Part shown: piece by piece, positions 1 through 45,775 of the stretch
How the letters are laid out: every line of letters begins with the position of its first letter
Numbering within the stretch: the first letter of the stretch is position 1
Virus record (IMG/VR): IMGVR_UViG_2718218398_000003
DNA: 45,775 nt
DNA from: a virus
Taxonomy: Duplodnaviria; Heunggongvirae; Uroviricota; Caudoviricetes
Reading direction: 5' to 3' (one strand)
Notes under the pieces: generated by a model
What the model saw: only the letters and a program-made list of their open reading frames with translations
Told to the model about the DNA's origin: nothing
The model's database searches: none
Position numbers and translations under genes: made by a program

Positions 1-249
1 ATGGCGGCAGCACAACCGCTGGTATTTGATGCAGAACTGGACACCGTGCGTGGGCGTCTTGGTAGCGTAAAAGGCGTTAATTACGATACGGCGATGTGGA
101 GTTCGGCAATTAACAGCCGCAACAACGTGACCACTGATGCAGGCGCTGGCTTTGAGCAAACATTGACGGGGCTAACGCTTGGTATCGACAGCCGTTTCTC
201 CCGTGAAGAAAGCAGCACAACTCAGGCGGGTGTGGTCTGGACGTTCTGA
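1..249 (+). CDS. C-terminal fragment of an autotransporter-type outer membrane protein (5' end outside window); host flank
   Basis: ORF runs in from the window edge and ends ...SSTTQAGVVWTF*, the aromatic-terminal beta-barrel signature of type V autotransporters. It lies outside the prophage boundary marked by the tRNA-Pro fragment. From memory the E. coli proL neighbourhood has an autotransporter gene (yejO); not verified. Confidence 0.5.
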   Translation: MAAAQPLVFDAELDTVRGRLGSVKGVNYDTAMWSSAINSRNNVTTDAGAGFEQTLTGLTLGIDSRFSREESSTTQAGVVWTF

Positions 250-350
250 TAACAGAAAATAAACAGGCCGTGATGTGTCGCGGTCTGTTTATCGAATTAA
301 ATGCAGATATAAAAAAACCAACCGCAATAGGTTGGTTTTCTTGGGATTTT

Positions 351-396
351 TGGTCGGCACGAGAGGATTTGAACCTCCGACCCCCGACACCCCATG
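351..396 (-). other. tRNA-Pro 3' fragment (anticodon loop to CCA, 46 nt); probable prophage attachment core (attL)
   Basis: Reverse complement reads CATGGGGTGTCGGGGGTCGGAGGTTCAAATCCTCTCGTGCCGACCA, with T-loop GGTTCAAATCC, 3' acceptor strand and CCA, matching my recollection of E. coli tRNA-Pro(GGG). The upstream 30 nt (397-427) do not supply a complementary 5' acceptor strand (CGGCACG) or a D-arm, so this is not a complete tRNA gene. Confidence 0.7.
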
Positions 397-611
397 TCAC
401 CGCGCCTGAAACGCTGGAGACCGCGCCATTGCTGGGCTGGCAGGGTGTTTCACTGTGTGCGCAAACAGTGCATAATTCGCAAAATTCACGCTATATACAT
501 CAATGAGTTAAGAGAGATTTTTCCCCACTCCTAAATGGTCAGTTTTTGGAGCATTACTATATTAATAGGTTCCGTCTATAGCACTTTTTGATTTGCTTCT
601 AATATGCTTTT

Positions 612-638
612 CTGTGGATAAGATTTAGTTATCCACAG
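612..638. promoter_or_regulatory. perfect inverted pair of consensus DnaA-box 9-mers (TGTGGATAA / TTATCCACA)
   Basis: CTGTGGATAA-gatttag-TTATCCACAG: 10-bp perfect inverted repeat whose arms are the consensus DnaA box, in an AT-rich region about 200 bp upstream of the 835 ORF. Confidence 0.5.
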
Positions 639-834
639 ACTTATCTCCTAAGTTTCCGAGCAGCTACATGTTTTTTGTTGATTGTTTTATGTTTGGCGTA
701 AAGTCAACAATTACTTCGCTTTTTGACCATTTTAGCCCATTGGAAATTACGATCATCTTCATGTAACCTTCTAAAACTTACTAAGATTGCAGAAGTTAAA
801 GCAACATAGCTCGTAGTTTCTTAAAGGTGATTTA

Positions 835-1602
835 ATGCCACAGCCGGCGCTAAAAGCGAACGAAATCAGCAGTGAATTAATCGATATTCTTGCGGCTCGG
901 AATACGATATCCGAAATGCAATATTTTCGTTATATCAGAGATATAGAAAAGTTGCGCGACAGCGCATCTGAGGACTATCTCAAAGCGTTGGCTAATGGTG
1001 CTTTTGGGCGTAAAGATACTGCAGTTGCATTCTTTGAAGAAGCATTGAAGCATAACAACCTGATCATTGCTCAAAATTATGTAGTTTATCTCAACGATTA
1101 CGGCAGCTTCCGTGAAGTTGAACAAGTGGTAAATCGATTAGTTGAACGTTATAACTCCCCTACGATGCTGTCCCATGCATGGGAAGCTAACTTGTTCTTG
1201 GGGCGTATTGACAAAGCGCTCTACTATGCTGAGAGATTGATAAGTATGGTAGATGAAAAGGAGGCTGAATTGGTTAAGCACCTCGCAGCCACAGCACTGG
1301 CCCAATCCACGACCTTCAAAAGTGCAACTGGAATTACTGATGAAGAACTACAGGATATTGCAAACCGCATAGTGGATATCATGGCTGACCATAAAGTTAG
1401 TCCTGTTGCTATGTCTTTCTGCTCTATCCCTGAAGAGCGTACGTCATCATATGTCATGGCAGTTAATACTGAAGATTCTGATGTTCTCTCTGATATGAAC
1501 TTGGATATAGCATTTTCTCTTGCAGAAAATGAAAGTTTGATTGGAAAACCCTTCAGCGTATGGTTTGAAGGGCGTTTGGAGGAACCTGCGCGTGCCAGTT
1601 AA
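835..1602 (+). CDS. hypothetical protein (255 aa), first gene of att-proximal cargo operon
   Basis: ATG preceded by AGGTGA at 5-nt spacing; 255 codons; predicted mostly helical; no recognised motif; AT-rich relative to phage core. Confidence 0.55.
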   Translation: MPQPALKANEISSELIDILAARNTISEMQYFRYIRDIEKLRDSASEDYLKALANGAFGRKDTAVAFFEEALKHNNLIIAQNYVVYLNDYGSFREVEQVVNRLVERYNSPTMLSHAWEANLFLGRIDKALYYAERLISMVDEKEAELVKHLAATALAQSTTFKSATGITDEELQDIANRIVDIMADHKVSPVAMSFCSIPEERTSSYVMAVNTEDSDVLSDMNLDIAFSLAENESLIGKPFSVWFEGRLEEPARAS

Positions 1603-1975
1603 TAGTTCCGATTTTATCGCTTTCGCAAAAGATTGTGAAAAGCGTAACGACGAAATTGGTTACAGAAACGCTGTCGCACGTGCGTATTATGGTGCTTATC
1701 ACCACGTACTTCCGTGTTTGACCATGGGGCCGAAAGAAAGTCACCAAGGCCTCATTGACTATCTTGTTAACGATGCTTGGAAGGGTAACGAACCTTTTGA
1801 AAAAAGAGACTTAATTGGTTTGGGGTATGCTCTTCAATCGCTTAAGGATCAGAGAATAGTTTGTGATTACAGACTTAACGACACTATTACGCCAACCCAA
1901 TCAAGCACCGCGATTAAGACTGCAGAGAAATTAATCCAGCGTTGCGCTAATATGACCAAGTCTAAAGCGTCCTAA
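1592..1975 (+). CDS. HEPN-like small protein (about 127 aa), second gene of cargo operon
   Basis: Track ORF 1541..1975 begins at a TTG; an in-frame GTG at 1592 with GGAGG 9 nt upstream overlaps the stop of the upstream gene (1600-1602) and is the more likely start. Sequence ...YRNAVARAYYGAYHHVLPCLTMGPKESHQGLIDYL... resembles classical HEPN-domain signatures (recalled, not searched). Confidence 0.5.
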   Translation: MPVNSSDFIAFAKDCEKRNDEIGYRNAVARAYYGAYHHVLPCLTMGPKESHQGLIDYLVNDAWKGNEPFEKRDLIGLGYALQSLKDQRIVCDYRLNDTITPTQSSTAIKTAEKLIQRCANMTKSKAS

Positions 1976-1980
1976 TCCCC

Positions 1981-2008
1981 AAAATTGGCCTCATTTGAGG
2001 CCAATTTT
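1981..2008. terminator. bidirectional intrinsic terminator
   Basis: AAAA-TTGGCCTCA-tt-TGAGGCCAA-TTTT: perfect 9-bp stem flanked by A and T runs, directly after the stop of the 1975 ORF. Confidence 0.8.
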
Positions 2009-2044
2009 ATTATGCATTGTATTTAATTTCACCGTGCGGAAGCA

Positions 2045-2400
2045 TTACCCAATCATATGGTTCCGCGTATAAATTTTCGTTGATTTCGCGTCGCTGTGGG
2101 CTATGAGCCCTTGTGGTCTACTCCCTGTTTATCAAACAAAATGCAGCTAGTGCGCGTATTTTGTGGAATGTGGGGGCGCAGCTCCATCGTCAAATTATTA
2201 CACAAGCCTAACGAATCACGGGGCAATGAAAAGTATGGCTAAGATAGGCAGGTGCGGATACCTCTTTACTGCGTTTGTTATTACGCTCGGTATACGGTGA
2301 ACGATATACGGGCAGGCAACGTTATCGCGACTGTTATCAATAATACGTTTCAGTTTGTCCTCGAACTACATCACAACCGGCTTGAAAACTAATTACTGGA
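2045..2400 (-). pseudogene. 3' remnant of a tyrosine integrase gene (paralogous to the intact int at 3553-4737)
   Basis: Minus-strand translation ending at stop 2045-2047 gives ...QGLIAHSDAKSTKIYTRNHMIG*, clearly homologous to the intact integrase C-terminus ...QGRMAHSDAKSTKIYTKNHIDW...; nucleotide similarity to 3560-3950 continues to about 2400. No intact ORF of 60 aa or more is listed here, so it is degraded. Confidence 0.65.
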
Positions 2401-2458
2401 TTTTGTGCCTCCATAATCATATGATTTAAAATGTTATTTTATAAAAAAGGAGTTGTAT

Positions 2459-3415
2459 ATGACCAATTTGTATAAGTTTATGGGAGCGGATATAATTGAT
2501 AAATTGATGATGGATGAAACACATATAGGAATAAAATTCTCTCATTTACATGAATATAATGATCCCTATGAGTTTTTCCTTACTATTGATTTTAATCGCG
2601 GTTCTGATGAGTTAGCATTTTACAATGAAATGATTGGCATGGTTACAAAACAACCAGCAACTTGTTTTACGAAAAGCCCTGTGATACCACCTATGTGGGC
2701 ACATTATGCAGGTAATTCTTCTGGTTTTGTAATAGAGATTAATGAGGAGAAGTTTAAAAAGTATTTGGATGAAATCGGCTTCCAGGATCATAGTTCAATA
2801 GCAGATGTTGAATATAAAGATTCTCCAGATACAGGTATTGAAGACATTCTGGCGAGAGCATTTCATATCTGTAAACCTCGTTATATCTACTGGCTACAAT
2901 CCTGTATAATGACAGCCGCATATTTGACAAAACAAACTTGCTGGAGTTATGAGCAGGAACGTCGCGTAATAATTAATGAGAAAGCACTTACTAAACTGAA
3001 TGACAATCTTATGCTCCTTCCGGTACCGATTAATTGTATAACTGGAGTTATAGTTGGGCACAAATCAAATGATTTATTAAAGCAGAAAATTCAATCTTTA
3101 GCTAAAAAGGCTAAATGTAGATATTTCGAAATGGTAATAGGAAAAACAACAACTACACCATTTCTTTTATCTCAAAATCTCAAATCACACCAATTTATTA
3201 ATGGCAATATAATACCTGCATCAAGGCAATGTAAAAAATGTTATGAGCCTTTAAACATGGAAAATAAAGTTTGTGGCTGGTGTGGAATTACTAATCATGA
3301 TGTGAAAATGGCAGAGTACCGTAATTCATTTCGAATGATAGCCAACTATGGTGGGCTGGATAAATATATATCATCCATGAATAAGATTACTGAAGAGTAT
3401 AATAAGGGTAAATAA
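2459..3415 (+). CDS. DUF2971-like protein with C-terminal CxxC...CxxC zinc ribbon (318 aa)
   Basis: ATG at 2459 with AAGGAG 6 nt upstream (track start 2453 is a TTG). N-terminal ...LYKFMGADIIDKLMMDETHIGIKFSHLHEYNDPYEFF... and later ...PMWAHYAGNSSGFVIEI... and ...CWSYEQERRVI... fit my recollection of the DUF2971 family; C-terminus has CKKCYEPLNMENKVCGWCG. Very AT-rich. Confidence 0.6.
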   Translation: MTNLYKFMGADIIDKLMMDETHIGIKFSHLHEYNDPYEFFLTIDFNRGSDELAFYNEMIGMVTKQPATCFTKSPVIPPMWAHYAGNSSGFVIEINEEKFKKYLDEIGFQDHSSIADVEYKDSPDTGIEDILARAFHICKPRYIYWLQSCIMTAAYLTKQTCWSYEQERRVIINEKALTKLNDNLMLLPVPINCITGVIVGHKSNDLLKQKIQSLAKKAKCRYFEMVIGKTTTTPFLLSQNLKSHQFINGNIIPASRQCKKCYEPLNMENKVCGWCGITNHDVKMAEYRNSFRMIANYGGLDKYISSMNKITEEYNKGK

Positions 3416-3552
3416 ATTTTATTAATAAATATTGCTTTCTGGACAAGGGAGAAGTTATGGTAAATGGGCATAGAACTGCCTTTTAAATTAAGCTTTACTC
3501 TATGCCTTAGCAACCGTTATTGTCAGTCAAAATAAAGTGGAGAATTTAATAA

Positions 3553-4737
3553 CTAACCGGTTTTAATTTCTCCATGAGGGACAACAATCCAATCTATATG
3601 ATTTTTAGTATAAATTTTAGTAGATTTCGCATCGCTATGTGCCATTCGTCCCTGCGGATCAATCCCTTGTTTATCAAATAGGTGAGCTGCCAAAGCTCTT
3701 ATTTCATGGAATGTAGGTCTTTGTTCCATTGCTAGATGATTGCATAGTCCGAGTTTGTCTCGCACGGAAGAGAATGACCGACTCAAATAATCTGGTGCAA
3801 CTTGAGTTGGGTGCGAAACCTCTTTACTGCGTTTAACATGCCGTTCTGGGATTCTATGAACGACAAAGGGACTGGCCACATTGTCACGGCTATTGTCAAT
3901 TATCCGTTTCAATTCTTCACCAATTGGTATTGCAACATGTGATGCCTCCTTTTTTTGTACTTTTTGCCTATGGATGTATAGTGTACCATATATGCCATTT
4001 TGTGGTTGTTCGAACCAAACACATCCACATAAACCGTCTTTAGGTTCGCGAATTGAGTAACGGATTCGCGATACTTCGAGTCGTGCATGTGTAGTCTGCA
4101 ATGCTAGGTCCATTGCTGTTCTTAACCATGGTGCAGCGGCCTGCCTGATAGCTATAAAATGCTCGAGTGACAGGCGCCGTCTTTTCTTCTCATCAGTCCT
4201 ACGCATTTTTTTTCTGATGGCCGGGTTATCCTGCATTAGTGATTCATCGACCGCATAAGAGAACAACTTTTTAAGAAAGCTGACCTTTCTGTTCTGCACA
4301 TTTGCGGATGCGCTGGCATGATATTTGTTGATGTAGGCATTAACGTGTTCAAGTTCGATATCGCATGCCGGAACATTTACGAAAAACGCTTTTACGCGTA
4401 GAGCGTCATTTTTCCAGTCATCTAAGGTACTCTGGGAAGGTCGTTCGTCTTCGATAATTCTGGCCATTATGTGATCGACATGTTCAGCAAATGGTTTTGC
4501 TTCTCCGGTGACCCCGCCAGATTCTCTAATAAGATTATCCACTGATGGGTATAATTCTGATCGCATCCTCAGGTTGTACTCTCTGGCGATTGCAACGGCT
4601 ATTGCCCGATCCTTACCTATATTTTTCTTTTTTCCGGTAATAAGTGTGAATTTATAAACACCTCGATCTTTATCAAAAACCAGATAATCAGGAAGATGTC
4701 TGTATTCTTTTTTACGTGGCCTTGCCGCCATGGTCAT
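3553..4737 (-). CDS. int: tyrosine site-specific integrase
   Basis: 394 aa; C-terminal catalytic region with ...HEIRALAAHLF...RMAHSDAKSTKIY... (conserved H, R and Tyr nucleophile of lambda-family integrases); adjacent to excisionase. Confidence 0.93.
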   Translation of the reverse strand: MTMAARPRKKEYRHLPDYLVFDKDRGVYKFTLITGKKKNIGKDRAIAVAIAREYNLRMRSELYPSVDNLIRESGGVTGEAKPFAEHVDHIMARIIEDERPSQSTLDDWKNDALRVKAFFVNVPACDIELEHVNAYINKYHASASANVQNRKVSFLKKLFSYAVDESLMQDNPAIRKKMRRTDEKKRRRLSLEHFIAIRQAAAPWLRTAMDLALQTTHARLEVSRIRYSIREPKDGLCGCVWFEQPQNGIYGTLYIHRQKVQKKEASHVAIPIGEELKRIIDNSRDNVASPFVVHRIPERHVKRSKEVSHPTQVAPDYLSRSFSSVRDKLGLCNHLAMEQRPTFHEIRALAAHLFDKQGIDPQGRMAHSDAKSTKIYTKNHIDWIVVPHGEIKTG

Positions 4738-4943
4738 CCCTCATTTATTAACTTGCGAACAGCTTGACTAACCATTGAGTCGACTCCCCATTTTTCTGTT
4801 TCGCAGACAAAAACAGAACCGTCCACGATACGCCCCATGAGCAGACCGTTCTCGACCCAGCGTTTTATCGTTCGGTTGTCAGGAATTGAGCCATTAGAGA
4901 ATTCACGGCGTCCCCATTGGCTCGCTTTCATTAGTTTTGCCAT
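4734..4943 (-). CDS. xis: excisionase (Xis/AlpA-like)
   Basis: Small basic protein ...RTIKRWVENGLLMGRIVDGSVFV... directly upstream of and overlapping int. Start placed at internal ATG (MAKLMKASQW) with GGAG 8 nt upstream; track ORF extends to 4988. Confidence 0.7.
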   Translation of the reverse strand: MAKLMKASQWGRREFSNGSIPDNRTIKRWVENGLLMGRIVDGSVFVCETEKWGVDSMVSQAVRKLINEG

Positions 4944-5004
4944 GGCTGTTTCTCCACTTAACCCGCTGCACACGGGCAGTAATATCAAATTTCAGTCCTG
5001 ATAA

Positions 5005-5220
5005 TTAATTTTGTTCTCTGGTTGCTACCTGTTTAATTGGCCTGATGCTGTCCAGGAGCAGTCGGCGGCGCGTATTTTCTGCAAAGTGGCGGCGTCCGGT
5101 TTCTTTGTGGTAAAACTCGTTTTCTCCGACGACCCACATCCGCTTTGTCTGGTGCAGTTTTTTTACCTGCGGACCGTTTCGGGTAATAACAATTCCTGTA
5201 TGAGTTTTTATCACGCTCAT
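5005..5220 (-). CDS. small hypothetical phage protein (71 aa)
   Basis: ORF in the early-left operon, same strand as neighbours, abutting the downstream gene; no recognised motif. Confidence 0.45.
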   Translation of the reverse strand: MSVIKTHTGIVITRNGPQVKKLHQTKRMWVVGENEFYHKETGRRHFAENTRRRLLLDSIRPIKQVATREQN

Positions 5221-5579
5221 TTCTTATTCTCCGGTGCTTTCGGCATTACTGCCCAGTGAGTGATATTGACGTTTTCAAGGTCCCCGACCTGAAATGTCCA
5301 CTGCCATTCTCCGGTTTCTTTTTGTCCCCAGGTGTACCAGAGAGAACGCCAGCCAATTAGCCAGCCTTCTCCGTTAGCATCAAATAACAGAACACTTTCA
5401 TTTGCAGGTGGCAGTTCAGCTGACACTGGTATTATTTTGTTTTCCAGTGCCGCACATTTAGCTTCAAGCGCGTCGAATTTACGTACTAGGTACTCAGCAT
5501 TTGTTTCGTTCACTTTCAGATCTCGCGGTACACATTTCCCGCGAAGAAACCCTTCCATTTCGAAAACATTCATGCGCAT
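5217..5579 (-). CDS. DUF551-like phage protein
   Basis: 120 aa; C-terminal ...WQWTFQVGDLENVNITHWAVMPKAPE resembles the DUF551 signature common in lambdoid early-left regions (recalled). Confidence 0.65.
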   Translation of the reverse strand: MRMNVFEMEGFLRGKCVPRDLKVNETNAEYLVRKFDALEAKCAALENKIIPVSAELPPANESVLLFDANGEGWLIGWRSLWYTWGQKETGEWQWTFQVGDLENVNITHWAVMPKAPENKK

Positions 5580-6106
5580 TTGCGTAACTCCGATAACTCG
5601 TTAAAGCGTTCCATAAACATCCCGTAGGCATGGCCCGGTGCCAGTGGAATCACGTTGAACATCTCTGTTGCCGGGATACCTTCCAGTACAGGCCAGAAAG
5701 AGCCATCATCAAGCCCGAGATCGCGGCGTTCGGTTGCCAGCATGATGAGATCGGCATATTTCACGGGCGTACTCATAACTGGGGGTAACCCGTATTTCTC
5801 ACGGATTACGGCGTCTATTTTTTCTTCCATTTGTTTATAGTCAGGAAGAAGGCGTTTCAGTGGTGCGGGAATGTCCTGGCAATACGCTTCTGTTGCATCA
5901 TGCATTAACGCTTCAAAAGCAAATTCCTGCGGCACCAACTGGCTGCAAAGAACCGCATGTTGGGCGACGCTGTAGAAGTGCGAAAGATGACCGGCAAAGC
6001 GACAGATATTTGAAAGGGAAACCGCGATATCGTTAATATCGATGTCGTCTTTATTTATCCTGTCATAATAAAAATGCTTCCCGGAAAAAGTTTTAATAAA
6101 TGACAT
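5570..6106 (-). CDS. HD-domain phosphohydrolase (YfdR-like 5'-nucleotidase family)
   Basis: Contains H...HD metal-binding motif (...VAQHAVLCSQ...ALMHDATEAY...). Start placed at internal ATG (MSFIKTF) with GGAG 7 nt upstream; track ORF begins 27 nt earlier. Confidence 0.75.
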   Translation of the reverse strand: MSFIKTFSGKHFYYDRINKDDIDINDIAVSLSNICRFAGHLSHFYSVAQHAVLCSQLVPQEFAFEALMHDATEAYCQDIPAPLKRLLPDYKQMEEKIDAVIREKYGLPPVMSTPVKYADLIMLATERRDLGLDDGSFWPVLEGIPATEMFNVIPLAPGHAYGMFMERFNELSELRKCA

Positions 6107-6233
6107 TTTGTTCTCCACGTATATGCGCTGCACCGCGCTGAATTTTGGTTAAAGAAAACCCTCGCCATCAGGCGATTATTGAGTTAATTACGTTTCCATA
6201 AATGCCCCCGCAGGGGCATTTGCAGTAATGAAA

Positions 6234-7058
6234 TCAGGCGGTGAAAGTACCAATAAAGGTTTCTACTTTGCTGTCTTTGAATTTTTCAACAAGCAGATCA
6301 CGAAATTCGTTAGCCATTTCTTCCTGTACTGCTTCCAGCTGAATAATGCGCAGAACCAGTACAGGGCGATCACCAGTGATAATGCTGAGGCGTAATTTAA
6401 ACGGACGTTCTTTCAGGCCTTCAAACGGAACGCATTTAAACTCAAATGCTACTGGCATAATGTCTTTGGTTTTCGCTTCGACAGACTCCATCAGAGAGCG
6501 TTTGCCGCTGAAGTCATTGTCTTCAAAATCAGCGGTCTGGTTTGCTTCAATCGTGATTTTACGGACCGCCGCAGCCGCTTTTGTTGCCTGAATGGCGTCA
6601 CCATTAGCATCAAAGCCCACAAGGTAGTCGGCCCAGTCTTCAATCCATTCTGCCAGTGACTTCTGGGAGTTACGCTCGCCGTTAACAGACAACAGGGCAG
6701 AGAACGGTGCTGTCTTTTTCAGTTTGAGAGTGGCGGTGTTATCTGCGTGACCTGGTTCATCAATAGTACCCAGGTTAAGCACACTGACGGCTCGCATATT
6801 ATCAGCATCGATAAAGCAGCGGGTGCCTTCATCTGCAAGATCTTTAGAATAACGGGTAAAGTCATCGATGCTGGCAGTGGAAAGCGCACCACGGAAACGG
6901 AAGCGATTTAAATTAAATTTTTCCAGATCATGAATGCGGAAATTCTCAGGCAATGCCACAGCATCGGCACCAATCTTACTGATAATTTCATTAACACCCT
7001 GAGCAGAAATAAGGGCATGGATTTGATTAATTGCGGTTGCGTCTAAGTTCTGAGACAT
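6234..7058 (-). CDS. DUF2303/YfdQ-like phage protein
   Basis: 274 aa; resembles my recollection of the CPS-53 yfdQ product in sequence and length; function unknown. Confidence 0.7.
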
Positions 7059-7123
7059 AATAAGGCCTCACTATATAAAGATATTCAGTGATGAGATAAA
7101 TAATCAGTTAATTAAGAACGATA

Positions 7124-7486
7124 TTAATGACCTGCTGCGCGGAGTTTTCCGTCAGGTTCACCGGCAAGAGTCAGTAATTGTCCCTGGTCTTCCTGCAGAA
7201 TAGTCAGGCGACCACCGCGATTGACATACATCGGCGTTTCGGTGGTGTCTTCTTCGGAAATTTTCCCGCGGTTAGTCGGGCGAACATATGAGAGTTTGTG
7301 TTTGATTTTCACACGGTTCTCATCAAATGGTTCGATTTCCAGGTTGAGTGAGACCTTACCTTTGGTTTTCGTGTTCATCACACCGGAAGCGACTTCACTG
7401 AGAACTGCGCCGATTTTGGTTTCAAATACGCCGCCGTCCAGCTCCCCGATAAATGCCTGCACATCAGTACTGCGTTCGCTAGCCAT
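7124..7486 (-). CDS. YfdP-like hypothetical protein, first gene of early-left operon
   Basis: Start placed at internal ATG (MASERSTDVQAF...) with AGGAG 8 nt upstream. The 5' part of the track ORF (7487-7717) has odd composition (Cys/Arg/His-rich) and overlaps the leader inverted repeat, so it is unlikely to be coding. Confidence 0.6.
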   Translation of the reverse strand: MASERSTDVQAFIGELDGGVFETKIGAVLSEVASGVMNTKTKGKVSLNLEIEPFDENRVKIKHKLSYVRPTNRGKISEEDTTETPMYVNRGGRLTILQEDQGQLLTLAGEPDGKLRAAGH

Positions 7487-7535
7487 TTTGCTGCTCCTCA
7501 TCATATCGACCCTGTAAGGTCGGTTAGTTTCTCCA

Positions 7536-7622
7536 CAAAACAGAGAAGAACACCTGCGGTGGCAGCCGCCCGGATGGATTGGGTTATGAGCCCGTCGTCC
7601 GGTGATGCTCTTCTCTGTTTTG
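7536..7622. promoter_or_regulatory. 14-bp perfect inverted repeat (CAAAACAGAGAAGA ... TCTTCTCTGTTTTG) enclosing a GC-rich 59-nt segment, in the early-left leader
   Basis: Arms at 7536-7549 and 7609-7622 are exact reverse complements; the interior contains further short stems (e.g. GGGTT-atg-AGCCC). Lies about 50 nt upstream of the first early-left gene. Confidence 0.5.
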
Positions 7623-8094
7623 TAAAAAGAGCGGTACCAGCCGGAAGCAAGGGTACAAACTGGTACCGCCAAAGCAGTGGCTGTTGTGGTGGGGTTGTCA
7701 CTCAGGCGTATGGTCAACCTGACAATCCGGTGTCCTCAACGGGGAAAGAGTAACCCCGCCATACTTACCGCCGCGCCATTTCGCGGATTACCACAACGCT
7801 GAGAGCACTTAGCCAGTTACAGCACCACACTTTGTCGCGGCTCCATAAATGCCCTCATCGTTGCACCCTGGTCTCTTCCCAGGCGTCAAACCGAATCGCC
7901 ACGCTGGTTAGGCGTCTTATCAGCATCATCATTGACTTGCACATTCCGGCTACCTGGTTTGTTTGCCCGAGCAAGGAGTGGATTGTCCCCTTTAACGTCC
8001 CCAGACCGCTAACGACGCATGTGCCATACGCCGTGTTACAACCAAATTTTGTTAGTACCTTGTTTGTTTGTCTGGAAAGAAAGATAAAATGAAG

Positions 8095-8133
8095 TTGCGC
8101 ATTATGCAAGTGTTTTTGTTGCGAGATATGCAA
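8095..8133. promoter_or_regulatory. OL-like operator repeats (TTGCG-N5-TGCAA)
   Basis: Two 15-bp near-palindromic sites, TTGCGCATTATGCAA and TTGCGAGATATGCAA, just beyond the cI terminator; same motif as the site in the cI-cro intergenic region. Confidence 0.5.
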
Positions 8134-8143
8134 TTTAAAGGGT

Positions 8144-8168
8144 AATGAAAAGCCACCTTTGGGTGGCT
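8144..8168 (-). terminator. intrinsic terminator downstream of cI
   Basis: AGCCACC-tttg-GGTGGCT hairpin followed on the minus strand by a U-rich run; 20 nt past the cI stop. Confidence 0.7.
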
Positions 8169-8188
8169 AATTGATGAGGAGGTAAGGG

Positions 8189-8881
8189 TTAATTGTGTCG
8201 CTTAAGGGTTTGTGACTGGCTGATTAAGACCTTTCCAAAGACCATAAACCGGTGTTCATTTTCGCTGGTAATTCCCCATTCACGGTAAATCTGGTTATCA
8301 GAAATCACCAGTAGTTTGTCAGGTATCATTTGCAGTCGTTTGACATAAATTTTATCATCAAAACCAAATACATAGATACCATCTCCATCAAACTGATTGA
8401 TACTGACATCAACGAAGATGAGATCTCCTGGCTCAATGGTTGGACACATACTGTCCCCACGAACGTTGATAACTTTAATGTGATTGGCTGGCCGTCCGCC
8501 AAACATCGATACAGCATTATCAGTTCTGTATTCAATGGCATGAATCACATCAATGACATCACCGCCCTGGATAAGGCCATTTCCCGCACTGGCACTGACA
8601 TCCAGCATTTCAATACGGAATACATCCTTCACCTGCGCAACATCCTCACTAATACTGTTTTTACATACAGTATTACTTTTGACGTCTGAGGTAAAGAGAT
8701 CTGCAATATCAACACCTAAGCTCCTGGCAATATTACTCAGGGCTTGTTCAGTGAATTGTTTCTGCTTACCTGTTTCCAGGCGTGAGATATTCGCCGCATC
8801 CACTCCTATTGCTTCAGCGAGATCGGCGATTTTCATGTTCTTCGCCTGGCGAAGTTGTCTGACTCGGTTTCCTATGTTCAT
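8189..8881 (-). CDS. cI: cI-type phage repressor (HTH-XRE N-domain plus S24 LexA-like autopeptidase C-domain)
   Basis: 230 aa; N-terminal HTH (...IADLAEAIGVDAANISRLETG...); C-terminal ...GDSMCPTI...YVKRL... carries the Ser/Lys dyad of S24 peptidases; divergent from the cro-like gene. Confidence 0.9.
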   Translation of the reverse strand: MNIGNRVRQLRQAKNMKIADLAEAIGVDAANISRLETGKQKQFTEQALSNIARSLGVDIADLFTSDVKSNTVCKNSISEDVAQVKDVFRIEMLDVSASAGNGLIQGGDVIDVIHAIEYRTDNAVSMFGGRPANHIKVINVRGDSMCPTIEPGDLIFVDVSINQFDGDGIYVFGFDDKIYVKRLQMIPDKLLVISDNQIYREWGITSENEHRFMVFGKVLISQSQTLKRHN

Positions 8882-8901
8882 GCGTTTATTACATTTCTTT
8901 A

Positions 8902-8964
8902 TTGCGTGTTAAGCAAATCAACTTGCGCAAAATATTTGCGTGAAATAATATGCTCATCACGCAA
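8902..8964. promoter_or_regulatory. OR-like operator/promoter region between cI and cro
   Basis: Contains TTGCGTGTTAAGCAA (15-bp site), the 8-bp palindrome TTGCGCAA, and inverted repeat TTGCGTGA-N13-TCACGCAA in the 97-bp divergent intergenic region. Confidence 0.6.
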
Positions 8965-8978
8965 TATGTGGAGGTAAT

Positions 8979-9239
8979 ATGCAATCACCATTACGGAATG
9001 TGCGTAAGGCGCACGGATTTACTTTGCAGCATGTTGCTGCTGGCGTTCAGGTCAATCCAGCGACGCTGAGTCGTATTGAAAGACTGGAACAAGTTCCATC
9101 TATCGATCTTGCAGAACGTCTGGCCAATTTTTTTAAGGGTGAAATCAGCGAAATGCAGATTCTTTATCCGGCACGTTTTCAATCTAGCCAAAACCAGAAT
9201 GGGTTTAAACCACAGGAACAGGAGGTAAGCCGTGGGTAA
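8979..9239 (+). CDS. cro: Cro-like HTH regulator
   Basis: 86 aa with HTH (...FTLQHVAAGVQVNPATLSRIERLEQ...), divergent from cI. Confidence 0.8.
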   Translation: MQSPLRNVRKAHGFTLQHVAAGVQVNPATLSRIERLEQVPSIDLAERLANFFKGEISEMQILYPARFQSSQNQNGFKPQEQEVSRG

Positions 9240-9783
9240 TCATCACTGGAAAGTGGAAAAACAGCCTGAGTGGTACGTGAAAGCTGTCAGAAAAACTATC
9301 GCAAAGTTGCCGGGTGGTTACGCTGAAGCAGCTGACTGGCTGGATGTAACAGAGAACGCATTATTTAACCGCCTTCGTGCCGATGGCGATCAGATTTTCC
9401 CGCTGGGATGGGCAATGATTTTGCAACGTGCTGGTGGAACTCACTTCATTGCTGACGCTGTGGCGCAGTCTGCAAATGGCGTCTTTGTGTCTCTTCCTGA
9501 CGTCGAGGATGTGGACAACGCCGATATTAACCAGCGCCTGCTGGAAGTCATTGAACAGATCGGCAGTTATTCAAAACAGATTCGTTCAGCAATTGAAGAC
9601 GGTGTAGTGGAACCGAATGAGAAGACAGCAATTAACGACGAGCTGTACCTCTCAATTTCGAAGCTGCAGGAGCATGCAGCACTGGTCTACAAAATTTTTT
9701 GCATTTCAGAAAGTAATGACGCCCGCGAGTGTGCAGCTCCGGGCGCCGTGGCGTGTCGTGACTGTGGAGAAACTAACGCATGA
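9232..9783 (+). CDS. phage regulatory protein (possibly YdaT-like)
   Basis: GTG start with GGAGG 6 nt upstream, overlapping the cro stop; 183 aa; position after cro as in ydaS/ydaT-type pairs; family assignment is tentative. Confidence 0.55.
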
Positions 9784-10118
9784 ACAGTTTAACAACACAC
9801 TACCGTCGCTCGCAACTGATTGCGCTTCCTGTACCGGGTGGAAAAGCGAAGGTGGAGTATTGCTATGCAGTAAATGTACTAGGTGACAGGGAAATTGTAA
9901 CCCACAGCTTTGCAGAGTGGGCTGTGGGTGATTTCAACCGGCAGAAGGAGACAGTCCTTTGCGACAAGTTAACCGCTGGTTCAAAGATCACTACGGAGTG
10001 CCCGTCAGAGTCATTCGTTGGGAGCCGGAAACACAACGGGTTATCTACCTCCGCGAAGGCTATGAGCATGAGTGCTTCAGCCCGCTCGAACAGTTTCGTC
10101 GTAAATTCAGGGAAGTAG
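9780..10118 (+). CDS. hypothetical protein, probably frameshifted (see findings)
   Basis: ATG overlaps the previous stop (ATGA). The N-terminal 60 aa look protein-like but the C-terminal half is Ser-rich low complexity, while the -1 frame from about 9932 to 10138 reads as a plausible protein and overlaps the O start. Confidence 0.35.
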
Positions 10119-10127
10119 AGGTCGGTC

Positions 10128-11099
10128 ATGAGCACTAAATTAACCGGCTATGTATGGGATGGTTGCGCTGCATCAGGCATGAAATTATCCAGCGTGGCAA
10201 TTATGGCCCGCCTGGCTGATTTCAGTAATGACGAAGGTGTGTGCTGGCCATCAATTGAAACCATTGCCCGTCAGATTGGCGCGGGGATGAGTACCGTCAG
10301 AACGGCTATCGCACGGCTGGAAGCAGAAGGCTGGTTAACGCGTAAGGCGCGTCGCCAGGGTAACCGCAATGCGTCGAATGTTTATCAGCTTAACGTTGCG
10401 AAGCTTCAGGCAGCGGCATTTTCTCAACTGTCAGATTCTGACCCGTCAAAATCTGACGCATCAAAATCTGACGCATCAAAATCTGACGCATCAAAATCTG
10501 ACCCGTCAAAATTTGATGCGTCGAAATCTGGCAAAAAAGCGGGTTTTCACCCGTCAGAATCTGGCGGGGATCCGTCAGTAAAATCAAAACATGATCCGTC
10601 AGATAAAAAACCTTCTCGTCCGGACGCTTCGCAACCGGACACGCAGACGGCTGAACAGGATTTTTTAACTCGCCATCCTGATGCGGTTGTATTCAGCCCT
10701 AAAAAGCGCCAGTGGGGGACGCAGGATGATTTGACCTGCGCACAGTGGCTCTGGAAAAAAATCATCGCCCTGTACGAGCAGGCTGCCGAATGTGACGGCG
10801 AGGTGGTTCGTCCCAAAGAACCGAACTGGACAGCCTGGGCAAACGAAATTCGCCTGATGTGTGTGCAGGATGGTCGTACTCACAAACAAATCTGCGAGAT
10901 GTACAGCCGCGTCAGCCGCGATCCGTTCTGGTGCCGTAACGTGCTCAGCCCGTCGAAGCTGCGGGAAAAATGGGATGAGCTTTCTCTGCGCTTATCGCCG
11001 TCCGTCAGCACGTACACAGAAAAACGCGAAGACCCGTACTTCAAAGCCAGTTACGACAATGTGGACTACAGCCAGATCCCGGCAGGATTCAGGGGGTGA
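10128..11099 (+). CDS. replication initiator (lambda O-like; N-terminal HTH, iteron-containing)
   Basis: 323 aa; N-terminal winged-HTH-like region; internal SKSDASKSDASKSDASKSD repeat encoded by 15-bp DNA iterons, as in lambda O / ori. Confidence 0.85.
   Translation: MSTKLTGYVWDGCAASGMKLSSVAIMARLADFSNDEGVCWPSIETIARQIGAGMSTVRTAIARLEAEGWLTRKARRQGNRNASNVYQLNVAKLQAAAFSQLSDSDPSKSDASKSDASKSDASKSDPSKFDASKSGKKAGFHPSESGGDPSVKSKHDPSDKKPSRPDASQPDTQTAEQDFLTRHPDAVVFSPKKRQWGTQDDLTCAQWLWKKIIALYEQAAECDGEVVRPKEPNWTAWANEIRLMCVQDGRTHKQICEMYSRVSRDPFWCRNVLSPSKLREKWDELSLRLSPSVSTYTEKREDPYFKASYDNVDYSQIPAGFRG
10431..10535. repeat. replication origin iterons: 7 tandem 15-bp repeats (consensus TCAAAATCTGACGCA)
   Basis: Three perfect copies at 10446-10490 flanked by four degenerate copies; further CCGTCAG-containing degenerate repeats to about 10610; all inside the initiator gene. 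Confidence 0.85.
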
Positions 11100-11101
11100 T
11101 C

Positions 11102-11590
11102 ATGAGTCTTTTGAATGAAGTTCAGAAATTCATTGAAGCCCATCCGGGGTGTACTTCCGGAGACATTGCGGATGCTTTTGCAGGTTACTCACGGCAGCGC
11201 GTTCTGCAGTCAGCAAGCAAGTTACGTCAGAGTGGGCGTGTGGCTCACCGTTGTGAAGGGGATACACGCAGACATTTCCCGCGCCAGACAAAGATATCGC
11301 CGGAGGCGGAACGGCAACCAGTTCGTGAAACCAGACCTGTGCGCAATTTCTATGTCGGCACTAACGACCCGCGGGAGATTTTATGCCTGACCCGCCAGGC
11401 TGAAGAACTGGAGTCCAGGGGCTTATACCGTCGTGCTGCAACGGTGTGGATGGCGGCATTCCGTGAAAGCCACTCCCAGCCAGAACGAAACAATTTTCTG
11501 GCGCGTCGTGAGCAGTGTTTACGGAAAAGCAGCAAGCGCGCTGTATCGGGTGATGAGTGGTATCTGTCAGGGAATTACGTGGGGGCTTAA
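11102..11590 (+). CDS. PerC/ANR-family-like transcriptional regulator
   Basis: C-terminal ...LTRQAEELESRGLYRRAATVWMAAF... resembles the PerC-family signature (recalled). Start at ATG 11102; track start 11096 is GTG overlapping the O stop. Confidence 0.5.
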   Translation: MSLLNEVQKFIEAHPGCTSGDIADAFAGYSRQRVLQSASKLRQSGRVAHRCEGDTRRHFPRQTKISPEAERQPVRETRPVRNFYVGTNDPREILCLTRQAEELESRGLYRRAATVWMAAFRESHSQPERNNFLARREQCLRKSSKRAVSGDEWYLSGNYVGA

Positions 11591-12243
11591 TGAGTAATAA
11601 ATATTGCCAGGAGCTGGTGGAACTGCGGAACAAACCAGCCCATGAACTGAAGGAAGTGGGCGATCAGTGGCGCACGCCGGACAACATTTTCTGGGGAATT
11701 AACACCCTGTTTGGTCCGTTTGTTCTGGATCTGTTCACTGACGGTGATAACGCCAAATGTGCTGCGTATTACACGGCGGAAGACAACGCGCTGGCGCATG
11801 ACTGGTCAGAACGCCTTGCGGAGCTTAAAGGTGCTGCCTTTGGAAATCCCCCATACAGCCGCGCCAGTCAGCATGAGGGGCAATACATCACCGGCATGCG
11901 TTACATCATGAAGCATGCCAGTGCCATGCGTGATAAGGGCGGGCGCTATGTTTTCCTGATCAAAGCTGCCACCAGCGAAGTGTGGTGGCCGGAAGATGCA
12001 GATCATATTGCTTTTATTCGCGGGCGTATTGGTTTTGAACTGCCTGCCTGGTTTATCCCGAAGGATGAGAAGCAGGTGCCGACAGGCGCTTTCTTCGCTG
12101 GTGCTATTGCTGTTTTCGACAAGACCTGGAAGGGACCGGCAATCAGCTACATCGGGCGCGATGAACTTGAGGCATGTGGTGAGGCGTTTCTGGCGCAGGT
12201 TCGCCTGCAGGCGGAAAAGCTGGTCAGGGAGATGGCGGCATGA
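11590..12243 (+). CDS. phage Dam-type DNA N6-adenine methyltransferase
   Basis: Catalytic motif IV NPPY (...AAFGNPPYSRA...); ATG overlaps the upstream stop (TAATG); 217 aa. Confidence 0.8.
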   Translation: MSNKYCQELVELRNKPAHELKEVGDQWRTPDNIFWGINTLFGPFVLDLFTDGDNAKCAAYYTAEDNALAHDWSERLAELKGAAFGNPPYSRASQHEGQYITGMRYIMKHASAMRDKGGRYVFLIKAATSEVWWPEDADHIAFIRGRIGFELPAWFIPKDEKQVPTGAFFAGAIAVFDKTWKGPAISYIGRDELEACGEAFLAQVRLQAEKLVREMAA

Positions 12244-12566
12244 CGACGTTAACTCAATGCCAGCAGCAGGTGCTGGATATGCTGATTTCTTATCAGAAAG
12301 AGCGTGGCTTCCCGCCAACCAATCAGGAGGTGGCAACCATGCTGGGATACCGTTCGGTGAATGCAGCGGTGGAGCATCTTCGCGCACTGGAGAAAAAAGG
12401 CGTCATCACGATAAAGCGTGGTGTGGCCCGGGGGATCACGCTTCATACCGCGGTGAAGGACGACGACAGCAAGGCGGTCGGGATTATCCGCTCACTGCTT
12501 GCCGGTGAGGAAAACGCAAGGCTGCGTGCAACTCACTGGTTACATGAGAGAGGCCTGAAAGTATGA
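12240..12566 (+). CDS. LexA-type N-terminal DNA-binding-domain protein
   Basis: ...QQVLDMLISYQKERGFPPTNQEVATMLGYRSVNAAVEHLRALEKKGVI... matches the LexA winged-HTH DNA-binding domain pattern; no peptidase domain. Confidence 0.65.
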   Translation: MTTLTQCQQQVLDMLISYQKERGFPPTNQEVATMLGYRSVNAAVEHLRALEKKGVITIKRGVARGITLHTAVKDDDSKAVGIIRSLLAGEENARLRATHWLHERGLKV

Positions 12567-12952
12567 AGCTGATCCTGCCTTTCCCGCCCAGCGTGAACAC
12601 CTACTGGCGACACCCCAACAAAGGGGCATTTGCTGGTAAGAGCCTGATAAGCGCGGCGGGGCGAAAATTTCAGAGCGCGGCGTGCGCAGCAATAGTTGAG
12701 CAGTTACGTCGTCTGCCAAAACCAACGTCGGCACCTGCTTCAGTGGAGATCGTGTTGTTTCCTCCGGATAACCGGATCCGCGATCTGGACAACTATAACA
12801 AGGCGCTGTTTGACGCCCTGACCCACGCGGGTGTGTGGGAAGACGACAGACAGGTGAAAAGAATGCTGGTGGAGTGGGGACCGGTTATCCCGAAAGGGAA
12901 GGTCGAGATCACTATCAGTAAGTATGAGAAACCGGCGGGTGCAGCCGCCTGA
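12563..12952 (+). CDS. rusA: RusA Holliday-junction resolvase
   Basis: 129 aa; ...DLDNYNKALFDALTHAGVWEDDRQV... conserved RusA acidic motif; nin-region position. Confidence 0.85.
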   Translation: MKLILPFPPSVNTYWRHPNKGAFAGKSLISAAGRKFQSAACAAIVEQLRRLPKPTSAPASVEIVLFPPDNRIRDLDNYNKALFDALTHAGVWEDDRQVKRMLVEWGPVIPKGKVEITISKYEKPAGAAA

Positions 12953-12971
12953 TTAAGAGGAGAAACGAAGT

Positions 12972-13781
12972 ATGAATAATCTGATGGTTATTGATGGTAT
13001 TGAAGTTCGTCGTGATGCTTATGGGCGTTACAGCCTGAACGATCTGCACAGGGCAGCCGGGGGAGAACAAAAAAACCGCCCGAAATACTGGCTCTCCAAT
13101 AAGCAAACCTGTGAATTGATTGAACAACTTTTCACCGAGGGTGGAATTCCGCCTCTGGAACAAAATCAACCAGTTAGCGTCATTAATGGCGGAAATAACC
13201 AGGGGACGTATGTCTGCAAAGAACTGGTGTATGCCTATGCAATGTGGATCAGCCCGTCATTCCATCTGAAGGTGATCCGTACTTTCGATATGGTAACCAG
13301 CACACCGGAAAAATTATCCGGGCAGGCTGCTGACAAGATGCAGGCTGGCGTGATTCTGCTGGACTTTATGCGCCGGGAGTTAAACCTGTCTAACTCTTCA
13401 GTGCTTGGTGCCTGTCAGAAACTCCAGGAGGCTGTTGGCTTACCGAATCTGGCACCGCGCTATGCCATTGATGCTCCTGCTGACGCGCCTGATGGCTCAA
13501 GCCGCCCGACGCTGGCGCTGAGTGCACTGCTGAAGCAGTATGGTATCCGCCTGACGGCTAATCAGGCATATCACCAGATGGCGAAGCTGGGGATCGTTGA
13601 ACAACGCGAACGATACAGCCGTACCGCAATTAACAACATTAAAAAATTCTGGTCGCTGACGGCGAAAGGCTGCATGTTCGGCAAGAACATCACCAGTCCT
13701 GCAAATCCGCGTGAGACGCAGCCGCATTTCTTCGAATCCCGATTCCCTGAGCTGTTAAAGCTGCTCGATACCGTTCATTGA
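12972..13781 (+). CDS. KilA-N domain protein (antirepressor-like)
   Basis: Strong RBS AGAGGAG; N-terminal KilA-N signature (...YSLNDLHRAAGGEQKNRPKYWLSNKQT...CKELVYAYAMWISPSFHLKVIR...). Confidence 0.75.
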   Translation: MNNLMVIDGIEVRRDAYGRYSLNDLHRAAGGEQKNRPKYWLSNKQTCELIEQLFTEGGIPPLEQNQPVSVINGGNNQGTYVCKELVYAYAMWISPSFHLKVIRTFDMVTSTPEKLSGQAADKMQAGVILLDFMRRELNLSNSSVLGACQKLQEAVGLPNLAPRYAIDAPADAPDGSSRPTLALSALLKQYGIRLTANQAYHQMAKLGIVEQRERYSRTAINNIKKFWSLTAKGCMFGKNITSPANPRETQPHFFESRFPELLKLLDTVH

Positions 13782-13782
13782 G

Positions 13783-14778
13783 GTGACCGTGAGAGCGCTA
13801 CTGACCCCTGAAATTGCCCCGCGTATGGGGATCGTATTGTTCAGACCCGGTTCAGAGCTGATGCCCCTGTTTATGCAGGGGCGTGTCCTGCTGGAGCCTG
13901 AGCCGGAACATTATTCATCTTTTTCCAGTGGTGCCGTTCCGGCGGCATTACAACCACTGGCGGATGATCCTGCCGTTCGGGCTGTGTTCCGCAATGAGGC
14001 GGTGATCCGTCGTGCTGGTGGCGTGGAATGTCTTGAAAGCTGGTTACTTCGTGAAAAAGGCTGCCAGTGGCCTCATTCCGACTGGCACAGCGAGAACATG
14101 ACCACAATGCGACACGCTCCGGGCGCAATCCGTCTGTGCTGGCACTGCGATAACCAGCTGCGCGATCAGTTCACGGAACGGCTGGAATCAATGGCAACGG
14201 ATAACTGTGCCCGCTGGGTGTTGTCTGTCGTGCGTCGGGATCTCGGTTTTGATGACAGTCACGTTGTGACAATGCCGGAACTGTGCTGGTGGCTGGTTCG
14301 TAATGACCTGGCGGATGCCTTACCGGAAAGTGCAGCCCGTAAGGCACTGAGATTACCGAAGCCTGTTGTGCCGTCTGTCACCCGGGAAAGTGATCTTGTT
14401 CCTTCGGTTCCTGCCACCAGCATCATCCAGGATAAAGCGAAAAAGGTGCTGGCGCTGAAAGTGGAGCCGGAGTCGCCGGAGTCTTTTATGTTACGCCCAA
14501 AACGTCGCCGCTGGGTTAATGAAAAGTACACGCGCTGGGTTAAGACGCAGCCGTGTGCATGTTGTGGAAAGCCCGCCGATGATCCCCACCACCTGATAGG
14601 CCACGGTCAGGGTGGAATGGGTACAAAAGCGCATGACCTTTTTGTGTTGCCTTTGTGCAGAAAGCATCACGACGAGCTGCATGCGGATACCGTGGCATTT
14701 GAAGAGAAGTATGGCTCCCAGCTGGAGCTGATATTTCGTTTTATCGATCGTGCGCTGGCGATTGGTGTGCTGGCCTGA
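13783..14778 (+). CDS. DUF968-like protein with C-terminal Cys/His cluster
   Basis: 331 aa; C-terminal ...CACCGKPADDPHHL...CRKHHDELH... metal-binding pattern typical of the DUF968 family of lambdoid prophages (recalled). Confidence 0.7.
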   Translation: MTVRALLTPEIAPRMGIVLFRPGSELMPLFMQGRVLLEPEPEHYSSFSSGAVPAALQPLADDPAVRAVFRNEAVIRRAGGVECLESWLLREKGCQWPHSDWHSENMTTMRHAPGAIRLCWHCDNQLRDQFTERLESMATDNCARWVLSVVRRDLGFDDSHVVTMPELCWWLVRNDLADALPESAARKALRLPKPVVPSVTRESDLVPSVPATSIIQDKAKKVLALKVEPESPESFMLRPKRRRWVNEKYTRWVKTQPCACCGKPADDPHHLIGHGQGGMGTKAHDLFVLPLCRKHHDELHADTVAFEEKYGSQLELIFRFIDRALAIGVLA

Positions 14779-14795
14779 TTTTGTGGAGAAAGTTG

Positions 14796-15158
14796 ATGCG
14801 TGATATTCAGATGGTTCTGGAGCGTTGGGGAGCATGGGCGGCGAGTGATAGTTCTGGAGTAGATTATTCGCCTATAGCTGCTGGGTTTAAAGGGCTTCTT
14901 CCCTATACAAGTAAAACACGTCAGGCTTGTTCAGATAGTGATGCATTAATTATTGAAGGTTGTCTTGCTCGTCTAAAGCAAAAAAGGCCGGACGAACATT
15001 CGCTTCTTGTTGCCCATTACCTATTCGGTATCTCTAAAAGAAAGCTCGCCAAGGCTCGTAAAAAGGATGAGAAATTAATACGCATTGAGATACAGATGGC
15101 TGAGGGGTTTATTGATGGCTGCCTTTCAATGCTAGATCTAACATTAGATATGGATTAA
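14796..15158 (+). CDS. Q: late-gene antiterminator Q (phage 82/QuuD type)
   Basis: N-terminal MRDIQMVLERWGAWAA... matches the Q82-family signature; ATG with GGAG 7 nt upstream (track start is a TTG 15 nt earlier). Confidence 0.8.
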   Translation: MRDIQMVLERWGAWAASDSSGVDYSPIAAGFKGLLPYTSKTRQACSDSDALIIEGCLARLKQKRPDEHSLLVAHYLFGISKRKLAKARKKDEKLIRIEIQMAEGFIDGCLSMLDLTLDMD

Positions 15159-15165
15159 TTAAGAT

Positions 15166-15194
15166 GAGAAAGATACCTACACAGTATCTTTCTC
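15166..15194. terminator. strong hairpin (11-bp perfect stem) between convergent Q and the accessory cassette
   Basis: GAGAAAGATAC-ctacaca-GTATCTTTCTC, overlapping the stop of the 143-aa minus-strand gene and 8 nt after the Q stop; flanked by A/T-rich sequence. Confidence 0.6.
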
Positions 15195-15608
15195 AATTTG
15201 TTCAAATTTTGGTAATGGATTTGCTGTACTATTTTTTCCTATATTGATCATTATTTCCACAGTTGCTTCTCGAGAGCGTAGCAGCTTTTGCCTAAACTCA
15301 TCAGTGGTATATTTCGATGCTAATTGCTTATCAATGGTCTCGAGATCTCGGAGGCATTGCTTTCTTTTTGCTGCATCTTCTGGTGATTCAAGTCCATGAC
15401 GTGCAATTACCCAGCAAAGTATATATGTCAGGATTGCCGAAATAAGAGGTATTATTAAATATAGTAATTTCGCAAGGTTTGAATTGGCATCAGGTACGCA
15501 AAATGTTACCAGACCTGACAAAATGATCCCAAAACCGCCAGTAGAGAGGGTTGAAGTGACTGGGCTAGTTGGTTTTTTTTCATCAGACATTTGAACTGGT
15601 GCCGTCAT
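15177..15608 (-). CDS. small membrane protein (143 aa, two predicted TM helices), third gene of accessory cassette
   Basis: Hydrophobic segments GGFGIILSGLVTFCV and LLYLIIPLISAILTYILCWVI; overlaps the upstream gene by 26 nt; AT-rich; no recognised motif. Confidence 0.6.
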   Translation of the reverse strand: MTAPVQMSDEKKPTSPVTSTLSTGGFGIILSGLVTFCVPDANSNLAKLLYLIIPLISAILTYILCWVIARHGLESPEDAAKRKQCLRDLETIDKQLASKYTTDEFRQKLLRSREATVEIMINIGKNSTANPLPKFEQIEKDTV

Positions 15609-15846
15609 TCGTTGCTTCTTCTATCAGTTGAACGATAGTTTTGCTTTTGTCTTTAGGCATGACAATAGTGATTGACCGCTTATCGTTGGTGACTTCATCG
15701 ACAAAAACAAACTCAAACTTACGAACAGGGAATAACCTCCGCCATAGTAAAGCGGATGCAGCGTATGAGAAGCGAAACAGGAGAGGTGATATCATGATCA
15801 CCCCTATCCACATCGCGAGTTCTATGATCTGCTGGGTTAACATCAT
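15583..15846 (-). CDS. small membrane protein (87 aa, N-terminal TM helix), second gene of accessory cassette
   Basis: ATG 7 nt after the stop of the upstream gene; hydrophobic N-terminus IIELAMWIGVIMISPLLF; translationally coupled layout. Confidence 0.5.
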   Translation of the reverse strand: MMLTQQIIELAMWIGVIMISPLLFRFSYAASALLWRRLFPVRKFEFVFVDEVTNDKRSITIVMPKDKSKTIVQLIEEATNDGTSSNV

Positions 15847-15852
15847 TCCTGT

Positions 15853-16716
15853 TTAAGCTGGTCGTCTACGTTTAACTTTTTTGATAGCATAACGGTTTGT
15901 TACGCCACGCGCAGTAAATGTTTTTGTTGTTTCTAAATCAACAACATAAAGGTCCTCTTTTGAAAATTGTACTGTTGCAGCCTGAACCTGCGAAAGGAAA
16001 ACATTGTCATCTAGGCTTACTGAATGTTCTTCACCAAGATAATCAATTCGCCATCCCTTATTCCCTTCAAAGTTTACTTGAATGAATCTGACGTTAACCT
16101 CATCAATAGAAACTTCTTTTTCTAGTAAAGTACCACGTGGTAGTGGTTTGATTTCTTCAGTTTCTTCTCCTTCAAGCTTGAGAATCTCTTCTCCATTATC
16201 ATCAGTAATTTTGAAGATCGGGCGCTCTTTACCATCTAGTGGTGCTCTAACTACGTTAACTAAGGCTTGTCGTATTTCGGGATCAGTCACTAACTTTGCA
16301 ACAGCCTCATGACAAATAATTTCTTCTCCATCAAGTTCTAATACTGCTTCTTGTGTGTCGACCTTTCGAGTAACAGAAATAACCTTTCTACTCCCCAATT
16401 GTCGAATCAATGCAAGAGCTGAGCCACCAGCTAATGCACCACCAGCAACAGTGAGTCCAATTGCTTTGGCGACATCGACAGCATGAGGAACTAACTCTTG
16501 CATTGAATAAATAACACCGATTGATCCAGGTGCAGCAGGAGCGGTAACCATCAATTTGACTGTTTCCTGCCCATCATTAAGATTTCGATCCGCCTTTGCA
16601 ATAAGGTCAGCCATAGACCCTATTGATAAACTTAGTGTTTTTGCATCAATCTTATGCTGTGCTAATTCTTCATCTTCGGCATCATAGAAGACTTTGAAAG
16701 TGGTAGAACTATCCAA
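15853..16716 (-). CDS. hypothetical protein (287 aa), first gene of accessory cassette
   Basis: TTG start with GAGG 5 nt upstream; internal Gly/Ala-rich hydrophobic stretch AIGLTVAGGALAGGSALALI; acidic repeats; no recognised catalytic motif. Confidence 0.6.
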   Translation of the reverse strand: MDSSTTFKVFYDAEDEELAQHKIDAKTLSLSIGSMADLIAKADRNLNDGQETVKLMVTAPAAPGSIGVIYSMQELVPHAVDVAKAIGLTVAGGALAGGSALALIRQLGSRKVISVTRKVDTQEAVLELDGEEIICHEAVAKLVTDPEIRQALVNVVRAPLDGKERPIFKITDDNGEEILKLEGEETEEIKPLPRGTLLEKEVSIDEVNVRFIQVNFEGNKGWRIDYLGEEHSVSLDDNVFLSQVQAATVQFSKEDLYVVDLETTKTFTARGVTNRYAIKKVKRRRPA

Positions 16717-16844
16717 TTTTGCCTCAGTTTATTTTTAATTCTATCCTGTAGACTTAAATTAACGTGAAAGAGATGAAAAATCACTAACGCGGTCCGCATT
16801 TTTTCATTTAGCATGTTAAGAGTGGTTACTTCGCCACACAACTT

Positions 16845-16869
16845 AAACCCGCCGCTGAGCGGTTTTTTT
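16845..16869 (+). terminator. short hairpin plus T7 run (possible tR'-like terminator of the late leader)
   Basis: AAACCCGCCGC-tga-GCGG followed by TTTTTTT; located in the intergenic region upstream of the late/lysis genes. Confidence 0.45.
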
Positions 16870-16967
16870 GTACCTGTAAACCTGGTGCAGTACAGTAAAC
16901 ACGCTGGTTGTCGTGAATACTGACTTTTTATCTTGCTGGCATTTTAGACAAGAGTTATTGGTATGTC

Positions 16968-17195
16968 ATGTTAACCAGAAGGGAAAAAGACATGCTAAAA
17001 CAGCAAGATATGACAGAAACCGCCGCCGCAGTCCTTCATTTCTTACCTGCTGACAAGTGGGTAACGCCACGCATGATGACGAGAACTACCGGAGTAAGCG
17101 AAGCCCGGTGCCAGTTAATACTGACTCAGTTAGTTCTGGCGGGTCTGGCGAAGGATAACGGCGGGTACGGGAATAAATTCAGACGCTGCCAGTAA
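16968..17195 (+). CDS. small hypothetical protein (75 aa)
   Basis: ORF upstream of the methyltransferase, same strand; no recognised motif. Confidence 0.35.
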   Translation: MLTRREKDMLKQQDMTETAAAVLHFLPADKWVTPRMMTRTTGVSEARCQLILTQLVLAGLAKDNGGYGNKFRRCQ

Positions 17196-17345
17196 TGGCG
17201 GTTTCCTGCTGTGAAAATGGGCGGCTGGTGGGTGTTGGTAGCACCTGCCAGCCATTCGCTCATGCCTACTGGTCACAAGCGAACCACGGCCCACTGCTTT
17301 AGCGCAAAAGCAGAGTGAGCCTACCAGAGTTACGCTTACTGATCC

Positions 17346-18398
17346 ATGAAAAATACTGTAAAAATAAACAGTGTTGATTTAATCAACGCTGATTGCCTGC
17401 ATTTTATTCAGTCCCTGCCTGATGATTCCATTGACCTGATTGTTACCGATCCGCCTTACTTCAAGGTGAAACCCAACGGCTGGGACAATCAGTGGAAAGG
17501 GGACGAAGATTACCTTAAGTGGCTGGACCACTGTCTGGCCCAGTTCTGGCGGGTGTTGAAACCTGCCGGAAGCCTTTACCTGTTCTGTGGGCATCGCCTG
17601 GCATCTGATATTGAGATCATGATGCGTGAACGTTTCAACGTGCTTAACCATATCATCTGGGCGAAGCCGTCCGGACGTTGGAATGGGTGTAATAAAGAAA
17701 GTCTGCGCGCATATTTTCCTGCCACAGAGCGCGTTCTGTTTGCTGAACATTACCAGGGGCCATATCGCGGCAAAAGTGACGGCTATGCGGCAAAAGAAAG
17801 GGAACTCAAACAGCACATAATGGCACCGCTGATATCGTATTTCAGGGATGCTCGTGCCGAACTGGGTATAACGGCAAAACAAATTGCCGAAGCCACAGGT
17901 AAGAAAAATATGGTTTCCCACTGGTTTGGTGCCAGTCAGTGGCAGTTGCCGAATGAGGCTGACTATCGGAAGTTACAGGCACTGTTTTCCCGTATAGCGG
18001 CAGAGAAGTTTCAGGAACAACAACTGGAACAACCACACCACCAACTGGTGGCATCTTATGATTCACTGAATCGTAAATATTCTGAATTGCTGGATGAGTT
18101 TAAATCTCTCCGGCGCTATTTCTCCGTATCAGTCTCCGTGCCTTATACCGATGTCTGGATGCATAAACCCGTTCAGTTCTACCCGGGTAAACATCCGTGT
18201 GAGAAACCGGCGGATATGCTCAGGCAAATAATCAATGCCAGTAGTCGACCTGGTGATCTGGTTGCTGATTTTTTTATGGGATCCGGTTCCACAATAAAAG
18301 CAGCAATGGCGTTGGGGCGTCGGGCCTTAGGTGTTGAGCTTGAGTCAGAGCGGTTTAACCAGACAGTGAAAGAGATAAACGAGCTGGTGGGGAAATAA
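17346..18398 (+). CDS. DNA methyltransferase (amino-methyltransferase, DPPY motif)
   Basis: 350 aa; motif IV ...LIVTDPPYF... near the N-terminus and AdoMet-binding motif I ...[11 protein letters not shown]... near the C-terminus (beta-class order); no cognate endonuclease nearby. Confidence 0.88.
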
Positions 18399-18404
18399 TC
18401 TGGT

Positions 18405-18430
18405 GGCCACGTCAGGTGGCCTTTTTATTT
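18405..18430 (+). terminator. intrinsic terminator after the methyltransferase
   Basis: GGCCAC-gtcag-GTGGCC followed by TTTTTATTT, 7 nt past the methyltransferase stop. Confidence 0.75.
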
Positions 18431-18465
18431 CCATTACACAGCACCCGCATCTGCGAGGTGGGGTT

Positions 18466-18681
18466 ATGAAATCCATGGATAAGTTAACAACGGGTGTCGC
18501 CTATGGCACCTCAGCAGGTAGTGCCGGGTACTGGTTTTTACAGTTGCTCGATAAAGTCACGCCCTCACAGTGGGCGGCAATTGGAGTGCTGGGTAGTCTG
18601 GTATTTGGCTTGCTGACGTATCTGACAAACCTTTATTTCAAGATTAAAGAAGATAAGCGTAAGGCTGCGAGAGGTGAATAA
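18466..18681 (+). CDS. pinholin (phage 21 S21 type)
   Basis: [26 protein letters not shown]...[22 protein letters not shown] is near-identical to my recollection of S21. Track ORF starts earlier (18403) inside the upstream terminator, so the internal ATG is used. Confidence 0.8.
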
Positions 18682-19178
18682 TGTCGCCATCATTACGCAA
18701 GGCTGTTGCTGCTGCTATTGGTGGTGGGGCAATTGCTATAGCATCTGTGTTAATCACTGGCCCAAGTGGTGACGATGGTCTGGAAGGTGTTAGCCACATA
18801 CCATACAAAGATATTGTTGGTGTATGGACTGTATGTTACGGACACACCGGAAAAGACATCATGCTAGGTAAAACGTATACCGAAGCAGAATGCAAAGCCC
18901 TCCTGAATAAAGACCTTGCCACGGTCGCCAGACAAATTAACCCGTACATCAAAGTCGATATACCGGAAACAACGCGCGGCGCTCTTTACTCGTTCGTTTA
19001 CAACGTGGGTGCTGGCAATTTCAGAACATCGACGCTTCTTCGCAAAATAAACCAGGGCGATATCAAAGGCGCATGTGATCAGCTACGTCGCTGGACATAT
19101 GCTGGCGGTAAGCAATGGAAAGGACTGATGACTCGTCGGGAGATTGAGCGTGAAGTCTGTTTGTGGGGGCAGAAATGA
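18681..19178 (+). CDS. SAR endolysin (lysozyme, phage 21 R type)
   Basis: N-terminal signal-anchor-release segment ...[20 protein letters not shown]... followed by a T4-lysozyme-like catalytic domain; start overlaps the holin stop. Confidence 0.9.
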
Positions 19179-19636
19179 GCAGATTAACCGCGATTATCTC
19201 CGCTCTGGTTATCTGCATCATCGTCTGCCTGTCATGGGCTGCTAATCATTACCGTGATAACGCCATGACTTACAAAGAGCAGCGCGACAAAAACACCAGA
19301 GAACTGAAACTGGCGAACGCCACCATCAAAGACATGCAGATCCGCCAGCGTGATGTAGCGGCTCTGGATGCCAAATACACGAAGGACTTAGCTGATGCTA
19401 AAAAGCAGCTTGATGATTTGCAGCGTTGTGTTCGCACTGGCAAGTGTGGGCTGCACTTCAACGCCAGATGTCCCGCGAATGGAGCGACCAGCACCGGCAG
19501 CTTGGGCGATGTTACCAGCCCCCGACTTAATGACTCCGCTGAACGGGATTATTTCACCCTTAGAGAGCGAATCGTCACAGTGACTAAACAGATTAGTTAT
19601 CTGCAGAACTATATCGTCACCCAGTGCATTATGTAG
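19175..19636 (+). CDS. Rz: i-spanin Rz
   Basis: [30 protein letters not shown]... is close to lambda Rz as recalled; ATGA overlap with the endolysin stop. Confidence 0.85.
19395..19583 (+). CDS. Rz1: o-spanin Rz1 (embedded in Rz in the +1 frame)
   Basis: Lipoprotein signal with lipobox ...ALASVGC followed by Pro-rich segment ...[24 protein letters not shown], as in lambda Rz1; entirely within the Rz gene. Confidence 0.8.
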
Positions 19637-19682
19637 TATGTAGTATGTAGTATGTTGAGCTTTCTCACTAAAGGATGAAGAA

Positions 19683-19922
19683 ATGAATATATTAGATGAT
19701 TTTGAAAAACATGCTGAAATCTATGGGTATCTCAAGGTATTGAAAATGGGAGCGATGCACTTAGGTGCAGACTTCAAAATTTCAGAGGCATTCTCACATG
19801 ATAATGTGCTACCTCAATTGCAAGCATTCTATAAAAAAAAATATATAGAGAAAGAAGCACTTGAAGCGATAAACTGGTGGTCGTCACTGTCGCCGGAGTT
19901 ACGAAACAAATTCGACAATTAG
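19683..19922 (+). CDS. small AT-rich moron protein (79 aa) downstream of the lysis cassette
   Basis: ORF with its own terminator (19960-19984); AT-rich; no recognised motif. Confidence 0.45.
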   Translation: MNILDDFEKHAEIYGYLKVLKMGAMHLGADFKISEAFSHDNVLPQLQAFYKKKYIEKEALEAINWWSSLSPELRNKFDN

Positions 19923-19959
19923 TATTTGAGTTTTTGATCTAACATACGTCACACTTGAA

Positions 19960-19984
19960 ATGCCGCCTCCGGGCGGTTTTTTTA
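19960..19984 (+). terminator. intrinsic terminator
   Basis: GCCGCC-tccg-GGCGG followed by TTTTTTTTTATT. Confidence 0.8.
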
Positions 19985-20510
19985 TTGCTATTACAAAGCC
20001 CACTCCCTACAGAGTGGCTTTGATAATGGCTTATACCCTACACGGGATAACTTAACTGATATCCCTTTTAACGGATAAAGGTATTCAAGCCTGACACATC
20101 ATGCGCTGTATCGTCGCTGTATTCCCGCATTAACCATGACCGTAGCCCGACGGGGAACTCCTTCTGCGCGAGTGTGCGGGAATAATCAAAAACGATGCAC
20201 ACCGGGTTTTTACCGCGCTAATGATTCGCGGGTTTGTCCCTCATGCTCGCCAGTCCTGTGCGGGGGTGGAAGAAACAGGACACTCACACAGATTCTTGTG
20301 GGTCGATGCTATTCCTTTCTGGATTATCCCGATGCCATTCATGCAAGGGCTGTATCAGACGTTCGTCATGGCTTTCAGGCTGACGGGTCCTCCCGGTGGG
20401 GTGGCCTGCCACGGGGCGGGAGCGTCGCGCAAAAAAGCTAGTTTTTGCATTTTTATCGGCCACCATCATCTTTGCATATTATTGATTATTAATGGTTATT
20501 TGTTTTTTGT

Positions 20511-20540
20511 ATGTCGAATTGAGTGTTTTTTGTTCGACAT
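20511..20540. promoter_or_regulatory. inverted repeat ATGTCGAA-N14-TTCGACAT upstream of the terminase small subunit (candidate terminase-binding / cos-region element)
   Basis: 8-bp perfect arms with a T-rich spacer, inside the about 600-bp non-coding region between the lysis module and the terminase genes. Confidence 0.35.
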
Positions 20541-20599
20541 CGAACGCGTTTTCTTAAAGTTGTTCGCACGATGCATGTTTAAAGCTCTCCGGAGGAAAT

Positions 20600-21091
20600 A
20601 TGGATCATGAGTTGAAAAACCTGGTGCTGAATATTAATCAACTGGCGGCTTTATCTGGTCTGCACCGCCAGACTGTCGTGGCAAGACTGAAAAACATTCG
20701 TCCCGCTGGTGGACATGACAAACTCAAGCTATACCGGTTGACCGATATTCTGACTGAATTTATGGGGTTACCACCGCCGGTTGCTGAGGGCGAAATGGAT
20801 CCACATGAACGCAAAGCCTGGTATCAGTCTGAACGTGAGCGTCTTAAGTTCGAACAGGAAACGGCACAACTCATTCCGGCCAGTGATGTCAGACGGGAGT
20901 TTGCCATCTGGGCAAAAGCGGTCGTGCAGGTGCTGGAGACATTACCGGATATTCTGGAACGTGACTGCGGCCTGCAGCCTGCCGCTGTGAGCCGTGTTCA
21001 GTCCATTATTGATGATCTGCGCGATCAGATAGCCCTGCGGGTGACCGAAGCAGGTGCGGATGATGAGGAGGAATTACAGCAGGAGGAGTAA
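20600..21091 (+). CDS. terminase small subunit
   Basis: 163 aa immediately upstream of and overlapping (TAATG) the large terminase; acidic C-terminus; position equivalent to lambda Nu1. Confidence 0.7.
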   Translation: MDHELKNLVLNINQLAALSGLHRQTVVARLKNIRPAGGHDKLKLYRLTDILTEFMGLPPPVAEGEMDPHERKAWYQSERERLKFEQETAQLIPASDVRREFAIWAKAVVQVLETLPDILERDCGLQPAAVSRVQSIIDDLRDQIALRVTEAGADDEEELQQEE

Positions 21092-23193
21092 TGCTGAATC
21101 AGGAAACCGCAAAGGCAGCACGAACCGATTCAGGTTATATCCTTCGCGCACCGAGACGAATGCGGGTTGCTGATGCCGTTGCTCAGTATATGCGGGTGCC
21201 CATGGGGGCCGGGAATTCAGTCCCGTGGGATCCGCTGGTGGCACCGTATGTTATTGAGCCGATGAACTGCCTGGCCTCGCGTGAATACGACGCAGTGATA
21301 TTTGTTGGCCCGGCACGAACTGGCAAGACTATCGGCCTGATTGACGGCTGGGTGATTTACAATGTGATTTGCGATCCTGCTGATATGCTGATCATTCAGA
21401 TGACGGAGGAAAAAGCCCGCGAACACTCCAAAAAACGACTTGCCAGAACGTTTCGCGTCAGCCCGGAAGTGGTCAGTCGCCTGAGTCCGAACAAAAATGA
21501 CAACAACGTTTATGACAGAACATTCCTTGCTGGCAACTACCTGAAAATCGGCTGGCCGTCAGTCAATATCATGTCCTCATCAGATTATAAATGCGTGGCG
21601 CTGACGGATTATGACCGTTTTCCGGAAGATATTGATGGCGAGGGGGATGCCTTCTCTCTTGCCTCAAAACGTACCACCACATTTATGTCCAGTGGTATGA
21701 CGCTGGTGGAGAGTTCCCCCGGCAGGGATGTGAAGGATGTGAAATGGCGACGGACTTCACCGCATGAGGCTCCACCAACCACGGGGATACTGTCGCTCTA
21801 TAACCGTGGCGATCGCCGTCGCTGGTACTGGCCCTGTCCACACTGTGGTGAGTATTTTCAGCCCTGCGGCGATGTGGTTGCTGGTTTCCGTGATATTGCC
21901 GATCCCGTGCTGGCAAGTGAGGCGGCTTATATTCAGTGTCCTTCCTGTTCAGGACGGATTATGCCTGAACAAAAACGTGAGCTGAACGGACGTGGGGTCT
22001 GGTTGCGGGATGGTGAATCCATCAATGCGGATGGCAGTCGTTATGGTGATCCCCGACGCTCACGTATTGCGTCATTCTGGATGGAGGGTCCGGCAGCTGC
22101 TTACCAGACACTCTCGCAACTCGTTTACAAACTGCTTACTGCAGAACAGGAATACGAGACAACCGGAAGTGAAGAAACACTCAGGGCGGTTATCAATACC
22201 GACTGGGGATTACCTTATCTTCCCCGTGCCAGCATGGAGCAACGAAAAAGTGAACTGCTTGAGCAGCGGGCAGAGCCAGTTCCTTCCCGCAGTGTGCCGG
22301 ATGGCGTTAATTTCCTGGTGGCGACAGTTGATGTGCAGGCGGGACGTCATCGCCGTTTTGTGGTTCAGGTAACGGGCTATGGCAGCCGTGGCGAACGCTG
22401 GATTATTGATCGTTACAACATCACGCAGTCATTGCGCGGTGACAGCGACGGGGAGAGCCAGCGAATTGATCCGGCCAGCTATCCGGAAGACTGGGATGTC
22501 CTGCTGACGGATGTTTTTCATAAAAGCTGGCCGCTGGCCTCCGATCCTTCTCAACAAATGCGACTGATGGCAATGGCGGTGGACTCCGGCGGTGAAGACG
22601 GGGTCACTGATAATGCCTATAAATTCTGGCGTCGTTGCCGTCGTGATGGCCTTGGTAAACGTATTTACCTGTTTAAGGGCGACAGCATCCGGCGCGCAAA
22701 ACTGATCACCCGTACATTCCCTGATAACACCGGACGAACGGGCCGACGGGCGCAGGCCGCAGGTGATGTGCCGCTCTGGCTTCTTCAGACGGATGCCCTG
22801 AAAGACCGGGTGAATAACGCGTTATGGCGTGACTCTCCAGGTCCCGGCTATGTGCATTTCCCTGACTGGCTGGGGAGCTGGTTTTACGACGAACTGACGT
22901 ATGAAGAGCGGAGCAGTGACGGGAAATGGAGTAAGCCGGGTCGCGGTGCCAACGAAGCTTTTGACCTGATGGTGTATGCCGAGGCTCTGGTCATTCTGCA
23001 TGGATACGAAAAGATCCGCTGGCCGGATGCACCGGAGTGGGCGAGCCGGGAAACCTGGCTGGAGTGTGTCCCGGACAGTACCGAACCGTCACCCTCACCG
23101 GAACCGGTATCCACGCCTGTTAAAAAACAAAAACGGAAGAAAACAGTAACTGACGATGTTAACCCCTGGCTGACTTCCGGAGGATGGTTATGA
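21091..23193 (+). CDS. terminase large subunit (lambda GpA family)
   Basis: 700 aa; N-terminal ATPase region (...VIFVGPARTGKT... Walker A) and lambda-A-like organisation; followed by W-like and portal genes. Confidence 0.9.
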   Translation: MLNQETAKAARTDSGYILRAPRRMRVADAVAQYMRVPMGAGNSVPWDPLVAPYVIEPMNCLASREYDAVIFVGPARTGKTIGLIDGWVIYNVICDPADMLIIQMTEEKAREHSKKRLARTFRVSPEVVSRLSPNKNDNNVYDRTFLAGNYLKIGWPSVNIMSSSDYKCVALTDYDRFPEDIDGEGDAFSLASKRTTTFMSSGMTLVESSPGRDVKDVKWRRTSPHEAPPTTGILSLYNRGDRRRWYWPCPHCGEYFQPCGDVVAGFRDIADPVLASEAAYIQCPSCSGRIMPEQKRELNGRGVWLRDGESINADGSRYGDPRRSRIASFWMEGPAAAYQTLSQLVYKLLTAEQEYETTGSEETLRAVINTDWGLPYLPRASMEQRKSELLEQRAEPVPSRSVPDGVNFLVATVDVQAGRHRRFVVQVTGYGSRGERWIIDRYNITQSLRGDSDGESQRIDPASYPEDWDVLLTDVFHKSWPLASDPSQQMRLMAMAVDSGGEDGVTDNAYKFWRRCRRDGLGKRIYLFKGDSIRRAKLITRTFPDNTGRTGRRAQAAGDVPLWLLQTDALKDRVNNALWRDSPGPGYVHFPDWLGSWFYDELTYEERSSDGKWSKPGRGANEAFDLMVYAEALVILHGYEKIRWPDAPEWASRETWLECVPDSTEPSPSPEPVSTPVKKQKRKKTVTDDVNPWLTSGGWL

Positions 23194-23402
23194 ACCAGAA
23201 TGATATCGAAGCCATGATTCAGCGTTATACGGAAGCTGAAATGGCGGTGCTGGACGGAAAATCCGTCACCTTTAATGGTCAGCAGATGACCATGGAAAAC
23301 TTATCTGAGATCCGGCAGGGACGGCAGGAGTGGGAGCGCCGCCTTGCGGCTCTGATTACACGACGACGGGGGCATCCCGGGTACCGGCTGGCGAGGTTCT
23401 GA
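23184..23402 (+). CDS. W: head-tail joining protein (lambda gpW-like)
   Basis: 72 aa between terminase and portal, overlapping both; size and position as lambda W. Confidence 0.65.
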   Translation: MVMNQNDIEAMIQRYTEAEMAVLDGKSVTFNGQQMTMENLSEIRQGRQEWERRLAALITRRRGHPGYRLARF

Positions 23403-24910
23403 TGGCAATTCTTGATGATGTGATTGGCGTTTTTTCACCAGGATGGAAAGCGGCAAGGCTGCGTTCCCGTGCGGTGATCCAGGCTTATGAGGCCGTAAAA
23501 ACGACGCGGACACACAAAGCCCGGCGGGAAAACCGAACTGCCGACCAGTTAAGCCAGTACGGGGCCGTGTCGTTACGTGAGCAGGCCCGTTACCTTGATA
23601 ACAACCACGATCTGGTTATTGGTGTATTTGACAAGCTGGAAGAACGGGTGGTGGGGAAAAACGGGATTATTGTCGAGCCACATCCGGTATTACGCAATGG
23701 GGCCATTGCCCGTGATCTGGCAGCGGAGATTCGCACCCGATGGAGTGAATGGTCTGTCAGCCCGGAAGTCACCGGGCAGTTTACCCGTCCGATGCTGGAA
23801 CGTCTGATGCTGCGTACCTGGCTGCGCGATGGTGAGGTGTTTGCCCAGATGGTTTCCGGGCGCATAAACAGCCTGACGCCTTCTGCCGGTGTTCATTTCT
23901 GGCTGGAGGCGCTCGAGCCGGACTTTATTCCCATGACCAGTGATGAGAGCAACAGGCTGAATCAGGGCGTGTTTGTTGATGACTGGGGGCGTCCCGAAAA
24001 ATATCTGGTGTATAAAAGCCGTCCCGTATCCGGACGGCAGATGGAAACCAAAGAAGTGGATGCAGAGCGAATGCTGCATCTTAAATTTGTTCGCCGTCTG
24101 CACCAGATGCGCGGGACGTCTTTGTTGTCCGGTGTGCTGATCCGCCTCAGTGCCCTGAAAGAGTATGAAGATTCTGAGCTGACTGCAGCAAGGATCGCCG
24201 CTGCTCTGGGGATGTACATCCGGAAAGGCGACGGGCAGAGCTATGAACCGGATGGTAATGGCAGCAAGGATAAGGAACGCGAGCTTACCATTCAGCCAGG
24301 CATTATTTACGACGATCTGAAACCCGGCGAAGAAATTGGAATGGTGAAGTCGGATCGCCCCAATCCTAATCTTGAAACTTTTCGTAATGGTCAGTTGCGT
24401 GCCGTGGCGGCGGGCAGTCGTCTGAGTTTTTCCAGTACGGCACGCAACTATAACGGCACTTACAGCGCCCAGCGTCAGGAACTGGTTGAGTCCACTGATG
24501 GCTACCTGATCCTGCAGGACTGGTTTATTGGTGCCGTCACCCGCCCGATGTATCGTGCATGGCTGAAACAGGCTGTGGCATCCGGTGTTATCAGGCTACC
24601 CCGTGATCTTGACCGTTCTTCACTGTATACCGCGGTGTATTCCGGACCAGTGATGCCGTGGATTGACCCTGTTAAGGAGGCTGAGGCCTGGAAAATCCAG
24701 ATTCGTGGTGGAGCGGCGACAGAATCAGACTGGGTACGTGCTGGTGGTCGTAATCCGGATGATGTCAAACGTCGGCGCAAGGCCGAAATTGATGAAAACC
24801 GCAAGCTGGATCTGGTATTTGATACCGATCCGGCCAGTGATAAAGGAGGCAGCAGTGCCGCAACGAAACGACAGGAGCCGCAGCACACCGACGACCAGTC
24901 CGAAGAATAA
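23402..24910 (+). CDS. portal protein (lambda gpB family)
   Basis: Start at MAILDD... overlapping the W stop (track ORF starts 72 nt earlier in the same frame); about 500 aa; position and size of the portal. Confidence 0.88.
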   Translation: MAILDDVIGVFSPGWKAARLRSRAVIQAYEAVKTTRTHKARRENRTADQLSQYGAVSLREQARYLDNNHDLVIGVFDKLEERVVGKNGIIVEPHPVLRNGAIARDLAAEIRTRWSEWSVSPEVTGQFTRPMLERLMLRTWLRDGEVFAQMVSGRINSLTPSAGVHFWLEALEPDFIPMTSDESNRLNQGVFVDDWGRPEKYLVYKSRPVSGRQMETKEVDAERMLHLKFVRRLHQMRGTSLLSGVLIRLSALKEYEDSELTAARIAAALGMYIRKGDGQSYEPDGNGSKDKERELTIQPGIIYDDLKPGEEIGMVKSDRPNPNLETFRNGQLRAVAAGSRLSFSSTARNYNGTYSAQRQELVESTDGYLILQDWFIGAVTRPMYRAWLKQAVASGVIRLPRDLDRSSLYTAVYSGPVMPWIDPVKEAEAWKIQIRGGAATESDWVRAGGRNPDDVKRRRKAEIDENRKLDLVFDTDPASDKGGSSAATKRQEPQHTDDQSEE

Positions 24911-24923
24911 TTCCTGGTTCAGG

Positions 24924-26882
24924 ATGCAGGCTGGTCACCAGAGTGACGCGGATATTTATATTTATGACGAGATTGGTTTCTGGGGGGTTACAGCGAAGCA
25001 GTTTATCAGTGATCTGAATGCACTGGGCGATATCACCCACATTAATCTCCATATCAATTCACCGGGTGGCGATGTCTTTGAAGGCATCGCCATTTTTAAT
25101 GCGCTGAAAACACATGGTGCGTCCATTACCGTTTATGTCGACGGTGTGGCGGCGTCAATGGCGTCGGTCATTGCGATGGTGGGAAACCCGGTCATTATGC
25201 CGGAAAACACCTTCATGATGATTCATAAACCATTTGGCTTTACGGGCGGTGATGCGGAGGACATGCGCACCTATGCCGACCTGCTCGATAAGGTTGAGGC
25301 GGTTCTGTTACCCGCTTATGCACAGAAAACCGGGAAAACCACCGATGAAATTGCTGCCATGCTGGCGGATGAGACCTGGATGTCCGGAGCCGAATGTCTG
25401 GCTCATGGATTTGCTGACCAGGTGACGCCAGCCGTTAAGGCAATGGCATGTATTCAGTCAAAACGTACAGAGGAATTTAAAAAGATGCCGGAATCCATTC
25501 GAAACATGATTACTCCGCCACGCAACAGTGCTCCACGCGTACCGGATGATGAACCAGCAGCACCCCGGACGCCAGTGCAGGCAGCAGCACCAGTGGTGGA
25601 TGAAAACAGTATCCGTGCGCAGGTACTGGCAGAGCAAAAAGCGCGTGTAAACGGTATTAATGATCTGTTTGCCATGTTTGGCGGGCGTTATCAGGCGCTG
25701 CAGGCTCAGTGCCTTGCCGATCCTGAGTGTTCGCTGGAGCAGGCCCGCGAGAAGCTGTTGAACGAGATGGGGCGCGAGTCCACGCCATCCAATAAAAATA
25801 CCCCGGCTCATATTTATGCCGGTAACGGTAATTTTGTGGGGGACGGGATCCGCCAGGCGCTGATGGCGCGTGCCGGATTTGAAAAAACCGAACGTGATAA
25901 TGTCTACAACGGGATGACTCTGCGTGAATATGCCCGTATGTCACTGACTGAACGGGGTATTGGGGTTTACAGTTATAACCCGATGCAGATGGTCGGTGCG
26001 GCGTTCACACACAGTACGTCTGACTTCGGTAATATTCTGCTGGATGTTGCGAACAAAGCCATTCTGCAGGGCTGGGAAGATGCCCCTGAAACCTATGAAC
26101 AGTGGACGCGGAAAGGTCAGTTGTCTGATTTTAAAATTGCCCATCGTGTGGGTATGGGTGGCTTCAGTGCTCTGCGTCAGGTGCGTGAAGGGGCGGAATA
26201 TAAATACGTCACCACCGGAGATAAACAGGCCACTATTGCACTGGCGACCTATGGCGAGCTGTTCAGTATCACCCGTCAGGCCATTATCAATGATGATCTG
26301 AATATGCTGACCGATGTCCCGATGAAACTGGGCCGTGCGGCGAAATCCACTATTGCCGATCTGGTTTATGCCATTCTGACGTCTAACCCGAAAATCTCCA
26401 CAGATAATGTAAGTCTGTTCGATAAAGCGAAACATGCAAACGTACTGGAGAGCGCTGCAATGGACGTGGCATCGCTGGATAAAGCCCGCCAGTTGATGCG
26501 CGTTCAGAAAGAGGGGGAGCGTCATCTGAATATTCGTCCTGCGTTCGTACTGGTACCGACGGCGATGGAGTCTGTTGCTAACCAGGTCATTCGCTCCTCA
26601 AGTGTCAAGGGGGCTGACATTAACGCCGGTATTATTAACCCGGTGAAAGATTTTGCGACCGTTATTGCAGAGCCTCGTCTTGATGATAACAGCCAGACCA
26701 CCTTCTACCTGGCTGCGTCAAAAGGCTCCGATACGATTGAAGTGGCTTATCTCAACGGTGTGGATACGCCATATATTGATCAGATGGAGGGCTTCAGTGT
26801 GGATGGCGTGACAACGAAAGTGCGTATTGACGCCGGTGTCGCGCCAGTTGATCACCGCGGTCTGGTGAAATGTACGGCGTAA
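24924..26882 (+). CDS. prohead protease (ClpP/S14-like) fused to major capsid protein
   Basis: N-terminal ClpP-like domain (...GVAASMASVI...MIHKP... with Ser and His of the catalytic triad) and a large C-terminal capsid-like domain; start at MQAGHQ just after the portal stop is uncertain (weak RBS). Confidence 0.75.
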   Translation: MQAGHQSDADIYIYDEIGFWGVTAKQFISDLNALGDITHINLHINSPGGDVFEGIAIFNALKTHGASITVYVDGVAASMASVIAMVGNPVIMPENTFMMIHKPFGFTGGDAEDMRTYADLLDKVEAVLLPAYAQKTGKTTDEIAAMLADETWMSGAECLAHGFADQVTPAVKAMACIQSKRTEEFKKMPESIRNMITPPRNSAPRVPDDEPAAPRTPVQAAAPVVDENSIRAQVLAEQKARVNGINDLFAMFGGRYQALQAQCLADPECSLEQAREKLLNEMGRESTPSNKNTPAHIYAGNGNFVGDGIRQALMARAGFEKTERDNVYNGMTLREYARMSLTERGIGVYSYNPMQMVGAAFTHSTSDFGNILLDVANKAILQGWEDAPETYEQWTRKGQLSDFKIAHRVGMGGFSALRQVREGAEYKYVTTGDKQATIALATYGELFSITRQAIINDDLNMLTDVPMKLGRAAKSTIADLVYAILTSNPKISTDNVSLFDKAKHANVLESAAMDVASLDKARQLMRVQKEGERHLNIRPAFVLVPTAMESVANQVIRSSSVKGADINAGIINPVKDFATVIAEPRLDDNSQTTFYLAASKGSDTIEVAYLNGVDTPYIDQMEGFSVDGVTTKVRIDAGVAPVDHRGLVKCTA

Positions 26883-26905
26883 ACATCGCAGACAACAACT
26901 CTGAT

Positions 26906-26929
26906 GGCCCGTAAGTAAGGGCTTTTTTT
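26906..26929 (+). terminator. intrinsic terminator after the capsid gene
   Basis: GGCCC-gtaagtaa-GGGC followed by TTTTTTT. Confidence 0.7.
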
Positions 26930-26972
26930 GTACCTGAAATCAGCCCCTGAACGGGGCTGTGTGGAGACAGTT

Positions 26973-27296
26973 ATGGCAAAGAATTTTGTAGAAGAAGGAA
27001 AAACGGTGGCGATTGTTGCCAGTGCAGCCATCAGCAGCGGAGATCTGGTGCAGGTGGGTGATGTTTTTGCGGTGGCGCTGACCGATATTCCACAGGGTGA
27101 AACAGGCGACGGTATGACCGAAGGTGTGTTTATGCTGCCTAAGCTGAAAACGGATGACATGAAAACGGGTAAGAAGGTTTATCTGAAGTCCGGAAAAGTT
27201 CAGCTGACTAACAGCGGCTCTGATCCGCTGGTCGGGGTTGTCTGGGCAGATGCCGGAACCAGTGCAGAAGAAGTGCCGGTAAAACTCAATGTCTGA
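26973..27296 (+). CDS. small head-module protein (possibly decoration/cement-type)
   Basis: Start MAKNFVEEGK with GGAG 6 nt upstream (track start 26928 lies in the terminator); 107 aa; position between capsid and head-tail connector genes. Confidence 0.5.
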   Translation: MAKNFVEEGKTVAIVASAAISSGDLVQVGDVFAVALTDIPQGETGDGMTEGVFMLPKLKTDDMKTGKKVYLKSGKVQLTNSGSDPLVGVVWADAGTSAEEVPVKLNV

Positions 27297-27564
27297 TCCC
27301 TTTTCCCGGCTGGCAGCGCGTATGGATGCTATCACGGTCAGAAAGATGGGAAAGCCAGCCTCGATTAATGATGTCGATATGACCGTGATCCCGGGAGAAA
27401 CACTGGCAGAGCTGAATGCTCTGTCCGGACCTGCGGTCTCTCTGGTGGTGTTTTCTTCGGGATACCGCCCACGGCGCGGGGATCGCGTTGTTTATGACGG
27501 ACAACAATGGACGGTCACACGGCATGAACGCTTTAACGGTAAGCCAATGATCTTTATTGAGTAA
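27289..27564 (+). CDS. head-tail connector / head completion protein (FII-like position)
   Basis: 91 aa, overlapping neighbours, immediately upstream of Z. Confidence 0.55.
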   Translation: MSDPFSRLAARMDAITVRKMGKPASINDVDMTVIPGETLAELNALSGPAVSLVVFSSGYRPRRGDRVVYDGQQWTVTRHERFNGKPMIFIE

Positions 27565-27575
27565 AGAGGTGTGGG

Positions 27576-28154
27576 ATGAAGGGGCTTGAGAATGCCATCC
27601 GTAATCTGAACAGCCTTGATACCCGTATGGTGCCACAGGCCAGCGCATGGGCGATAAATCGTGTGGCACAGAAAGCGGTCTCGGTCGCCACCCGGCAGGT
27701 TGCCGGGAATACCGTTGCGGGAGATAACCAGGTGAAAGGGATCCCCCTGAAACTGGTACGTCAGCGTGTCCGGGTGTTTAAAGCCAGTCCGTCAGGAAAA
27801 ATGACGGCCAGGATCCGCGTTAACCGGGGCAATCTGCCCGCTATTAAGCTGGGGACAGCCCGGGTCAGACTGGCCCGGCGTGGTGGAAAACTGCAGTACC
27901 GTGGCAGTGTGCTGAAGGTGGGTAAATATCTTTTCCGGGATGCGTTTATTCAGCAACTGGCGAATGGTCGCTGGCATGTGATGCGGCGTATTGATGGCAA
28001 AAATCGTTACCCCATTGATGTGGTGAAAGTCCCGCTGTCCGGACCGCTGACACAGGCATTTGAAGATGCCCGCGACCGCATTATTGCTGCGGAAATGCCG
28101 AAACAGCTGGGGTATGCACTGAAACAACAACTGAGGTTATGGCTGACCCGATGA
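27576..28154 (+). CDS. Z: tail completion protein Z
   Basis: 192 aa; MKGLENAIRNLNSL...NGRWHVMRRIDGKNRYPIDVVKVP... matches lambda gpZ as recalled. Confidence 0.85.
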   Translation: MKGLENAIRNLNSLDTRMVPQASAWAINRVAQKAVSVATRQVAGNTVAGDNQVKGIPLKLVRQRVRVFKASPSGKMTARIRVNRGNLPAIKLGTARVRLARRGGKLQYRGSVLKVGKYLFRDAFIQQLANGRWHVMRRIDGKNRYPIDVVKVPLSGPLTQAFEDARDRIIAAEMPKQLGYALKQQLRLWLTR

Positions 28155-28552
28155 ACCGACATACACAAATCCGCCAGGCCGTACTGGCACGCCTTCGGGA
28201 ACAGTGTGGAGACAGCGCCACGTTTTTTGACGGGCTTCCGGCATTTATTGATGCGCAGGAACTGCCTGCCGTGGCGGTGTGGCTGAGTGATGCTCAGTAC
28301 ACCGGAAAAATGACGGATGAAGATGACTGGCAGGCTGTTCTGCATATTGCTGTCTTCATCCGGGCACAGGCACCGGATTCAGCGCTGGATATGTGGATGG
28401 AGAGCACCATTTTCCCGGCTCTGAATGATATACCGGCACTTTCCGGACTCATCGACACCCTGATCCCTCTCGGTTTTAACTATCAACGTGATAATGAGAT
28501 GGCCACCTGGGCGATGGCGGAAATCACGTACCAGATCACGTACACGAATTAA
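28139..28552 (+). CDS. U: tail terminator protein U
   Basis: 137 aa; ...ATFFDGLPAFIDAQELPAVAVWL...PALSGLIDTL... matches lambda gpU as recalled. Confidence 0.85.
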   Translation: MADPMNRHTQIRQAVLARLREQCGDSATFFDGLPAFIDAQELPAVAVWLSDAQYTGKMTDEDDWQAVLHIAVFIRAQAPDSALDMWMESTIFPALNDIPALSGLIDTLIPLGFNYQRDNEMATWAMAEITYQITYTN

Positions 28553-28557
28553 AGGAG

Positions 28558-29307
28558 GTGGCAATGACCACACCAAATCCACTGGCAAAAACGAAAGGTG
28601 CGGGAACGACGTTCTGGATGTACACCGGCAAGGGCGATGCGTTTGCGAACCCTTTATCGGACACTGACTGGCTGCGTCTTGCGATGGTGAAGGATCTGCA
28701 ACCTGGCGAAATGACCGCTGATGCAGAAGATGACACTTATCTCGATGATGAAGATGCAGACTGGAAAACGACAACCCAGGGGCAGAAATCCGTCGGTGAT
28801 ACTTCGGCGACGCTGGCCTGGCGTCCGGGTGACAGCGGGCAGAAAAAACTGGTTCAGTTGTTCGACTCCGGTGAAGTCTGCGCGTTTCGTATCAAATATC
28901 CCAACGGCACTGTTGATGTTTTCCGTGGCTGGCTGAGCTCACTGGGTAAAACCATTGCCTCAAAAGACGTGATGACCCGCACAGTGAAAATCAGCGGTGT
29001 GGGGCGTCCGTATCTGGCAGAGGAAGGCACTGAAACAGTGAGCGTTACCGGGCTGACGGTGGCACCGGCATCTGCCAGTGTAAAAGTGGGAGCAACCACC
29101 ACGCTGACCTTTACAGTAAAACCTGACGGAGCCAGTGACAAAGCGATCAGTGTGCATTCGACAGATCCACAGACTGCCACGGTGACCCTGAACGGGCTTG
29201 TGGCCACGGTGAAAGGCGTGAAGCAGGGCAGTGTCAGCATTGTGGGTATGACTTCTGACGGCGATTTTGTGGCAGTGGCTGCGGTGGCTGTCAGCGCCGC
29301 AGGTTAA
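28558..29307 (+). CDS. V: major tail protein V (with C-terminal Ig-like domain)
   Basis: 249 aa; lambda gpV-like N-domain and C-terminal Big_2-like domain (...VTGLTVAPASASVKVGATTTLTFTVKPDGASD...). Confidence 0.9.
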   Translation: MAMTTPNPLAKTKGAGTTFWMYTGKGDAFANPLSDTDWLRLAMVKDLQPGEMTADAEDDTYLDDEDADWKTTTQGQKSVGDTSATLAWRPGDSGQKKLVQLFDSGEVCAFRIKYPNGTVDVFRGWLSSLGKTIASKDVMTRTVKISGVGRPYLAEEGTETVSVTGLTVAPASASVKVGATTTLTFTVKPDGASDKAISVHSTDPQTATVTLNGLVATVKGVKQGSVSIVGMTSDGDFVAVAAVAVSAAG

Positions 29308-29327
29308 CAGGACGATACTCATCATTT

Positions 29328-29351
29328 GCCCCGGTTATCCGGGGCTTTTTT
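29328..29351 (+). terminator. intrinsic terminator after V
   Basis: GCCCCGG-ttat-CCGGGGC followed by TTTTTT. Confidence 0.85.
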
Positions 29352-29367
29352 GCAGGTGGAGAACATG

Positions 29368-29754
29368 ATGTTTCTGAAACAGGGCACGTTTAATTATGAA
29401 AAGCAGTCCGTGGTGCTCAGTGAGCTGTCCGGGCTGCAGAGAATTGAATATCTGGCGTTTGTTCAGCAGCGAACGGCAAAGTTTGATGCCGGGGAGGGAG
29501 AACTGCCGGAGGCTGAACGACAGATTGCTTTTCTGCGGATGGGGATGGATATCAATGCCTGGCTGGTTTCCCGCTCACTGTGGAATGCGGAACAGTCTCA
29601 GGATGTTGAGACGCTTTGCGCATCCGTTATTACAACATGGTCGTATGATGCCCTGGGAGCGGGGGCGGAGATGGTTCTGTCGCTGAGCGGTATGGGAGCC
29701 ATTGAGAATGCCGGGGATTTGGAGCATGAGGTGCTGACGCCGGAAAAGTCCTGA
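29368..29754 (+). CDS. G: tail assembly chaperone G
   Basis: MFLKQGTFNYEK...VVLSELSGLQRIEYLAF...AWLVSRSLWN... matches lambda gpG; start at the ATG 6 nt after GGAG. Confidence 0.85.
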   Translation: MFLKQGTFNYEKQSVVLSELSGLQRIEYLAFVQQRTAKFDAGEGELPEAERQIAFLRMGMDINAWLVSRSLWNAEQSQDVETLCASVITTWSYDALGAGAEMVLSLSGMGAIENAGDLEHEVLTPEKS

Positions 29755-30092
29755 CGTGGGAAATGCAGTTTGTCATGCGGCTTGCCCGGGAGTTCCGGCG
29801 GGCAGACTGGCGGCGGATGCTGTCGGAAATGTCGGCCACTGAGCTTGGTGAATGGGGCGATTATTTCCGGATGCAGAGCTTCAGTGATGTGTGGATGGAT
29901 GCGCAGTTTGCCTCGCTGAAGGCATTGATCGTGAGAATGGTGTCCGGTAGCAGTGATGCTGCGGTGGCTGATTTCAGCCTTTTACCGGAAGAGAACGGGA
30001 TACCGGAGCGAACGGACGAAGAACTGATGCATCTTGGGGAAGGTATTTCCGGAGGTGTGCGTTATGGACCAGATAGCCAACCTGGTCATTGA
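29368..30092 (+). CDS. T: tail assembly chaperone G-T fusion made by programmed -1 frameshift
   Basis: The -1 frame is open only from 29730 and continues to 30092 encoding a gpT-like sequence (...MRLAREFRRADWRRMLSEMSATE...GGVRYGP...); slip-prone GGAAAAG at 29742-29748 lies 4 nt before the G stop, as in lambda. Confidence 0.7.
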
Positions 30093-33000
30093 TTTGGGGA
30101 TTGATGCGGCAGAGTTTAAAAATGAAATTCCCCGTATCAAAAACCTTCTGAATGGTGCAGCCAGCGATGCAGAACGGTCTTCTGCCCGTATGCAGCGTTT
30201 TATGGAGCGTCAGACTCAGGCCGCCCGGCAGACAATGCAGGCGGCTTCTTCGGCTGCAACAGCCGCATCCGTCCATGCGCAGACGGTGGAGAAGAGCGCA
30301 CAGGCTCATGAACGCATGGCCCGCGAGGTGGAGCAAACCCGCCAGCGTATGGAGGCACTGAGCCAGAAAATGCGCGAGGAACAGGCGCAGGCCATGGCTC
30401 TGGCGGAGGCTCAGGATAAAGCGGCTGCCGCGTTTTATCGTCAGATTGACAGTGTGAAACAGGCCAGTGCGGGGCTGCAGGAATTACAGCGTATTCAGCA
30501 GCAGATCCGACAGGCCAGAAACAGTGGCGGGATTGGTCAGCAGGATTATCTGGCGCTGATTTCTGAGGTTACGGCGAAAACCCGTGTTCTTACACAGGCT
30601 GAGGAAGAGGCTACCCGACAGAAAGTGGCGTTTATCCGTCAGCTTAAAGAGCAGGCAACCCGCCAGAATCTTTCTTCTTCTGAGTTGCTTCGTGCTAAGG
30701 CTGCCCAGCTGGGGGTAAGCAGTGCTGCAGAAGTGTATATCCGCAAAATGGAGCAGGCAGGAAAAGCAACGCATTCGCTGGGTCTGAAAAGTGCAGCGGC
30801 CCGTCAGGAGATAGGCGTTCTGATAGGTGAACTGGCCCGCGGCAATTTAGGTGCGCTGAGGGGATCCGGAATAACGCTGGCTAACCGTGCCGGATGGATA
30901 GACACATTGATGTCACCGAAAGGCATGATGCTTGGCGGGGTTATTGGCGGTATTGCCGCGGCTGTCTATGGTCTGGGTAAAGCCTGGTATGACGGTCAGA
31001 AGGAGGGGGAAGAATTTAACCGCCAGCTGTCGCTGACGGGGCATTATGCCGGAGTCACTGCCGGGCAGCTGTGGACGCTCAGTCGTGCTATTTCCGGGAA
31101 TGGTATCACGCAACATGCTGCAGCCGGTGCGCTGGCTCAGGTGGTGGGGAGTGGTGCATTTCGTGGAAACGATATCGGTATGGTGGCGAGAGCTGCCGCA
31201 CAGATGGAGCGATCGGTTGGCCAGTCGGTCAGCGATACCATAAATCAGTTTAAGCGGCTGAAGGATGATCCTGTAAATGCCGCGAAGGCTCTGGACAATG
31301 AGCTGCATTTTCTTACTGCCACTCAGCTTGAGCAGATACGCGTCCTTGGGGAACAGGGGCGGTCCAGTGATGCGGCACGGATAGCCATGTCTGCACTGGC
31401 AGAGGAAACCGGTCGGCGTACTGCGGATATTGATAATAACCTCAATGCGCTGGGCAGTACGCTGAAGTATCTGTCTGATTTATGGAGTCGTTTCTGGGAT
31501 GCGGCCATGAATATTGGTCGTGAAGACTCGCTGGATGAACAGATTTCCGCTTTACAGGAGAAAGTGTCGCGGGCGAAAAGACTCCCCTGGACGGCATCAT
31601 CTTCTCAGGTTGAGTACGATCAGCAGCGTCTTAACGAGCTTCAGGAGAAAAAACGCCAGAAGGATTTGCAGGATGCAAAAGAGCAGGCAGAGCGGAATTA
31701 TCAGGAGCAACAGAAACGCCGTAATGCTGAAAATGCTGCACTGAACCGGATGAATGAAACGGAAGCAGCACGACATCAGCGTGAAATTGCGCGTATTAAT
31801 GCCATGCAGTACGCCGATCAGGCTGTCAGGGATGCGGCGATACAACGTGAAAATGAACGTTACGAGAAAGCCCTGGCATCCGGTAAGAAAAAAACACGCG
31901 AAACCCGTAATGATGAGGCCACCCGGTTATTGCTGCAGTACAGTCAGCAACAGGCACAGGTGGAAGGACAGATTGCTGCTGCAAGACAGTCAGCAGGCAT
32001 TGCCACTGACAGGATGACAGAAGCGCATAAACAGCTTCTGGCTCTGCAGCAGCGCATCAGCGATCTGGACGGGAAAAAACTGACGGCAGATGAAAAGAGT
32101 GTGCTGGCCCGTAAAGATGAACTGATTCAGGCACTGACGCTGCTGGATGTAAAACAGCAGGAGCTTCAGAAACAGACGGCACTCAACGATCTGAAGAAAA
32201 AAACAATTCAGCTGACCAGTCAACTGGCTGAAGAAGAGCGCGCTCAGCGTCAGCAACATGACCTGGATATCGCCACGGTGGGTATGGGTGATCAGCAGCG
32301 GCAGCGATATCAGGTACAACTGAGCCTTCGCCAGAAATACCAGCAACAGCTGGAGCAGTTGAGGCGGGATAGTGAGCAGAAAGGGACATATAACACGGAT
32401 GACTACAGAAAGGCCGAGCAGGCGCTGACGGAGAGCCTGAACAGGCAACTGAATGAGAATCGCCGTTACTGGCAACAGCTTGAAATTGCTCAGGGTAACT
32501 GGAAAAACGGTGCCATGCGGGCGTTTCAGAATTTCACGGCAGATGCGGATAATGCGGCAGGCACTGCGGAGCAGATGCTTACAGCGGCATTTAATAGTGC
32601 AGGTAATGCACTGGCTACATTCTGTACCACCGGAAAACTGAACTTCAAATCTTTTACCGCCTCGCTCCTTTCTGATCTGGCAAAAATCATGGCTCAGATG
32701 TCCATGATGCAGGCAGTTAAGGGGATTGGTTCGGCGTTTGGCTGGGGGAGTGCAGCAACTGCCAGTGTGACGCCCAATGCTGATGGTGGTGTTTATCAGT
32801 CTGCTGATTTGAGTCGCTACAGTGGCACGGTGGTTAACCGTCCGACGTTTTTTGCTTTTGCAAAAGGTGCAGGTGTGATGGGGGAAGCTGGGCCTGAAGC
32901 CATTCTGCCTCTGCGTCGTGGTGCTGACGGTAAGCTGGGGGTTGTGGCGGATATTGGTGGTTCAGGTATGGCGATGTTTGCCCCGCAGTACAACATCGAG

Positions 33001-33138
33001 ATCAATAACGATGGCACGAACGGGCAGATAGGTCCGGCTGCCCTGAAGGTGGTTTATGACCTCGGGAAAAAAGCAGCAGCGGACTTTATGCAACAGCAGG
33101 CCCGTGATGGTGGTCGGTTAAGTGGAGCATATCGGTAA
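30064..33138 (+). CDS. H: tail tape measure protein H
   Basis: about 1024 aa, highly helical and Gln/Ala/Arg-rich; C-terminus ...NNDGTNGQIGPAALKVVYDLGKK...DGGRLSGAYR matches lambda gpH; ATG with GGAGG 9 nt upstream. Confidence 0.9.
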   Translation: MDQIANLVIDLGIDAAEFKNEIPRIKNLLNGAASDAERSSARMQRFMERQTQAARQTMQAASSAATAASVHAQTVEKSAQAHERMAREVEQTRQRMEALSQKMREEQAQAMALAEAQDKAAAAFYRQIDSVKQASAGLQELQRIQQQIRQARNSGGIGQQDYLALISEVTAKTRVLTQAEEEATRQKVAFIRQLKEQATRQNLSSSELLRAKAAQLGVSSAAEVYIRKMEQAGKATHSLGLKSAAARQEIGVLIGELARGNLGALRGSGITLANRAGWIDTLMSPKGMMLGGVIGGIAAAVYGLGKAWYDGQKEGEEFNRQLSLTGHYAGVTAGQLWTLSRAISGNGITQHAAAGALAQVVGSGAFRGNDIGMVARAAAQMERSVGQSVSDTINQFKRLKDDPVNAAKALDNELHFLTATQLEQIRVLGEQGRSSDAARIAMSALAEETGRRTADIDNNLNALGSTLKYLSDLWSRFWDAAMNIGREDSLDEQISALQEKVSRAKRLPWTASSSQVEYDQQRLNELQEKKRQKDLQDAKEQAERNYQEQQKRRNAENAALNRMNETEAARHQREIARINAMQYADQAVRDAAIQRENERYEKALASGKKKTRETRNDEATRLLLQYSQQQAQVEGQIAAARQSAGIATDRMTEAHKQLLALQQRISDLDGKKLTADEKSVLARKDELIQALTLLDVKQQELQKQTALNDLKKKTIQLTSQLAEEERAQRQQHDLDIATVGMGDQQRQRYQVQLSLRQKYQQQLEQLRRDSEQKGTYNTDDYRKAEQALTESLNRQLNENRRYWQQLEIAQGNWKNGAMRAFQNFTADADNAAGTAEQMLTAAFNSAGNALATFCTTGKLNFKSFTASLLSDLAKIMAQMSMMQAVKGIGSAFGWGSAATASVTPNADGGVYQSADLSRYSGTVVNRPTFFAFAKGAGVMGEAGPEAILPLRRGADGKLGVVADIGGSGMAMFAPQYNIEINNDGTNGQIGPAALKVVYDLGKKAAADFMQQQARDGGRLSGAYR

Positions 33139-33467
33139 TGGAGACGTTTCACTGGAAAGTGCGCCCGGATATGAATGTGGTATCAGAGCCGAAAGTGGTG
33201 ACAGTGAAGCTGGGCGATGGTTATGAACAGCGTCGTGCGGCGGGACTGAATAACCAGTTGTCGACTTACAGCGTGACGATACGTGTTCGTAAATGTGAAC
33301 ACCCATCTTTAAAAGCCTTTCTGGAACGGCACGGTGGCGTCCGCGCATTTCAGTGGACGCCACCTTATGACTGGAAACCGATTAGGGTGGTTTGTCGTAA
33401 ATGGTCGGCAAGCGTGGGGGCGCTGTGGGTAACCATAACGGCAGATTTTGAACAGGTCGTGGCATAG
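33138..33467 (+). CDS. M: minor tail protein M
   Basis: 109 aa; METFHWKVRPDMNVVSEPKVV...FEQVVA matches lambda gpM. Confidence 0.9.
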   Translation: METFHWKVRPDMNVVSEPKVVTVKLGDGYEQRRAAGLNNQLSTYSVTIRVRKCEHPSLKAFLERHGGVRAFQWTPPYDWKPIRVVCRKWSASVGALWVTITADFEQVVA

Positions 33468-33476
33468 GAGGCTCTG

Positions 33477-34175
33477 ATGCAGGATATTCCACAGGAAACA
33501 CATCATGAGACGACACGCCTCACTCAGTCAGCCCAGGTGGTGCTCTGGGAAATCGATCTGACAGAGGTCGGTGGTGAACGTTATTTTTTCTGTAATGAGC
33601 AGAACGAAAAAGGTGAGCCGGTCACCTGGCAGAGACGACAGTATCAGCCGTATCCCATTCAGGGGACGGGATTTGAACTGAACGGCAAGGGCAGTGCTGC
33701 CCGTCCGACACTGACGGTTTCTAACCTGCACGGTATGGTCACCGGGATGGCGGAAGAGCTGCAGAGTCTGGTCGGCGGAACGGTGGTCCGGCGTAAGGTT
33801 TACGCCCGTTTTCTGGATGCGGTGAACTTCGTCAACGGAAACAGTGACGCCGACCCGGAGCAGGAGGTGATCAGCCGCTGGCGCATCGAGCAGTGCAGCG
33901 AACTGAGCGCGGTCAGTGCCTCTTTTGTACTGGCCACGCCGACGGAAACGGACGGCGCTGTTTTTCCGGGACGTATCATGCTGGCCAACACCTGCACCTG
34001 GACCTATCGCGGCGATGAGTGCGGTTATCACGGTCCGGCGGTCGCGGATGAATATGACCAGCCAACGTCCGATATCACGAAGGATAAATGCAGCAAATGC
34101 CTGAGCGGTTGTAAGTTCCGCAATAACGTCGGCAACTTTGGCGGCTTCCTTTCCATTAACAAACTTTCGCAGTAA
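33477..34175 (+). CDS. L: minor tail protein L
   Basis: 232 aa; lambda gpL-like, including the C-terminal Cys cluster (...CTWTYRGDECGYHG...CSKCLSGC...). Confidence 0.9.
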   Translation: MQDIPQETHHETTRLTQSAQVVLWEIDLTEVGGERYFFCNEQNEKGEPVTWQRRQYQPYPIQGTGFELNGKGSAARPTLTVSNLHGMVTGMAEELQSLVGGTVVRRKVYARFLDAVNFVNGNSDADPEQEVISRWRIEQCSELSAVSASFVLATPTETDGAVFPGRIMLANTCTWTYRGDECGYHGPAVADEYDQPTSDITKDKCSKCLSGCKFRNNVGNFGGFLSINKLSQ

Positions 34176-34180
34176 ATCCC

Positions 34181-34924
34181 ATGACAGAGACAGAATCAGC
34201 GATTCTGGCGCACGCCCGGCGATGTGCGCCAGCGGAGTCGTGCGGCTTCGTGGTGAGAACGCCGGAGGGAGAAAGATATTTTCCCTGCGTGAATATCTCC
34301 GGTGAGCCGGAGGAGTATTTCCGGATGTCGCCGGAGGACTGGCTGCAGGCAGAAATGCAGGGTGAGATTGTGGCGCTGGTCCACAGCCACCCCGGTGGTC
34401 TGCCCTGGCTGAGTGAGACTGACCGGCGGCTGCAGGTGCAGAGTGATTTGCCGTGGTGGCTGGTCTGCCGGGGTGAGATTCATAAATTCCGCTGTGTGCC
34501 GCATCTCACCGGGCGGCGCTTTGAGCACGGGGTGACGGACTGTTACACGCTGTTCCGGGATGCTTACCATCTGGCGGGGATTGAGATGCCGGATTTTCAT
34601 CGCGGGGATGACTGGTGGCGTAACGGTCAGAATCTCTATCTGGATAATCTGGAGGCTACAGGGCTGTATCAGGTGCCGTTGTCAGCGGCGCAGCCGGGCG
34701 ATGTGCTGCTGTGCTGTTTTGGTTCATCGGTGCCGAATCATGCCGCTATTTACTGCGGCGACGGCGAGCTGCTGCACCATATTCCTGAACAACTGAGCAA
34801 ACGAGAGAGGTATACCGACAAATGGCAGCGACGCACACACTCCCTCTGGCGTCACCGGGCATGGCACGCATCTGCCTTTACGGGGATTTGCAACGATTTG
34901 GCCGCCGCATCGACCTTCGTGTGA
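34181..34924 (+). CDS. K: tail tip assembly protein K (MPN/JAMM plus NlpC/P60 domains)
   Basis: ...EIVALVHSHPGG... JAMM-like motif and the Cys/His hydrolase region; matches lambda gpK. Confidence 0.85.
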   Translation: MTETESAILAHARRCAPAESCGFVVRTPEGERYFPCVNISGEPEEYFRMSPEDWLQAEMQGEIVALVHSHPGGLPWLSETDRRLQVQSDLPWWLVCRGEIHKFRCVPHLTGRRFEHGVTDCYTLFRDAYHLAGIEMPDFHRGDDWWRNGQNLYLDNLEATGLYQVPLSAAQPGDVLLCCFGSSVPNHAAIYCGDGELLHHIPEQLSKRERYTDKWQRRTHSLWRHRAWHASAFTGICNDLAAASTFV

Positions 34925-35469
34925 AAACGGGGGCCGAAGCCATCCGGGCGCTGGCCACTCAGCTCCCGGCGTTTCGTCAGAAACTGAATAAGGGCTGGTA
35001 TCAGGTGCGCATTGCCGGGCGTGATGCAGGCGAAAATGAATTATCTGCCCGTCTTAATGAGCCGCTGGCAAATGGTGCCGTGATCCACATCGTGCCGCGT
35101 CTGGCGGGAGCTAAAAGTGGCGGTGTGTTTCAGGTGGTGCTTGGGGCGGCGCTGATTGCGGTGGCATGGTGGAACCCTGTGGGCTGGCTGGGTGCCGCGG
35201 CTGTATCGGGCATGTATGCGGCAGGGGCCAGTATGATCCTGGGCGGAGTGGCGCAGATGCTGGCACCGAAAGCCAGGACGCCCACGGCAGCCAGTACAGA
35301 TAACGGCAAACAGAACACCTATTTCTCCTCACTGGATAACATGGTTGCCCAGGGCAATGTTTTGCCTGTTCTGTACGGTGAAATGCGCGTGGGGTCGCGG
35401 GTGGTTTCTCAGGAGATCAGCACGGCAGATGAAGGGGATGGTGGTCAGGTTGTGGTGATTGGTCGCTGA
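34822..35469 (+). CDS. I: tail tip assembly protein I
   Basis: 215 aa; MAATHTLPLASPGMARICLYGDLQRFGRR... matches lambda gpI as recalled; overlaps the K 3' end. Confidence 0.9.
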   Translation: MAATHTLPLASPGMARICLYGDLQRFGRRIDLRVKTGAEAIRALATQLPAFRQKLNKGWYQVRIAGRDAGENELSARLNEPLANGAVIHIVPRLAGAKSGGVFQVVLGAALIAVAWWNPVGWLGAAAVSGMYAAGASMILGGVAQMLAPKARTPTAASTDNGKQNTYFSSLDNMVAQGNVLPVLYGEMRVGSRVVSQEISTADEGDGGQVVVIGR

Positions 35470-35487
35470 TGCAAAATGTTTTATGTG

Positions 35488-35512
35488 AAACCGCCTCCGG
35501 GCGGTTTTGTCG
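35488..35512 (+). terminator. hairpin plus T-run between I and J (weak terminator/attenuator)
   Basis: CCGCC-tccg-GGCGG followed by TTTTGTCGTTT. Confidence 0.55.
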
Positions 35513-35526
35513 TTTATGGAGCGTGA

Positions 35527-38928
<3,402 letters not shown>

Positions 38929-38946
38929 ATTTTATAACCCAGAACG

Positions 38947-38972
38947 GGCGTCAGAAATGACGCCTTTTTTAT
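38947..38972 (+). terminator. intrinsic terminator after J
   Basis: GGCGTCA-gaaa-TGACGCC followed by TTTTTTATT. Confidence 0.85.
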
Positions 38973-38994
38973 TGCAGAAAAGCGAGAGGTAATT

Positions 38995-39594
38995 ATGCGT
39001 AAACTTTATGCCGCCATTTTGTCCGCAGCCATTTGTCTGGCCGTATCCGGTGCGCCTGCATGGGCGTCTGAACATCAGTCCACGCTGAGCGCGGGGTATC
39101 TTCATGCCCGGACGAACGTTCCCGGCAGTGATGATCTGAACGGGATTAACGTGAAATACCGTTATGAGTTTACGGACACACTGGGGATGGTGACGTCGTT
39201 CAGCTATGCAGGAGACAAGAATCGCCAGATTACCCGTTACAGCGATACCCGCTGGCATGAAGATTCCGTTCGTAACCGCTGGTTCAGCGTAATGGCGGGG
39301 CCGTCTGTGCGCGTGAATGAATGGTTCAGCGCGTATGCGATGGCGGGTGTAGCTTACAGCCGTGTGTCGACTTTCTCCGGGGATTATCTTCGCGTAACTG
39401 ACAACAAGGGGAAAAAGCACGATGTGCTGACCGGAAGTGATGACGGTCGCCACAGCAACACGTCTCTGGCGTGGGGGGCTGGCGTGCAGTTTAACCCGAC
39501 CGAATCCGTGGCCATTGATATTGCTTATGAAGGCTCCGGCAGTGGTGACTGGCGCACTGACGGTTTCATCGTGGGTGTCGGTTATAAATTCTGA
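38995..39594 (+). CDS. lom: Lom/Ail-family outer membrane beta-barrel protein (moron)
   Basis: 199 aa with signal peptide; C-terminus ...[26 protein letters not shown] matches lambda Lom as recalled. Confidence 0.9.
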
Positions 39595-39620
39595 TTAGCC
39601 AGGTAACACAGTGTTATGAC

Positions 39621-39648
39621 AGCCCGCCGGTTCAGGCGGGCTTTTTTG
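39621..39648 (+). terminator. intrinsic terminator after lom
   Basis: AGCCCGCC-ggttca-GGCGGGCT followed by TTTTTTG. Confidence 0.85.
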
Positions 39649-39658
39649 TGGGGGGAAT

Positions 39659-42600
39659 ATGGCAGTACGGATTTCAGGTGTACTGAAAGATGGCGCAGGT
39701 AAGCCGATACAAAACTGCACCATTCAGCTAAAGGCCAGGCGCAACAGCACCACGGTGGTGGTGAACACGCTGGCCTCAGAAAATCCGGATGAAGCCGGGC
39801 GTTACAGCATGGACGTTGAGTACGGTCAGTACAGCGTTATTCTGTTGGTGGAAGGCTTCCCGCCGTCACATGCCGGGACCATCACCGTGTATGAAGATTC
39901 CCGACCCGGTACGCTGAATGATTTTCTCGGTGCCATGACGGAGGATGATGCCCGTCCTGAGGCACTGCGCCGTTTTGAACTGATGGTGGAAGAGGTGGCG
40001 CGTAACGCGTCTGCGGTGGCACAGAACACGGCAGCCGCGAAGAAGTCAGCCAGCGATGCCAGCACATCAGCCCGTGAGGCGGCAACCCATGCGACTGATG
40101 CTGCAGGCTCAGCACGCGCAGCCAGCACGTCAGCCGGACAGGCCGCGTCGTCGGCTCAGTCAGCGACTTCCAGCGCAGGAACGGCATCAACAAAGGCTAC
40201 TGAAGCATCAAAAAGTGCTGCCGCTGCAGAGTCCTCAAAAAGCGCGGCAGCTACCAGTGCCAGTGCCGCGAAAACGTCAGAAACGAATGCTGCAGCGTCA
40301 CAACAATCAGCAGCCACTTCTGCATCCACCGCAACTACGAAAGCGTCAGAAGCTGCCACCTCAGCCCGGGATGCGGCGGCTTCAAAAGAGGCGGCAAAAT
40401 CATCAGAAACGAACGCATCCTCGAGCGCCAGTAACGCAGCTTCCTCGGCAACAGCGGCAGGAAATTCCGCGAAGGCGGCAAAAACGTCAGAGACGAACGC
40501 CAGGTCTTCTGAAACGGCAGCGGGACAGAGCGCCTCGGCTGCGGCAGGCTCAAAAACAGCGGCTGCGTCGTCTGCCAGTGCAGCGTCAACAAGTGCCGGG
40601 CAGGCCTCAGCCAGTGCCACCGCCGCCGGAAAATCGGCAGAAAGCGCCGCATCGTCTGCTTCAACAGCCACAACGAAGGCTGACGAAGCCACTGAACAGG
40701 CCAGCGCAGCAGCGAGGTCTGCTTCCGCAGCGAAGACATCCGAAACGAACGCGAAAGCGTCGGAAACCAGCGCAGAATCCTCAAAAACGGCTGCCGCATC
40801 GTCAGCCAGTTCGGCGTCGTCATCGGCATCATCTGCGTCTGCTTCAAAAGATGAGGCGACCAGACAGGCGTCAGCAGCGAAGAGCAGCGCCACGACGGCA
40901 TCCACGAAGGCAACAGAGGCGGCAGGCAGTGCGACGGCAGCATCTCAGAGCAAAACTACTGCTGAATCCGCTGCGACCCGTGCGGAAGCTGCTGCTGATC
41001 GTGCTGAAGAGATTGCCGGTGCAGTTGCGATGGAAGACGCAAGCCTTACAACTAAAGGTGTTGTGAAACTTAGCAGTGCTGTTGATAGCACCAGTGAATC
41101 GCTGGCCGCAACGCCAAAAGCAGTTAAAGCAGCCAATGACAATGCGAATAGCAGGGTGCCATCTAACCGAAAAGTTAACGGAAAAGCACTGACTGCGGAT
41201 ATAACATTAACGCCGAAAGATATTGGTACTTTAAATTCAGTAACGATGTCTTTCTCTGGCGGGGCTGGGTGGTTCAAACTGGCTACGGTTACCATGCCAC
41301 AAGCGAGTTCCATCGTTTACATCGCATTGATTGGTGGCGCTGGTTACAACGTCGGTTCCCCACATCAGGCAGGCATTTCAGAACTGGTTCTACGAGCAGG
41401 CAATGGAAACCCCAAAGGAATTACCGGGGCTTTGTGGAAGCGTACAGCCGTCGGATTAACGAATTTCGCCTGGATCAACACATCCGGCGATACATATGAT
41501 ATTTACGTTGAGATTGGCAATTATGCGACGAGTGTAAATATCCATTGGGATTGTACTGCAAATGCGTCAGTTTCTGTTTATACCTCGCCAACATATTCAG
41601 CGAGTAAGCCTTCCAGCGTTACCTATGGTGTTGTTTATACGATGTATAGCTCACATCAGAAACCTACACCATCAGATATTGGAGCACTGCCAACAACCGG
41701 AGGAACAGTTTCAGGTCCGTTGTCTGTTACAGGTGGATTAACTGGTTCATTGAATGGTAATGCAAGTACAGCCACGAAATTGCAGACGGCAAGATCTATC
41801 GGTGGAGTTGTTTTCGACGGTTCTGCAAATATTAACCTTCCAGGTGTAAACACTACGGGTAATCAGAACACCACTGGTAATGCTGCAACTGCTACAAAAC
41901 TTCAGACTGCAAGAAAAATATCCGGTGTTCCATTTGATGGTTCTACTGATATCACTTTAACCGCCGCGCATGTGGCTGCTTTTGCCAGAAGGGCAACGGA
42001 TACATATGCCGATGCGGATGGGGGCGTTCCCTGGAATGCCGAATCAGGCGCTTATAAGGTCACCCGCTCTGGCGACAGCTATATTCTGGTTAACTTCTAT
42101 ACCGGAGTCGGAAGTTGCCGGACCTTGCAGATGAAGGCGCATTACAGAAATGGTGGTCTGTTCTACCGTTCTTCAAGAGACGGTTATGGTTTTGAGGAAG
42201 ACTGGGCAGAAGTTTATACCTCGAAAAATCTTCCACCAGAAAGCTACCCAGTCGGCGCACCAATCCCGTGGCCATCAGATACCGTTCCGTCTGGTTATGC
42301 CCTGATGCAGGGGCAGACTTTTGACAAATCTGCCTACCCGAAACTTGCAGCCGCTTATCCGTCAGGCGTGATCCCTGATATGCGTGGCTGGACGATTAAG
42401 GGCAAGCCCGCCAGTGGTCGTGCCGTATTGTCTCAGGAACAGGACGGCATAAAATCGCATACCCACAGCGCCAGCGCATCCAGTACTGATTTGGGGACGA
42501 AAACCACATCGTCGTTTGATTACGGCACTAAATCCACGAATAACACTGGTGCGCATACCCATAGTGTTAGCGGTACGGCTGCTTCAGCCGGTGCACATAC

Positions 42601-42886
42601 CCATTCGATGACATTTGTTTCAGGTGGTTCCAGTGGTGCTCCGGGAAGTGGATCACCTGATTATTCTAAATACAGTGTTAACACTTCTTCTGCAGGCGCT
42701 CATACGCACTCTGTATCGGGTACTGCTGCAAGCGCAGGTGCACACGCACATACTGTAGGTATTGGTGCGCATACGCACTCGGTTGCGATTGGTTCACATG
42801 GACACACCATCACCGTTAACGCTGCTGGTAACGCGGAAAACACCGTCAAAAACATCGCATTTAACTATATTGTGAGGCTTGCATAA
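39659..42886 (+). CDS. stf: side tail fibre protein (Stf) with long Ala/Ser/Thr-rich repeat region and His-rich C-terminal repeats
   Basis: 1075 aa; N-terminus [30 protein letters not shown]... like lambdoid Stf; central low-complexity repeats (...[11 protein letters not shown]...); C-terminal repeated ...[20 protein letters not shown]... motifs; followed by tfa. Confidence 0.9.
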
Positions 42887-43470
42887 TGGCATTCAGAATG
42901 AGTGAACAAGCACGGACCATAAAAATTTATAATCTGCTGTCCGGAACTAATGAATTTATTGGTGAAGGTGATGCATATATTCCGCCTCATACAGGTCTGC
43001 CAGCAAACAGTACCGACATTGCACCGCCAGATATTCCAGCTGGCTTCGTGGCTGTTTTCAACAGTGATGAGTTATCGTGGCATCTCGTTGAAGATCATCG
43101 GGGTAAAACGGTTTATGACGTGGCTTCCGGCGACGCGTTATTTATTTCTGAACTCGGTCCGTTACCGGAAAATGTCACCTGGTTATCCCCGGAAGGGGAG
43201 TTTCAGAAGTGGAACGGCACAGCCTGGGTGAAAGATGCAGAAGCAGAAAAACTGTTCCGGATCCGGGAGGCGGAAGAAACAAAAAACAGCCTGATGCAGG
43301 CAGCGAATGAGCATATTGCGCCACTTCAGGATGCTGTAGATCTGGAAATCGCAACGGAGGAAGAAAACTCGTTGCTGGAAGCCTGGAAAAAGTATCGGGT
43401 GTTGCTGAACCGTGTTGATACATCAGTAGCACCGGATATTGAGTGGCCTGCTGTCCCTGTTATGGAGTAA
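42886..43470 (+). CDS. tfa: tail fibre assembly protein (Tfa)
   Basis: 194 aa; [54 protein letters not shown]... classic Tfa signature; start overlaps the stf stop. Confidence 0.9.
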
Positions 43471-43573
43471 TCGTTTTGAGATACGCCGCATACACGTTGT
43501 ATGCAATAACGTGCTGCGGCTTGGTAAATTTTAGCTAGTTTCAGCAGGAGACATAAAAAACTTCAATATAAGA

Positions 43574-44361
43574 TTAAGCATCACGTATTGCCAACCTGAT
43601 TTTTGACTGATACCAATTGGGGCCTTCTGCAATTATTTCTTCCTCAACATGCATGATGGGATGCATTTCAATTTCAGAGTTTTTGACTTTTAGATCTAGT
43701 CCATATTTTTTTGAAATTTGTAAAACTTCATTTTTGAAATCCTTATCTGCGAAAGGTGAAATCCTTATTTCTTCCAACAGATTATTAAGAGATACAGGGA
43801 CTAGTTTTCCCTTTACAGGTGGAGTGTTAAAGGTATTCTCTTGAAAAATAGCTCTAAACTCTTTTTCGTGTTCGAAAGATGGTCTCTTGTTAAAGAATAC
43901 ATCTGATTCTGGATTGTATTGTTTTATCCAGAAATTTTTGACGTATTTTACGTGTTTTAATTGTAGTTTGTTTAGATTATTATTTTCAAGTTGGCTTTGG
44001 AGGTTTTTTTCTTTGATTTTATGACAACGCCTTTAGCGGGGTTTTTACAATACAGCTTCCACATAGCTTCAGATTCATGTTCGTTACAATGCCAGCAACT
44101 TATATATGTCCTCTCGCTTATTTCCTTAAGTGTCTTTAAATTGAATGCCATGAAAGGCTCTAAGTCCATGCCGGCACCATGAGTAGCGCATAGTTTTTCC
44201 TGTGTCTCAATGAATTTTTTATAGCCAGTATGTCCCCAAGCAAATTCACCTTCGAACGGATCTTCAAAATTTTTTGCTGAGCAAAAAAATAAAGCATTTT
44301 GTTCGAGTAACATAGAGAATTTCTCTATGTCAAGATATCGCCATATATACTCAGTGTGCAT
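43574..44361 (-). pseudogene. DUF2971-like gene disrupted by a frameshift in an A7 tract (paralogous in family to 2459-3415)
   Basis: ATG at 44361 with AGGAG 5 nt upstream; N-terminus MHTEYIWRYLDIEKFSMLLEQNALFFCSAKNFEDPFEGEF... and ...CWHCNEHESEAMWKLYCKNPAKGVVIK fit DUF2971. This frame stops at 43972, but a second frame is open without stops from 44032 to 43574 and continues with ...HEKEFRAIF... The frames switch at AAGAAAAAAACC (about 44003-44011). Confidence 0.55.
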
Positions 44362-44572
44362 GATAGCTCCTTGCAATATAACTATTTCTATCTGTTCATT
44401 TGTACTTAAAAAGGATTGAGTAGCCCGAACAGTTCTATCCGTAAATATACCAGATAGAAGAGTTGTACAATAACAAATCCTCCGTATAAGAACCAGCCAT
44501 AATAGTCTGGTTCTTAAGGTTTTTTTGTTCGAGGGGTTTTAACCTACGATTCGTCCCCATATCGGCGATAAA

Positions 44573-45775
44573 TTAGGCTTGTACCAACGCTTCTGTTTCT
44601 GTGAGTGAAATCTGATAGCGTTTTACTGCCTCAGCAAAGGCGTGCGCGGCATCTGCATTTGATACCATATATTCTTCAGTTACCCCTGTTTGAGAATGGA
44701 AAGTAATATTTCCATAAATGCAAATAGGGATTTGGTAGTTGTCTTTAAAACGACGGTCTGGTGAGCCATTCTTATTCGTTTTCGCCCATGTATAACCATC
44801 TATGCGTGAGTCACTGGGAACACCTTCTTCCTCATGGAATCTTAGATATTCTGAACTAATTTGTAATTCGCGTAAATCAATCAGAGCGAATGCTCCATCG
44901 GCTCGTGGTATGACTGCAACTCCAGGATAAAGCAAAATATCGTCTCCATTTGCATTTTCAAACCTCATCGCACGCCCTGTAAATTGAATGAGATCCGTTG
45001 AACTAAAATCAAAGGTAACTGGGTGACGATTAACAGACCGGGTTGCTAATGTTCTTTCAGCAAACTGGTCTGTAGCTTTATCTGCAGTAATATCCCATTT
45101 TTTGACACTCGATTTTAACATATCAAATGCATGGACCATCGCTGCATATGCGCGCTGTGAAGCATCACTGCTCTCGAATGTTATGGCTATTTTTGTGCTG
45201 TCTTCCCATGAAACTAGGCGAGATATCTCAGCTTGGGTTAGGGGGAGTAGTGTCTCAAGTTCTGCGATGCGTCGTTTGTAAAACCAACGGAATAGACTTG
45301 ATTTGCGTCGAGCCAGCTCGCTTTTTTGTTTTGATTCTTCGGCAAGAGCCTCTTGAAGATCTGCTTTTATCTCTGCTCTTTGTTCTCGTGCTTTAGCAAT
45401 CAAATCTCGTAAAGGTAAAAGGGAGGTACTTGTAAGGACTTCTACCGAAGCGCTGGATATTTCATTCATGCCAGCTACAGGCATATATATTTTAGCGTTC
45501 GATGGTGTGTTTTCTGGAGATGACCCAGACCCCAAATGAGGTTCTGTAGGGGCTGGATTTAATGGATTGGTAACTGAGTATCCATCATCATAGGGCAAGG
45601 TAGGTGTAGTATAAGATAAGCCTGTGCCCGGTAATCCGACAGTTGCTCTAACCCCTTTTTTACCAACATTGACAGTTGCGCCAGGCATGCCAATGCTTGC
45701 ACTTATTCCACGCTTGCCAATGTTGAGTCGAACGCCAGGAAATAAAGTAAAGGTTTGTCTGAAACGAAGAGACAT
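44573..45775 (-). CDS. DUF4236-domain protein (400 aa); start codon at the window edge
   Basis: N-terminus MSLRFRQTFTLFPGVRLNIGKRGISASIGMPGATVNVGKKGVRATVGLPGTGLSYTT matches the DUF4236 signature as recalled; remaining 340 aa has a predicted coiled-coil segment and no recognised catalytic motif. Confidence 0.65.
   Translation of the reverse strand: MSLRFRQTFTLFPGVRLNIGKRGISASIGMPGATVNVGKKGVRATVGLPGTGLSYTTPTLPYDDGYSVTNPLNPAPTEPHLGSGSSPENTPSNAKIYMPVAGMNEISSASVEVLTSTSLLPLRDLIAKAREQRAEIKADLQEALAEESKQKSELARRKSSLFRWFYKRRIAELETLLPLTQAEISRLVSWEDSTKIAITFESSDASQRAYAAMVHAFDMLKSSVKKWDITADKATDQFAERTLATRSVNRHPVTFDFSSTDLIQFTGRAMRFENANGDDILLYPGVAVIPRADGAFALIDLRELQISSEYLRFHEEEGVPSDSRIDGYTWAKTNKNGSPDRRFKDNYQIPICIYGNITFHSQTGVTEEYMVSNADAAHAFAEAVKRYQISLTETEALVQA

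What the first reader, a model, noticed from the sequence alone, without database searches (positions are those of the whole stretch)
351..440. att core is a tRNA-Pro 3' fragment with flanking short direct repeats; the intact tRNA should lie at the other prophage end
Only the 3' 46 nt of tRNA-Pro are present, abutting the host autotransporter gene, so the complete tRNA reconstituted by integration is expected beyond the right edge of the window. Next to the core, ACCGCGCC occurs twice in direct orientation about 22 bp apart (roughly 399-406 and 421-428), possibly integrase arm-type sites. The integrase is unusually far from this core (3.1 kb) because of the intervening cargo.
Basis: partly seen in the sequence, partly recalled or inferred. 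Interest (0 to 1): 0.4.

Follow-up and report, generated by a model that had tools for sequence, protein, structure and literature searches.

The report
Prophage attachment junction in tRNA-Pro gene
This is the ordinary left-hand junction of a lambda-like prophage that inserted into the E. coli proL (tRNA-Pro) gene, leaving the displaced 3' end of the tRNA next to yejO; the short repeats beside it are not conserved and are probably chance.

Summary
Window 351-396 is an exact copy, on the minus strand, of the last 46 nt of E. coli proL tRNA-Pro(GGG). It starts in the anticodon stem-loop and runs to CCA. It is not a complete tRNA by ARAGORN or Rfam.

Evidence that it is a prophage att junction:
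- In near-identical genomes the intact proL gene lies 769-777 bp beyond the right edge of the window, next to yejM.
- The reconstructed empty site is contiguous in 4826 of 5426 complete E. coli genomes.
- The same 46 nt occur in the attP regions of the phage genome records Flotzy, Eeyore and Phi06_2987, whose integrases are about 76% identical to this one.

The att reading and the prediction about the other end are therefore supported.

The ACCGCGCC repeat is real, at 399-406 and 420-427, but it is not above background. About 7% of 90-nt tiles in this window hold such a repeat. It is also lost in every relative except one copy in APEC O78. It is not a credible arm-type site. Better candidates are conserved TTTTTCCCC-type motifs, an IHF-like site and an inverted repeat at 451-526.

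The 3.16-kb gap between core and integrase is real. It is a variable cargo slot: 136 bp in Flotzy, Eeyore and strain CX21, and 1.3-1.6 kb in two other relatives. It holds a fossil integrase fragment and a candidate defence gene. This is ordinary, already-known biology.

The parts
1..249 (+). 3' end of the host yejO-type autotransporter pseudogene. This is chromosomal flank, not part of the prophage.
   Evidence: Pfam Autotransporter beta-domain match. Annotated as yejO / autotransporter in matching genomes. The window lineage lacks about 630 bp of the gene at about position 220.
311..350 (-). Host proL trailer with a hairpin plus T-run (AACCAACC-TATTGC-GGTTGGTT-TTTTT in tRNA sense). It reads as the original proL terminator, left behind with the displaced fragment.
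   Evidence: Read directly from the sequence. The hairpin is visible in the cmscan alignment. It is contiguous with the intact tRNA in unoccupied sites. The simple terminator scan did not flag it.
343..396 (-). The 54-bp identity block shared by the two prophage ends (the att core in the broad sense). It is 8 nt of trailer plus the 46-nt tRNA-Pro 3' fragment (351-396).
   Evidence: Exact 46-nt match is unique in the window. The second copy lies in the intact tRNA of related genomes. The same 46 nt occur in the attP of Flotzy, Eeyore and Phi06_2987. Alignments.
389..395 (-). Anticodon loop of the tRNA (anticodon GGG at 391-393). This is the inferred 7-bp strand-exchange (overlap) region.
   Evidence: Position derived from the ARAGORN call on the intact gene and the sequence. 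The crossover placement is an inference from the anticodon-centred class of tDNA att sites (PMC4383910). It was not tested.
397..533 (.). Phage-derived, int-proximal attP arm.
   Evidence: About 80% identical to the DNA between core and int in Flotzy, Eeyore and Phi06_2987. The similarity ends at about 530.
399..427 (+). They are not conserved and are judged to be chance or a decayed tRNA-like remnant.
451..470 (.). Conserved inverted repeat CACTGT-N8-ACAGTG in the arm. It is a candidate protein-binding site of unknown partner.
   Evidence: ACTGT...ACAGTG is kept in all relatives aligned.
498..510 (+). IHF-like site CATCAATGAGTTA. It fits ATCAANNNNTTR of the IHF consensus (consensus recalled from my own knowledge).
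   Evidence: Kept in the window, L002, Flotzy, Eeyore and CX21. Phi06_2987 has ATCAATGGGTTA and APEC O78 has ATCAATGACTTA, both of which still fit the consensus. Binding was not tested.
518..526 (+). TTTTTCCCC, the candidate arm-type integrase site in this arm. Three similar tandem copies lie in the other arm, outside the window, next to the intact tRNA.
   Evidence: Kept in the four attP sequences aligned; APEC O78 has a shifted variant, TTTCTCCCC. TWWTWCCCC occurs 7 times in L001 against 2.4 expected, and 3 of those lie within 170 nt of the two junctions on the same strand.
534..3552 (.). About 3.0 kb of cargo inserted between the attP arm and int. It holds a TPR-like 255-aa gene (835-1602), a 127-aa gene (1592-1975), a fossil integrase C-terminus (2013-2410, minus strand) and a DUF2971 / PDC-S31 gene (2453-3415).
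   Evidence: Pfam, PADLOC, PHROGs, tblastn of Int against the cargo, gap comparison.
3553..4737 (-). Lambda-type tyrosine integrase (394 aa) with an N-terminal arm-binding domain.
   Evidence: Pfam Arm-DNA-bind_1 at E 1.3e-5. Full-length alignment to lambda Int structures 5J0N and 1Z1G at E 1.7e-12, with the PTFHEIR motif aligned. PHROG 1 integrase. 76.5% identical to the Flotzy and Eeyore Int.

Best explanation
Window 343-533 is the int-proximal junction of a lambda-like prophage of about 46 kb integrated into the proL tRNA-Pro(GGG) gene. That gene lies between yejO and yejM in E. coli.

The phage attP carries its own copy of the last 46 nt of the tRNA, from the end of the anticodon stem to CCA. 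It also carries 8 nt of trailer and its own terminator hairpin. Its lambda-type tyrosine integrase (3553-4737) recombined this with the chromosomal gene. Strand exchange is inferred to occur within the 7-nt anticodon loop (389-395).

The result is as follows. The host 5' half of proL, joined to the phage-supplied 3' part and terminator, forms an intact gene at the far end, about 770 bp past the right edge of the window. The original host 3' part and its terminator are left here as a non-functional fragment fused to the phage arm.

The arm (397-533) is the part that should bind the integrase N-terminal domain and bending proteins. The conserved candidates are TTTTTCCCC (518-526), which has three tandem relatives in the other arm, an IHF-like site (498-510) and an inverted repeat (451-470). 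The ACCGCGCC repeat is not among them.

About 3.0 kb of accessory DNA was later inserted beyond the last conserved arm element, between the arm and int. This slot varies within the phage family. The insertion need not disturb the att site.

Shown: the fragment, the second copy with the intact tRNA in near-identical genomes, the empty site, the same core in phage genome records, the integrase type and the variable cargo. Inferred: the crossover position, which motifs bind which protein, and whether this prophage can still excise.
For: - The exact 46-nt tRNA 3' fragment is unique in the window. No tRNA is called there.
- The intact tRNA-Pro(ggg) sits next to yejM, 769 or 777 bp beyond the window end, in genomes 99.9% identical to the window ends.
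- The reconstructed empty site is contiguous at 100% identity in many genomes and covers at least 80% of the query in 4826 of 5426.
- The Flotzy, Eeyore and Phi06_2987 records carry the identical 46 nt, flanked by homologous arms, on the 3' side of an integrase 75-76% identical to this one: 136 nt from it in Flotzy and Eeyore, 1565 nt in Phi06_2987.
- Strain CX21 has the cargo-free arrangement at the same yejO site.
- The phage-supplied terminator next to the regenerated tRNA is picked up by the terminator scan.
- The integrase has a lambda arm-binding domain and aligns over its full length to lambda Int.
- proL is already listed as a prophage site in E. coli O121:H19 (PMC8767318).
- A 3' fragment with an anticodon-centred site is the commonest tDNA island geometry (PMC4383910).
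Against: - The second core copy and the intact tRNA are not in the window itself, so they are inferred from near-identical genomes.
- No experiment shows excision.
- The candidate arm-type motif was derived from the same sequences that were then used to count it, so its enrichment is post hoc.
- No Xis family was recognised for the small ORF upstream of int.
Confidence: 0.93

Rival explanations
1. The ACCGCGCC direct repeats are functional arm-type binding sites for the integrase.
For: - The two copies exist 21 bp apart, right next to the core.
- The integrase does have an arm-binding domain.
- Shuffles of 397-440 alone give such a repeat in only 0.8% of cases.
Against: - Both copies are replaced in Flotzy, Eeyore, Phi06_2987 and CX21, which share the exact core and a 76%-identical Int. 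L002 alters both copies and APEC O78 alters the second.
- 7% of 90-nt tiles in the window have an equivalent repeat.
- No copy is visible in the 200 nt of the other arm aligned.
- The position, 3-31 nt from the core, is closer than arm sites usually lie (my own knowledge of lambda attP).
Confidence: 0.04
2. The 3.1 kb between the core and int is a separate small integrated element (a tandem island or satellite remnant) rather than cargo of the prophage. On this reading the prophage's own att lies just downstream of int.
For: - The interval holds a frameshifted C-terminal third of a same-family integrase at 2013-2410.
- It is AT-rich accessory DNA.
- Tandem arrays at tDNAs are known (PMC4383910).
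Against: - There is no further core copy or tRNA-like sequence anywhere between 397 and 3553, even with 3 mismatches or a short-word BLAST.
- The arm next to the core (397-533) is the homologue of the arm that directly abuts int in Flotzy, Eeyore and CX21.
- The cargo proteins belong to PHROG phage families.
- Other relatives carry different cargo in the same slot.
- A past tandem state followed by deletion remains possible as history, but today there is one att pair.
Confidence: 0.05
3. 351-428 is a second, complete (hybrid) tRNA-Pro gene rather than a dead fragment.
For: - PGAP annotates a 78-nt tRNA-Pro at exactly this position in 2020N21-246-1 and APEC O78.
- The phage side supplies an acceptor-like strand: TGGCGCG pairs with CGTGCCG if two G-U pairs are allowed.
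- It also supplies GCGC at the D-stem position and 4 of 5 anticodon-stem pairs (read from the sequence).
Against: - ARAGORN calls nothing at this junction in the window or in any relative.
- Rfam tRNA is absent in the window and reaches only 18.3 bits against a cut-off of 29 in L002.
- The window version does not fold as a cloverleaf, and its z-score is 0.16.
- The D arm lacks a proper stem and the conserved GG (read from the sequence).
- The Flotzy arm has no acceptor-like strand.
- No promoter is evident on the minus strand.
Confidence: 0.03

Closest known systems
tDNA-integrating prophages and islands as catalogued by Islander (regenerated tRNA plus displaced 3' fragment, anticodon-centred 'A' sites), for example P22 at thrW or HP1 at tRNA-Leu
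   Same: - A tyrosine integrase.
- The attP carries the tRNA 3' part from the anticodon loop to the 3' end.
- The intact gene is regenerated at one end and the fragment is displaced to the other, in the same orientation.
- The empty site is found in relatives.
   Different: Nothing in kind. The target here is proL. int lies at the fragment end rather than next to the regenerated tRNA, and is separated from the arm by 3 kb of cargo.
Escherichia phages Flotzy (PP925827), Eeyore (PP925821) and Phi06_2987 (KM389287), and proL prophages of E. coli (for example O121:H19, PMC8767318)
   Same: The 46-nt core is identical, both arms are homologous, Int is 75-76% identical, and DinI-type genes lie next to the other arm.
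   Different: - The window phage has about 3.0 kb of cargo between arm and int, against 0 in Flotzy and Eeyore and 1.4 kb in Phi06_2987.
- The core-proximal 50 nt of the arm are diverged.
Bacteriophage lambda attP / Int (heterobivalent integrase with arm-type sites, IHF, Xis)
   Same: - The Int aligns over its full length to lambda Int, including the arm-binding domain.
- Three tandem candidate arm motifs lie in one arm and one in the other. This recalls lambda P'1-P'3 (my own knowledge).
- There is an IHF-consensus site in the arm.
   Different: - Only about 25% protein identity to lambda Int.
- The target is a tRNA gene with a 46-54 bp identity rather than lambda's 15-bp core.
- The triple motif lies in the arm distal to int.
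- None of the binding sites has been tested.

Membership tests
tDNA integration junction (Islander-type island or prophage end) | A fragment identical to the 3' part of a tRNA gene, not itself a complete tRNA | tested here: met
   46/46 identity at 351-396. No tRNA by ARAGORN or Rfam.
tDNA integration junction (Islander-type island or prophage end) | An intact cognate tRNA gene in the same orientation at the other end of the element | tested here: met
   Not in the window itself. tRNA-Pro(ggg) is on the minus strand 769 or 777 bp past the window-end equivalent in L001 and L003.
tDNA integration junction (Islander-type island or prophage end) | A tyrosine integrase gene inside the interval | tested here: met
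   3553-4737. Pfam, PHROG and PDB matches.
tDNA integration junction (Islander-type island or prophage end) | An unoccupied site in related genomes that equals the two flanks joined at the core | tested here: met
   The synthetic empty site is found contiguous at 100% identity. At least 80% coverage in 4826 of 5426 genomes.
tDNA integration junction (Islander-type island or prophage end) | The same core within attP of a free (non-integrated) element | tested here: met
   Exact core in the Flotzy, Eeyore and Phi06_2987 phage records, on the 3' side of int.
tDNA integration junction (Islander-type island or prophage end) | Demonstrated integration or excision at this site | not testable with these tools
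   Needs PCR or induction experiments.
Lambda-type heterobivalent integrase system | An N-terminal arm-type DNA-binding domain plus a catalytic domain with the R..HxxR..H..Y residues | tested here: met
   PF09003 at E 1.3e-5. Residues 6-361 align to lambda Int 3-325, with PTFHEIR aligned to PTFHELR. AHSDAKSTKIY at the C-terminus was read from the translation and compared with lambda GHKSDTMASQY from my own knowledge.
   Not conserved in relatives. At chance frequency.
Lambda-type heterobivalent integrase system | Arm-type sites: the alternative candidate, TTTTTCCCC-type motifs | tested here: inconclusive
   Conserved in the four attP sequences aligned (one in the int-proximal arm, three tandem in the other arm); APEC O78 has a variant of the int-proximal copy. 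3 of 7 genome-region hits lie at the junctions. Binding was not tested and the motif is post hoc.
Functional tRNA gene | A cloverleaf recognised by tRNA finders at or above threshold | tested here: not met
   ARAGORN gives 0. No RF00005 hit at E<=10. The minimum-energy fold is not a cloverleaf.
Tandem array of islands at one tDNA | [quoted passage not shown] | tested here: not met
   There is only one core copy in the window. The second integrase is a fossil C-terminal piece. The att-like relic at about 44484-44549 is degenerate.

The most novel reading that the evidence does not exclude
The core-proximal phage arm (397-428) may be a decayed copy of the 5' half of tRNA-Pro. On this reading, this phage lineage once carried, or still mimics, a whole tRNA gene at attP. 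The displaced junction would then form a tRNA-like hybrid, which PGAP annotates as tRNA-Pro in APEC O78 and 2020N21-246-1. That hybrid might be transcribed, or might serve as a secondary integration target.
Probability: 0.06. Interest if true: 0.3.

Novelty: already known. Interest (0 to 1): 0.1.

Why it matters
The finding matters little beyond annotation. It fixes the left boundary of a proL prophage at 396/397 and predicts the right boundary about 0.8 kb past the window. It also shows that the 'tRNA-Pro' PGAP calls at this junction in some genomes falls below the ARAGORN and Rfam tRNA thresholds and is best read as a hybrid junction. Finally, it identifies the interval between the att arm and int of this phage family as a variable cargo slot. 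Here that slot holds a candidate defence gene (PDC-S31 / DUF2971). The mechanism itself is textbook site-specific recombination into a tRNA gene.

Tried and rejected
- I looked for a second or third core copy inside the window, using the 46-mer with 3 mismatches and a short-word BLAST of both junctions. The only result was a degenerate relic at about 44484-44549. That relic also occurs in a prophage at another locus (strain M8, near ibsA/yegL) and, in a related form, in Gifsy-2. I therefore rejected it as a current boundary of this prophage.
- I tested whether 351-428 is a real tRNA, because PGAP annotates one there in two relatives. ARAGORN, Rfam and folding all say no.
- I considered the cargo as an independent element. 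I rejected this because there is no att between it and int and the arm is homologous to cargo-free relatives.
- The simple terminator scan did not flag the host hairpin at 311-350, although the hairpin plus T-run is plain in the sequence.
- Literature searches for 'proL' with word-start matching returned only noise such as 'prolific'. No paper on Flotzy or Eeyore was found. The 2002 Williams paper on tRNA sublocation classes is not held, so that classification is cited through the Islander paper and my own knowledge.
- No Xis family was recognised for the 69-aa ORF upstream of int.

Full report
**What is in the sequence**

Window 351-396 reads TGGTCGGCACGAGAGGATTTGAACCTCCGACCCCCGACACCCCATG. 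Its reverse complement is the last 46 nt of E. coli tRNA-Pro(GGG), from C31 at the end of the anticodon stem, through the anticodon loop, variable loop, T arm and acceptor 3' strand, to CCA.

- The match is exact and unique in the window even with three mismatches allowed. No shuffle produced a match.
- ARAGORN finds no tRNA anywhere in the window.
- The Rfam gathering scan finds only an IS009 sRNA far away.
- A permissive Rfam scan of 300-480 gives no RF00005 hit at E<=10. It gives only a 14-bit tRNA-Sec match against a cut-off of 47.

So this is a fragment, not a gene. To its left lie two hairpins and the end of a yejO-type autotransporter pseudogene (1-249).

**Is it an att junction, and is the tRNA at the other end?**

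The first 3.6 kb of the window match 51 complete E. coli genomes over at least 80% of their length. The best match is CCUG 73778 (ST131) at 99.9%.

- In that genome the same lambdoid prophage runs from this junction to a DUF4236 gene, a DinI-like pseudogene, then an intact tRNA-Pro and yejM. ARAGORN calls that tRNA as Pro(ggg).
- The last 5.8 kb of the window match NZ_CM151387.1 and three other genomes at 99.9%. In NZ_CM151387.1 the tRNA-Pro lies 777 bp beyond the base that corresponds to window position 45775. In CCUG 73778 it lies 769 bp beyond.
- The two junctions share 54 bp: the 46 nt plus GGGATTTT of the trailer.
- I built a synthetic empty site from window 1-396 joined to the tRNA 5' half and the yejM flank. 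It is found contiguous at 100% identity in many genomes and covers at least 80% of the query in 4826 of 5426 genomes.

His refuting conditions are not met.

**The free-phage attP**

The 394-aa integrase at 3553-4737 is 76.5% identical to the integrases of Escherichia phages Flotzy and Eeyore, and 75.5% identical to that of Phi06_2987.

- All three phage records contain the identical 46 nt, with homologous DNA on both sides.
- In Flotzy and Eeyore the order is tail fibre, DinI, UmuD-like gene, attP, int. This is the circular permutation of the prophage order seen here.
- The phage side next to the tRNA 3' end carries its own hairpin plus T-run, which the terminator scan picks up. The regenerated proL therefore keeps a terminator.
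- The integrase has the lambda arm-binding domain (Pfam PF09003).
- It aligns over residues 6-361 to the lambda Int structures, including the HxxR motif. The C-terminal H...Y motif is present in the translation.

**Mechanism**

I conclude that this is a standard tyrosine-integrase insertion into a tRNA gene of the anticodon-centred class.

In the Islander survey, 3760 of 3919 islands leave a 3' fragment and 2083 have anticodon-centred sites (PMC4383910). By analogy, strand exchange is placed in the 7-nt anticodon loop, window 389-395. This step is inferred, not shown. Everything to the right of it at this junction is phage DNA.

**The proposed arm-type sites**

I built a composite attP for the window phage from the other arm in L003, the core, and window 397-596. 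I aligned it with Flotzy, Eeyore and Phi06_2987. A second alignment added CX21, APEC O78 and 2020N21-246-1.

- The 50 nt next to the core, where the ACCGCGCC copies sit, are the least conserved part of the arm.
- Flotzy has ACTGCGGT and ACCCTTGT at these positions.
- 2020N21-246-1 has the host-like ACGGTGCGCC and then GCCGCGCC.
- APEC O78 keeps the first copy but changes the second.
- Within this window, 7% of 90-nt tiles have an 8-nt or longer direct repeat within 40 nt, as do 3.3% of shuffles of 351-440.

I therefore reject these repeats as arm sites.

The conserved elements lie further out:
- An inverted repeat, CACTGT-N8-ACAGTG, at 451-470.
- An IHF-consensus match, CATCAATGAGTTA, at 498-510.
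- TTTTTCCCC at 518-526.

The other arm has three tandem motifs of the same type: TTTTACCCC, TTATTCCCC and TAATTCTCC in the window-type phage, and TTATTCCCC, TTTTTCCCC and TAATTCCCC in Flotzy. The pattern TWWTWCCCC occurs 7 times in the 49.9-kb locus L001 against 2.4 expected. Three of those hits lie within 170 nt of the two junctions, on the same strand. These are my candidates for arm-type sites. The motif was defined from the same data, so the enrichment is only suggestive.

**The long distance to int**

The gap from the core end to the int stop codon varies within the family:

| Genome or phage | Gap (nt) |
|---|---|
| Window, 2020N21-246-1 | 3156 |
| Phi06_2987 | 1565 |
| APEC O78 | 1282 |
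| Flotzy, Eeyore, chromosomal prophage of CX21 at the same yejO site | 136 |

Similarity to the cargo-free arm ends at about 530, so roughly 534-3552 is inserted cargo. It holds:
- a TPR-like 255-aa gene and a 127-aa gene, both in PHROG families of unknown function;
- a frameshifted fossil of the last 135 or so residues of a same-family integrase at 2013-2410 (tblastn E 4e-16), which PGAP annotates as a 'recombinase' pseudogene;
- a DUF2971 gene that matches the PADLOC candidate defence family PDC-S31 (E 4e-22).

The fossil integrase suggests that an integrase module with its downstream cargo was swapped in by recombination. It could also mean that a past tandem pair of prophages was fused by deletion. 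Either way, no att-like sequence lies between the cargo and int today.

**The hybrid 'tRNA'**

PGAP annotates a 78-nt tRNA-Pro at this very junction in 2020N21-246-1 and APEC O78.

The phage arm does look like a decayed 5' half. TGGCGCG (CGGCGCG in APEC O78) can pair with the acceptor 3' strand. GCGC sits at the D-stem 3' position. Four of five anticodon-stem pairs can form.

Against this:
- ARAGORN calls none of these junctions.
- Rfam tRNA scores 18.3 bits against a cut-off of 29 in 2020N21-246-1 and nothing in the window.
- The window version does not fold as a cloverleaf.
- The Flotzy arm lacks the acceptor-like strand.

I treat the PGAP calls as unsupported by ARAGORN and Rfam, and keep a small probability for the more interesting reading.

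**Comparison with what is known, and verdict**

proL is already named as a prophage site in E. coli O121:H19 (PMC8767318). The geometry is the commonest one for tDNA integration. Free phages with the same attP are in GenBank. Nothing here departs from the lambda or P22 paradigm except the size of the cargo between the arm and int, and that varies within the family.

The finding is correct in its main point, wrong on the arm sites, and ordinary. Interest is 0.1.

Noticed in passing
window 44484-44549 (intergenic, between the 134-aa ORF at 43972-44376 and the DUF4236 gene at 44573-45775): A fossil att-like segment. It is a 28/29 copy of the phage-type terminator hairpin that sits next to the regenerated tRNA, followed by a degenerate copy of about 30 nt of the tRNA-Pro 3' end. 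The local alignment score is 67 against 14.9 +/- 2.2 in shuffles. The same relic occurs in a prophage at a different locus in strain M8, so it now travels as part of phage DNA. It may record past capture of flanking DNA or a collapsed tandem array.
   Followed up: partly
L006 (Gifsy-2, NC_010393.1 about 44226-44340, downstream of sseI): Salmonella phage Gifsy-2 carries a relic of the same kind: arm-like CCCC motifs, a terminator hairpin and about 36 nt of the tRNA-Pro 3' end at about 90% identity (score 116 against 14.9 in shuffles). I recall that Gifsy-2 does not integrate at a tRNA-Pro gene, but I did not check this here.
   Followed up: partly
window 2013-2410 (minus strand): A frameshifted fossil of the C-terminal 135 or so residues of an integrase of the same family as the live one at 3553-4737. 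This points to an int-module replacement or a fusion of tandem prophages.
   Followed up: yes
window 2453-3415 (+) and 43972-44376 (-): DUF2971 genes that match the PADLOC candidate defence family PDC-S31 sit at both ends of the prophage. The left one is full length and the right one is truncated (strain M8 has a full-length gene at the right-hand position). The neighbouring DUF4236 gene (44573-45775) is a PHROG family of unknown function.
   Followed up: partly
L002 3351-3428 and L009 3955-4032 (equivalent to window 351-428): RefSeq/PGAP annotates the hybrid junction as a 78-nt tRNA-Pro in strains 2020N21-246-1 and APEC O78. The feature summaries show tRNA-Pro under the match in other O78-like genomes too. 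ARAGORN does not call it in either strain, and Rfam, run only on 2020N21-246-1, scores it below threshold. In 2020N21-246-1 the junction carries 9 more host-like nucleotides (ACGGTGCGC), so attP alleles differ in how much of the tRNA they copy.
   Followed up: yes
window about 220-223: The yejO autotransporter of this lineage lacks about 630 bp that are present in APEC O78 and CX21, removing most of the beta-barrel domain. The 1-249 ORF is therefore the tail of a pseudogene.
   Followed up: partly
window 43229-43427 (+): A full-length Rfam IS009 sRNA hit (209 bits, E 5e-51) overlaps the 3' part of the tail-fibre assembly gene (42886-43470).
   Followed up: no
L003 (NZ_CM151387.1). For NZ_CP076305.1, the hit coordinates.: These genomes keep both att junctions of this prophage but have lost most of it. 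In L003 the replication-region genes are fused to a truncated tail-tip gene. In NZ_CP076305.1 the two ends lie about 16.5 kb apart. The proL prophage is therefore decaying in place in some lineages.
   Followed up: partly

Follow-up and report, generated by a model that had tools for sequence, protein, structure and literature searches.

A conserved inverted pair of DnaA boxes upstream of a mobile TPR/HEPN-like gene module in an Escherichia coli prophage

Prophage Setting and Two-Gene Module

The window, i.e., the whole stretch of 45,775 nucleotides analyzed here (IMGVR_UViG_2718218398_000003), represents a lambdoid prophage of E. coli which is integrated at tRNA-Pro (proL). The tRNA part of the prophage-host junction is an exact match to the 3′ end of tRNA-Pro, and no intact tRNA was found by ARAGORN. 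The neighboring attP-arm-like stretch includes an IHF-consensus-like sequence (CATCAATGAGTTA, approximately 500–512), and positions 421–527 match at 87% in prophages which carry other cargo. The adjacent genes (Table 1) had originally been described as a left cargo operon. Two cargo genes are indeed present, but they form a relic module, which is followed by a truncated integrase gene and adjoins the cargo and integrase genes of the present prophage itself.

The second cargo gene belongs to phrog_5176. Profile matches of its product are the HEPN-domain proteins 9xbd and 9xbc of the PDB and the UPF0332 protein 2hsb, its homologs are labeled HEPN or UPF0332 by some sources, and the predicted model is a five-helix bundle. 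A DNA-binding fold was found in neither of the two cargo proteins, i.e., no HTH, RHH or AbrB fold. Hence, a factor shared by six or more genera must come from the host or from diverse phages.

In lambdoid prophages with several different integration sites, homologs of the 255-aa gene occupy the stretch from att to int. The hosts of the module belong to Escherichia, Citrobacter, Klebsiella, Enterobacter, Brenneria and Pseudocitrobacter, and to Yersinia, in which it occupies a different prophage slot between Q and the lysis genes. A tblastn search with the 255-aa protein against deposited phage genomes gave no match, the species-representative genomes contributed only two extra loci, and the PADLOC library contains no model for either module protein. 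The prophage of the window also encodes homologs of YfdQ and YfdR, of which the K-12 protein YfdR binds DnaA (PMC4776307). Many module-bearing prophages are without yfdR.

Inverted Box Pair and Upstream Region

A repeat search revealed a perfect inverted repeat of 11 nt, consisting of TCTGTGGATAA (611–621) and TTATCCACAGA (629–639), within positions 601–650 (aatatgctttTCTGTGGATAAgatttagTTATCCACAGActtatctccta). The local G+C content is approximately 35–44%. The arms are 100% complementary and each contains an exact TTATCCACA box, as expected from the original prediction of two consensus DnaA boxes in a perfect palindrome. Its spacer of 7 bp is correct as well, whereas the arms, given as 10 bp, extend one base further on each side. 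The distance of about 200 bp to the ORF at 835 agrees with the 196 nt counted from the end of the right arm to the ATG.

Table 1. Features of the region upstream of the two-gene module and of the module itself (positions in the window)
Feature	Position	Strand	Description
Prophage-host junction	351–527	−	3′ 46 nt of tRNA-Pro (351–396, att core), then attP-arm-like stretch
Conserved block CTATAGCACTTTTTG	576–590		Kept in nearly all homologs
DnaA box 1	613–621	−	TTATCCACA on the − strand, exact consensus; core of the left arm 611–621
Spacer GATTTAG	622–628		7 nt between the arms
DnaA box 2	629–637	+	TTATCCACA, exact consensus; core of the right arm; best-conserved box
Double DnaA box (box 2 + box 3)	629–649	+	15/18 matches
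DnaA box 3	641–649	+	TTATCTCCT, degenerate, 6/9; direct, 3 bp after box 2
Box-4-like block	676–684	−	TGTTGATTG, degenerate in the window; conserved block in the alignment; weak
Palindrome P2	703–715		GTCAA-N3-TTGAC in homologs; right half degenerate in the window (GTCAAcaaTTACT)
Best candidate promoter of the module	740–769	+	TTGGAA, 18 nt, TAACCT
Putative small leader hairpin TTGC...GCAA, presumed 5′-UTR	787–804	+	Read from the alignment
Cargo gene 1	835–1602	+	255-aa TPR protein, small alpha/beta C-terminal domain
Cargo gene 2	1592–1975	+	127-aa HEPN/UPF0332-like protein; GTG start, 11-nt overlap with gene 1

The exact TTATCCACA sequence occurs three times in the 45.8-kb window compared with 0.37 expected copies, and none of 100 shuffles reached three. 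Two of these three copies are the palindrome arms. The window contains three perfect inverted repeats with arms of 11 nt or more and loops of 3–10 nt (0.1 expected). The inverted box pair is not a chance event, in line with the original prediction, and the pair is kept in 26 distinct homologous loci. The second inverted repeat of this length (1981–2008) lies just past the stop codon of the HEPN gene and is terminator-like by its position. The third one is located at 15165–15195.

The palindrome belongs to the mobile two-gene module and neither to attP nor to the phage immunity region. An attP arm bound by Int, Xis or IHF was rejected, since the shared att-arm-like sequence ends near position 527, the element is missing in a proL-site prophage with the same annotated integrase type (lambda-type Arm-binding domain) and other cargo, and it persists together with a different integrase family (L016) as well as in the Q-lysis slot without an integrase nearby. 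In 12 kb of a related prophage in the same slot with other cargo, no TTATNCACA was found. A prophage immunity operator was rejected as well, as the repeats of the CI/Cro region (8882–8978) are unrelated. Two further candidates were discarded: an autoregulated toxin-antitoxin operator, given the non-DNA-binding folds of the cargo proteins and the position of the palindrome approximately 125 bp upstream of the candidate −10, and a replication origin, given that neither AT-rich repeats nor iterons occur in 250–1000 and that the neighbors are the att junction and the TPR/HEPN genes.

Several further elements of the upstream region are kept in the homologs. The block CTATAGCACTTTTTG precedes box 1 by 31–34 nt in all but one of the 26 homologs (44 nt in L012) and also exists in the Yersinia version. 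The box-4-like block, which may be a weak fourth box, reads TGTTGATAA or AGTGGATAA in homologs, and L013–15, L180, L196 and L197 have one-mismatch boxes 159–162 nt upstream of the ATG. For most sequences (21 of 26), palindrome P2 is located 38 nt before the −35 region; the distance is 48 nt for a clade with 37–38% protein identity, 37 nt for L005 and 31 nt for L008. According to our reading of the alignment, the leader hairpin is kept as TTGC(T)-N8–11-(A)GCAA with G.U-compatible changes.

Of the 26 homologs, 22 have a promoter-like match at the alignment position of 740–769. The invariant bases are TGG and TA..CT, and all 26 share the same −35/−10 register of 23 nt. A stricter promoter scan of the window did not pick up this promoter. 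Two other possibilities, a − strand promoter starting from TTGACT of P2 and a + strand promoter near the palindrome (TTGATT-15-TAAAGT), were judged weak due to poor −10 hexamers or a 15-nt spacer. The distance from box 2 to the −10 region is 133–136 nt in most homologs, 145 nt in one clade and 127 nt in L008. Since the box cluster lies approximately 90–130 bp upstream of the best-supported −35 hexamer (740–745), it counts as a distal element rather than as an operator across the promoter.

Conservation in Homologous Upstream Regions

The upstream regions of 26 distinct homologous loci were compared, whose proteins are 37–100% identical; the per-column identity was calculated over 24 of them. 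The center of the inverted pair is located 204–222 nt before the ATG in the 26 loci; in Yersinia the pair lies 246–222 nt before it. All module loci keep the pair except the versions of Lonsdalea (L008), where it is degenerate, Serratia and Pectobacterium; in the latter two no box was found. The question whether homologous cargo operons carry the palindrome can hence be answered positively, with both 9-mers conserved across 26 distinct loci.

Both 9-mers are retained while the sequence of the spacer and the flanks drifts, with column identities over 24 homologs of 0.91 for box 1 and 0.94 for box 2 compared with 0.54–0.56 for spacer and flank. The spacer has a length of 7 nt in 19 of the 24 homologs and of 8 nt in the other five. 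Within the boxes, positions 1–3 and 7–9 are invariant or nearly so. In box 2, positions 1, 2, 4, 7, and 8 never change, and positions 3 and 9 are the same in all but one of the 24 sequences. Position 5 shows all four bases, position 6 is C, A or in one case T, and position 4 of box 1 is T or C. This pattern of variation matches the DnaA consensus TTATNCACA, given as TT(A/T)TNCACA by Schaper and Messer (quoted in bioRxiv 10.1101/866236), with the free position 5 corresponding to the N of the consensus. The departures from the strict consensus at position 4 of box 1 and at position 6 are auxiliary-box types of ChIP-bound sites (PMC11317965, Table 1). The 26 sequences of 333 nt contain 38 exact matches to TTATNCACA, where 0.65 would be expected by shuffling, a count which is descriptive only, as the sequences are related.

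Box 3 is a full consensus box (TTATGCACA, TTATCCACA or TTATACACA) in five loci, namely L016, L169, L184, L185 and L198, and these variants differ between lineages at position 5 only. In the same five loci box 2 has one mismatch, and so has box 1 except in L185; both arms read TTATnAACA in L016, L169, L184 and L198, as does the right arm alone in L185. Wherever box 2 is consensus, box 3 is decayed. The sequence comparison shows a site turnover, in which box 3 appears or decays in compensation for the strength of the arms. The Yersinia version has an extra TTATCCACT-N5-TGTGGATAA over the −35 position.

Predicted Control by DnaA

Based on these comparative data, we regard the palindrome with moderate confidence as the core of a small DnaA-box cluster, which would be a cis-regulatory part of the TPR and HEPN-like module. 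The candidate cluster probably ties the expression of the module to DnaA. The DnaA regulon of E. coli K-12, as mapped by ChIP-seq, is small (16 bound regions) and has its focus on RNA metabolism, DNA repair, nucleotide supply and replication (PMC11317965). Only 13 of 32 consensus boxes were located in bound regions, and binding in vivo is reported to need two direct boxes at a distance of 2–3 bp (PMC11317965). The inverted pair with its gap of 7 bp does not fit that arrangement, whereas box 2 together with box 3 may do so, although box 3 matches at only 6 of 9 positions. The comparison of homologs speaks for the DnaA boxes of the original prediction. The unit fitting the double-box rule would be box 2 with box 3, the latter being absent from that prediction. 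Its score in the window was reached by 2 of 200 shuffles, and the corresponding scores are 13–16/18 in most homologs and 12/18 in the Klebsiella-type sequences. By our own count of TTATCCACA matches, the ChIP-bound double boxes score 13–17/18 (PMC11317965, Table 1).

The same exact inverted pair was also found within obvious DnaA-box clusters of unrelated viral contigs. Exact TGTGGATAA-N7-TTATCCACA is present in 35 viral contigs, approximately five of which represent this module. Among the viral-contig matches listed, N7 accounts for 2 of the 139 inverted DnaA-box pairs with N0–30. As N7 is not enriched among these inverted pairs, a special architecture of this spacing is not supported.

We infer the occupancy by DnaA, the promoter and the sign of the regulation as follows. 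Box 2 would be the high-affinity site of host DnaA, bound in cooperation both with box 3, its partner in the direct double DnaA box, and with box 1 in inverted orientation. Anchored at this distal site, approximately 125–165 bp ahead of the presumed start site (predicted near 776), DnaA would modulate the candidate promoter downstream of P2, and the expression of the module would follow the amount or the nucleotide state of free DnaA. Negative control is favored, in which DnaA would oligomerize from the anchor toward the promoter; we lean to this sign because the Yersinia version has a consensus box on the −35 region.

A more far-reaching proposal, which we regard as improbable, is that DnaA keeps an operon with a HEPN effector in check, that the TPR/HEPN pair is a prophage conflict system for defense or addiction, and that DnaA occupancy serves as an infection sensor. 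Stripping or titrating DnaA, e.g., by an incoming box-rich phage or plasmid, by degradation of the host DNA or by the prophage YfdR, would then alter the expression. As a variant, the cluster, and chiefly the DARS-like pair of Yersinia, might also exert feedback on the lysogen's DnaA-ATP/ADP cycle. If the DnaA reading is true, DnaA control would be extended to accessory, probably conflict-related, mobile genes. The locus would also be a natural test case of whether an inverted third box modifies the double-box rule, and the 26 diverged upstream regions provide a ready mutational map of boxes 1–3, P2, the −35 and −10 regions and the leader hairpin.

Alternative Explanations

A less likely but realistic alternative is that a dimeric regulator of the helix-turn-helix type, distinct from DnaA and encoded in the host genome or elsewhere in the phages, uses the palindrome as its operator, with a half-site which happens to coincide with a DnaA box. 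The symmetry is perfect over 11 nt and thereby exceeds the 9-mer. Symmetric double changes, which preserve the dyad in L169 and in the clade with 37–38% identity, comprise 10 cells in 3 pairs and were reached by none of 500 shuffles; in two or three lineages the arms underwent the same change from G-C to T-A on both sides, L169 having a perfect TTGTTAATAA/TTATTAACAA palindrome, and in one clade the spacer increased from 7 to 8 nt together with the change of the half-site. From sequence reasoning, about one helical turn separates the inner parts (ATAA/TTAT) and about two the outer parts (TGTG/CACA), as suits a dimer contacting one face, and the conserved P2 is a second palindrome, which shows that the region uses dyad-type sites. 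However, no candidate regulator gene accompanies the module, whose products have TPR and HEPN folds and whose neighbors differ between the att-int and Q-lysis contexts, and the CI/Cro intergenic region of the prophage contains unrelated repeats of the TTGCGCAAA type. To our knowledge, no regulator site of E. coli fits the spacing, including those of LexA (CTGT-N8-ACAG), CRP, Fur, HipB, ArgR, Zur and Ogr/Delta (TGT-N12-ACA). Furthermore, the free position is exactly the N of DnaA, and a dyad operator does not predict an asymmetric direct box 3 at a gap of 3 bp, which becomes a perfect consensus where the arms are weaker. Should DnaA not bind here, the locus would be the operator of another regulator common to many Enterobacterales.

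The symmetric changes would also be expected of a nucleic-acid hairpin, either an RNA stem-loop of the + strand or a cruciform or single-strand DNA hairpin, and such a structure is stable as RNA in the window (−15.2 kcal/mol, z = −4.5). Over 24 homologs 91% of the cells pair, covariation lies above all 500 shuffles, and the non-Watson-Crick cells are mostly G.T (20 compared with 5 A.C), which is tolerated only in + strand RNA, although these counts, like those of the double changes, ignore the kinship of the sequences. Nevertheless, we consider a hairpin very unlikely. While the surroundings diverged, 4 of the 11 pairs are invariant and a further 3 have changes in one partner only, which points to conservation of the sequence and not to covariation. 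The pair at box position 5 is open in 8 of 24 sequences, and the predicted stability collapses in several homologs with good boxes (L012, −1.0; L197, −3.3; L185, −5.0; L196, −6.6 kcal/mol). The stem, with a G+C content of 36%, runs into ACTTATC (+ strand) or AAAGCAT (− strand) instead of a U-tract, a scan of 611–639 on both strands detected no intrinsic terminator, and Rfam gave sub-threshold chance matches only. No conserved promoter was found upstream of the palindrome, the best conserved one being located downstream of it. Equally little probability is given to a cluster which leaves the cargo genes alone and acts on DnaA itself, by titration (datA-like) or reactivation (DARS-like), or which serves as a DnaA roadblock in both directions and insulates the module from transcription reading in. 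Its composition matches the DARS core in that one box opposes two direct boxes 3 bp apart, the Yersinia version has an exact convergent pair resembling box I and box II with a 5-bp gap, and the YfdR homolog of the prophage would suit a site which acts on DnaA. Against this, many module-bearing prophages are without that gene, and compared with DARS the geometry is mirrored, with divergent boxes and a gap of 7 instead of 5 bp. Neither IHF nor Fis sites nor further boxes of the datA or DARS2 type were recognized by eye, the IHF-like sequence near 500 belonging to the att arm. The element also moves with both genes at a near-fixed distance to the promoter, which points to cis regulation of these genes.

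Comparison With Known DnaA-Box Arrangements

The cluster resembles the double DnaA boxes of nrdA, dnaA, rpoH, polA, purH and nrdD, in which TTATCCACA followed by G is accompanied by a direct, often degenerate second box 3 bp on, upstream of a gene (Stringer, Fitzgerald and Wade, 2024; PMC11317965). The spacing pattern is TTATCCACA gac TTATCTCCT in the window, TTATCCACA gga CTTTCCAGA for dnaA and TTATCCACA aag TTATGCACT for nrdA (PMC11317965). The auxiliary-box types TTACnCACA and TTnnnAACA are common to the cluster and to purH, rne, datA and nrdD, and the G after box 2 matches the flank of oriC boxes of the R1/R4 type (PMC11317965, Table 1). In contrast to the E. coli double boxes, an extra and equally conserved inverted box lies 7 bp upstream, the candidate −35 region is approximately 90–130 bp away, the site is part of a mobile prophage module and not of a gene for replication or nucleotide metabolism, and DnaA binding is a prediction here.

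With the DARS1 and DARS2 cores (PMC6868365, PMC5742627) the cluster shares three boxes, one opposed and two direct at a distance of 3 bp, with one full-consensus box and weaker other boxes. DARS1 of K-12 reads TTATCCACT-N5-TGTGGATAA-N3-TGTGTATTA, so that boxes I and II of DARS converge as TTATCCACT-N5-TGTGGATAA, whereas the boxes diverge here as TGTGGATAA-N7-TTATCCACA. The Yersinia variant alone has the DARS-like convergent N5 pair, without box III.

The two arms have the same relative orientation on one strand as R1 and R4 of oriC (cTGTGGATAAc ... gTTATCCACAg) and the same flanking C and G. Unlike here, R1 and R4 are located at the outer ends of the box region with low-affinity sites between them, beside the unwinding element (PMC5742627). 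The boxes of the module are 7 bp apart, with neither AT-rich 13-mers nor replication genes nearby.

Finally, the first-step-transfer region of T5-like phages also has pairs of boxes 3 bp apart, consensus boxes mixed with the variants TTATCAACA and TTATTAACA, and inverted repeats, and is located off the replication origin (bioRxiv 10.1101/866236). There, eight boxes within long inverted repeats of a lytic phage are proposed to stop DNA injection, whereas three or four boxes precede a cargo promoter here.

The Palindrome and Its Conservation Upstream of the Cargo Genes

The palindrome upstream of the two cargo genes is most fittingly regarded as the core of a DnaA-type cluster with three boxes in a mobile prophage cargo module. 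Such a cluster would be of a known kind, a DnaA-box regulatory cluster.

The palindrome lies in aatatgctttTCTGTGGATAAgatttagTTATCCACAGActtatctccta (601-650). As stated in the original prediction, it is a perfect inverted repeat with a spacer of 7 nt, but its arms, 100% complementary in an inverted-repeat search, measure 11 nt and not 10. They contain two of the three exact copies of TTATCCACA in the window (0.37 expected; none of 100 shuffles reached three). Three sites carry short-loop inverted repeats that are perfect over 11 nt or more, with 0.1 expected. Both counts agree with the claim that such a pair is unlikely by chance, and the proposed distance of about 200 bp to the ORF at 835 corresponds to 196 nt between the end of the right arm and the ATG. 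The palindrome is real, non-random, and conserved.

Conservation was assessed in 26 distinct upstream regions of 333 nt and in a core alignment of 24 sequences with 51 columns. The presence of the inverted pair in homologous cargo operons had been suggested as a check; its centre is located 204-222 nt from the ATG in all 26 regions, although the pair is degenerate in the Lonsdalea locus. In the core alignment, the left and right boxes reach column identities of 0.91 and 0.94, compared to 0.56 in the spacer and 0.54 in the 5′ flank. Box 1 is invariant throughout positions 1-3 and 7-9, where box 2 has a single exception at position 3 and another at position 9. All four bases occur at position 5 of either arm. 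Position 6 holds C, with A in some lineages and one T in box 1, and position 4 varies between T and C in the left box only. This variation profile corresponds to the DnaA consensus TT(A/T)TNCACA.

The Third Box and Known DnaA Sites

In E. coli, ChIP-seq located in vivo DnaA binding almost only at double DnaA boxes, which are pairs of direct boxes with 2 or 3 bp between them. The addition of one base between the boxes or the mutation of either abolished binding, and only 13 of 32 consensus single boxes lay inside bound regions (PMC11317965). The DnaA idea of the original prediction is partly supported: the boxes are of a conserved DnaA type, whereas the palindromic geometry, an inverted pair with a 7-bp gap, is different from the direct arrangement with 2-3 bp. 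The latter would be formed by box 2 and a direct 9-mer located 3 bp past this right DnaA-box arm (box 3), which is degenerate in the window, had been overlooked, and is probably included in the functional unit. The first four positions of box 3 read TT(A/G)T and are conserved. Boxes 2 and 3 together reach 15 of 18 matches in the window (2 of 200 shuffles reach that) and 13-16 in most homologs, and the bound sites in Table 1 of PMC11317965 have 13-17 by our own count. Klebsiella-type homologs reach only 12, so that some homologs depart from the double-box rule. Auxiliary boxes of the same table, among them TTACGCACA (purH), TTACTCACA (rne), TTGTAAACA (datA), and TTAAGAACA (nrdD), show the same kinds of variants as the module homologs.

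In the clade with 37-38% protein identity (L016, L184, L185, and L198) and in L169, the right arm reads TTATnAACA, as does the left arm except in L185, and the third site matches the consensus in full (TTATGCACA, TTATCCACA, or TTATACACA, which differ at position 5 only). Conversely, a consensus box 2 goes along with a decayed third site, which is TTATCTCCT in the window. All three boxes lie within two mismatches of the consensus in L012 (0, 2, and 1) and in Yersinia (one each). This pattern, in which the third box seems to compensate for weakened arms, suggests that the three sites are read by one factor with the specificity of DnaA. Neither a pure dyad operator nor a hairpin predicts it.

DARS cores also comprise three boxes, with box I opposed to boxes II and III (PMC5742627), and DARS1 of K-12 reads TTATCCACT attcc TGTGGATAA cca TGTGTATTA. 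However, the opposed boxes of DARS1 converge, whereas those of the window diverge at a distance of 7 bp. The cluster is therefore not a DARS core, as its geometry is mirrored despite equal composition. Boxes 1 and 2 have the same orientation as R1 and R4 of oriC, which mark the two outer ends of the DnaA-box region there (PMC5742627). In a Yersinia enterocolitica prophage (L200/L201), a second pair, TTATCCACT gggtg TGTGGATAA, was identified 124-102 nt before the ATG at 2241. Its orientation, its spacing of 5 bp, and the mismatch in box I are exactly those of boxes I and II of DARS1, but it lacks box III, and it overlaps the position of the module's −35 in other homologs.

In addition, a family of environmental viral contigs (L027, L028, L030, L031, L038, L041, and relatives) carries TGTGGATAACTCTAACTTATCCACA directly followed by CTATCCACA in a conserved, noncoding stretch, a DnaA-box cluster in unrelated phages.

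Promoter and Leader Region

A rightward candidate promoter (TTGGAA, 18 nt, TAACCT) is conserved in 22 of the 26 regions according to a position-by-position alignment scan, and its −35 and −10 elements keep a register of 23 nt throughout the 26 regions. The start site is predicted near 776. Box 2 is located 133-136 nt upstream of the −10 in most homologs and 127 nt in the Lonsdalea locus. By these box-to-promoter distances, the DnaA-type cluster would be a distal element at roughly −165 to −127 from the predicted start. A second palindrome, GTCAA-N3-TTGAC(AT), is present in L005, L009, L013, L170, L177, L196, and others; its right half is degenerate in the window and likewise in the closest relatives. 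It lies upstream of the −35, at 38 nt in 21 of 26 regions and at 48 nt in one clade, where box 2 is 145 nt upstream of the −10. As this difference equals one helical turn, a second, phase-dependent and dimeric regulator is suggested.

A short, conserved putative hairpin, TTGC(T)...(A)GCAA, is located in the presumed leader, where its changes are compatible with G.U pairs. Downstream of the −10, the likewise conserved CCTTC may form base pairs with AAGG in the ribosome-binding site (764-775 with 822-830). The hairpin or this pairing may provide translational control of the first gene.

Proposed Regulation and Alternative Explanations

It is moderately likely that DnaA is the selected ligand of the cluster. 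Host DnaA would bind boxes 2 and 3 as a double box, with box 1 as an inverted neighbour, and would thus couple transcription of the TPR/HEPN operon to DnaA availability. This control may lean negative, because the Yersinia variant has a consensus box on the −35 and, by analogy, because spreading of DnaA-ATP from strong to weak sites is established for oriC (PMC5742627).

The palindrome is unlikely to be the site of a dimeric regulator other than DnaA. The best support for such a regulator is given by symmetric double changes in L169 and the 37-38% clade (10 cells in 3 pairs, reached by none of 500 shuffles) together with a spacer change from 7 to 8 in this same clade, but the module brings along no gene for a regulator, and a third box in direct orientation would be left unexplained. 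That the inverted repeat acts as a hairpin is very improbable, although 91% of the cells pair and G.T exceeds A.C by 20 to 5. Four of the 11 pairs never vary and 3 more change on one side only, the predicted stability ranges from −15 to −1 kcal/mol, and some homologs keep good boxes without a hairpin. Moreover, no terminator, no Rfam match and, in the alignment promoter scan, no conserved promoter upstream of the palindrome was found. An element which acts on DnaA itself, or as a roadblock, is hardly to be expected either, given the geometry mirrored relative to DARS and the fixed distance to the module promoter.

The TPR/HEPN Module and the Prophage Context

Relatives of the 255-aa protein are few, about 27 in a collection of 5.8 billion proteins, and all of them come from Enterobacterales. 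The high-confidence model of this protein comprises a TPR array and a small alpha/beta domain, and it shows a weak match to the TPR-S "sensor". Conserved Arg and His residues are found in the 127-aa protein, a HEPN/UPF0332-like helical bundle; its invariant residues include R25, N26, R30, H37, H51, R88, and D92. A DNA-binding domain is recognisable in neither protein. The genes, with an 11-nt overlap and a GTG start, are predicted to be translationally coupled. The pair resembles a conflict or toxin-type module; it matches no PADLOC model.

In Brenneria, Lonsdalea, Citrobacter (three species), Enterobacter, Klebsiella (two species), Pseudocitrobacter, and metagenomic or viral contigs, the pair is flanked by an att junction on one side and by a convergent integrase on the other. 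Integration sites are variable, one clade has a different integrase family, and the Yersinia pair occupies a slot between the gene for antiterminator Q and the lysis genes. These contexts mark the pair as a mobile cargo module.

Features of the prophage region (positions in the window)
Feature	Position	Strand	Remark
Autotransporter (yejO-type) pseudogene, end	1-249		
Pseudo-tRNA	351-427	-	tRNA-Pro 3′ 46 nt (351-396) fused to phage sequence
att-arm-like stretch	397-527		
Noncoding region with palindrome	528-834		
Conserved block CTATAGCACTTTTTG	576-590		31-34 nt before box 1 in 25/26; kept in Yersinia too
Palindrome arms	611-621, 629-639		
Box 1	613-621	-	
Box 2	629-637	+	
Box 3	641-649	+	
Second palindrome	703-715		
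Candidate promoter	740-769		
Leader hairpin	787-804		from alignment
255-aa gene	835-1602		
127-aa gene	1592-1975		overlaps 255-aa gene
Perfect inverted repeat, at least 11 nt	1981-2008		just past HEPN stop; terminator-like by position
Integrase remnant	about 2020-2410	-	diverged, frameshifted, C-terminal
DUF2971 gene	2459-3415	+	PADLOC candidate defence system PDC-S31, E = 5e-22
Intact integrase of the prophage	3553-4737	-	
YfdR homolog	5570-6133	-	RefSeq name
YfdQ homolog	6234-7058	-	RefSeq name
Perfect inverted repeat, at least 11 nt	15165-15195		

The window is an E. coli lambdoid prophage, and the order in complete genomes is narP, autotransporter remnant, junction, prophage. In the window, ARAGORN detected no intact tRNA, and the pseudo-tRNA has an unpaired acceptor strand at its 5′ side. 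In the near-identical genome NZ_CM125665 (H48), whose junction retains a few additional tRNA-like bases, RefSeq calls the equivalent 78 nt a tRNA-Pro.

Same-site prophages with different cargo match 421-527 at 87%. The variable cargo therefore starts near 528 and includes the palindrome, which was rejected as part of the attachment site for this reason. No TTATNCACA was found in 12 kb of an other-cargo locus at the same site. A phage immunity operator was also rejected, as the CI/Cro intergenic repeats are unrelated to the palindrome.

The prophage thus carries both a DnaA-box cluster and a homolog of the DnaA-binding protein YfdR. For K-12, DnaA binding by YfdR is described, as is an inhibition of replication initiation when yfdQRST is overexpressed (PMC4776307). 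Many other module carriers are without yfdR, so that the link could be a coincidence.

The integrase remnant comes from the catalytic C-terminal region of a tyrosine integrase and shares 36-39% identity with the intact one over residues 257-392 of the latter. As it occupies the exact slot of the intact integrase in homologous loci, the module and this stub represent the relic of an earlier or recombined element. The DUF2971 gene lies between this stub and the intact integrase as an independent, second piece of cargo.

Follow-up and report, generated by a model that had tools for sequence, protein, structure and literature searches.

A two-gene operon located close to one end of an Escherichia coli prophage raises the question of whether its small downstream protein is a HEPN effector, and of what its larger upstream partner does. 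HEPN nucleases often serve as effectors in bacterial immunity and in toxin-antitoxin systems. The operon was analysed within a stretch of 45,775 nucleotides of E. coli chromosome, which is called the window here, and the two genes are called A and B. An earlier note made from this sequence had described the second protein as HEPN-like, its partner as lacking a minimal nucleotidyltransferase, and the pairing as possibly new. In the literature and databases searched, the obligate pairing of A with B, the restriction of the pair to phages and its function are undescribed.

Operon structure and prophage setting

Positions 1–249 of the window correspond to the 3' end of yejO. The homology to the chromosome stops at position 396, and the matched tRNA-Pro locus is present in nearly all E. 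coli genomes. No complete tRNA was detected in the window using ARAGORN. The intact tRNA-Pro of a collinear genome is located about 46 kb downstream, beyond a complete lambdoid siphovirus-type prophage. According to the end of the chromosomal match and the distant intact tRNA-Pro, a prophage that is integrated in tRNA-Pro has its left end at base 397, and the duplicated segment before this base is the att core. The A-B operon is located about 440 bp inside this lambdoid prophage, measured from the att core. The features of the region are listed in Table 1.

Table 1. Features of the att-proximal region, in window coordinates.
Feature	Position	Strand	Basis
att core, duplicated 3' part of tRNA-Pro	350–396	−	47-nt match under annotated tRNA-Pro
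Perfect dyad TCTGTGGATAA-N7-TTATCCACAGA, candidate operator	611–639		11-bp arms, 7-nt spacer
Gene A, 255-aa acidic protein, proposed regulator/inhibitor/sensor	835–1602	+	ORF; PGAP WP_001136067.1
Shine-Dalgarno sequence of gene B (GGAGGA), within the 3' end of gene A	1578–1583	+	Read from the sequence; 8 nt before GTG 1592
Gene B, 127-aa HEPN protein, proposed RNase effector	1592–1975	+	ORF; PGAP WP_001145023.1
Bidirectional intrinsic terminator hairpin closing the operon	1981–2008	both	12-bp stem; A and T runs on the flanks
Decayed integrase C-terminal fragment (C-terminal third)	about 2010–2410	−	PGAP pseudogene; frameshifts and stops
DUF2971 gene, candidate defence gene	2453–3415	+	Pfam DUF2971 1.8e-9; PADLOC PDC-S31 4e-22
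Intact tyrosine integrase of the prophage	3553–4737	−	Orthologues directly after B in Pseudocitrobacter and Enterobacter

Genes A and B overlap by 11 nt. The GTG at 1592, which had been chosen as the best start of B, agrees with the PGAP annotation; a Shine-Dalgarno sequence is present upstream of it, and all homologues begin at the aligned methionine. A and B are real genes and not chance open reading frames, as homologues are found in Enterobacterales, in an Aeromonadaceae metagenome-assembled genome (MAG) and in metagenomes, and the structural models of both proteins are confident. The hairpin that closes the operon had been read as a bidirectional terminator, and the folding energies agree with this reading. 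The hairpin folds with −17.5 kcal/mol on the plus strand and −18.3 kcal/mol on the minus strand (z-scores of −4.8 and −4.4), and none of 200 shuffled sequences folds as well. A simple terminator scanner did not call this hairpin. The Rfam search of window 1–5200 at a permissive threshold gave just two sub-threshold chance matches, and a repeat search in 380–2460 found no repeat array like that of a type III RNA antitoxin.

The earlier note placed the operon between the att core and the integrase. The location is right, but the intact integrase is not adjacent to the operon, because an integrase remnant and the DUF2971 gene intervene. The remnant shows 39% identity to residues 257–381 of the intact Int using tblastn. 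In Pseudocitrobacter and Enterobacter, A and B are followed by an intact orthologue of the integrase (87% and 78% identity to the window Int, respectively). In E. coli CFT073, the order is the att-side chromosome, A, B and then an unrelated integrase. According to these gene orders, the arrangement att-A-B-int looks ancestral. The present order suggests that recombination within int placed the DUF2971 gene between B and int, leaving the int fragment. The DUF2971 protein has a zinc-ribbon-like segment at its C-terminus. In the accessible part of the DefensePredictor supplement, this protein (WP_000183538.1) is a predicted defence gene, and another DUF2971 protein is validated as DS-45.

The tRNA-Pro site is used by another element in E. 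coli FORC_042 (L001, 1–7353). In this strain, a P4-like satellite occupies the same att site immediately ahead of the A-B operon, and the two elements are integrated in tandem. The satellite has an integrase of its own, and also genes for a RepA-family helicase, capsid and terminase.

Upstream of A, each arm of the dyad at 611–639 contains the DnaA-box consensus TTATCCACA. The identical dyad is present upstream of A in Enterobacter, and in Pseudocitrobacter the dyad is altered in both arms together (TTGTTAATAA / TTATTAACAA). Two box pairs are found upstream of A in the Yersinia prophage, in which the cassette occupies a different slot. The CFT073 copy has three one-mismatch DnaA boxes in this region. 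Boxes upstream of A are also found in two metagenome loci, as two perfect copies in a remote locus and as one copy with one mismatch in the other. The density of box-like 9-mers is 2.6 per kb upstream of A versus 0.35 per kb across the loci, an enrichment of about 7-fold. The dyad looks like a putative operator that moves with the cassette.

The HEPN protein B and its partner A

The HEPN assignment of the second protein is correct at the family level, according to the profile match, the confident model and the HEPN structures among the top fold matches. In the HMM search, the window B alone scores 13.2 bits against the Pfam HEPN profile (PF05168), which is under the cut-off of 22 bits, whereas the relatives and the family profile match HEPN. 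PF05168 is matched by 25 of the 32 relatives of B, and two of them are above the cut-off (P0048 with 25.1 bits and the Aeromonadaceae homologue with 23.6 bits). When the family profile of 22 diverse relatives was compared with the solved structures, the HEPN structure 9xbd (9.4e-11) and the UPF0332 protein AF0298 (2hsb; 1.5e-6) were matched. The model of B has a pLDDT of 91.6 and shows the HEPN fold with six helices. Using this model in Foldseek, nine of the ten best matches are HEPN structures. The top match is 2hsb, with a TM score of 0.71, and the best ten also include 2q00, the sacsin HEPN domain, Csm6, TT1696, ST0689, MntA-HepT and AbiV. The two motifs quoted in the earlier note are the UPF0332 signature. 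In UniRef, A is already named 'Tetratricopeptide repeat protein' and B 'HEPN domain-containing protein'. Thus, the domain calls for A and B are not new.

The canonical Rx4-6H motif is absent from B, and no relative has a histidine 5–7 residues past Arg88. The motif region reads Arg88-Ile-Val-Cys-Asp92-Tyr93 (R-x3-D-Y). Nine residues (Glu21, Arg25, Tyr32, Tyr33, His37, His51, Arg88, Asp92 and Tyr93) are identical in all 22 aligned relatives, down to 30% identity. In the model, His51 starts the helix after the loop of residues 43–50. Anantharaman et al. defined the AF0298-type HEPN-T proteins by an aspartate in place of the motif histidine and a second conserved histidine between helices 2 and 3, and this variant was proposed as an alternative active site (PMC3710099). 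Asp92 and His51 of B are invariant in 22 of the 22 relatives, as in the AF0298 definition, and B therefore belongs to the AF0298/UPF0332-like branch of HEPN-T. As B has no canonical Rx4-6H motif, we can only infer an RNase activity, and with the canonical catalytic histidine missing B could bind rather than cleave. In the literature searched, a demonstrated activity was not found for the AF0298/UPF0332 branch or for the present family.

The closest solved relatives of B are 9xbd and 9xbc. Their aligned regions differ solely in having Tyr or Phe at the position of Tyr93 of B, and this pair hints that the matching tyrosine is under study. A paper on 9xbd was not found in the literature searched.

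The structure of the 255-aa partner A was also predicted with confidence (pLDDT 91.9). About ten helices are formed by residues 1–165, and a helix, a β-hairpin, a helix and a strand follow in residues 169–246. A consists of a TPR-like helical array (about 1–165), with tandem helix-turn-helix repeats of the TPR type, and a small α/β domain (about 169–246) of three strands and two helices. In Pfam, the TPR matches of the window protein are sub-threshold, and only TPR families are matched across 69 relatives. The exhaustive profile search for A gave 158 cluster representatives; most of them are full-length proteins of 242–292 aa, and they have a single architecture. A is acidic (pI 4.7), and its C-terminal domain is more so, with a pI of 4.1 and a net charge of −12. 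B is basic (pI 8.3).

The motif of a minimal nucleotidyltransferase is absent from A, as the earlier note had stated, and so is the fold. A divergent nucleotidyltransferase was also considered and was rejected, since fold, motif and conserved polar residues are all missing. No polar residue is conserved at more than 80% across the 69 relatives of A, which argues against an enzyme. The search for a DNA-binding domain in A (HTH, RHH and AbrB-type) gave no match. The profile of the C-terminal domain shows no credible relative among the solved structures, with low-complexity artefacts only.

Linkage, distribution and divergence of the pair

A homologue of A is located directly upstream of a homologue of B in every one of about 20 distinct loci sampled. 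These loci are from Yersinia, Serratia, Pectobacterium, Xenorhabdus, Pseudocitrobacter, Enterobacter, Mixta, the Aeromonadaceae MAG, five metagenome contexts reached via remote relatives of A or B, two Klebsiella phages and E. coli CFT073. Outside the window, the overlap of the two genes reaches 20 nt at most, and where they do not overlap the gap is no longer than 12 nt. The linkage holds even for relatives of A at about 20% identity. A genome scan with a narrower alignment of A gave five loci only.

The slot of the pair differs among the prophages. The pair is located between att and int in the present E. coli prophage, CFT073, Pseudocitrobacter and Enterobacter, between the antiterminator Q gene and the lysis genes in Yersinia and Serratia, just before the tail genes in Xenorhabdus, and after the lysis genes in another locus. 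A role of the pair as integration machinery was rejected, because the pair is also found far from att and int. In NZ_CP115361.1, which carries the same prophage (L029, 4002–5541; roughly 16.6–18.2 kb of the window), three hypothetical genes on the opposite strand separate the antiterminator Q gene from the DNA methyltransferase and lysis genes. This stretch is the slot of A-B in the Yersinia and Serratia prophages, and thus may hold another accessory cassette.

Four sequenced phages carry the module according to the protein-level search, and a megablast search of 50,697 phage records with the operon gave nothing. The B family has no match among 72,556 plasmids. The exact operon is present in 73 of the 5,426 complete E. 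coli genomes, and the number is 98 (about 2%) when the divergent copy is included. The divergent A-B pair of CFT073 (L028, 5201–6389) is flanked by the glaH side of the chromosome and by the unrelated integrase, which belongs to another prophage. Copies similar to it were found in about 44 further E. coli genomes. The CFT073 proteins show identities of 35% (A) and 62% (B) to the window proteins, and the Yersinia proteins show 38% (A) and 64% (B). Judged from sequence identity, A diverges at about twice the rate of B. A and B each fall into PHROG families of unknown function, and the NCBIfam search gave nothing useful.

Relation to known systems and proposed function

B resembles the AF0298/UPF0332 HEPN-T proteins (PF05168; 2hsb and 9xbd) in the fold, the RAYYA-x-YH motif, the histidine before helix 3 and the R-x3-D-Y motif. 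Those proteins are typically standalone, or are fused to or located beside a minimal nucleotidyltransferase, whereas B is always paired with a TPR-like protein of 245–275 aa and is found in phages and prophages only. The invariant Glu21 and Arg25 and the near-invariant Asn26 are specific to the B family. The earlier suggestion of a new pairing holds for the AF0298/UPF0332 branch, but not for HEPN proteins in general, as partners of the TPR or Sel1 type are already known from other HEPN families (PMC3710099). LA2681 and AbiU2 are combined with such a partner, fused or in the same operon, as in the case of A-B (PMC3710099, Table 1). Thus, the novelty of the pairing is limited to the HEPN branch of B. 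LA2681 and AbiU2 retain the Rx4-6H motif, which B does not, and the additional acidic α/β domain of A is not described for them. Membership of B in the LA2681, AbiU2, AbiV, ApeA or pEK499_p136 HEPN families was rejected, as none of those Pfam models match.

The HEPN-MNT type VII system (HepT/MntA) also has a small HEPN effector beside a dedicated controller, and a tyrosine adjoins the motif in both cases. The motif is Rx4HxY in HEPN-MNT and R-x3-D-Y in B, and the control is AMPylation in the former and presumably binding in the latter. As the nucleotidyltransferase is absent, A-B is not a HEPN-MNT type VII system. AbiV of Lactococcus is a HEPN abortive-infection effector with a weak fold match to B (TM score of about 0.4), and AbiV and the AF0298 branch share the alternative conserved histidine (PMC3710099). 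AbiV has about 200 aa and a reported Rx4-6H motif and is reportedly inhibited by an RNA, whereas B has a protein partner. In RnlA-RnlB and LsoA-LsoB, a HEPN nuclease of phage defence is neutralized by direct protein binding, according to the accessible part of PMC8266594. Unlike in A-B, the toxin RnlA is a large multidomain protein with the canonical motif, and the gene of its small antitoxin follows downstream; no sequence relationship of these pairs to A or B was detected. HepS of the prophage Gifsy-1 and Tha of S. aureus prophages are HEPN effectors that are carried in accessory slots of prophages and protect the lysogen. HepS is described as partnerless and with the canonical motif, whereas the A-B module has an obligate partner. 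By sequence, A-B is none of AbiV, RnlAB, HepS, ApeA, LA2681 and AbiU2.

Searches against collections of defence systems were also performed. PADLOC v2 gave no match to A or B of the window. The PADLOC model HEPN_IX weakly matches 7 of the 22 relatives of B (3.4e-5 at best), and the relatives of A show scattered single matches only. WP_001136067.1 and WP_001145023.1 are not present in the accessible part of the DefensePredictor supplement. The HEPN-containing two-gene system DS-28 in that part was rejected as a match, because its partner is unrelated and its motif is the canonical RNSVAH.

On the whole, we lean towards a toxin-antitoxin-like module of temperate phages that probably acts in abortive infection, in which B is the predicted RNA-cutting effector and A is a stoichiometric, non-enzymatic inhibitor and possibly a sensor. 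This reading is preferred because B shows effector-like conservation, its acidic, repeat-containing partner evolves fast, and the two genes are translationally coupled. It is also preferred because of the moron-like mobility of the pair, its restriction to phages and its defence-type neighbours. Those neighbours are DUF2971/PDC-S31 in the window and an ApeA-like HEPN protein in Serratia, which are anecdotal observations from a few loci. Prophage-encoded HEPN defence has a precedent in HepS (PMC13043305), and AbiV is likewise cited as a precedent.

According to the proposed mechanism, the role of the module in the prophage would be abortive infection or defence against superinfection. As the genes overlap, A and B would be made in fixed proportion from one transcript. 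A would keep B inactive through direct binding, probably via its strongly acidic C-terminal domain, and the TPR-like array would probably provide the surface on which a phage or host protein docks or is sensed. The arrival of this protein would release or activate B, which would then act as the effector, probably by cutting RNA. The predicted active site consists of Arg88 and the upstream His51, with Arg25, His37, Asp92 and Tyr93, in place of the Rx4-6H pair.

Alternatively, B might have the HEPN fold but no catalytic activity, and bind a nucleotide, RNA or protein. The A-B complex would then have a phage function that is not toxic, for example in the control of phage development or as a trait of lysogenic conversion. 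The missing Rx4-6H histidine speaks for this reading. Some HEPN families are indeed non-catalytic binders (PMC3710099), and in Yersinia and Serratia the pair between Q and the lysis genes could be read in the late transcript. However, the nine invariant polar or aromatic residues, with two histidines and two arginines, are better explained by an active site than by a scaffold, the residue pattern of B is that of the proposed alternative active site of AF0298, and the variable position within prophages argues against a core developmental role. We thus regard an inactive B as unlikely. The plain addiction module, which would kill cells that lose the prophage and so stabilize it with no role against other phages, draws on the layout of the pair. 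As in type II toxin-antitoxin systems, two small, co-transcribed genes overlap, the acidic presumed antitoxin is encoded first and the basic protein downstream is small; the pair is also located at the prophage edge, on the integrase side. Against this, the plasmids searched, where addiction modules are common, gave no match to the B family. A, with 255 aa and a TPR array, is far larger than a typical labile antitoxin, and it has no recognisable DNA-binding domain, in contrast to most type II antitoxins, in which such a domain autoregulates the operon. Plain addiction is quite unlikely on these grounds. Some prophage toxin-antitoxin pairs also defend, so that the addiction and defence roles are not exclusive.

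A third kind of control would be type VII-like, with A covalently modifying B, for example on the invariant Tyr93. In HEPN-MNT systems, the AMPylation site is a tyrosine in the motif region, and Tyr93 of B immediately follows R-x3-D. MNT antitoxins AMPylate HEPN toxins, according to the accessible part of PMC11586414, and the Tyr/Phe difference between 9xbd and 9xbc is at this very position. Nevertheless, A shows no nucleotidyltransferase fold or motif, its family conserves no polar residue above 80%, and its C-terminal domain has just three strands and two helices, with no credible solved relative in the profile comparison. Covalent modification by A is therefore extremely improbable.

The toxin-antitoxin-like reading can be worded more specifically, and this version is tentative. 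The pair would be a phage-restricted abortive-infection system in which a TPR-type sensor with an acidic plug domain directly gates a non-canonical HEPN RNase with an arginine and a distal histidine, and the DnaA-box-like sites may link its expression to the replication initiator of the host. If true, the AF0298/UPF0332 HEPN branch would thereby gain its first assigned function and trigger logic. The A-B module is a tractable E. coli example of this branch with an obligate non-enzymatic partner. It could reveal whether the alternative Arg/His site catalyses, and could show how a repeat protein substitutes for nucleotidyl transfer in the control of a HEPN protein. If the module is anti-phage, it is a further type of cargo in the hotspots that temperate phages have at att-integrase and Q-lysis.

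Follow-up and report, generated by a model that had tools for sequence, protein, structure and literature searches.

The left end of a prophage of Escherichia coli raises the question of how the decayed 3′ end of an integrase gene (int) came to lie between two blocks of cargo genes in an element that also carries an intact int. An initial annotation, made from the sequence alone, described this region as a degraded second copy of the int 3′ end, and offered two explanations for it: an older element at the same tRNA-Pro site, or recombination within int that brought in a gene for a DUF2971 protein. The DNA in which it was found, called here the window, is the whole stretch of 45,775 nucleotides of IMG/VR virus record IMGVR_UViG_2718218398_000003.

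The window contains nearly the whole of a lambdoid prophage, about 47 kb long and inserted in the tRNA-Pro gene proL, because a copy of the tRNA-Pro 3′ end is found at its left and an intact proL lies beyond its right end. In E. coli CCUG 73778 (NZ_CP041337.1), this intact proL adjoins yejM, 1.47 kb past the window's right end, and ARAGORN found no whole tRNA anywhere in the window. The left edge of the window falls in yejO, an autotransporter gene, of which it takes in the 3′ end. The left prophage junction is marked by the att core, a 46-bp copy of the proL 3′ end on the minus strand at 351–396, and the same end of the prophage thus holds both the displaced piece of the tRNA and the int gene. 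Over its left 5 kb, the window matches positions 415172–420171 of the CCUG 73778 chromosome with 99.9% identity, and of 5426 complete E. coli genomes, 51 contain this segment at a coverage of at least 80%. The yejO portion (window 1–249) belongs to a pseudogene in the window's strain, with a 630-bp deletion relative to strain DDG206, and the 223 nt of yejO beside this indel are just 94.6% identical to DDG206.

A second att core, for which the initial annotation had proposed a search, does not occur in the window. A pattern search with the 46-bp core, allowing up to 3 mismatches, returned a single match where 0 were expected, and no tRNA-like sequence was found at 2410–2458 or 3416–3552. In the absence of an internal att core, no simple tandem array of two intact elements remains at this site.

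On the phage side of the core, and adjoining it, is the putative P′ arm of attP (397–527), which is conserved whatever the cargo; it is 93% identical in GZM7, 81% in MJ-T, and 79% in both phage Eeyore and the DUF2971-bearing locus L030. It is followed by two overlapping open reading frames on the plus strand that appear to form an operon (835–1975) and for which no Pfam or PADLOC assignment was obtained. The first, cargo1a (835–1602), encodes 255 amino acids (aa; WP_001136067.1, a hypothetical protein according to PGAP), and has weak TPR-like Pfam matches that fall below the curated cut-offs and no PADLOC match. The second, cargo1b (1592–1975), encodes 127 aa (WP_001145023.1 in the PGAP annotation) and is present wherever cargo1a is in related loci. 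Judged by its position, the pair is possibly an uncharacterised defence or toxin–antitoxin unit. The cargo1b product contains an R-x6-H motif, ARAYYGAYH, and the two genes are conserved beside int in elements of Pseudocitrobacter and Enterobacter.

Downstream of cargo1b there is a perfect hairpin of 12–13 bp (1981–2008), with a run of A on one side and a run of T on the other, whose position is colinear with that in the cargo1-bearing loci described below. Its folding energies on the two strands are -17.5 and -18.3 kcal/mol (z = -4.6 and -3.9), and it probably acts as a bidirectional terminator between the convergent cargo1b and former int. To its right are the int remnant, discussed below, and the second cargo block, which consists of a DUF2971 gene of 318 aa on the plus strand (2459–3415). 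The DUF2971 protein matches Pfam PF11185 above the cut-off (E = 1.8e-9) and the PADLOC candidate PDC-S31 (E = 4.9e-22). Members of the DUF2971 family are predicted to be ADP-ribosyltransferase-like (PMC12522546), and Aristaios, a lactococcal antiphage system composed of a single gene, encodes a DUF2971 protein (PMC11381338). The resident int is intact, lies on the minus strand at 3553–4737, and encodes 394 aa with a lambda-type arm-binding N-terminus (Pfam PF09003, above cut-off); it is 100% identical in the 51 genomes. Upstream of it, in the position of an excisionase gene (xis), is a small open reading frame of the conserved phage backbone (minus strand, 4734–4988), which shows 75–85% aa identity beside int in related loci of both layouts described below, and only a weak HTH match.

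Comparison of the resident integrase with the whole window confirms that a degraded int 3′ end lies between the two cargo blocks. By tblastn, the minus strand from 2410 to 2054 matches aa 257–381 (E = 7e-15) and, in another frame, the minus strand from 2309 to 2022 matches aa 293–392 (E = 7e-9), while the rest of the matches in the window have E > 0.9. At the DNA level, blastn returns a segment of 117 nt at 73.5% identity (E = 3e-12) and one of 106 nt at 73.6% (E = 1e-10), and the remnant and int are about 66% identical when aligned globally over about 390 nt. Chance similarity is excluded as an explanation by the E value of 7e-15 in the window and by a colinear match to int in more than 10 independent loci. 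The remark that the region aligns with the int 3′ end, with many substitutions and no long open reading frame, also holds, as the longest frame within the remnant is 48 aa.

The extent of the feature, given initially as 2045–2400, required a slight correction: the feature is real, and tblastn, multiple alignment, translations and the PGAP annotation place it on the minus strand from 2010 to about 2410, which corresponds to about aa 257–394 of the integrase family. The peptide quoted in the initial annotation, ...QGLIAHSDAKSTKIYTRNHMIG*, is found in the translation, in a frame that stops through a -1 frameshift; the original reading resumes in another frame as DWVMLPHGEIKYNA*, ending with a TAA at 2010–2012. 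Public annotation agrees with this. In NZ_CP041337.1, PGAP/RefSeq describes window 2010–2359 as "recombinase, frameshifted, incomplete, missing N-terminus" (FMA85_RS26985), and an equal pseudogene call is found in DDG206 and other carriers (about 50 other genomes). In itself, the remnant is ordinary, and it is already annotated as a pseudogene in public E. coli genomes.

The catalytic C-terminal region is still recognizable in the remnant, with the HxxR motif, the second His and the catalytic Tyr. These are more easily read in strain T309.Ta3, which carries the same arrangement in a less decayed state and where the remnant reads ...RPTFHEIRALAAFLFDKQGVDPQG..AHSDAKSTKIYTRNHIDW... across two frames; in the window, the same motifs are spread over three. 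The part before about aa 257, which is the N-terminal two-thirds of the integrase, is absent. Consequently, the remnant has no start, no arm-binding or core-binding domain and no box I Arg, and does not qualify as a functional integrase. From these features, 2010 to about 2410 can be assigned to a pseudogene remnant of a tyrosine recombinase (phage integrase).

The origin of the remnant becomes clearer when related prophages at tRNA-Pro are compared, as had been suggested initially, since the layouts cargo1–int and DUF2971–int are each found separately. Searches with cargo1a reveal a layout, called here type A, which consists of attP, cargo1a, cargo1b, an intact int and the xis-position gene, without DUF2971 or a remnant. 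It occurs in IMG/VR loci L017, L018, L019 and L022, where cargo1a has 93–94% aa identity, and in loci from Pseudocitrobacter faecalis (L010/L020) and Enterobacter wuhouensis (L011/L023). Searches with the DUF2971 protein reveal a second layout, type B, which consists of attP, DUF2971 and int, without cargo1 or a remnant (L029–L031). In L030, for instance, the arm (22–87) is followed by a gap of about 70 bp and then by a segment colinear with window 2444–4977, in which DUF2971 starts at position 175.

The window combines the two, in the order attL, cargo1a/b, the last ~400 nt of a type-A int, DUF2971 and the intact int. Window 309–2355 aligns with L018/L019 in a single colinear blastn alignment of 82–83% identity, which spans the att region, both cargo genes and the hairpin, and enters the int 3′ end. 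This colinearity stops at about 2353–2355 by blastn, with weaker similarity up to about 2410, and similarity to the type-B locus L030 begins at 2418–2444, local alignment suggesting a start at about window 2418. The limits of colinearity thus define a junction zone at 2376–2418, with type-A-derived DNA on its left and type-B-derived DNA on its right. Because both layouts exist and are colinear with the window on either side of this zone, the window is a composite of type A, up to about 2376–2410, and type B, from about 2418. The closest available type-A ints are 72–76% identical to the remnant, type-B loci are about 78% identical to the right-hand part, and overall the sampled loci of the two types are 72–83% identical to the window; they are therefore cousins of the true parents, which are not in the sample.

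In agreement with this, the remnant resembles the ints of other elements more than it resembles the resident one. For the T309.Ta3 remnant, DNA identity is 76% with the 3′ ends of type-A ints versus 68% with the resident int. In addition, both remnants terminate as type-A ints do, with ...GEIKYNA* and then TGAAA/TAAAA and the hairpin, whereas the C-terminus of the resident int is different (...EIKTG*). In a neighbor-joining tree, the remnant is on a long branch whose attachment to the type-A clade is without support. By sequence comparison, the remnant is not a copy of the resident int but descends from the int that first belonged with the left cargo block. The term "second copy" was right, then, in that the remnant is homologous to the int C-terminus, but its source is a type-A int.

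Partial duplication of the resident int in situ, followed by divergence, would explain why the two sequences share orientation and gene family and are 1.5 kb apart. Nevertheless, it is so improbable that it can be practically disregarded, as the remnant is 66–68% identical to the resident int versus 72–76% to ints of other elements, and bears the C-terminus and downstream terminator of those elements. Moreover, the T309.Ta3 copy and the resident int are 73–89% identical in aa but 68% in nt, with mostly synonymous differences. Because aa identity exceeds nt identity, these int genes must have diverged for a long time while functional, before inactivation, which excludes a recent local duplication. 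Replacement of the 3′ end of the resident int itself, with a break near nt 3950, was also considered and was rejected after a chimera test based on sliding identity to the ints of GZM7, MJ-T and Eeyore, since the mosaic steps are elsewhere (at ~4100 against GZM7 and ~4320 against MJ-T). The intact ints are mosaic in their own right: GZM7 is 97–100% identical to the resident int centrally (window ~4140–4440) and 57–88% in the 3′ third.

The remnant is probably a non-functional scar, left by the illegitimate joining of a type-A and a type-B lambdoid phage of the proL family. The process would start from two related proL phages that differed in the cargo located between attP and int. A single non-homologous join would then have connected a site in the type-A int, some 400 nt short of the stop codon, to a point about 40–60 bp upstream of the type-B DUF2971 gene. 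This may have happened by unequal recombination between two co-resident phage genomes or, alternatively, by a deletion in a tandem A–B double lysogen at proL, running from the middle of the type-A int through the hybrid att. In either case, the product would be attL, cargo1a/b, terminator, the 3′ 400 nt of the type-A int, DUF2971, the type-B int and the rest of phage B; it would retain one working int, gain a second cargo module, and then spread as a single prophage. The single-event history and the choice between routes are inferred from the arrangement of the parts. The divergence between window and T309.Ta3 is uneven, being 3–6% left of the junction and 0–2% right of it, so later recombination has overwritten part of this history.

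Recombination within int, one of the two explanations offered initially, thus agrees with what is found, since a breakpoint inside int placed DUF2971 and int beside an older attP–cargo–int module. The other, in which an older element with cargo1 and the type-A int was resident at proL, a later phage integrated beside it, and the remnant is chromosomal debris, leads to the same end product, so the two are not distinct in their outcome. Type-A modules do occur at this att, elements are known to accrete in tandem at tRNA sites, as for instance the ICEs and IMEs of Streptococcus suis (PMC7168690), and a deletion that took the internal att would leave an equal arrangement. As a separate history, it is nevertheless unlikely. 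The internal att core that it would be expected to leave is absent, and the composite behaves as one unit. Cargo1, the remnant and DUF2971 share one distribution, namely a single set of 51 among the 5426 complete E. coli genomes, T309.Ta3, where the junction is that of the window, and 5 IMG/VR proviruses. The exceptions to this joint occurrence are one IS1 deletion derivative and one record cut at its ends. The former is strain J2, where cargo1 and window 2000–2304 (305 bp, most of the remnant) are followed directly by IS1 and then by the right prophage end, so that it is a deletion derivative. Hence, J2 aside, cargo1 and the remnant are never seen without DUF2971 and int, which argues against a left element of older residence.

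The hosts themselves provide further evidence against that history. Carriers are diverse and include ST131, ST167, and avian, porcine and bovine isolates, and the block is at least 99.3% identical among these unrelated hosts. In two of them, identity is 99.8% from window 220 on, versus 94.6% in the adjacent 223 nt of yejO, and the block also lies inside the provirus calls of IMG/VR. From this distribution, the composite would have spread as one prophage unit. It was found in no isolated phage genome, the matches there being cargo-less relatives such as Eeyore and Flotzy and an unannotated record, Phi06_2987 S. That the composite moves as a phage is therefore deduced from its distribution. In T309.Ta3 (L003 7654–8622), a copy of IS903B between DUF2971 and int removes the last ~13 int codons, so that its int matches aa 1–381 only; this prophage is probably unable to excise by itself.

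The comparison with T309.Ta3 also reveals how the remnant has fared since the two variants separated. The T309.Ta3 copy is far less decayed: one frame can be followed for 110 codons, which share 73% aa identity with the resident int, and 27 more codons follow at 89%. Between the two copies there are 42 substitutions in 392 positions (10.7%) and 26 gap columns in 8 indels, which include 15-, 7- and 6-nt deletions. When polarized against intact ints, six frameshifting indels and one 15-nt deletion fall in the window copy, and one 7-nt deletion and one stop in T309.Ta3; a premature stop near the 5′ end of the remnant is common to both. For the neighboring genes, pS between window and T309.Ta3 is 0.085 for cargo1a, 0.111 for cargo1b and 0.069 for DUF2971, with pN of 0.005–0.017, and the flanking genes are 96–98% identical and other non-coding DNA about 94%. 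Because the substitution rate of the remnant equals the synonymous rate of its neighbors, and eight indels have accumulated as well, the remnant is decaying neutrally, without constraint. The 15-nt deletion, seen in the window copy only (2246–2258; L003 ~6215–6245), lies between short GTGC repeats, which read AGTGCA...GGTGCG in T309 and intact ints, and is consistent with a slipped-strand mechanism.

This pattern of decay bears directly on whether the remnant has been kept for a function in cis or as RNA, for instance as a promoter or 5′ leader of DUF2971 or as an antisense RNA modulating int. Read-through from cargo1 could yield an RNA that is antisense to the remnant and partly complementary to the int mRNA at its 3′ end, by a perfect match of 17 nt, ACCTCTTTACTGCGTTT. 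In addition, the DUF2971 start codon is about 50 bp past the remnant and the retained type-B sequence has no convincing promoter, so transcription of DUF2971 may begin in, or cross, the remnant. The remnant has also persisted through about 10% neutral divergence, and three remnants of this int family, two of them in other elements, are similar in length. Such a role is nonetheless very unlikely, considering that substitutions proceed at the neighbors' synonymous rate, that 8 indels separate just two variants, and that type-B phages express DUF2971 without any remnant. In a promoter and terminator scan, promoter-like sites were no more common than in shuffled sequences, and none was found on the plus strand in 2013–2459. 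Similarly, no Rfam family matched at the gathering score; two sub-threshold matches were obtained in 1–5200, one of which is the terminator hairpin.

The remnants in other elements raise a related matter, as all three (that of window/T309, the AR435 type and that of L021), which look independent, lose int homology within ~10 codons of each other, at int aa ~257–267. The breakpoints correspond to ~3935–3965 in the resident int of the window (int aa ~257–267), 5357–5391 in L005 and 7645–7660 in L021, and local alignment compared with shuffles detected no significant int homology upstream of the break in any of them. The AR435-type remnant is found in roughly 46 E. coli genomes, in a block (L005 3030–5391; L035 and L036, ~3000–5391) composed of an attP-like arm, 73.5% identical to window 312–527, SMODS, SLATT and the int 3′ remnant. 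In DEC9B and GN25, this block is in the nin region of other lambdoid prophages, between the replication genes/DUF977 and hokD/Q; in AR435 itself it is placed after the tail-fibre genes, and PSS-08-2 has a piece of it in the Qin region. This att–int end module appears to have moved as a cassette. The IMG/VR locus L021, in turn, has its int remnant after a 63%-identical cargo1 homologue, and in the tree this remnant pairs with an intact int (96% bootstrap) and not with that of AR435.

If the 5′ ends of these remnants were non-random and reflected a recombination hotspot in int, the attP arm, the cargo and the last 400 nt of int would constitute a recurrent portable cassette that stacks defence cargo or moves it between lambdoid phages. 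Under a uniform model, the chance of three breaks within ~30 nt of a 1185-nt gene is roughly 6e-4, a post-hoc figure from n = 3. Yet a hotspot is doubtful at best. Upstream of the break, the AR435 and L021 remnants resemble each other weakly and without colinearity (z of about 3.3), neither has anything in common with the window junction, and no att-like sequence or common mosaic boundary was found at the shared breakpoint. Furthermore, no additional remnant type appears among the 80 IMG/VR sequences most closely related to the int C-terminus, which comprise 73 full-length ints, 5 window-type composites and 2 cut or frameshifted ints.

It would be a mistake to take the remnant for another integrase, att site or element. 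What it marks is the seam between two stacked cargo modules, a two-gene unit and a candidate defence gene of the ADP-ribosyltransferase-like DUF2971 family. As such, it would be a small, clean example of how illegitimate recombination, and not clean replacement, adds cargo to the slot beside int, and its value is chiefly for annotation and interpretation, with no new question raised by it. In general, the slot between the att arm and int (window 397–3552) is, by comparison of related elements, a cargo hotspot of the proL phage family. What lies between the arm (397–527) and int takes at least five forms in these elements: Eeyore has nothing there, GZM7 has two hypothetical genes, MJ-T combines DUF4760 with an ATPase, a hypothetical gene and a transposase remnant, and cargo1a/b or DUF2971 is found elsewhere. 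Among these contents, DUF2971 alone matches a PADLOC candidate (PDC-S31). The mosaicism of the intact ints suggests that homologous exchange may be recurrent here, and that the int 3′ end may travel with the adjacent cargo.

Several aspects of this arrangement are found in known systems. Decaying, 5′-truncated 3′ pieces of recombinase genes inside a prophage, as seen here, are also known among the int pseudogenes of lambdoid prophages in E. coli. For instance, intK/ydfW of the Qin prophage of K-12 is an integrase-fragment pseudogene of a similar kind. In the present case, by contrast, both parental layouts are found and the fragment can be assigned to the left cargo block. The arrangement also resembles the accretion of ICEs, IMEs and CIMEs, in which related elements with the same att specificity are placed side by side and move as one. 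By contrast, the products of accretion retain an internal att; here there is none, and all that is left of the left-hand element is the cargo and 400 nt of int. Finally, temperate phages and satellites, such as P2 and P4, carry hotspots of variable cargo and defence genes at fixed positions (Rousset et al. 2022, PMC9122126), and the proL phages are like them in that a conserved slot holds varying cargo. They differ in that this slot belongs to a lambdoid family at proL and that, instead of a clean replacement, two cargo sets have been stacked around the scar of a gene.

What the first reader, a model, noticed from the sequence alone, without database searches (positions are those of the whole stretch)
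2459..3415. Very AT-rich DUF2971-like gene with a C-terminal zinc ribbon, wedged between an integrase remnant and the intact integrase
The ORF has the strongest RBS in the region (AAGGAG) and much lower GC than the phage core. It carries DUF2971-like N-terminal and central signatures (...FSHLHEYNDPYEFF..., ...PMWAHYAGNSSGFVIEI..., ...CWSYEQERR...) plus a CxxC-N13-CxxC ribbon. The family has no assigned function. A second DUF2971-like gene sits at the other prophage end (43574-44361).
Basis: partly seen in the sequence, partly recalled or inferred. Interest (0 to 1): 0.65.

Follow-up and report, generated by a model that had tools for sequence, protein, structure and literature searches.

The report
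Prophage DUF2971 ADP-ribosyltransferase-like candidate defence gene
This is a real, well-conserved cargo gene of an E. coli prophage that encodes a DarT-like ADP-ribosyltransferase-fold protein (DUF2971) with its own zinc-ribbon tail; it most likely protects the lysogen against other phages, a role shown for one distant relative but not tested for this gene.

Summary
ORF 2459-3415 (+) encodes 318 aa behind an AAGGAG RBS, has 33% GC against 52% for the prophage core, passes the Pfam DUF2971 threshold and carries an invariant zinc ribbon (CxxC-N10-CxxC, not N13). dN/dS of about 0.1 shows a functional gene.

"No assigned function" is outdated. DUF2971 has been predicted to be a DarT-like ADP-ribosyltransferase (ART). 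One member, Aristaios of Lactococcus, is a validated single-gene abortive-infection system. This protein also matches PADLOC's untested candidate PDC-S31.

The gene sits in the variable cargo slot between attL (tRNA-Pro fragment 343-396) and the integrase. Relatives lie in other prophage moron sites, a P4-like satellite, plasmids and defence islands. They have no conserved partner and are usually much more AT-rich than their flanks.

The second DUF2971 gene (43574-44361, minus strand) is a distant paralogue, frameshifted here and intact elsewhere.

Verdict: a new, untested member of a known candidate-defence family, distinguished by a conserved C-terminal zinc-ribbon/helical module. Moderate interest.

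The parts
343..396 (-). attL core: displaced 3' fragment of tRNA-Pro (46 nt, 351-396) plus 8 nt, repeated at the intact tRNA-Pro beyond the right end of the window
   Evidence: The 54-nt block is identical to the tRNA-Pro end in NZ_CP043942. It is the only copy in the window. ARAGORN finds no complete tRNA.
835..1975 (+). Two overlapping cargo genes (835-1602, 255 aa, weak TPR-like; 1592-1975, 127 aa, very weak HEPN-like). They occupy the same attL-int slot and are absent from the Klebsiella version of the slot.
   Evidence: Both match PHROGs of unknown function (phrog_17809 E = 3.7e-42; phrog_5176 E = 5.8e-30). No PADLOC hit.
2022..2364 (-). Remnant (C-terminal third) of a second, related tyrosine integrase
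   Evidence: 73.5% DNA identity to 3562-3914 of the intact int. RefSeq: 'recombinase, frameshifted, missing N-terminus'.
2447..2452 (+). Shine-Dalgarno AAGGAG, 6 nt before the ATG
2459..3415 (+). DUF2971 gene, 318 aa (RefSeq WP_000183538.1)
   Evidence: dN/dS 0.08-0.10; AlphaFold pLDDT 89.9, pTM 0.81.
2459..3145 (+). ART-like catalytic region shared with the wider DUF2971 family (aa 1 to about 229)
2534..2578 (+). Motif I region (aa 26-40, K/R26-x-S28 ... N34-D35-P36-x-E38-x-F40) on and after the predicted beta strand 22-29
   Evidence: Invariant columns; secondary structure. The assignment as ART motif I is inferred.
2663..2707 (+). Motif II region (aa 69-83: C69 F70 ... P78 M W A H82 Y83)
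   Evidence: Invariant columns. The Pfam DUF2971 model starts at P79/M79. A strictly conserved Tyr is reported for the family (PMC12522546).
2951..2959 (+). Motif III ExE (E165-Q-E167) at the start of the predicted beta strand 167-171
   Evidence: E165 and E167 are invariant in 27 sequences; secondary structure.
3230..3283 (+). Zinc ribbon C258-x2-C261-x10-C272-x2-C275
   Evidence: All four Cys plus E263, P264 and W274 are invariant. Weak zinc-ribbon Pfam hits in 11 of 27 members.
3293..3409 (+). C-terminal helical tail (aa 279-317) with invariant A285, N289, G298 and L300
   Evidence: Specific to this subfamily: 91 of 15,878 cluster representatives score E <= 1e-30.
3466..3481 (+). Terminator-like hairpin followed by a T run, between the DUF2971 stop and the int stop
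   Evidence: consensus match only.
3553..4737 (-). Intact lambda-type tyrosine integrase of the prophage
43574..44361 (-). Second, distantly related DUF2971 gene at the right prophage end, frameshifted in this window

Best explanation
The gene is a self-contained accessory ('moron') gene in the variable cargo slot between attL and int of a lambdoid prophage integrated in tRNA-Pro (proL).

Its product is a single-chain enzyme with an ADP-ribosyltransferase fold of the DarT/Tpt1 type. The catalytic ExE motif is E165/E167 and the conserved aromatic is Y83. This domain is fused to a subfamily-specific zinc ribbon plus helical tail.

The most likely function is anti-phage protection of the lysogen by abortive infection or exclusion. 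On infection the enzyme would use NAD+ to ADP-ribosylate a nucleic acid (DNA or RNA), or a component of the transcription machinery, and so stop phage gene expression. The C-terminal module would serve as the target-recognition or trigger-sensing/autoinhibitory element that replaces a separate antitoxin.

Shown here: the gene is real and under purifying selection, belongs to DUF2971/PDC-S31, has an ART fold with an invariant ExE, sits in mobile or defence contexts, and has no conserved partner.

Inferred: NAD+ use, the target, defence activity, and the role of the zinc ribbon.
For: - Family: Pfam DUF2971 above threshold in all 27 aligned members. PADLOC PDC-S31, best E = 4.9e-22.
- Active site: E165-x-E167, Y83 and other motif residues are invariant down to 34% identity. 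This matches the published HYE-like/ExE description of DUF2971 (PMC12522546).
- Function in a relative: Aristaios, a 316-aa DUF2971 protein, is a single-gene Abi system that blocks phage transcription and protein production (PMC11381338, PMC13064643, PMC12967558).
- Context in Klebsiella: in K. aerogenes the orthologue (82% identity) sits directly between the attL sequence and int.
- Context in related E. coli proL prophages: homology breaks at the int stop codon. The slot then holds other cargo, including an AbiLi-like ATPase (PADLOC E = 1.6e-64).
- Context of other homologues: Morganella nin region, Edwardsiella Q-lysis region, a P. syringae prophage end, a Pantoea P4-like satellite, a Serratia island with GmrSD and type III RM, and a P. 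asplenii island with AbiJ and DUF4917.
- Wider sample: Gabija, Lamassu, CBASS and type II RM genes occur within 4.5 kb among 16 further loci. No partner family is shared (maximum 2 of 146 neighbours).
- Horizontal transfer: the gene is more AT-rich than its flanks in 73 of 78 species loci, median -9.6 GC points. It is found in 52 of 5426 E. coli genomes.
- Selection: dN/dS 0.08-0.10.
Against: - No experiment exists for this protein or its subfamily. PDC-S31 is an untested 'guilt-by-embedding' candidate.
- Similarity to DarT/Tpt1 is at fold level only (8-12% identity). There is no Pfam hit to DarT, Tpt1 or AbiGi even at E <= 10, and no sequence hit to solved ARTs.
- The motif I His/Arg that binds NAD+ is not clearly identifiable. 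I could not superpose coordinates to check the active-site geometry.
- No antitoxin or macrodomain neighbour was found, so how a DarT-like toxin would be kept silent is unexplained.
- No sigma-70-like promoter was found upstream on the + strand.
- Some contexts (Rhizobium, and a proAB-adjacent site in a metagenome contig) are not obviously mobile.
- Direct similarity to the Aristaios sequence could not be tested because the sequence was not obtainable.
Confidence: 0.55

Rival explanations
1. The ART serves the phage rather than host defence. It would be a host-takeover or anti-defence enzyme used during lytic growth, by analogy (from my own knowledge, not a tool result) with the ADP-ribosyltransferases that phage T4 uses on host proteins, or with an NAD+-consuming counter-defence enzyme.
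For: - In Morganella prophages the homologue lies in the nin region on the same strand as the early-right replication genes and the Q antiterminator, so it would be transcribed during lytic development.
- The family has its own PHROG (phrog_1762, E = 1.8e-33).
- Weak hits occur in a Klebsiella phage-plasmid and in Escherichia phage Cyrano.
Against: - In the E. coli/Klebsiella, Edwardsiella, P. syringae and Pantoea elements the gene is on the opposite strand to the adjacent phage operons. That suggests its own transcription unit, as for lysogeny-expressed morons.
- Many homologues are outside phages: in defence-type islands, on plasmids and in chromosomes.
- The family was picked up as embedded in BREX/DISARM/RM loci.
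- The only tested member is a host defence.
- Only 2 weak hits in 50,697 phage records.
Confidence: 0.15
2. It is a toxin whose main role is selfish: post-segregational or addiction-type stabilisation of the prophage, or an interbacterial or virulence effector as predicted for Legionella lpg1268. Phage defence would not be its role.
For: - PMC12522546 predicts about 18% of DUF2971 proteins to be effectors.
- One E. coli strain carries an IS1 at or next to the gene (H37). The paralogue at the other prophage end is frameshifted here. Both fit a costly gene.
Against: - No cognate antitoxin or immunity gene is conserved next to it.
- No secretion-system, Rhs or CDI linkage of the gene itself, and no N-terminal delivery domain in the 318-aa protein.
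- A stand-alone toxin without an antidote cannot act as an addiction module.
Confidence: 0.12
3. It has the ART fold but a different chemistry or a non-catalytic role: a Tpt1/KptA-like RNA 2'-phosphotransferase or RNA-repair enzyme, or a nucleic-acid-binding regulator using the zinc ribbon.
For: - Several invariant basic residues (K139, R141, K158, R169) and a zinc ribbon could bind phosphate backbones.
- The motif I NAD+-binding residue is unclear.
Against: - No Pfam Tpt1 (PTS_2-RNA) hit even at E <= 10.
- The invariant ExE is the hallmark of transferring ARTs.
- Patchy, AT-rich, mobile-element distribution does not suit a housekeeping RNA-repair enzyme.
Confidence: 0.1
4. It is functionless or decaying horizontally acquired DNA, kept only by linkage to the integrase.
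For: - Extreme AT-richness.
- No recognisable promoter.
- It sits beside an integrase remnant in a scrambled region.
Against: - dN/dS of 0.08-0.10 against orthologues with saturated synonymous sites.
- Full-length conservation with 41 invariant columns across phyla.
- A strong RBS.
Confidence: 0.03

Closest known systems
Aristaios (Lactococcus plasmid pUCCL641_199; Grafakou et al. 2024, PMC11381338)
   Same: - Single gene of about the same size (316 vs 318 aa).
- Pfam DUF2971, with a predicted ADP-ribosyltransferase fold.
- Carried on a mobile element, with no partner gene.
   Different: - Different phylum and a plasmid rather than a prophage.
- Aristaios is experimentally shown to give Abi-type resistance and to block phage transcription and protein production; the window gene is untested.
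- Direct sequence similarity, and whether Aristaios has the zinc-ribbon tail, could not be checked. Its sequence was not obtainable here.
PADLOC phage defence candidate PDC-S31 (guilt-by-embedding set, bioRxiv 10.1101/2024.01.29.577857)
   Same: The protein matches all five PDC-S31 HMMs (best E = 4.9e-22), as does the second DUF2971 gene of the prophage. Both are single-gene candidates.
   Different: - PDC-S31 profiles are 208-273 positions long and align only to aa 3-228, so the zinc ribbon and helical tail lie outside them.
- PDC-S31 was defined from genes embedded in BREX/DISARM/type I RM loci, whereas this gene is in a prophage attL-int slot.
- PDC-S31 is itself untested.
DarT of DarTG toxin-antitoxin defence systems (ssDNA thymidine ADP-ribosyltransferase)
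   Same: - ART core with a catalytic glutamate on the corresponding strand.
- DarTG systems are documented as anti-phage defence (cited in PMC11381338).
   Different: - 8-12% identity, and no DarT (DUF4433) profile hit.
- ExE rather than DarT's motif.
- Large helical inserts.
- No adjacent DarG macrodomain antitoxin.
- An extra zinc-ribbon/helical C-terminus.
Tpt1/KptA RNA 2'-phosphotransferases
   Different: No sequence or profile similarity. Tpt1 is a conserved housekeeping or repair enzyme, whereas this gene is patchy, AT-rich mobile cargo.
AbiGi / Tox-ART-HYD1 families (named as sequence relatives of DUF2971 in PMC12522546)
   Same: Reported distant sequence similarity. AbiGi belongs to a lactococcal Abi system.
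   Different: Not detected here: no Pfam hit to these families at E <= 10 in any of 27 members. AbiG is a two-gene system.

Membership tests
Pfam DUF2971 (PF11185) | Profile HMM score above the curated gathering threshold (22 bits) | tested here: met
   39.3 bits, E = 1.8e-9, full model 1-89 on aa 79-170. All 27 aligned homologues match.
PADLOC PDC-S31 candidate | Match to the PDC-S31 HMMs as a single-gene system | tested here: met
   Five HMMs hit, best E = 4.9e-22 (77 bits). PADLOC's own per-model thresholds were not available.
PADLOC PDC-S31 candidate | Embedding in, or association with, known defence systems (the basis of the candidate) | tested here: inconclusive
   - This locus is a prophage attL-int slot, not a BREX/DISARM/RM locus.
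- Homologues lie next to GmrSD plus type III RM and AbiJ/DUF4917.
- Among 16 further loci there are Gabija, Lamassu, CBASS and RM genes.
- No statistical background was computed.
ADP-ribosyltransferase superfamily | ART fold (split beta-sheet core) | tested here: met
   - The top seven are DarT or Tpt1/KptA.
- Foldseek places DarT in ranks 1-5.
- Model pLDDT is 89.9.
ADP-ribosyltransferase superfamily | Catalytic glutamate motif III (ExE/QxE) on the fifth core strand | tested here: met
   E165-Q-E167 is invariant in 27 sequences and lies at the start of strand 167-171.
ADP-ribosyltransferase superfamily | NAD+-binding motif I (His or Arg on strand 1) and motif II (Y-x10-Y or S-T-S) | tested here: inconclusive
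   - Y83 and F70 are invariant, and K/R26 and S28 are conserved on strand 22-29.
- PMC12522546 notes that the motif I His is poorly conserved in the family.
ADP-ribosyltransferase superfamily | NAD+-dependent ADP-ribosyl transfer activity | not testable with these tools
   Needs biochemistry.
DarTG toxin-antitoxin system | DarT (DUF4433) sequence family membership | tested here: not met
   No Pfam hit other than DUF2971 and weak zinc-ribbon-type models at E <= 10. No DarT hit in PADLOC at E <= 1.
DarTG toxin-antitoxin system | Adjacent DarG macrodomain antitoxin | tested here: not met
   - The neighbours are an integrase remnant and the integrase.
- No macrodomain appears among the Pfam-annotated neighbours in the contexts.
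- None is among the 25 listed of 159 neighbour families.
Aristaios defence system | DUF2971 single-gene architecture | tested here: met
   No conserved partner.
Aristaios defence system | Sequence orthology to pUCCL641_199 | not tested
   Sequence not obtainable: no accession in the paper and no supplements held. No Lactococcus genome or plasmid appears among the listed hits.
Aristaios defence system | Abortive-infection phenotype against phages | not testable with these tools
   Needs phage challenge.
Tpt1/KptA | PTS_2-RNA profile match and the Arg-His-Arg-Arg catalytic tetrad (the tetrad is recalled from my own knowledge) | tested here: not met
   No profile hit at E <= 10. The similarity is fold-level only. 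The tetrad was not mapped.

The most novel reading that the evidence does not exclude
The subfamily would be an antitoxin-free, single-polypeptide DarT-like immune enzyme. The conserved zinc-ribbon plus helical tail would be a portable sensor/autoinhibitor that detects a phage cue and releases a nucleic-acid ADP-ribosyltransferase. This would be a new way of regulating DNA/RNA ADP-ribosylation in immunity. The same C-terminal module may be reused on other effector domains: one cluster representative, P0151, carries it behind an unrelated N-terminus.
Probability: 0.2. Interest if true: 0.65.

Novelty: new member of a known kind. Interest (0 to 1): 0.4.

Why it matters
- DUF2971 is a very large family: 15,878 cluster representatives at E <= 1e-3, and 5981 species in UniProt according to PMC12522546.
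- Only one member has been tested, and neither its biochemical target nor its trigger is known.
- An E. coli prophage member, together with a second paralogue on the same prophage, offers a genetically tractable system with a large phage collection. It could show whether these proteins really ADP-ribosylate nucleic acids, what activates them, and how a DarT-like toxin is controlled without an antitoxin.
- The locus also documents the attL-int interval of proL-integrating lambdoid prophages as an exchangeable cargo slot. In one related strain the slot holds an AbiL-type gene.

Tried and rejected
1. **Right-end moron of a decayed tandem prophage.** I first thought the gene was the right-end moron of an older, decayed prophage, with an att copy at 3416-3552. 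I rejected this. There is no second att or tRNA fragment in the window. In Klebsiella aerogenes the orthologue lies directly between the attL sequence and int. The extra segment is therefore 528-2420, not the DUF2971 gene.
2. **Sequence search of PDB with the family profile.** It gave only spurious ARF GTPase hits (E >= 0.2).
3. **Pfam at E <= 10 on 27 members**, to find DarT, AbiGi, Tox-ART-HYD1 or Tpt1. None was found.
4. **Obtaining the Aristaios sequence.** The paper gives no accession and no supplements are held.
5. **AFDB50 fold search.** The library was not available.
6. **BFVD fold search.** No informative viral analogue.
7. **Integrases near homologues in 80 species loci.** phmmer with the window integrase gave one weak hit. 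This was too insensitive to count, so no integrase-enrichment statistic is claimed.
8. **Promoter scan.** No consensus sigma-70 promoter upstream on the + strand.
9. **Residue-level superposition on DarT.** Not possible because model coordinates are not exposed.
Full report
**1. The observation**

ORF 2459-3415 on the + strand is real. It has an ATG at 2459, 318 codons and a TAA stop. AAGGAG lies at 2447-2452, six bases upstream.

Its GC content is 0.333, against 0.50 for the window and 0.518 for the prophage core. Only 0.3% of equal-sized windows are as AT-rich.

The cysteines are C258-x2-C261 and C272-x2-C275, so the spacer is 10 residues, not 13.

Pfam DUF2971 (PF11185) is matched above threshold: 39.3 bits against a cut-off of 22, E = 1.8e-9. 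RefSeq annotates the identical protein (WP_000183538.1) as a 'DUF2971 domain-containing protein'.

The gene is not a chance ORF. Full-length homologues exist at 33-83% identity. dN/dS against the Klebsiella, Enterobacter and Pantoea orthologues is 0.08-0.10, with synonymous sites near saturation.

**2. The locus**

The window is an E. coli chromosomal segment downstream of narP/yejO.

Positions 343-396 are identical to the 3' end of the tRNA-Pro gene, plus 8 nt. The intact tRNA-Pro lies just beyond the right end of the window in complete genomes. This fragment is therefore attL of a lambdoid prophage that spans the whole window. No other copy of the core exists in the window.

The intact integrase is at 3553-4737 on the minus strand. 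A remnant of a second, related integrase lies at 2022-2364, with 73% DNA identity to the 3' third of the intact gene.

In Klebsiella aerogenes the 82%-identical orthologue lies directly between the attL-like sequence and the integrase of a related prophage. Window 346-527 and window 2420-4977 are collinear with that locus. Window 528-2420 (two small cargo genes plus the integrase remnant) is absent from it. The basic arrangement is therefore attL-DUF2971-int. The remnant-containing segment is an additional insertion, probably left over from a tandem, related element (inference).

In about 54 other E. coli genomes carrying a 90-93% identical integrase at the same site, homology stops at the integrase stop codon. 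In the three examined the slot holds other cargo:
- a 289-aa hypothetical protein;
- a 66-aa plus a 283-aa pair;
- an AbiLi-like ATPase (PADLOC E = 1.6e-64) with a 167-aa partner and a DUF4760 protein.

The attL-int interval is thus an exchangeable cargo slot.

The DUF2971 gene itself occurs in 52 of 5426 complete E. coli genomes. It is always at this locus and at 98% identity or more.

**3. What the protein is**

An alignment of 27 full-length homologues (34-82% identity) has 41 invariant columns. They fall into these groups:
- S28, N34-D35-P36, E38 and F40 (with K/R at position 26);
- C69-F70 and P78-M-W-A-H-Y83, plus G89-F90;
- W162, Y164, E165, E167 and R169;
- the four cysteines, with E263, P264 and W274;
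- A285, N289, G298 and L300 in the C-terminal helices.

AlphaFold2 with this alignment gives a confident model (pLDDT 89.9, pTM 0.81).

- yeast Tpt1 (8.0);
- Thermus DarT (7.5);
- mouse Tpt1 (6.8);
- Thermosipho DarTG (6.8);
- an RNA 2'-phosphotransferase (6.5);
- E. coli DarT1 (6.2).

These are followed by other ADP-ribosyltransferases: TreX, the Salmonella effector 7dn9, scabin and heat-labile enterotoxin. Foldseek independently puts DarT structures in ranks 1-5, though weakly (E = 7.5e-3).

E165-x-E167 sits at the start of predicted strand 167-171, where ARTs carry their catalytic ExE. The long helical inserts between the first two core strands, and before the ExE strand, match the published description of DUF2971 models (PMC12522546).

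At sequence level nothing links the protein to DarT, Tpt1 or AbiGi. There was no Pfam hit at E <= 10 and no PDB sequence hit. I could not verify motif I or II equivalences by superposition.

**4. The C-terminal module**

PADLOC, PHROG and Pfam profiles of the wider family align only to residues 1-229.

A profile search of 1.84 billion cluster representatives finds 15,878 DUF2971-like proteins at E <= 1e-3. Only 91 reach E <= 1e-30, and most of those listed match along the whole length or are fragments of this architecture. The zinc ribbon plus helical tail therefore defines a small subfamily.

One representative, P0151, carries the same tail behind an unrelated N-terminus with no Pfam match. 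This hints that the module is portable, but it is a single case and could be an assembly artefact.

**5. Where relatives live**

A scan of one genome per species (185,579 species) with two conserved peptide patterns confirmed 106 relatives. They are spread patchily over Gamma-, Alpha- and Betaproteobacteria, Desulfobacterota, Chloroflexota, Actinomycetota, Campylobacterales, Verrucomicrobiota and Firmicutes-like MAGs.

In 73 of 78 loci the gene has a lower GC content than its 20-kb flanks. The median difference is -9.6 points, and it exceeds 5 points in 61 loci. This is a consistent signature of horizontal transfer.

Gene-level contexts with Pfam calls:
- prophage attL-int slot (E. coli, Klebsiella);
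- lambdoid nin region (Morganella);
- between the Q remnant and the holin (Edwardsiella);
- prophage end after the lysis and tail genes (P. syringae);
- a P4-like satellite (Pantoea);
- an island with GmrSD, type III RM and an SMEK protein (Serratia);
- an island with AbiJ, DUF4917 and DUF6602 (P. asplenii);
- plasmids of Shewanella, Agrobacterium and Rhizobium;
- two unclear sites.

Among 146 neighbours within 4.5 kb in 16 further species, no family recurs more than twice, so there is no conserved partner. The neighbours include Gabija, Lamassu, CBASS, type II RM, HipA-like, conjugation and P2-like genes. I did not compute a background, so this is qualitative.

**6. What is already known**

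DUF2971 is no longer function-less.
- A 2025 survey assigns it to the ART superfamily, nearest to DarT, AbiGi and Tox-ART-HYD1. It describes a conserved Tyr and an ExE (PMC12522546).
- Aristaios, a 316-aa DUF2971 protein from a Lactococcus plasmid, is a validated single-gene Abi-like system. It blocks phage transcription and structural-protein production. Its trigger and target are unknown (PMC11381338, PMC13064643, PMC12967558, PMC12184496).
- PADLOC lists the family as PDC-S31, one of 145 untested candidates found by 'guilt-by-embedding'.

**7. Most likely mechanism**

The best-supported reading is that this is a stand-alone prophage cargo gene. Its product would be an NAD+-dependent ADP-ribosyltransferase acting on nucleic acid or on the transcription apparatus, protecting the lysogen against other phages by abortive infection or exclusion. 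The zinc-ribbon/helical tail would supply target recognition or trigger-dependent control in place of an antitoxin.

Fold, motif conservation, selection, mobility and the lack of a partner are shown. NAD+ use, the target, the defence phenotype and the role of the tail are inferred.

Rivals are a phage-beneficial takeover or anti-defence ART, a selfish toxin or effector, a Tpt1-like or non-catalytic role, and junk DNA. The last is contradicted by dN/dS.

**8. The second DUF2971 gene**

On the minus strand at 43574-44361, after the tail-fibre assembly gene, lies a very distant paralogue (about 20% identity, no zinc ribbon).
- In this window it is split by a one-base frameshift in an A/T run.
- With the frame restored it passes Pfam DUF2971 (29.4 bits) and matches PDC-S31 and phrog_34615.
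- It occurs in 121 E. coli genomes, and one-base-longer alleles are annotated as intact DUF2971 proteins.

The prophage lineage therefore carries DUF2971-type cargo at both ends.

**9. Verdict**

This is a new, untested member of a known candidate-defence family (DUF2971 / PDC-S31 / Aristaios-like ART). It belongs to a small subfamily marked by a conserved zinc-ribbon tail.

Interest is moderate (0.4). It would be a good, tractable E. coli entry point to an unsolved mechanism, but it is not a surprise to specialists.

Noticed in passing
window 835-1975 (+): Two overlapping genes (255 aa with weak TPR / TPR-sensor hits; 127 aa with a very weak HEPN hit, E = 0.13) share the attL-int cargo slot. 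They are absent from the Klebsiella version of the slot. Both match PHROGs of unknown function (phrog_17809, phrog_5176) and have no PADLOC hit. This may be an uncharacterised two-gene cassette.
   Followed up: partly
window 43574-44361 (-): The second DUF2971 paralogue is frameshifted at an A/T homopolymer near 44003-44011. Alleles one base longer are annotated as intact DUF2971 proteins in other E. coli genomes. This could be a real inactivating mutation, phase-variation-like slippage or a sequencing error.
   Followed up: partly
window 44573-45775 (-): A 400-aa DUF4236 protein (Pfam E = 7.1e-21; phrog_17982 E = 3.2e-193) lies between the second DUF2971 gene and attR, as further right-end cargo of unknown function. 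A frameshifted DinI-like gene follows it before tRNA-Pro in complete genomes.
   Followed up: no
window 43229-43427 (+): Rfam IS009 RNA family match (209 bits, E = 5e-51), inside the 3' part of the tail-fibre assembly gene.
   Followed up: no
window 343-430; L018 4637-4714: The displaced tRNA-Pro 3' fragment is joined to phage-derived sequence. RefSeq annotates the equivalent sequence as a 78-nt 'tRNA-Pro' in strain ACN001, but ARAGORN does not call a tRNA in this window. It is probably a pseudo-tRNA created by integration.
   Followed up: partly
L019 2306-5606 (E. coli strain 3-72, same attL-int slot): In a related proL prophage the slot carries an AbiLi-like ATPase (PADLOC E = 1.6e-64), a 167-aa partner, a transposase remnant and a DUF4760 protein. 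Other strains carry unannotated 283-289-aa proteins. The slot looks like a defence or cargo hotspot worth cataloguing.
   Followed up: partly
NZ_CP042336.1 (strain GZ04-0086), region equivalent to window 2400-3550: An IS1 element is inserted in or next to the DUF2971 gene in this one strain. The match is split into two pieces spanning 1928 bp instead of 1151 bp.
   Followed up: no
protein P0151 (263 aa, metagenomic cluster representative): It carries the subfamily's C-terminal zinc-ribbon/helical module behind an unrelated 160-aa N-terminus with no Pfam match. This may be evidence that the module is portable between effectors, or it may be a chimeric assembly.
   Followed up: partly

Follow-up and report, generated by a model that had tools for sequence, protein, structure and literature searches.

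The stretch of DNA analysed here (the window, 45,775 nucleotides) is a lambdoid prophage of E. coli that lies at thrW and shows 100% identity to strain AR435. An earlier reading of the letters, the sequence-only reading, had pointed to an unusual early-left leader with an inverted repeat, and this observation as a whole was confirmed. As had been proposed, the first early-left gene starts at 7486, where we find the start of yfdP; a cI-like repressor gene occupies 8189-8881 on the minus strand and PGAP annotates nothing between the two. The operator region is also where it had been placed, at 8095-8133, with exact TTGC-N7-GCAA half-palindromes at 8095-8109 and 8119-8133 that form a direct repeat, and a third exact match to the pattern is located at 8902-8916, on the other (right) side of cI. 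A putative PL promoter can be placed at this left operator, with TTGCAT (8109-8104) as -35, TATCTT (8086-8081) as -10 and a start near 8074; a consensus promoter scan did not call PL. The leader is about 590 nt long and contains, in this order, module C, module B, a DicF-type hairpin/terminator and the CAU-loop element, which is the last non-coding module of the leftward PL leader. The leader folds with a better energy than shuffled sequences (z = -4.6, 0/20 shuffles). The features of the region are:

8151..8168, minus strand: terminator-like hairpin right after the repressor gene (7 pairs, 5 of them G-C, then TTTTC)
8095..8133, no strand assigned: left operator region
7838..8050, minus strand: module C, a second conserved structured RNA (RNAalifold, 32 pairs, 9 with compensatory changes)
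7787..7799, minus strand: junction of modules C and B, where Uetakevirus homology ends 4-8 nt into their tRNA-Arg gene
7691..7797, minus strand: module B, including a hairpin at 7728-7693 and then CCACCACAAC (7692-7683); about 93% identity to L003 3001-3108
7624..7670, minus strand: DicF-type hairpin and U-run, GGCGGUACCAG-(19 nt)-CUGGUACCGC-UCUUUUU (inverted repeat; -20.7 kcal/mol)
7527..7630, minus strand: CAU-loop element, subtype T1, a three-way-junction RNA (covariance model, pair counts, MFE fold)
7487..7522, minus strand: small hairpin (7522-7507) and Shine-Dalgarno GAGGAG (7499-7494) before the yfdP start codon at 7486

Modules upstream of the CAU-loop element

The hairpin behind the repressor gene is predicted to insulate the PL leader from cI transcripts. 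At the other end of the leader, the small hairpin ahead of the first ORF recurs in relatives at the same position with different sequences. The interval holds no N-like gene, in agreement with the sequence-only reading: neither its 92-aa nor its 66-aa ORF matches an N-like PHROG, and the ORFs are not conserved. The relatives SfV, mEp460 and ST64B are likewise without an N-like gene, and SfV orf33 is acidic. It had also been stated that 7855-8133 is the only ORF, which is not correct, as a 66-aa ORF (7501-7701) also crosses the region, and so does yfdP if it is extended in frame to a TTG at 7717. The 92-aa ORF at 7855-8133 has no PHROG family match, and the frames of the 66-aa ORF and of the yfdP extension are not conserved among the variants.

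Module C has the invariant blocks ACGGCRUAUGGCACAUG, GGUAGCCGGAAUGUGCAAG, UCACCA, GGCGAUWCGGUGUGAC and a GGAAGAG loop, and its homologues are found in P1, D6, O157 typing phage 9, SPN1S, Tyrion, mEp390 and a Klebsiella phage. A small ORF in it (MCKS...) was rejected as a gene, its frame not being kept in O157 typing phage 9 when the alignment is read by eye. For the junction between modules C and B, the tRNA annotated at 2242-2318 in L006 was set against the match coordinates. Module B has a homologue in Qin-type prophages immediately 5' of DicF (L003, with the Rfam DicF match at 2975-2924), and its sequence is also found inside the P1 misc_feature 'dicF-like region'.

The hairpin at 7670-7624 is predicted to act as an intrinsic terminator or as the 3' end of an sRNA. 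Its stem covaries in 84 variants and its U-run is retained at 112/114 loci. Its local identity to DicF is 19/21, with a score of 30 against a shuffle maximum of 24 (0/1000 shuffles). The DicF Rfam model RF00039 gives no match at E <= 10 in 7000-8400 or in 7600-7720; for comparison, a Qin-type locus scores 76.7 bits with it. The boxA-like string CGCTCTTTTTA, which had been put at 7629-7639, lies at 7633-7623 and is the 3' arm and U-run of this GC-rich hairpin. In relatives the arm changes freely together with its partner (CCGCCCUUUUU, GCCGACCUUUUU, GCCGCAUUUUUUU, GGGCACCUUUUUU) and the U-run alone is kept. A nut site of the lambda type was rejected on these grounds: there is no conserved CGCUCUUA-like boxA, and the CGCUC part of CGCUCUUUUUA varies with its pairing partner.

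The CAU-loop element and its apical domain

The perfect inverted repeat is present and, with 15 bp (7535-7549 / 7609-7623), is one pair longer than the 14 bp that had been claimed; the 59-nt core between its arms was described correctly (7550-7608). By our own estimate, the chance of a perfect 15-bp repeat within 650 nt is about 2e-4. An imperfect version of the repeat reaches 25 nt (84%), and in the MFE fold of the minus-strand transcript, which reproduces the three-way junction, the arms make a helix of 25 pairs. The inverted repeat is helix P1, which closes a three-way-junction RNA of ~105 nt read from the minus (PL) strand, with the following parts, all on the minus strand:

7623-7604 with 7554-7535, minus strand: P1 helix, which is the inverted repeat
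7602-7596 with 7576-7570, minus strand: P2 helix
7595-7577, minus strand: invariant apical domain, ACGGGCUCAUAACCCAAUC
7569-7556, minus strand: P3
7534-7527, minus strand: conserved tail GGAGAAAC

Among 36 T1 variants, 95.2% of the pairing cells can pair, compared with 39-54% when the partners are slid, and compensatory changes on both sides are found at 10 pairs (58 cells; 0/500 shuffles). In P2, all 7/7 pairs show compensatory change across 31 variants from all enterobacterial subtypes. The repeat and fold are thus kept in related prophages, with compensatory changes in P1, P2 and P3. The covariance model R1 finds a single copy in the 45.8 kb window and scores 123.5 bits on the minus strand against 46.7 bits on the plus strand, and among the T1 variants only the minus strand has G·U pairs; because of this asymmetry the RNA strand is the minus strand. 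The suggestion that the repeat and its GC-rich core are a functional RNA of the minus-strand transcript is supported by these changes and by the strand asymmetry, which at the same time speaks against the alternative that the repeat is a protein-binding site in duplex DNA. The compensatory evolution of the three helices and the retention of the apical domain across subtypes with unrelated helix sequences point to selection on the element. The helix is 24-26 bp long in 41/52 T1 variants, a size that fits RNase III, and the conserved GGAGAAAC can pair with the U-run of the upstream hairpin.

While all three helices covary, the apical sequence (G)ACGGGCUCAUAACCCAAUC(CA) remains unchanged, with the consensus ACGGG-nUCAUwn-YCC-AAUC. 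In the GGG-CUCAUAA-CCC form, 13 nt are identical to positions 29-41 of tRNA-fMet, and 17/22 are identical when the flanks are included. All subtypes have an anticodon-type 7-nt loop (U33, CAU) on a G-C-rich stem, GGG-nUCAUwn-YCC. By its sequence, the domain appears as a 7-nt loop of U-turn type that carries a CAU 'anticodon' and is closed by three G-C pairs, which is the signature of the anticodon arm of initiator tRNA-Met. The likeness has its borders: the pairs below GGG/CCC (27:43 and 28:42 in the tRNA) are mismatched, loop position 37 is A or U, and the 3' AAUC(C)A is as conserved as the loop and has no counterpart in the tRNA. Part of the invariance that the apical domain shows in the large alignments is circular, as the sequences were collected by scans with the apical motif as query. 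The domain is also kept in homologues that were found without the motif: BLAST gave those in ST64B, phiNP and a Klebsiella phage, with about 84% identity, and the covariance model gave the two copies of phage P1 and Pantoea PA-1.

The element was rejected as a tRNA gene. ARAGORN finds no tRNA in the window, and none for T1 or T2 in its relaxed or mitochondrial modes; the Rfam tRNA model RF00005 has no match at E <= 10 in permissive scans that included 7000-8400 and a T2 copy, and 0/80 genome matches lie inside a tRNA. In Rfam 15 there is no match to the element or to homologous loci; at the gathering threshold the sole match in the whole window is IS009 (43229-43427), and a permissive scan of 7000-8400 for known prophage sRNAs in Rfam 15 (AgvB, AsxR, IsrK, STnc100, C4 and others) gave nothing. 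Several single candidates were also set aside. A GcvB sponge of the AgvB type was rejected, the target motif CACAACA being present in only 10/52 variants and absent from the window copy. The M3 RNA of phi80, a classic RNase P substrate, is unrelated because it is annotated as an oop homologue between cII and O. There is no sign that the element is svsR, an RNA that its paper places on the other strand, at the cI 3' end. The same holds for co293/C0293 of e14, which we take to lie between icd and ymfD. Pairing of the loop with the yfdP ribosome-binding site (CUCAU/AUGAG) is possible in the window and is not conserved in ST64B. In the literature on ymfH, yfdP, ST64B sRNAs and tRNA mimics we found no description of the element.

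Subtypes and distribution

The element is present in 2491/5426 complete E. coli genomes. Its carriers include Stx2 phages, Shigella serotype-converting phages and Salmonella ST64B, and phage P1 has a diverged form. The relatives in ST64B, SfV, mEp460 and Klebsiella lie behind a terminator in PL leaders; 112/114 T1 copies are directly 3' of a hairpin and U-run, and the element stands just upstream of the first ORF regardless of whether this encodes YfdP, an RdgC-like protein or YfdR. The T3 subtype follows a tR'-like terminator downstream of Q. Phage P1 carries two copies, which are found among tRNAs in the C1-repressed ban operon. T3 and P1-type copies have a long, nearly perfect helix, as T1 copies do.

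The T2 subtype is the last member of tRNA arrays. A constant GAUAAU spacer parts it from the preceding tRNA-Arg, -Asn or -Phe, it has an RCCA tail, and the next ORF is about 200 nt away. Its stack of 12-13 bp is composed of P1 (6 bp) and P3 (6-7 bp) and is followed by RCCA; a stack of 12-13 bp is the helix length measured by RNase P (PMC10731613). T2 thus shows an acceptor-type helix of ~12 bp with RCCA; the T1 copy in the window has a P1 of 20-25 bp and no CCA. The missing RCCA tail of T1 is a point against the tRNA mimic proposed below.

Outside the enterobacteria, about 35 matches to the 19-nt pattern are expected by chance; most genome matches there were rejected as chance-like, and matches were kept only if the flanking stems had at least 9 bp. 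Structured copies with long covarying stems remain in Saccharibacteria, in an Acidobacteria prophage and in uncultured Gammaproteobacteria, of which the Acidobacteria forms have two helices and the Saccharibacteria forms stand alone with their own terminator. The copy in the defective e14 prophage, inside 'ymfH' of K-12, is decayed and its loop is lost (UUAAUAA). 'ymfH' is reported to trigger retron-Sen2, and the RNA is a candidate for the active agent there.

Proposed function and comparison with known RNAs

The element belongs to a widespread phage RNA family and is very probably not an antiterminator of the N or put type. Our tentative view of its function, which we hold with somewhat less than even confidence, is that it is a stable non-coding mimic of a tRNA anticodon arm that is made only in lytic transcription. 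Leftward transcription from PL would yield a leader that ends in the CAU-loop element, which would be made only if transcription passes the DicF-type terminator, that is, in lytic development. RNase III would free the long-helix subtypes from the read-through transcript, and RNase P or tRNA processing would do so for T2, with its tRNA arrays and RCCA tail. The function would reside in the never-changing apical domain, and once free the RNA would work in trans, being a decoy or a ligand of some factor that recognizes the anticodon arm of initiator tRNA-Met. Candidate partners are a VapC-type toxin that cleaves tRNA-fMet, MetRS, or the 30S P site and IF3. It was described that an enterobacterial VapC cleaves initiator tRNA (PMC5175351), and phage tRNAs were proposed as a counter to anticodon nucleases (PMC10264068). 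Because the T1, T3 and P1 copies all sit in lytic transcripts, the RNA may be made when defences act; its dose may be low, since the element lies behind a terminator. A bolder option, which we consider improbable, is that the element is the enterobacterial branch of a multi-phylum phage/prophage RNA family that shows the initiator-tRNA anticodon arm as a decoy. In the lytic cycle such RNAs would titrate or inhibit defence toxins that target tRNA-fMet (PIN nucleases of the VapC type or similar), or capture the initiation machinery, and the element would be an RNA-based device for anti-defence or host takeover that stands in place of the classical N gene. The structured copies in Saccharibacteria, the Acidobacteria prophage and uncultured Gammaproteobacteria are compatible with this option.

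The main rival to the anticodon-arm mimic is that the element acts in cis in processing or stability, an explanation that is possible, if doubtful. Here the 24-26 bp helix, formed by P1 together with the U-run paired with GGAGAAA, would be an RNase III site, and cleavage would part the DicF-type sRNA from the downstream mRNA and set the 5' end, the stability or the translation of yfdP and the other early-left genes. The lambda N leader with its RNase III site, of which the long PL-leader helix is reminiscent, and the RNase III processing of DicF read-through transcripts are the models for this. It fits this explanation that T1, T3 and P1-type copies have so long and nearly perfect a helix, that GGAGAAAC is conserved as the complement of the U-run, and that the element is always the first structure after a terminator, just before a first ORF of changing identity. 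Yet it leaves unexplained the invariance of the apical 19-22 nt beside a free helix sequence, and it does not suit the T2 copies, which have a P1 of only 6 bp and belong to tRNA arrays, with the next ORF about 200 nt away, nor the two-helix and stand-alone forms of Acidobacteria and Saccharibacteria. A purely cis role may still apply.

The sequence-only reading had named an element like HK022 put as one option. With such a role the nascent RNA would bind RNA polymerase, make it resistant to terminators and replace N in these N-less phages. HK022 put is likewise a cis-encoded folded RNA in an early operon of an N-less lambdoid phage; the present phage, like SfV, mEp460 and ST64B, has no N-like gene, and its PL operon carries the element, whose fold is conserved. 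However, put consists of two adjacent stem-loops (about 70 nt) that occur in both early operons upstream of terminators, whereas the element is a three-way junction in a single copy, with none in the PR operon, and lies downstream of the only strong terminator, with no convincing minus-strand terminators after it. It shares no sequence with putL or putR: BLAST of the leader against the HK022 PL and cro-cII regions gives chance matches only, although putL resembles putR. The T3 and T2 copies, moreover, lie in Q-antiterminated late operons, and for T3 an extra antiterminator would be superfluous because these copies sit behind Q-controlled tR' terminators. We therefore regard a put-like role as very unlikely, and of the sequence-only interpretation the missing N-like gene and the functional minus-strand RNA stand, while the boxA, the put element and the duplex protein site do not.

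We give equally little credence to an evolutionary relic, a decayed and functionless phage tRNA-Met/Ile2(CAU) gene that hitch-hikes in a mosaic junction. The 17/22 identity to the tRNA-fMet arm, the T2 copies in tRNA arrays with an RCCA tail and the end of the neighbouring module C where tRNA-Arg begins in other phages would suit it, but a relic would not be expected to show compensatory evolution in three helices and strict apical retention across subtypes with unrelated helices, and the e14 copy shows what actual decay looks like. Least credible of all is that the element encodes a hypothetical protein like ymfH, or that it works as duplex DNA, be it a palindrome bound by a protein or a boundary of recombination: some records call ORFs across it 'hypothetical protein' or ymfH, a PHROG matches, and mosaic homology breaks coincide with the ends of the element, but PGAP leaves it unannotated in most genomes, G·U is tolerated on one strand only with a strongly strand-asymmetric model score, and a conserved ORF, leader peptide or ymfH-like protein is excluded by the length variants (classes of 104-131 nt, indels of 1-27 nt, among them 1, 2, 4, 23 and 26 nt) and by stop codons in every frame in some variants.

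The element is thus found in nearly half of the complete E. coli genomes, yet it is unannotated or mis-called as a protein (for example, ymfH in K-12), and it forms a new family for annotation of the Rfam type. The 'missing N gene' interval of N-less lambdoid phages is a cassette of conserved RNA genes and not an empty leader, which changes the approach to early-left regulation in these phages. A copy of the initiator-tRNA anticodon arm that lytic operons would yield only once a terminator has been passed could serve as a decoy against defences that target tRNA.

Each part of the cassette has known neighbours. Prophage dicF-like sequences have been known since Faubladier and Bouche 1994 (as cited in PMC8910356). 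Module B corresponds to the sequence that precedes DicF in Qin-type prophages with their dicBF leader and that is also found inside the P1 'dicF-like region', and the hairpin aligns with the terminator half of DicF; in contrast to DicF itself, the window is not scored by the Rfam model and the DicF 5' seed is replaced, and in Qin the CAU-loop element has no counterpart downstream of DicF. The post-tR' region of Stx phages holds tRNAs and sRNAs (PMC4104026), and the T2/T3 copies occupy the same region as the prophage sRNAs of the PR' 'moron' site (AgvB, AsxR, Pas, HnrS).

Stable RNAs that are co-transcribed with tRNAs are also linked to phages; examples for comparison are the T4 species 1/2 RNAs, the bacterial YrlA Y RNAs with tRNA-like domains, and GOLLD/ROOL near phage tRNAs. 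They are likewise non-coding, have a decoy-like or not known function and lie in or beside phage tRNA clusters; the element differs in that it is smaller, has no Rfam match and mimics the anticodon arm and not the acceptor/T arm. From initiator tRNA-Met, whose anticodon stem-loop it copies in GGG-CUCAUAA-CCC, it differs in being phage-borne, in its mismatched lower stem and extra AAUC(C)A, and in not being a tRNA by ARAGORN or Rfam. A related principle is that of the E. coli thrS operator, a mimic of a tRNA anticodon arm, where it is established for thrS/ThrRS that an RNA offers an anticodon-like arm to a tRNA-binding factor.

The early-left leader and its inverted repeat

A complete lambdoid prophage at thrW makes up the window and has 100% identity to E. 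coli AR435. To the right of the immunity region there are cro-like and cII-like genes and a Q-family antiterminator. The replication-region HTH protein (10128-11099, plus strand) contains about six copies of a tandem peptide repeat, SDASK/SDPSK, and a full-length Rfam IS009 (RF02111, 209 bits) is found near the prophage tail-fibre end (43229-43427, plus strand). The early-left side is arranged as follows:

8189-8881, minus strand: cI-like S24/XRE repressor gene
8168-8151: hairpin at the repressor gene's 3' end, where it ends the repressor transcript
between the repressor gene and yfdP: 700 unannotated bp
7486-7124, minus strand: yfdP, followed leftward by yfdQ, yfdR and int

The repressor gene has exact TTGC-N7-GCAA sites on both sides (8095-8109 and 8119-8133; 8902-8916) and the operator region proposed earlier is therefore sound. 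The PL promoter was placed by eye at ~8109-8081; a consensus scan did not call it, so we only infer a start near 8074. In NC-SV-like prophages a recent paper describes svsR, a co293-like prophage sRNA, on the opposite strand at the cI 3' end. The PGAP annotation shows nothing in the repeat interval. The ORFs that cross the leader are a TTG extension of yfdP, a 92 aa ORF with no phage family match and a 66 aa ORF over the RNA element (7501-7701, minus strand) whose sole match is phrog_33599, of unknown function; we believe that this family was built from spurious ORF calls over this RNA.

The inverted repeat noticed in the sequence-only reading is real, with 15 perfect bp (7535-7549/7609-7623), an imperfect extension to 25 nt and a core of 59 nt, as stated. 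The folded leader is more stable than its shuffles (z = -4.6) and the repeat is its strongest local structure. Homologues were found by BLAST (ST64B, Citrobacter phiNP and Klebsiella Kp4866-6, ~84% identity), by exact-pattern scans of viral and genome collections and by a covariance model. Read on the minus strand, these homologues have in common a tight three-way junction with GGAGAAAC after it; we name this architecture the CAU-loop element:

P1: long helix, the inverted repeat
P2: 7-bp helix, capped by the invariant apical domain
P3: variable hairpin of 14 to ~40 nt

The apical domain, (G)ACGGG-nUCAUwn-YCC-AAUC(CA), is constant while the three helices are rewritten from subtype to subtype. 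As this motif was the query of the collection scans, its constancy among their hits is in part circular, and the independent evidence comes from the homologues found by BLAST and by the model. In 36 variants of T1, the subtype of the window, the proportion of cells that pair is 95.2%, compared with 39-54% after sliding the partners by 1-3 columns, and changes on both sides occur in 10 pairs (58 cells), a level reached by 0/500 shuffles. A set of 31 distinct enterobacterial variants drawn from all subtypes gives 89% pairing, as opposed to 29-55% with slid partners, and every pair of P2 covaries.

The inverted-repeat element is an RNA of the PL transcript. A DNA site, including the protein-binding one suggested before, is disfavoured: G·U pairs are tolerated on the minus strand only (for example pair 23:107, GC 24, GU 10) and the covariance model, with one match in the whole window, scores 123.5 bits on the minus strand versus 46.7 on the plus strand. 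A protein-coding gene is likewise disfavoured, as no reading frame is conserved across the element, its length differs among variants (104, 105, 106, 107, 108, 127, 130 and 131 nt) and in some of them stop codons interrupt every frame.

Neighboring RNA modules

The proposed boxA belongs to a hairpin at 7670-7624 (-20.7 kcal/mol), of which it forms the 3' arm and U-run. In 84 variants, compensating changes have altered both arms of the stem (GGCGGUACCAG/CUGGUACCGCC, GGCGGCAUC/GAUGCCGC, GUCGGCGUC/GACGCCGAC, UGCCCAUC/GGUGGGCA) and only the U-run persists, so a boxA is not supported. Upstream comes a single-stranded stretch that reads UGCUGUGUGUAGUC in most variants but AGCCACUGCUU in the window, itself preceded by CCACAAC and another hairpin. 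This arrangement is that of an sRNA whose seed varies and whose terminator is conserved. Module B (7691-7797) has ~93% identity to the sequence directly 5' of DicF in Qin-type prophages. The hairpin is identical to the DicF terminator half at 19/21 positions (0/1000 shuffles), yet the Rfam DicF model gives no score for this region, and we therefore name it DicF-type and not DicF. Prophage dicF-like sequences have been known since 1994, according to a citation in PMC8910356.

Module C (7838-8050, minus strand) is a second unannotated conserved structured RNA, common to lambdoid phages, to phages P1, D6 and mEp390, to Uetakevirus phages and to a Klebsiella phage, with a consensus of 32 pairs, 9 of them compensatory. 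It usually adjoins a tRNA gene, and homology to the window ends where tRNA-Arg starts elsewhere. Since the leader is made of the hairpin, modules B and C and the CAU-loop element, the interval that seemed to miss N is a cassette of RNA modules. An extra non-coding block, GUUGYGGUGAAUGCGGCUMAGCGCACGCGGG, is found in the SfV PL leader (~2355-2385), in phage P1 and one other locus (L183) after the P1-type copy and, as GGUGAAUGC, downstream of T3 elements, which suggests further shuffled RNA modules. A covariance search of Rfam 15, suggested in the sequence-only reading as a way to look for put or phage sRNAs, matched no family to any leader module.

Subtypes and distribution

T1 is located in PL leaders, directly after a hairpin and U-run in 112/114 loci, and the first downstream gene is YfdP/Sb37 (78 loci), RdgC-like (13) or YfdR (8). 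T2, of Klebsiella and Raoultella phages, is placed downstream of Q behind the final tRNA of an array, with a fixed GAUAAU spacer between them; its P1 has only 6 bp and its P3 6-7 bp, followed by an RCCA tail. T3 has an unrelated P1 sequence and is found downstream of genes from two different Q families, at a distance of 100-400 nt, directly behind a tR'-like hairpin and U-run and ahead of the lysis genes. Phage P1 has two diverged copies (1214-1320 and 1496-1574, plus strand) in the ban operon, which C1 controls; both share the strand of the operon and run antisense to the annotated plp/upl genes, small ORFs that may deserve re-examination. In K-12, the e14 copy (3031-3134, minus strand), with its loop decayed to UUAAUAA, lies within the ymfH CDS (3002-3313), and ymfH is therefore probably not a protein gene.

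At ≥90% identity, T1 is present in 2491/5426 complete E. coli genomes, with up to 5 copies each, annotated as "none" or "hypothetical protein". The Enterobacterales range includes Klebsiella, Citrobacter, Enterobacter, Kosakonia, Mixta, Erwinia, Yersinia, Leclercia, Raoultella, Trabulsiella and others. Outside this order ~45 pattern hits were found versus ~35 expected by chance, and most are at chance level. Five of them have flanking stems of 9-14 bp, compared with only 0.3% of random positions. Three are Saccharibacteria MAGs, where the 19-nt apical motif sits on covarying stems with a strong intrinsic terminator of its own ~60 nt downstream, which looks like a stand-alone sRNA gene; the others are in an Acidobacteriaceae prophage lysis region and in an uncultured gammaproteobacterium.

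Possible function and likeness to tRNA-fMet

The element is a selected RNA fold on a lytic transcript with a tRNA-fMet-like anticodon arm at its tip. We found no description of it in the literature, although subscription journals were mostly outside the search and a prior mention is possible. The preferred reading, which we put forward tentatively, is a stable tRNA-arm mimic: the T1 RNA would be excised by RNase III, proposed because the T1 helix is 24-26 bp in 41/52 variants, and the T2 RNA by RNase P, which measures a helix like the 12-13 bp stack plus RCCA of T2 (PMC10731613). Once excised, the RNA would work in trans on a factor recognising the fMet-type anticodon arm. A hint of activity is that a ymfH clone, which necessarily expresses the e14 copy, set off the retron-Sen2 toxin RcaT in a genome-wide screen (bioRxiv 10.1101/2020.06.22.160242).

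The main rival, somewhat unlikely in our view, is a cis RNase III processing or stability element for the downstream mRNA, which accounts for the long helix but leaves both the invariant tip and T2 unexplained. In the PL, PR' and ban operons, the element is the structure that comes directly behind the first terminator or behind the tRNA array. The results given here make the put-like antitermination raised earlier very improbable. The element was also considered as a tRNA and rejected, with no signal from ARAGORN or the Rfam tRNA model even at permissive settings and 0/80 genome hits inside a tRNA; a relic tRNA is disfavoured.

In the apical fold, GGG/CCC encloses a loop with the features of an anticodon loop: 7 nt, with a U in second place and CAU at the centre. 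The window copy, GGGCUCAUAACCC, is identical to positions 29-41 of E. coli tRNA-fMet (17/22 with flanks), whereas mismatches occupy the pairs below GGG/CCC and AAUC(C)A lacks a counterpart in tRNA. Enterobacterial VapC toxins are reported to cleave initiator tRNA (PMC5175351), and phage tRNAs have been proposed to counter anticodon nucleases (PMC10264068), which would make a decoy role of the tRNA-arm mimic plausible.
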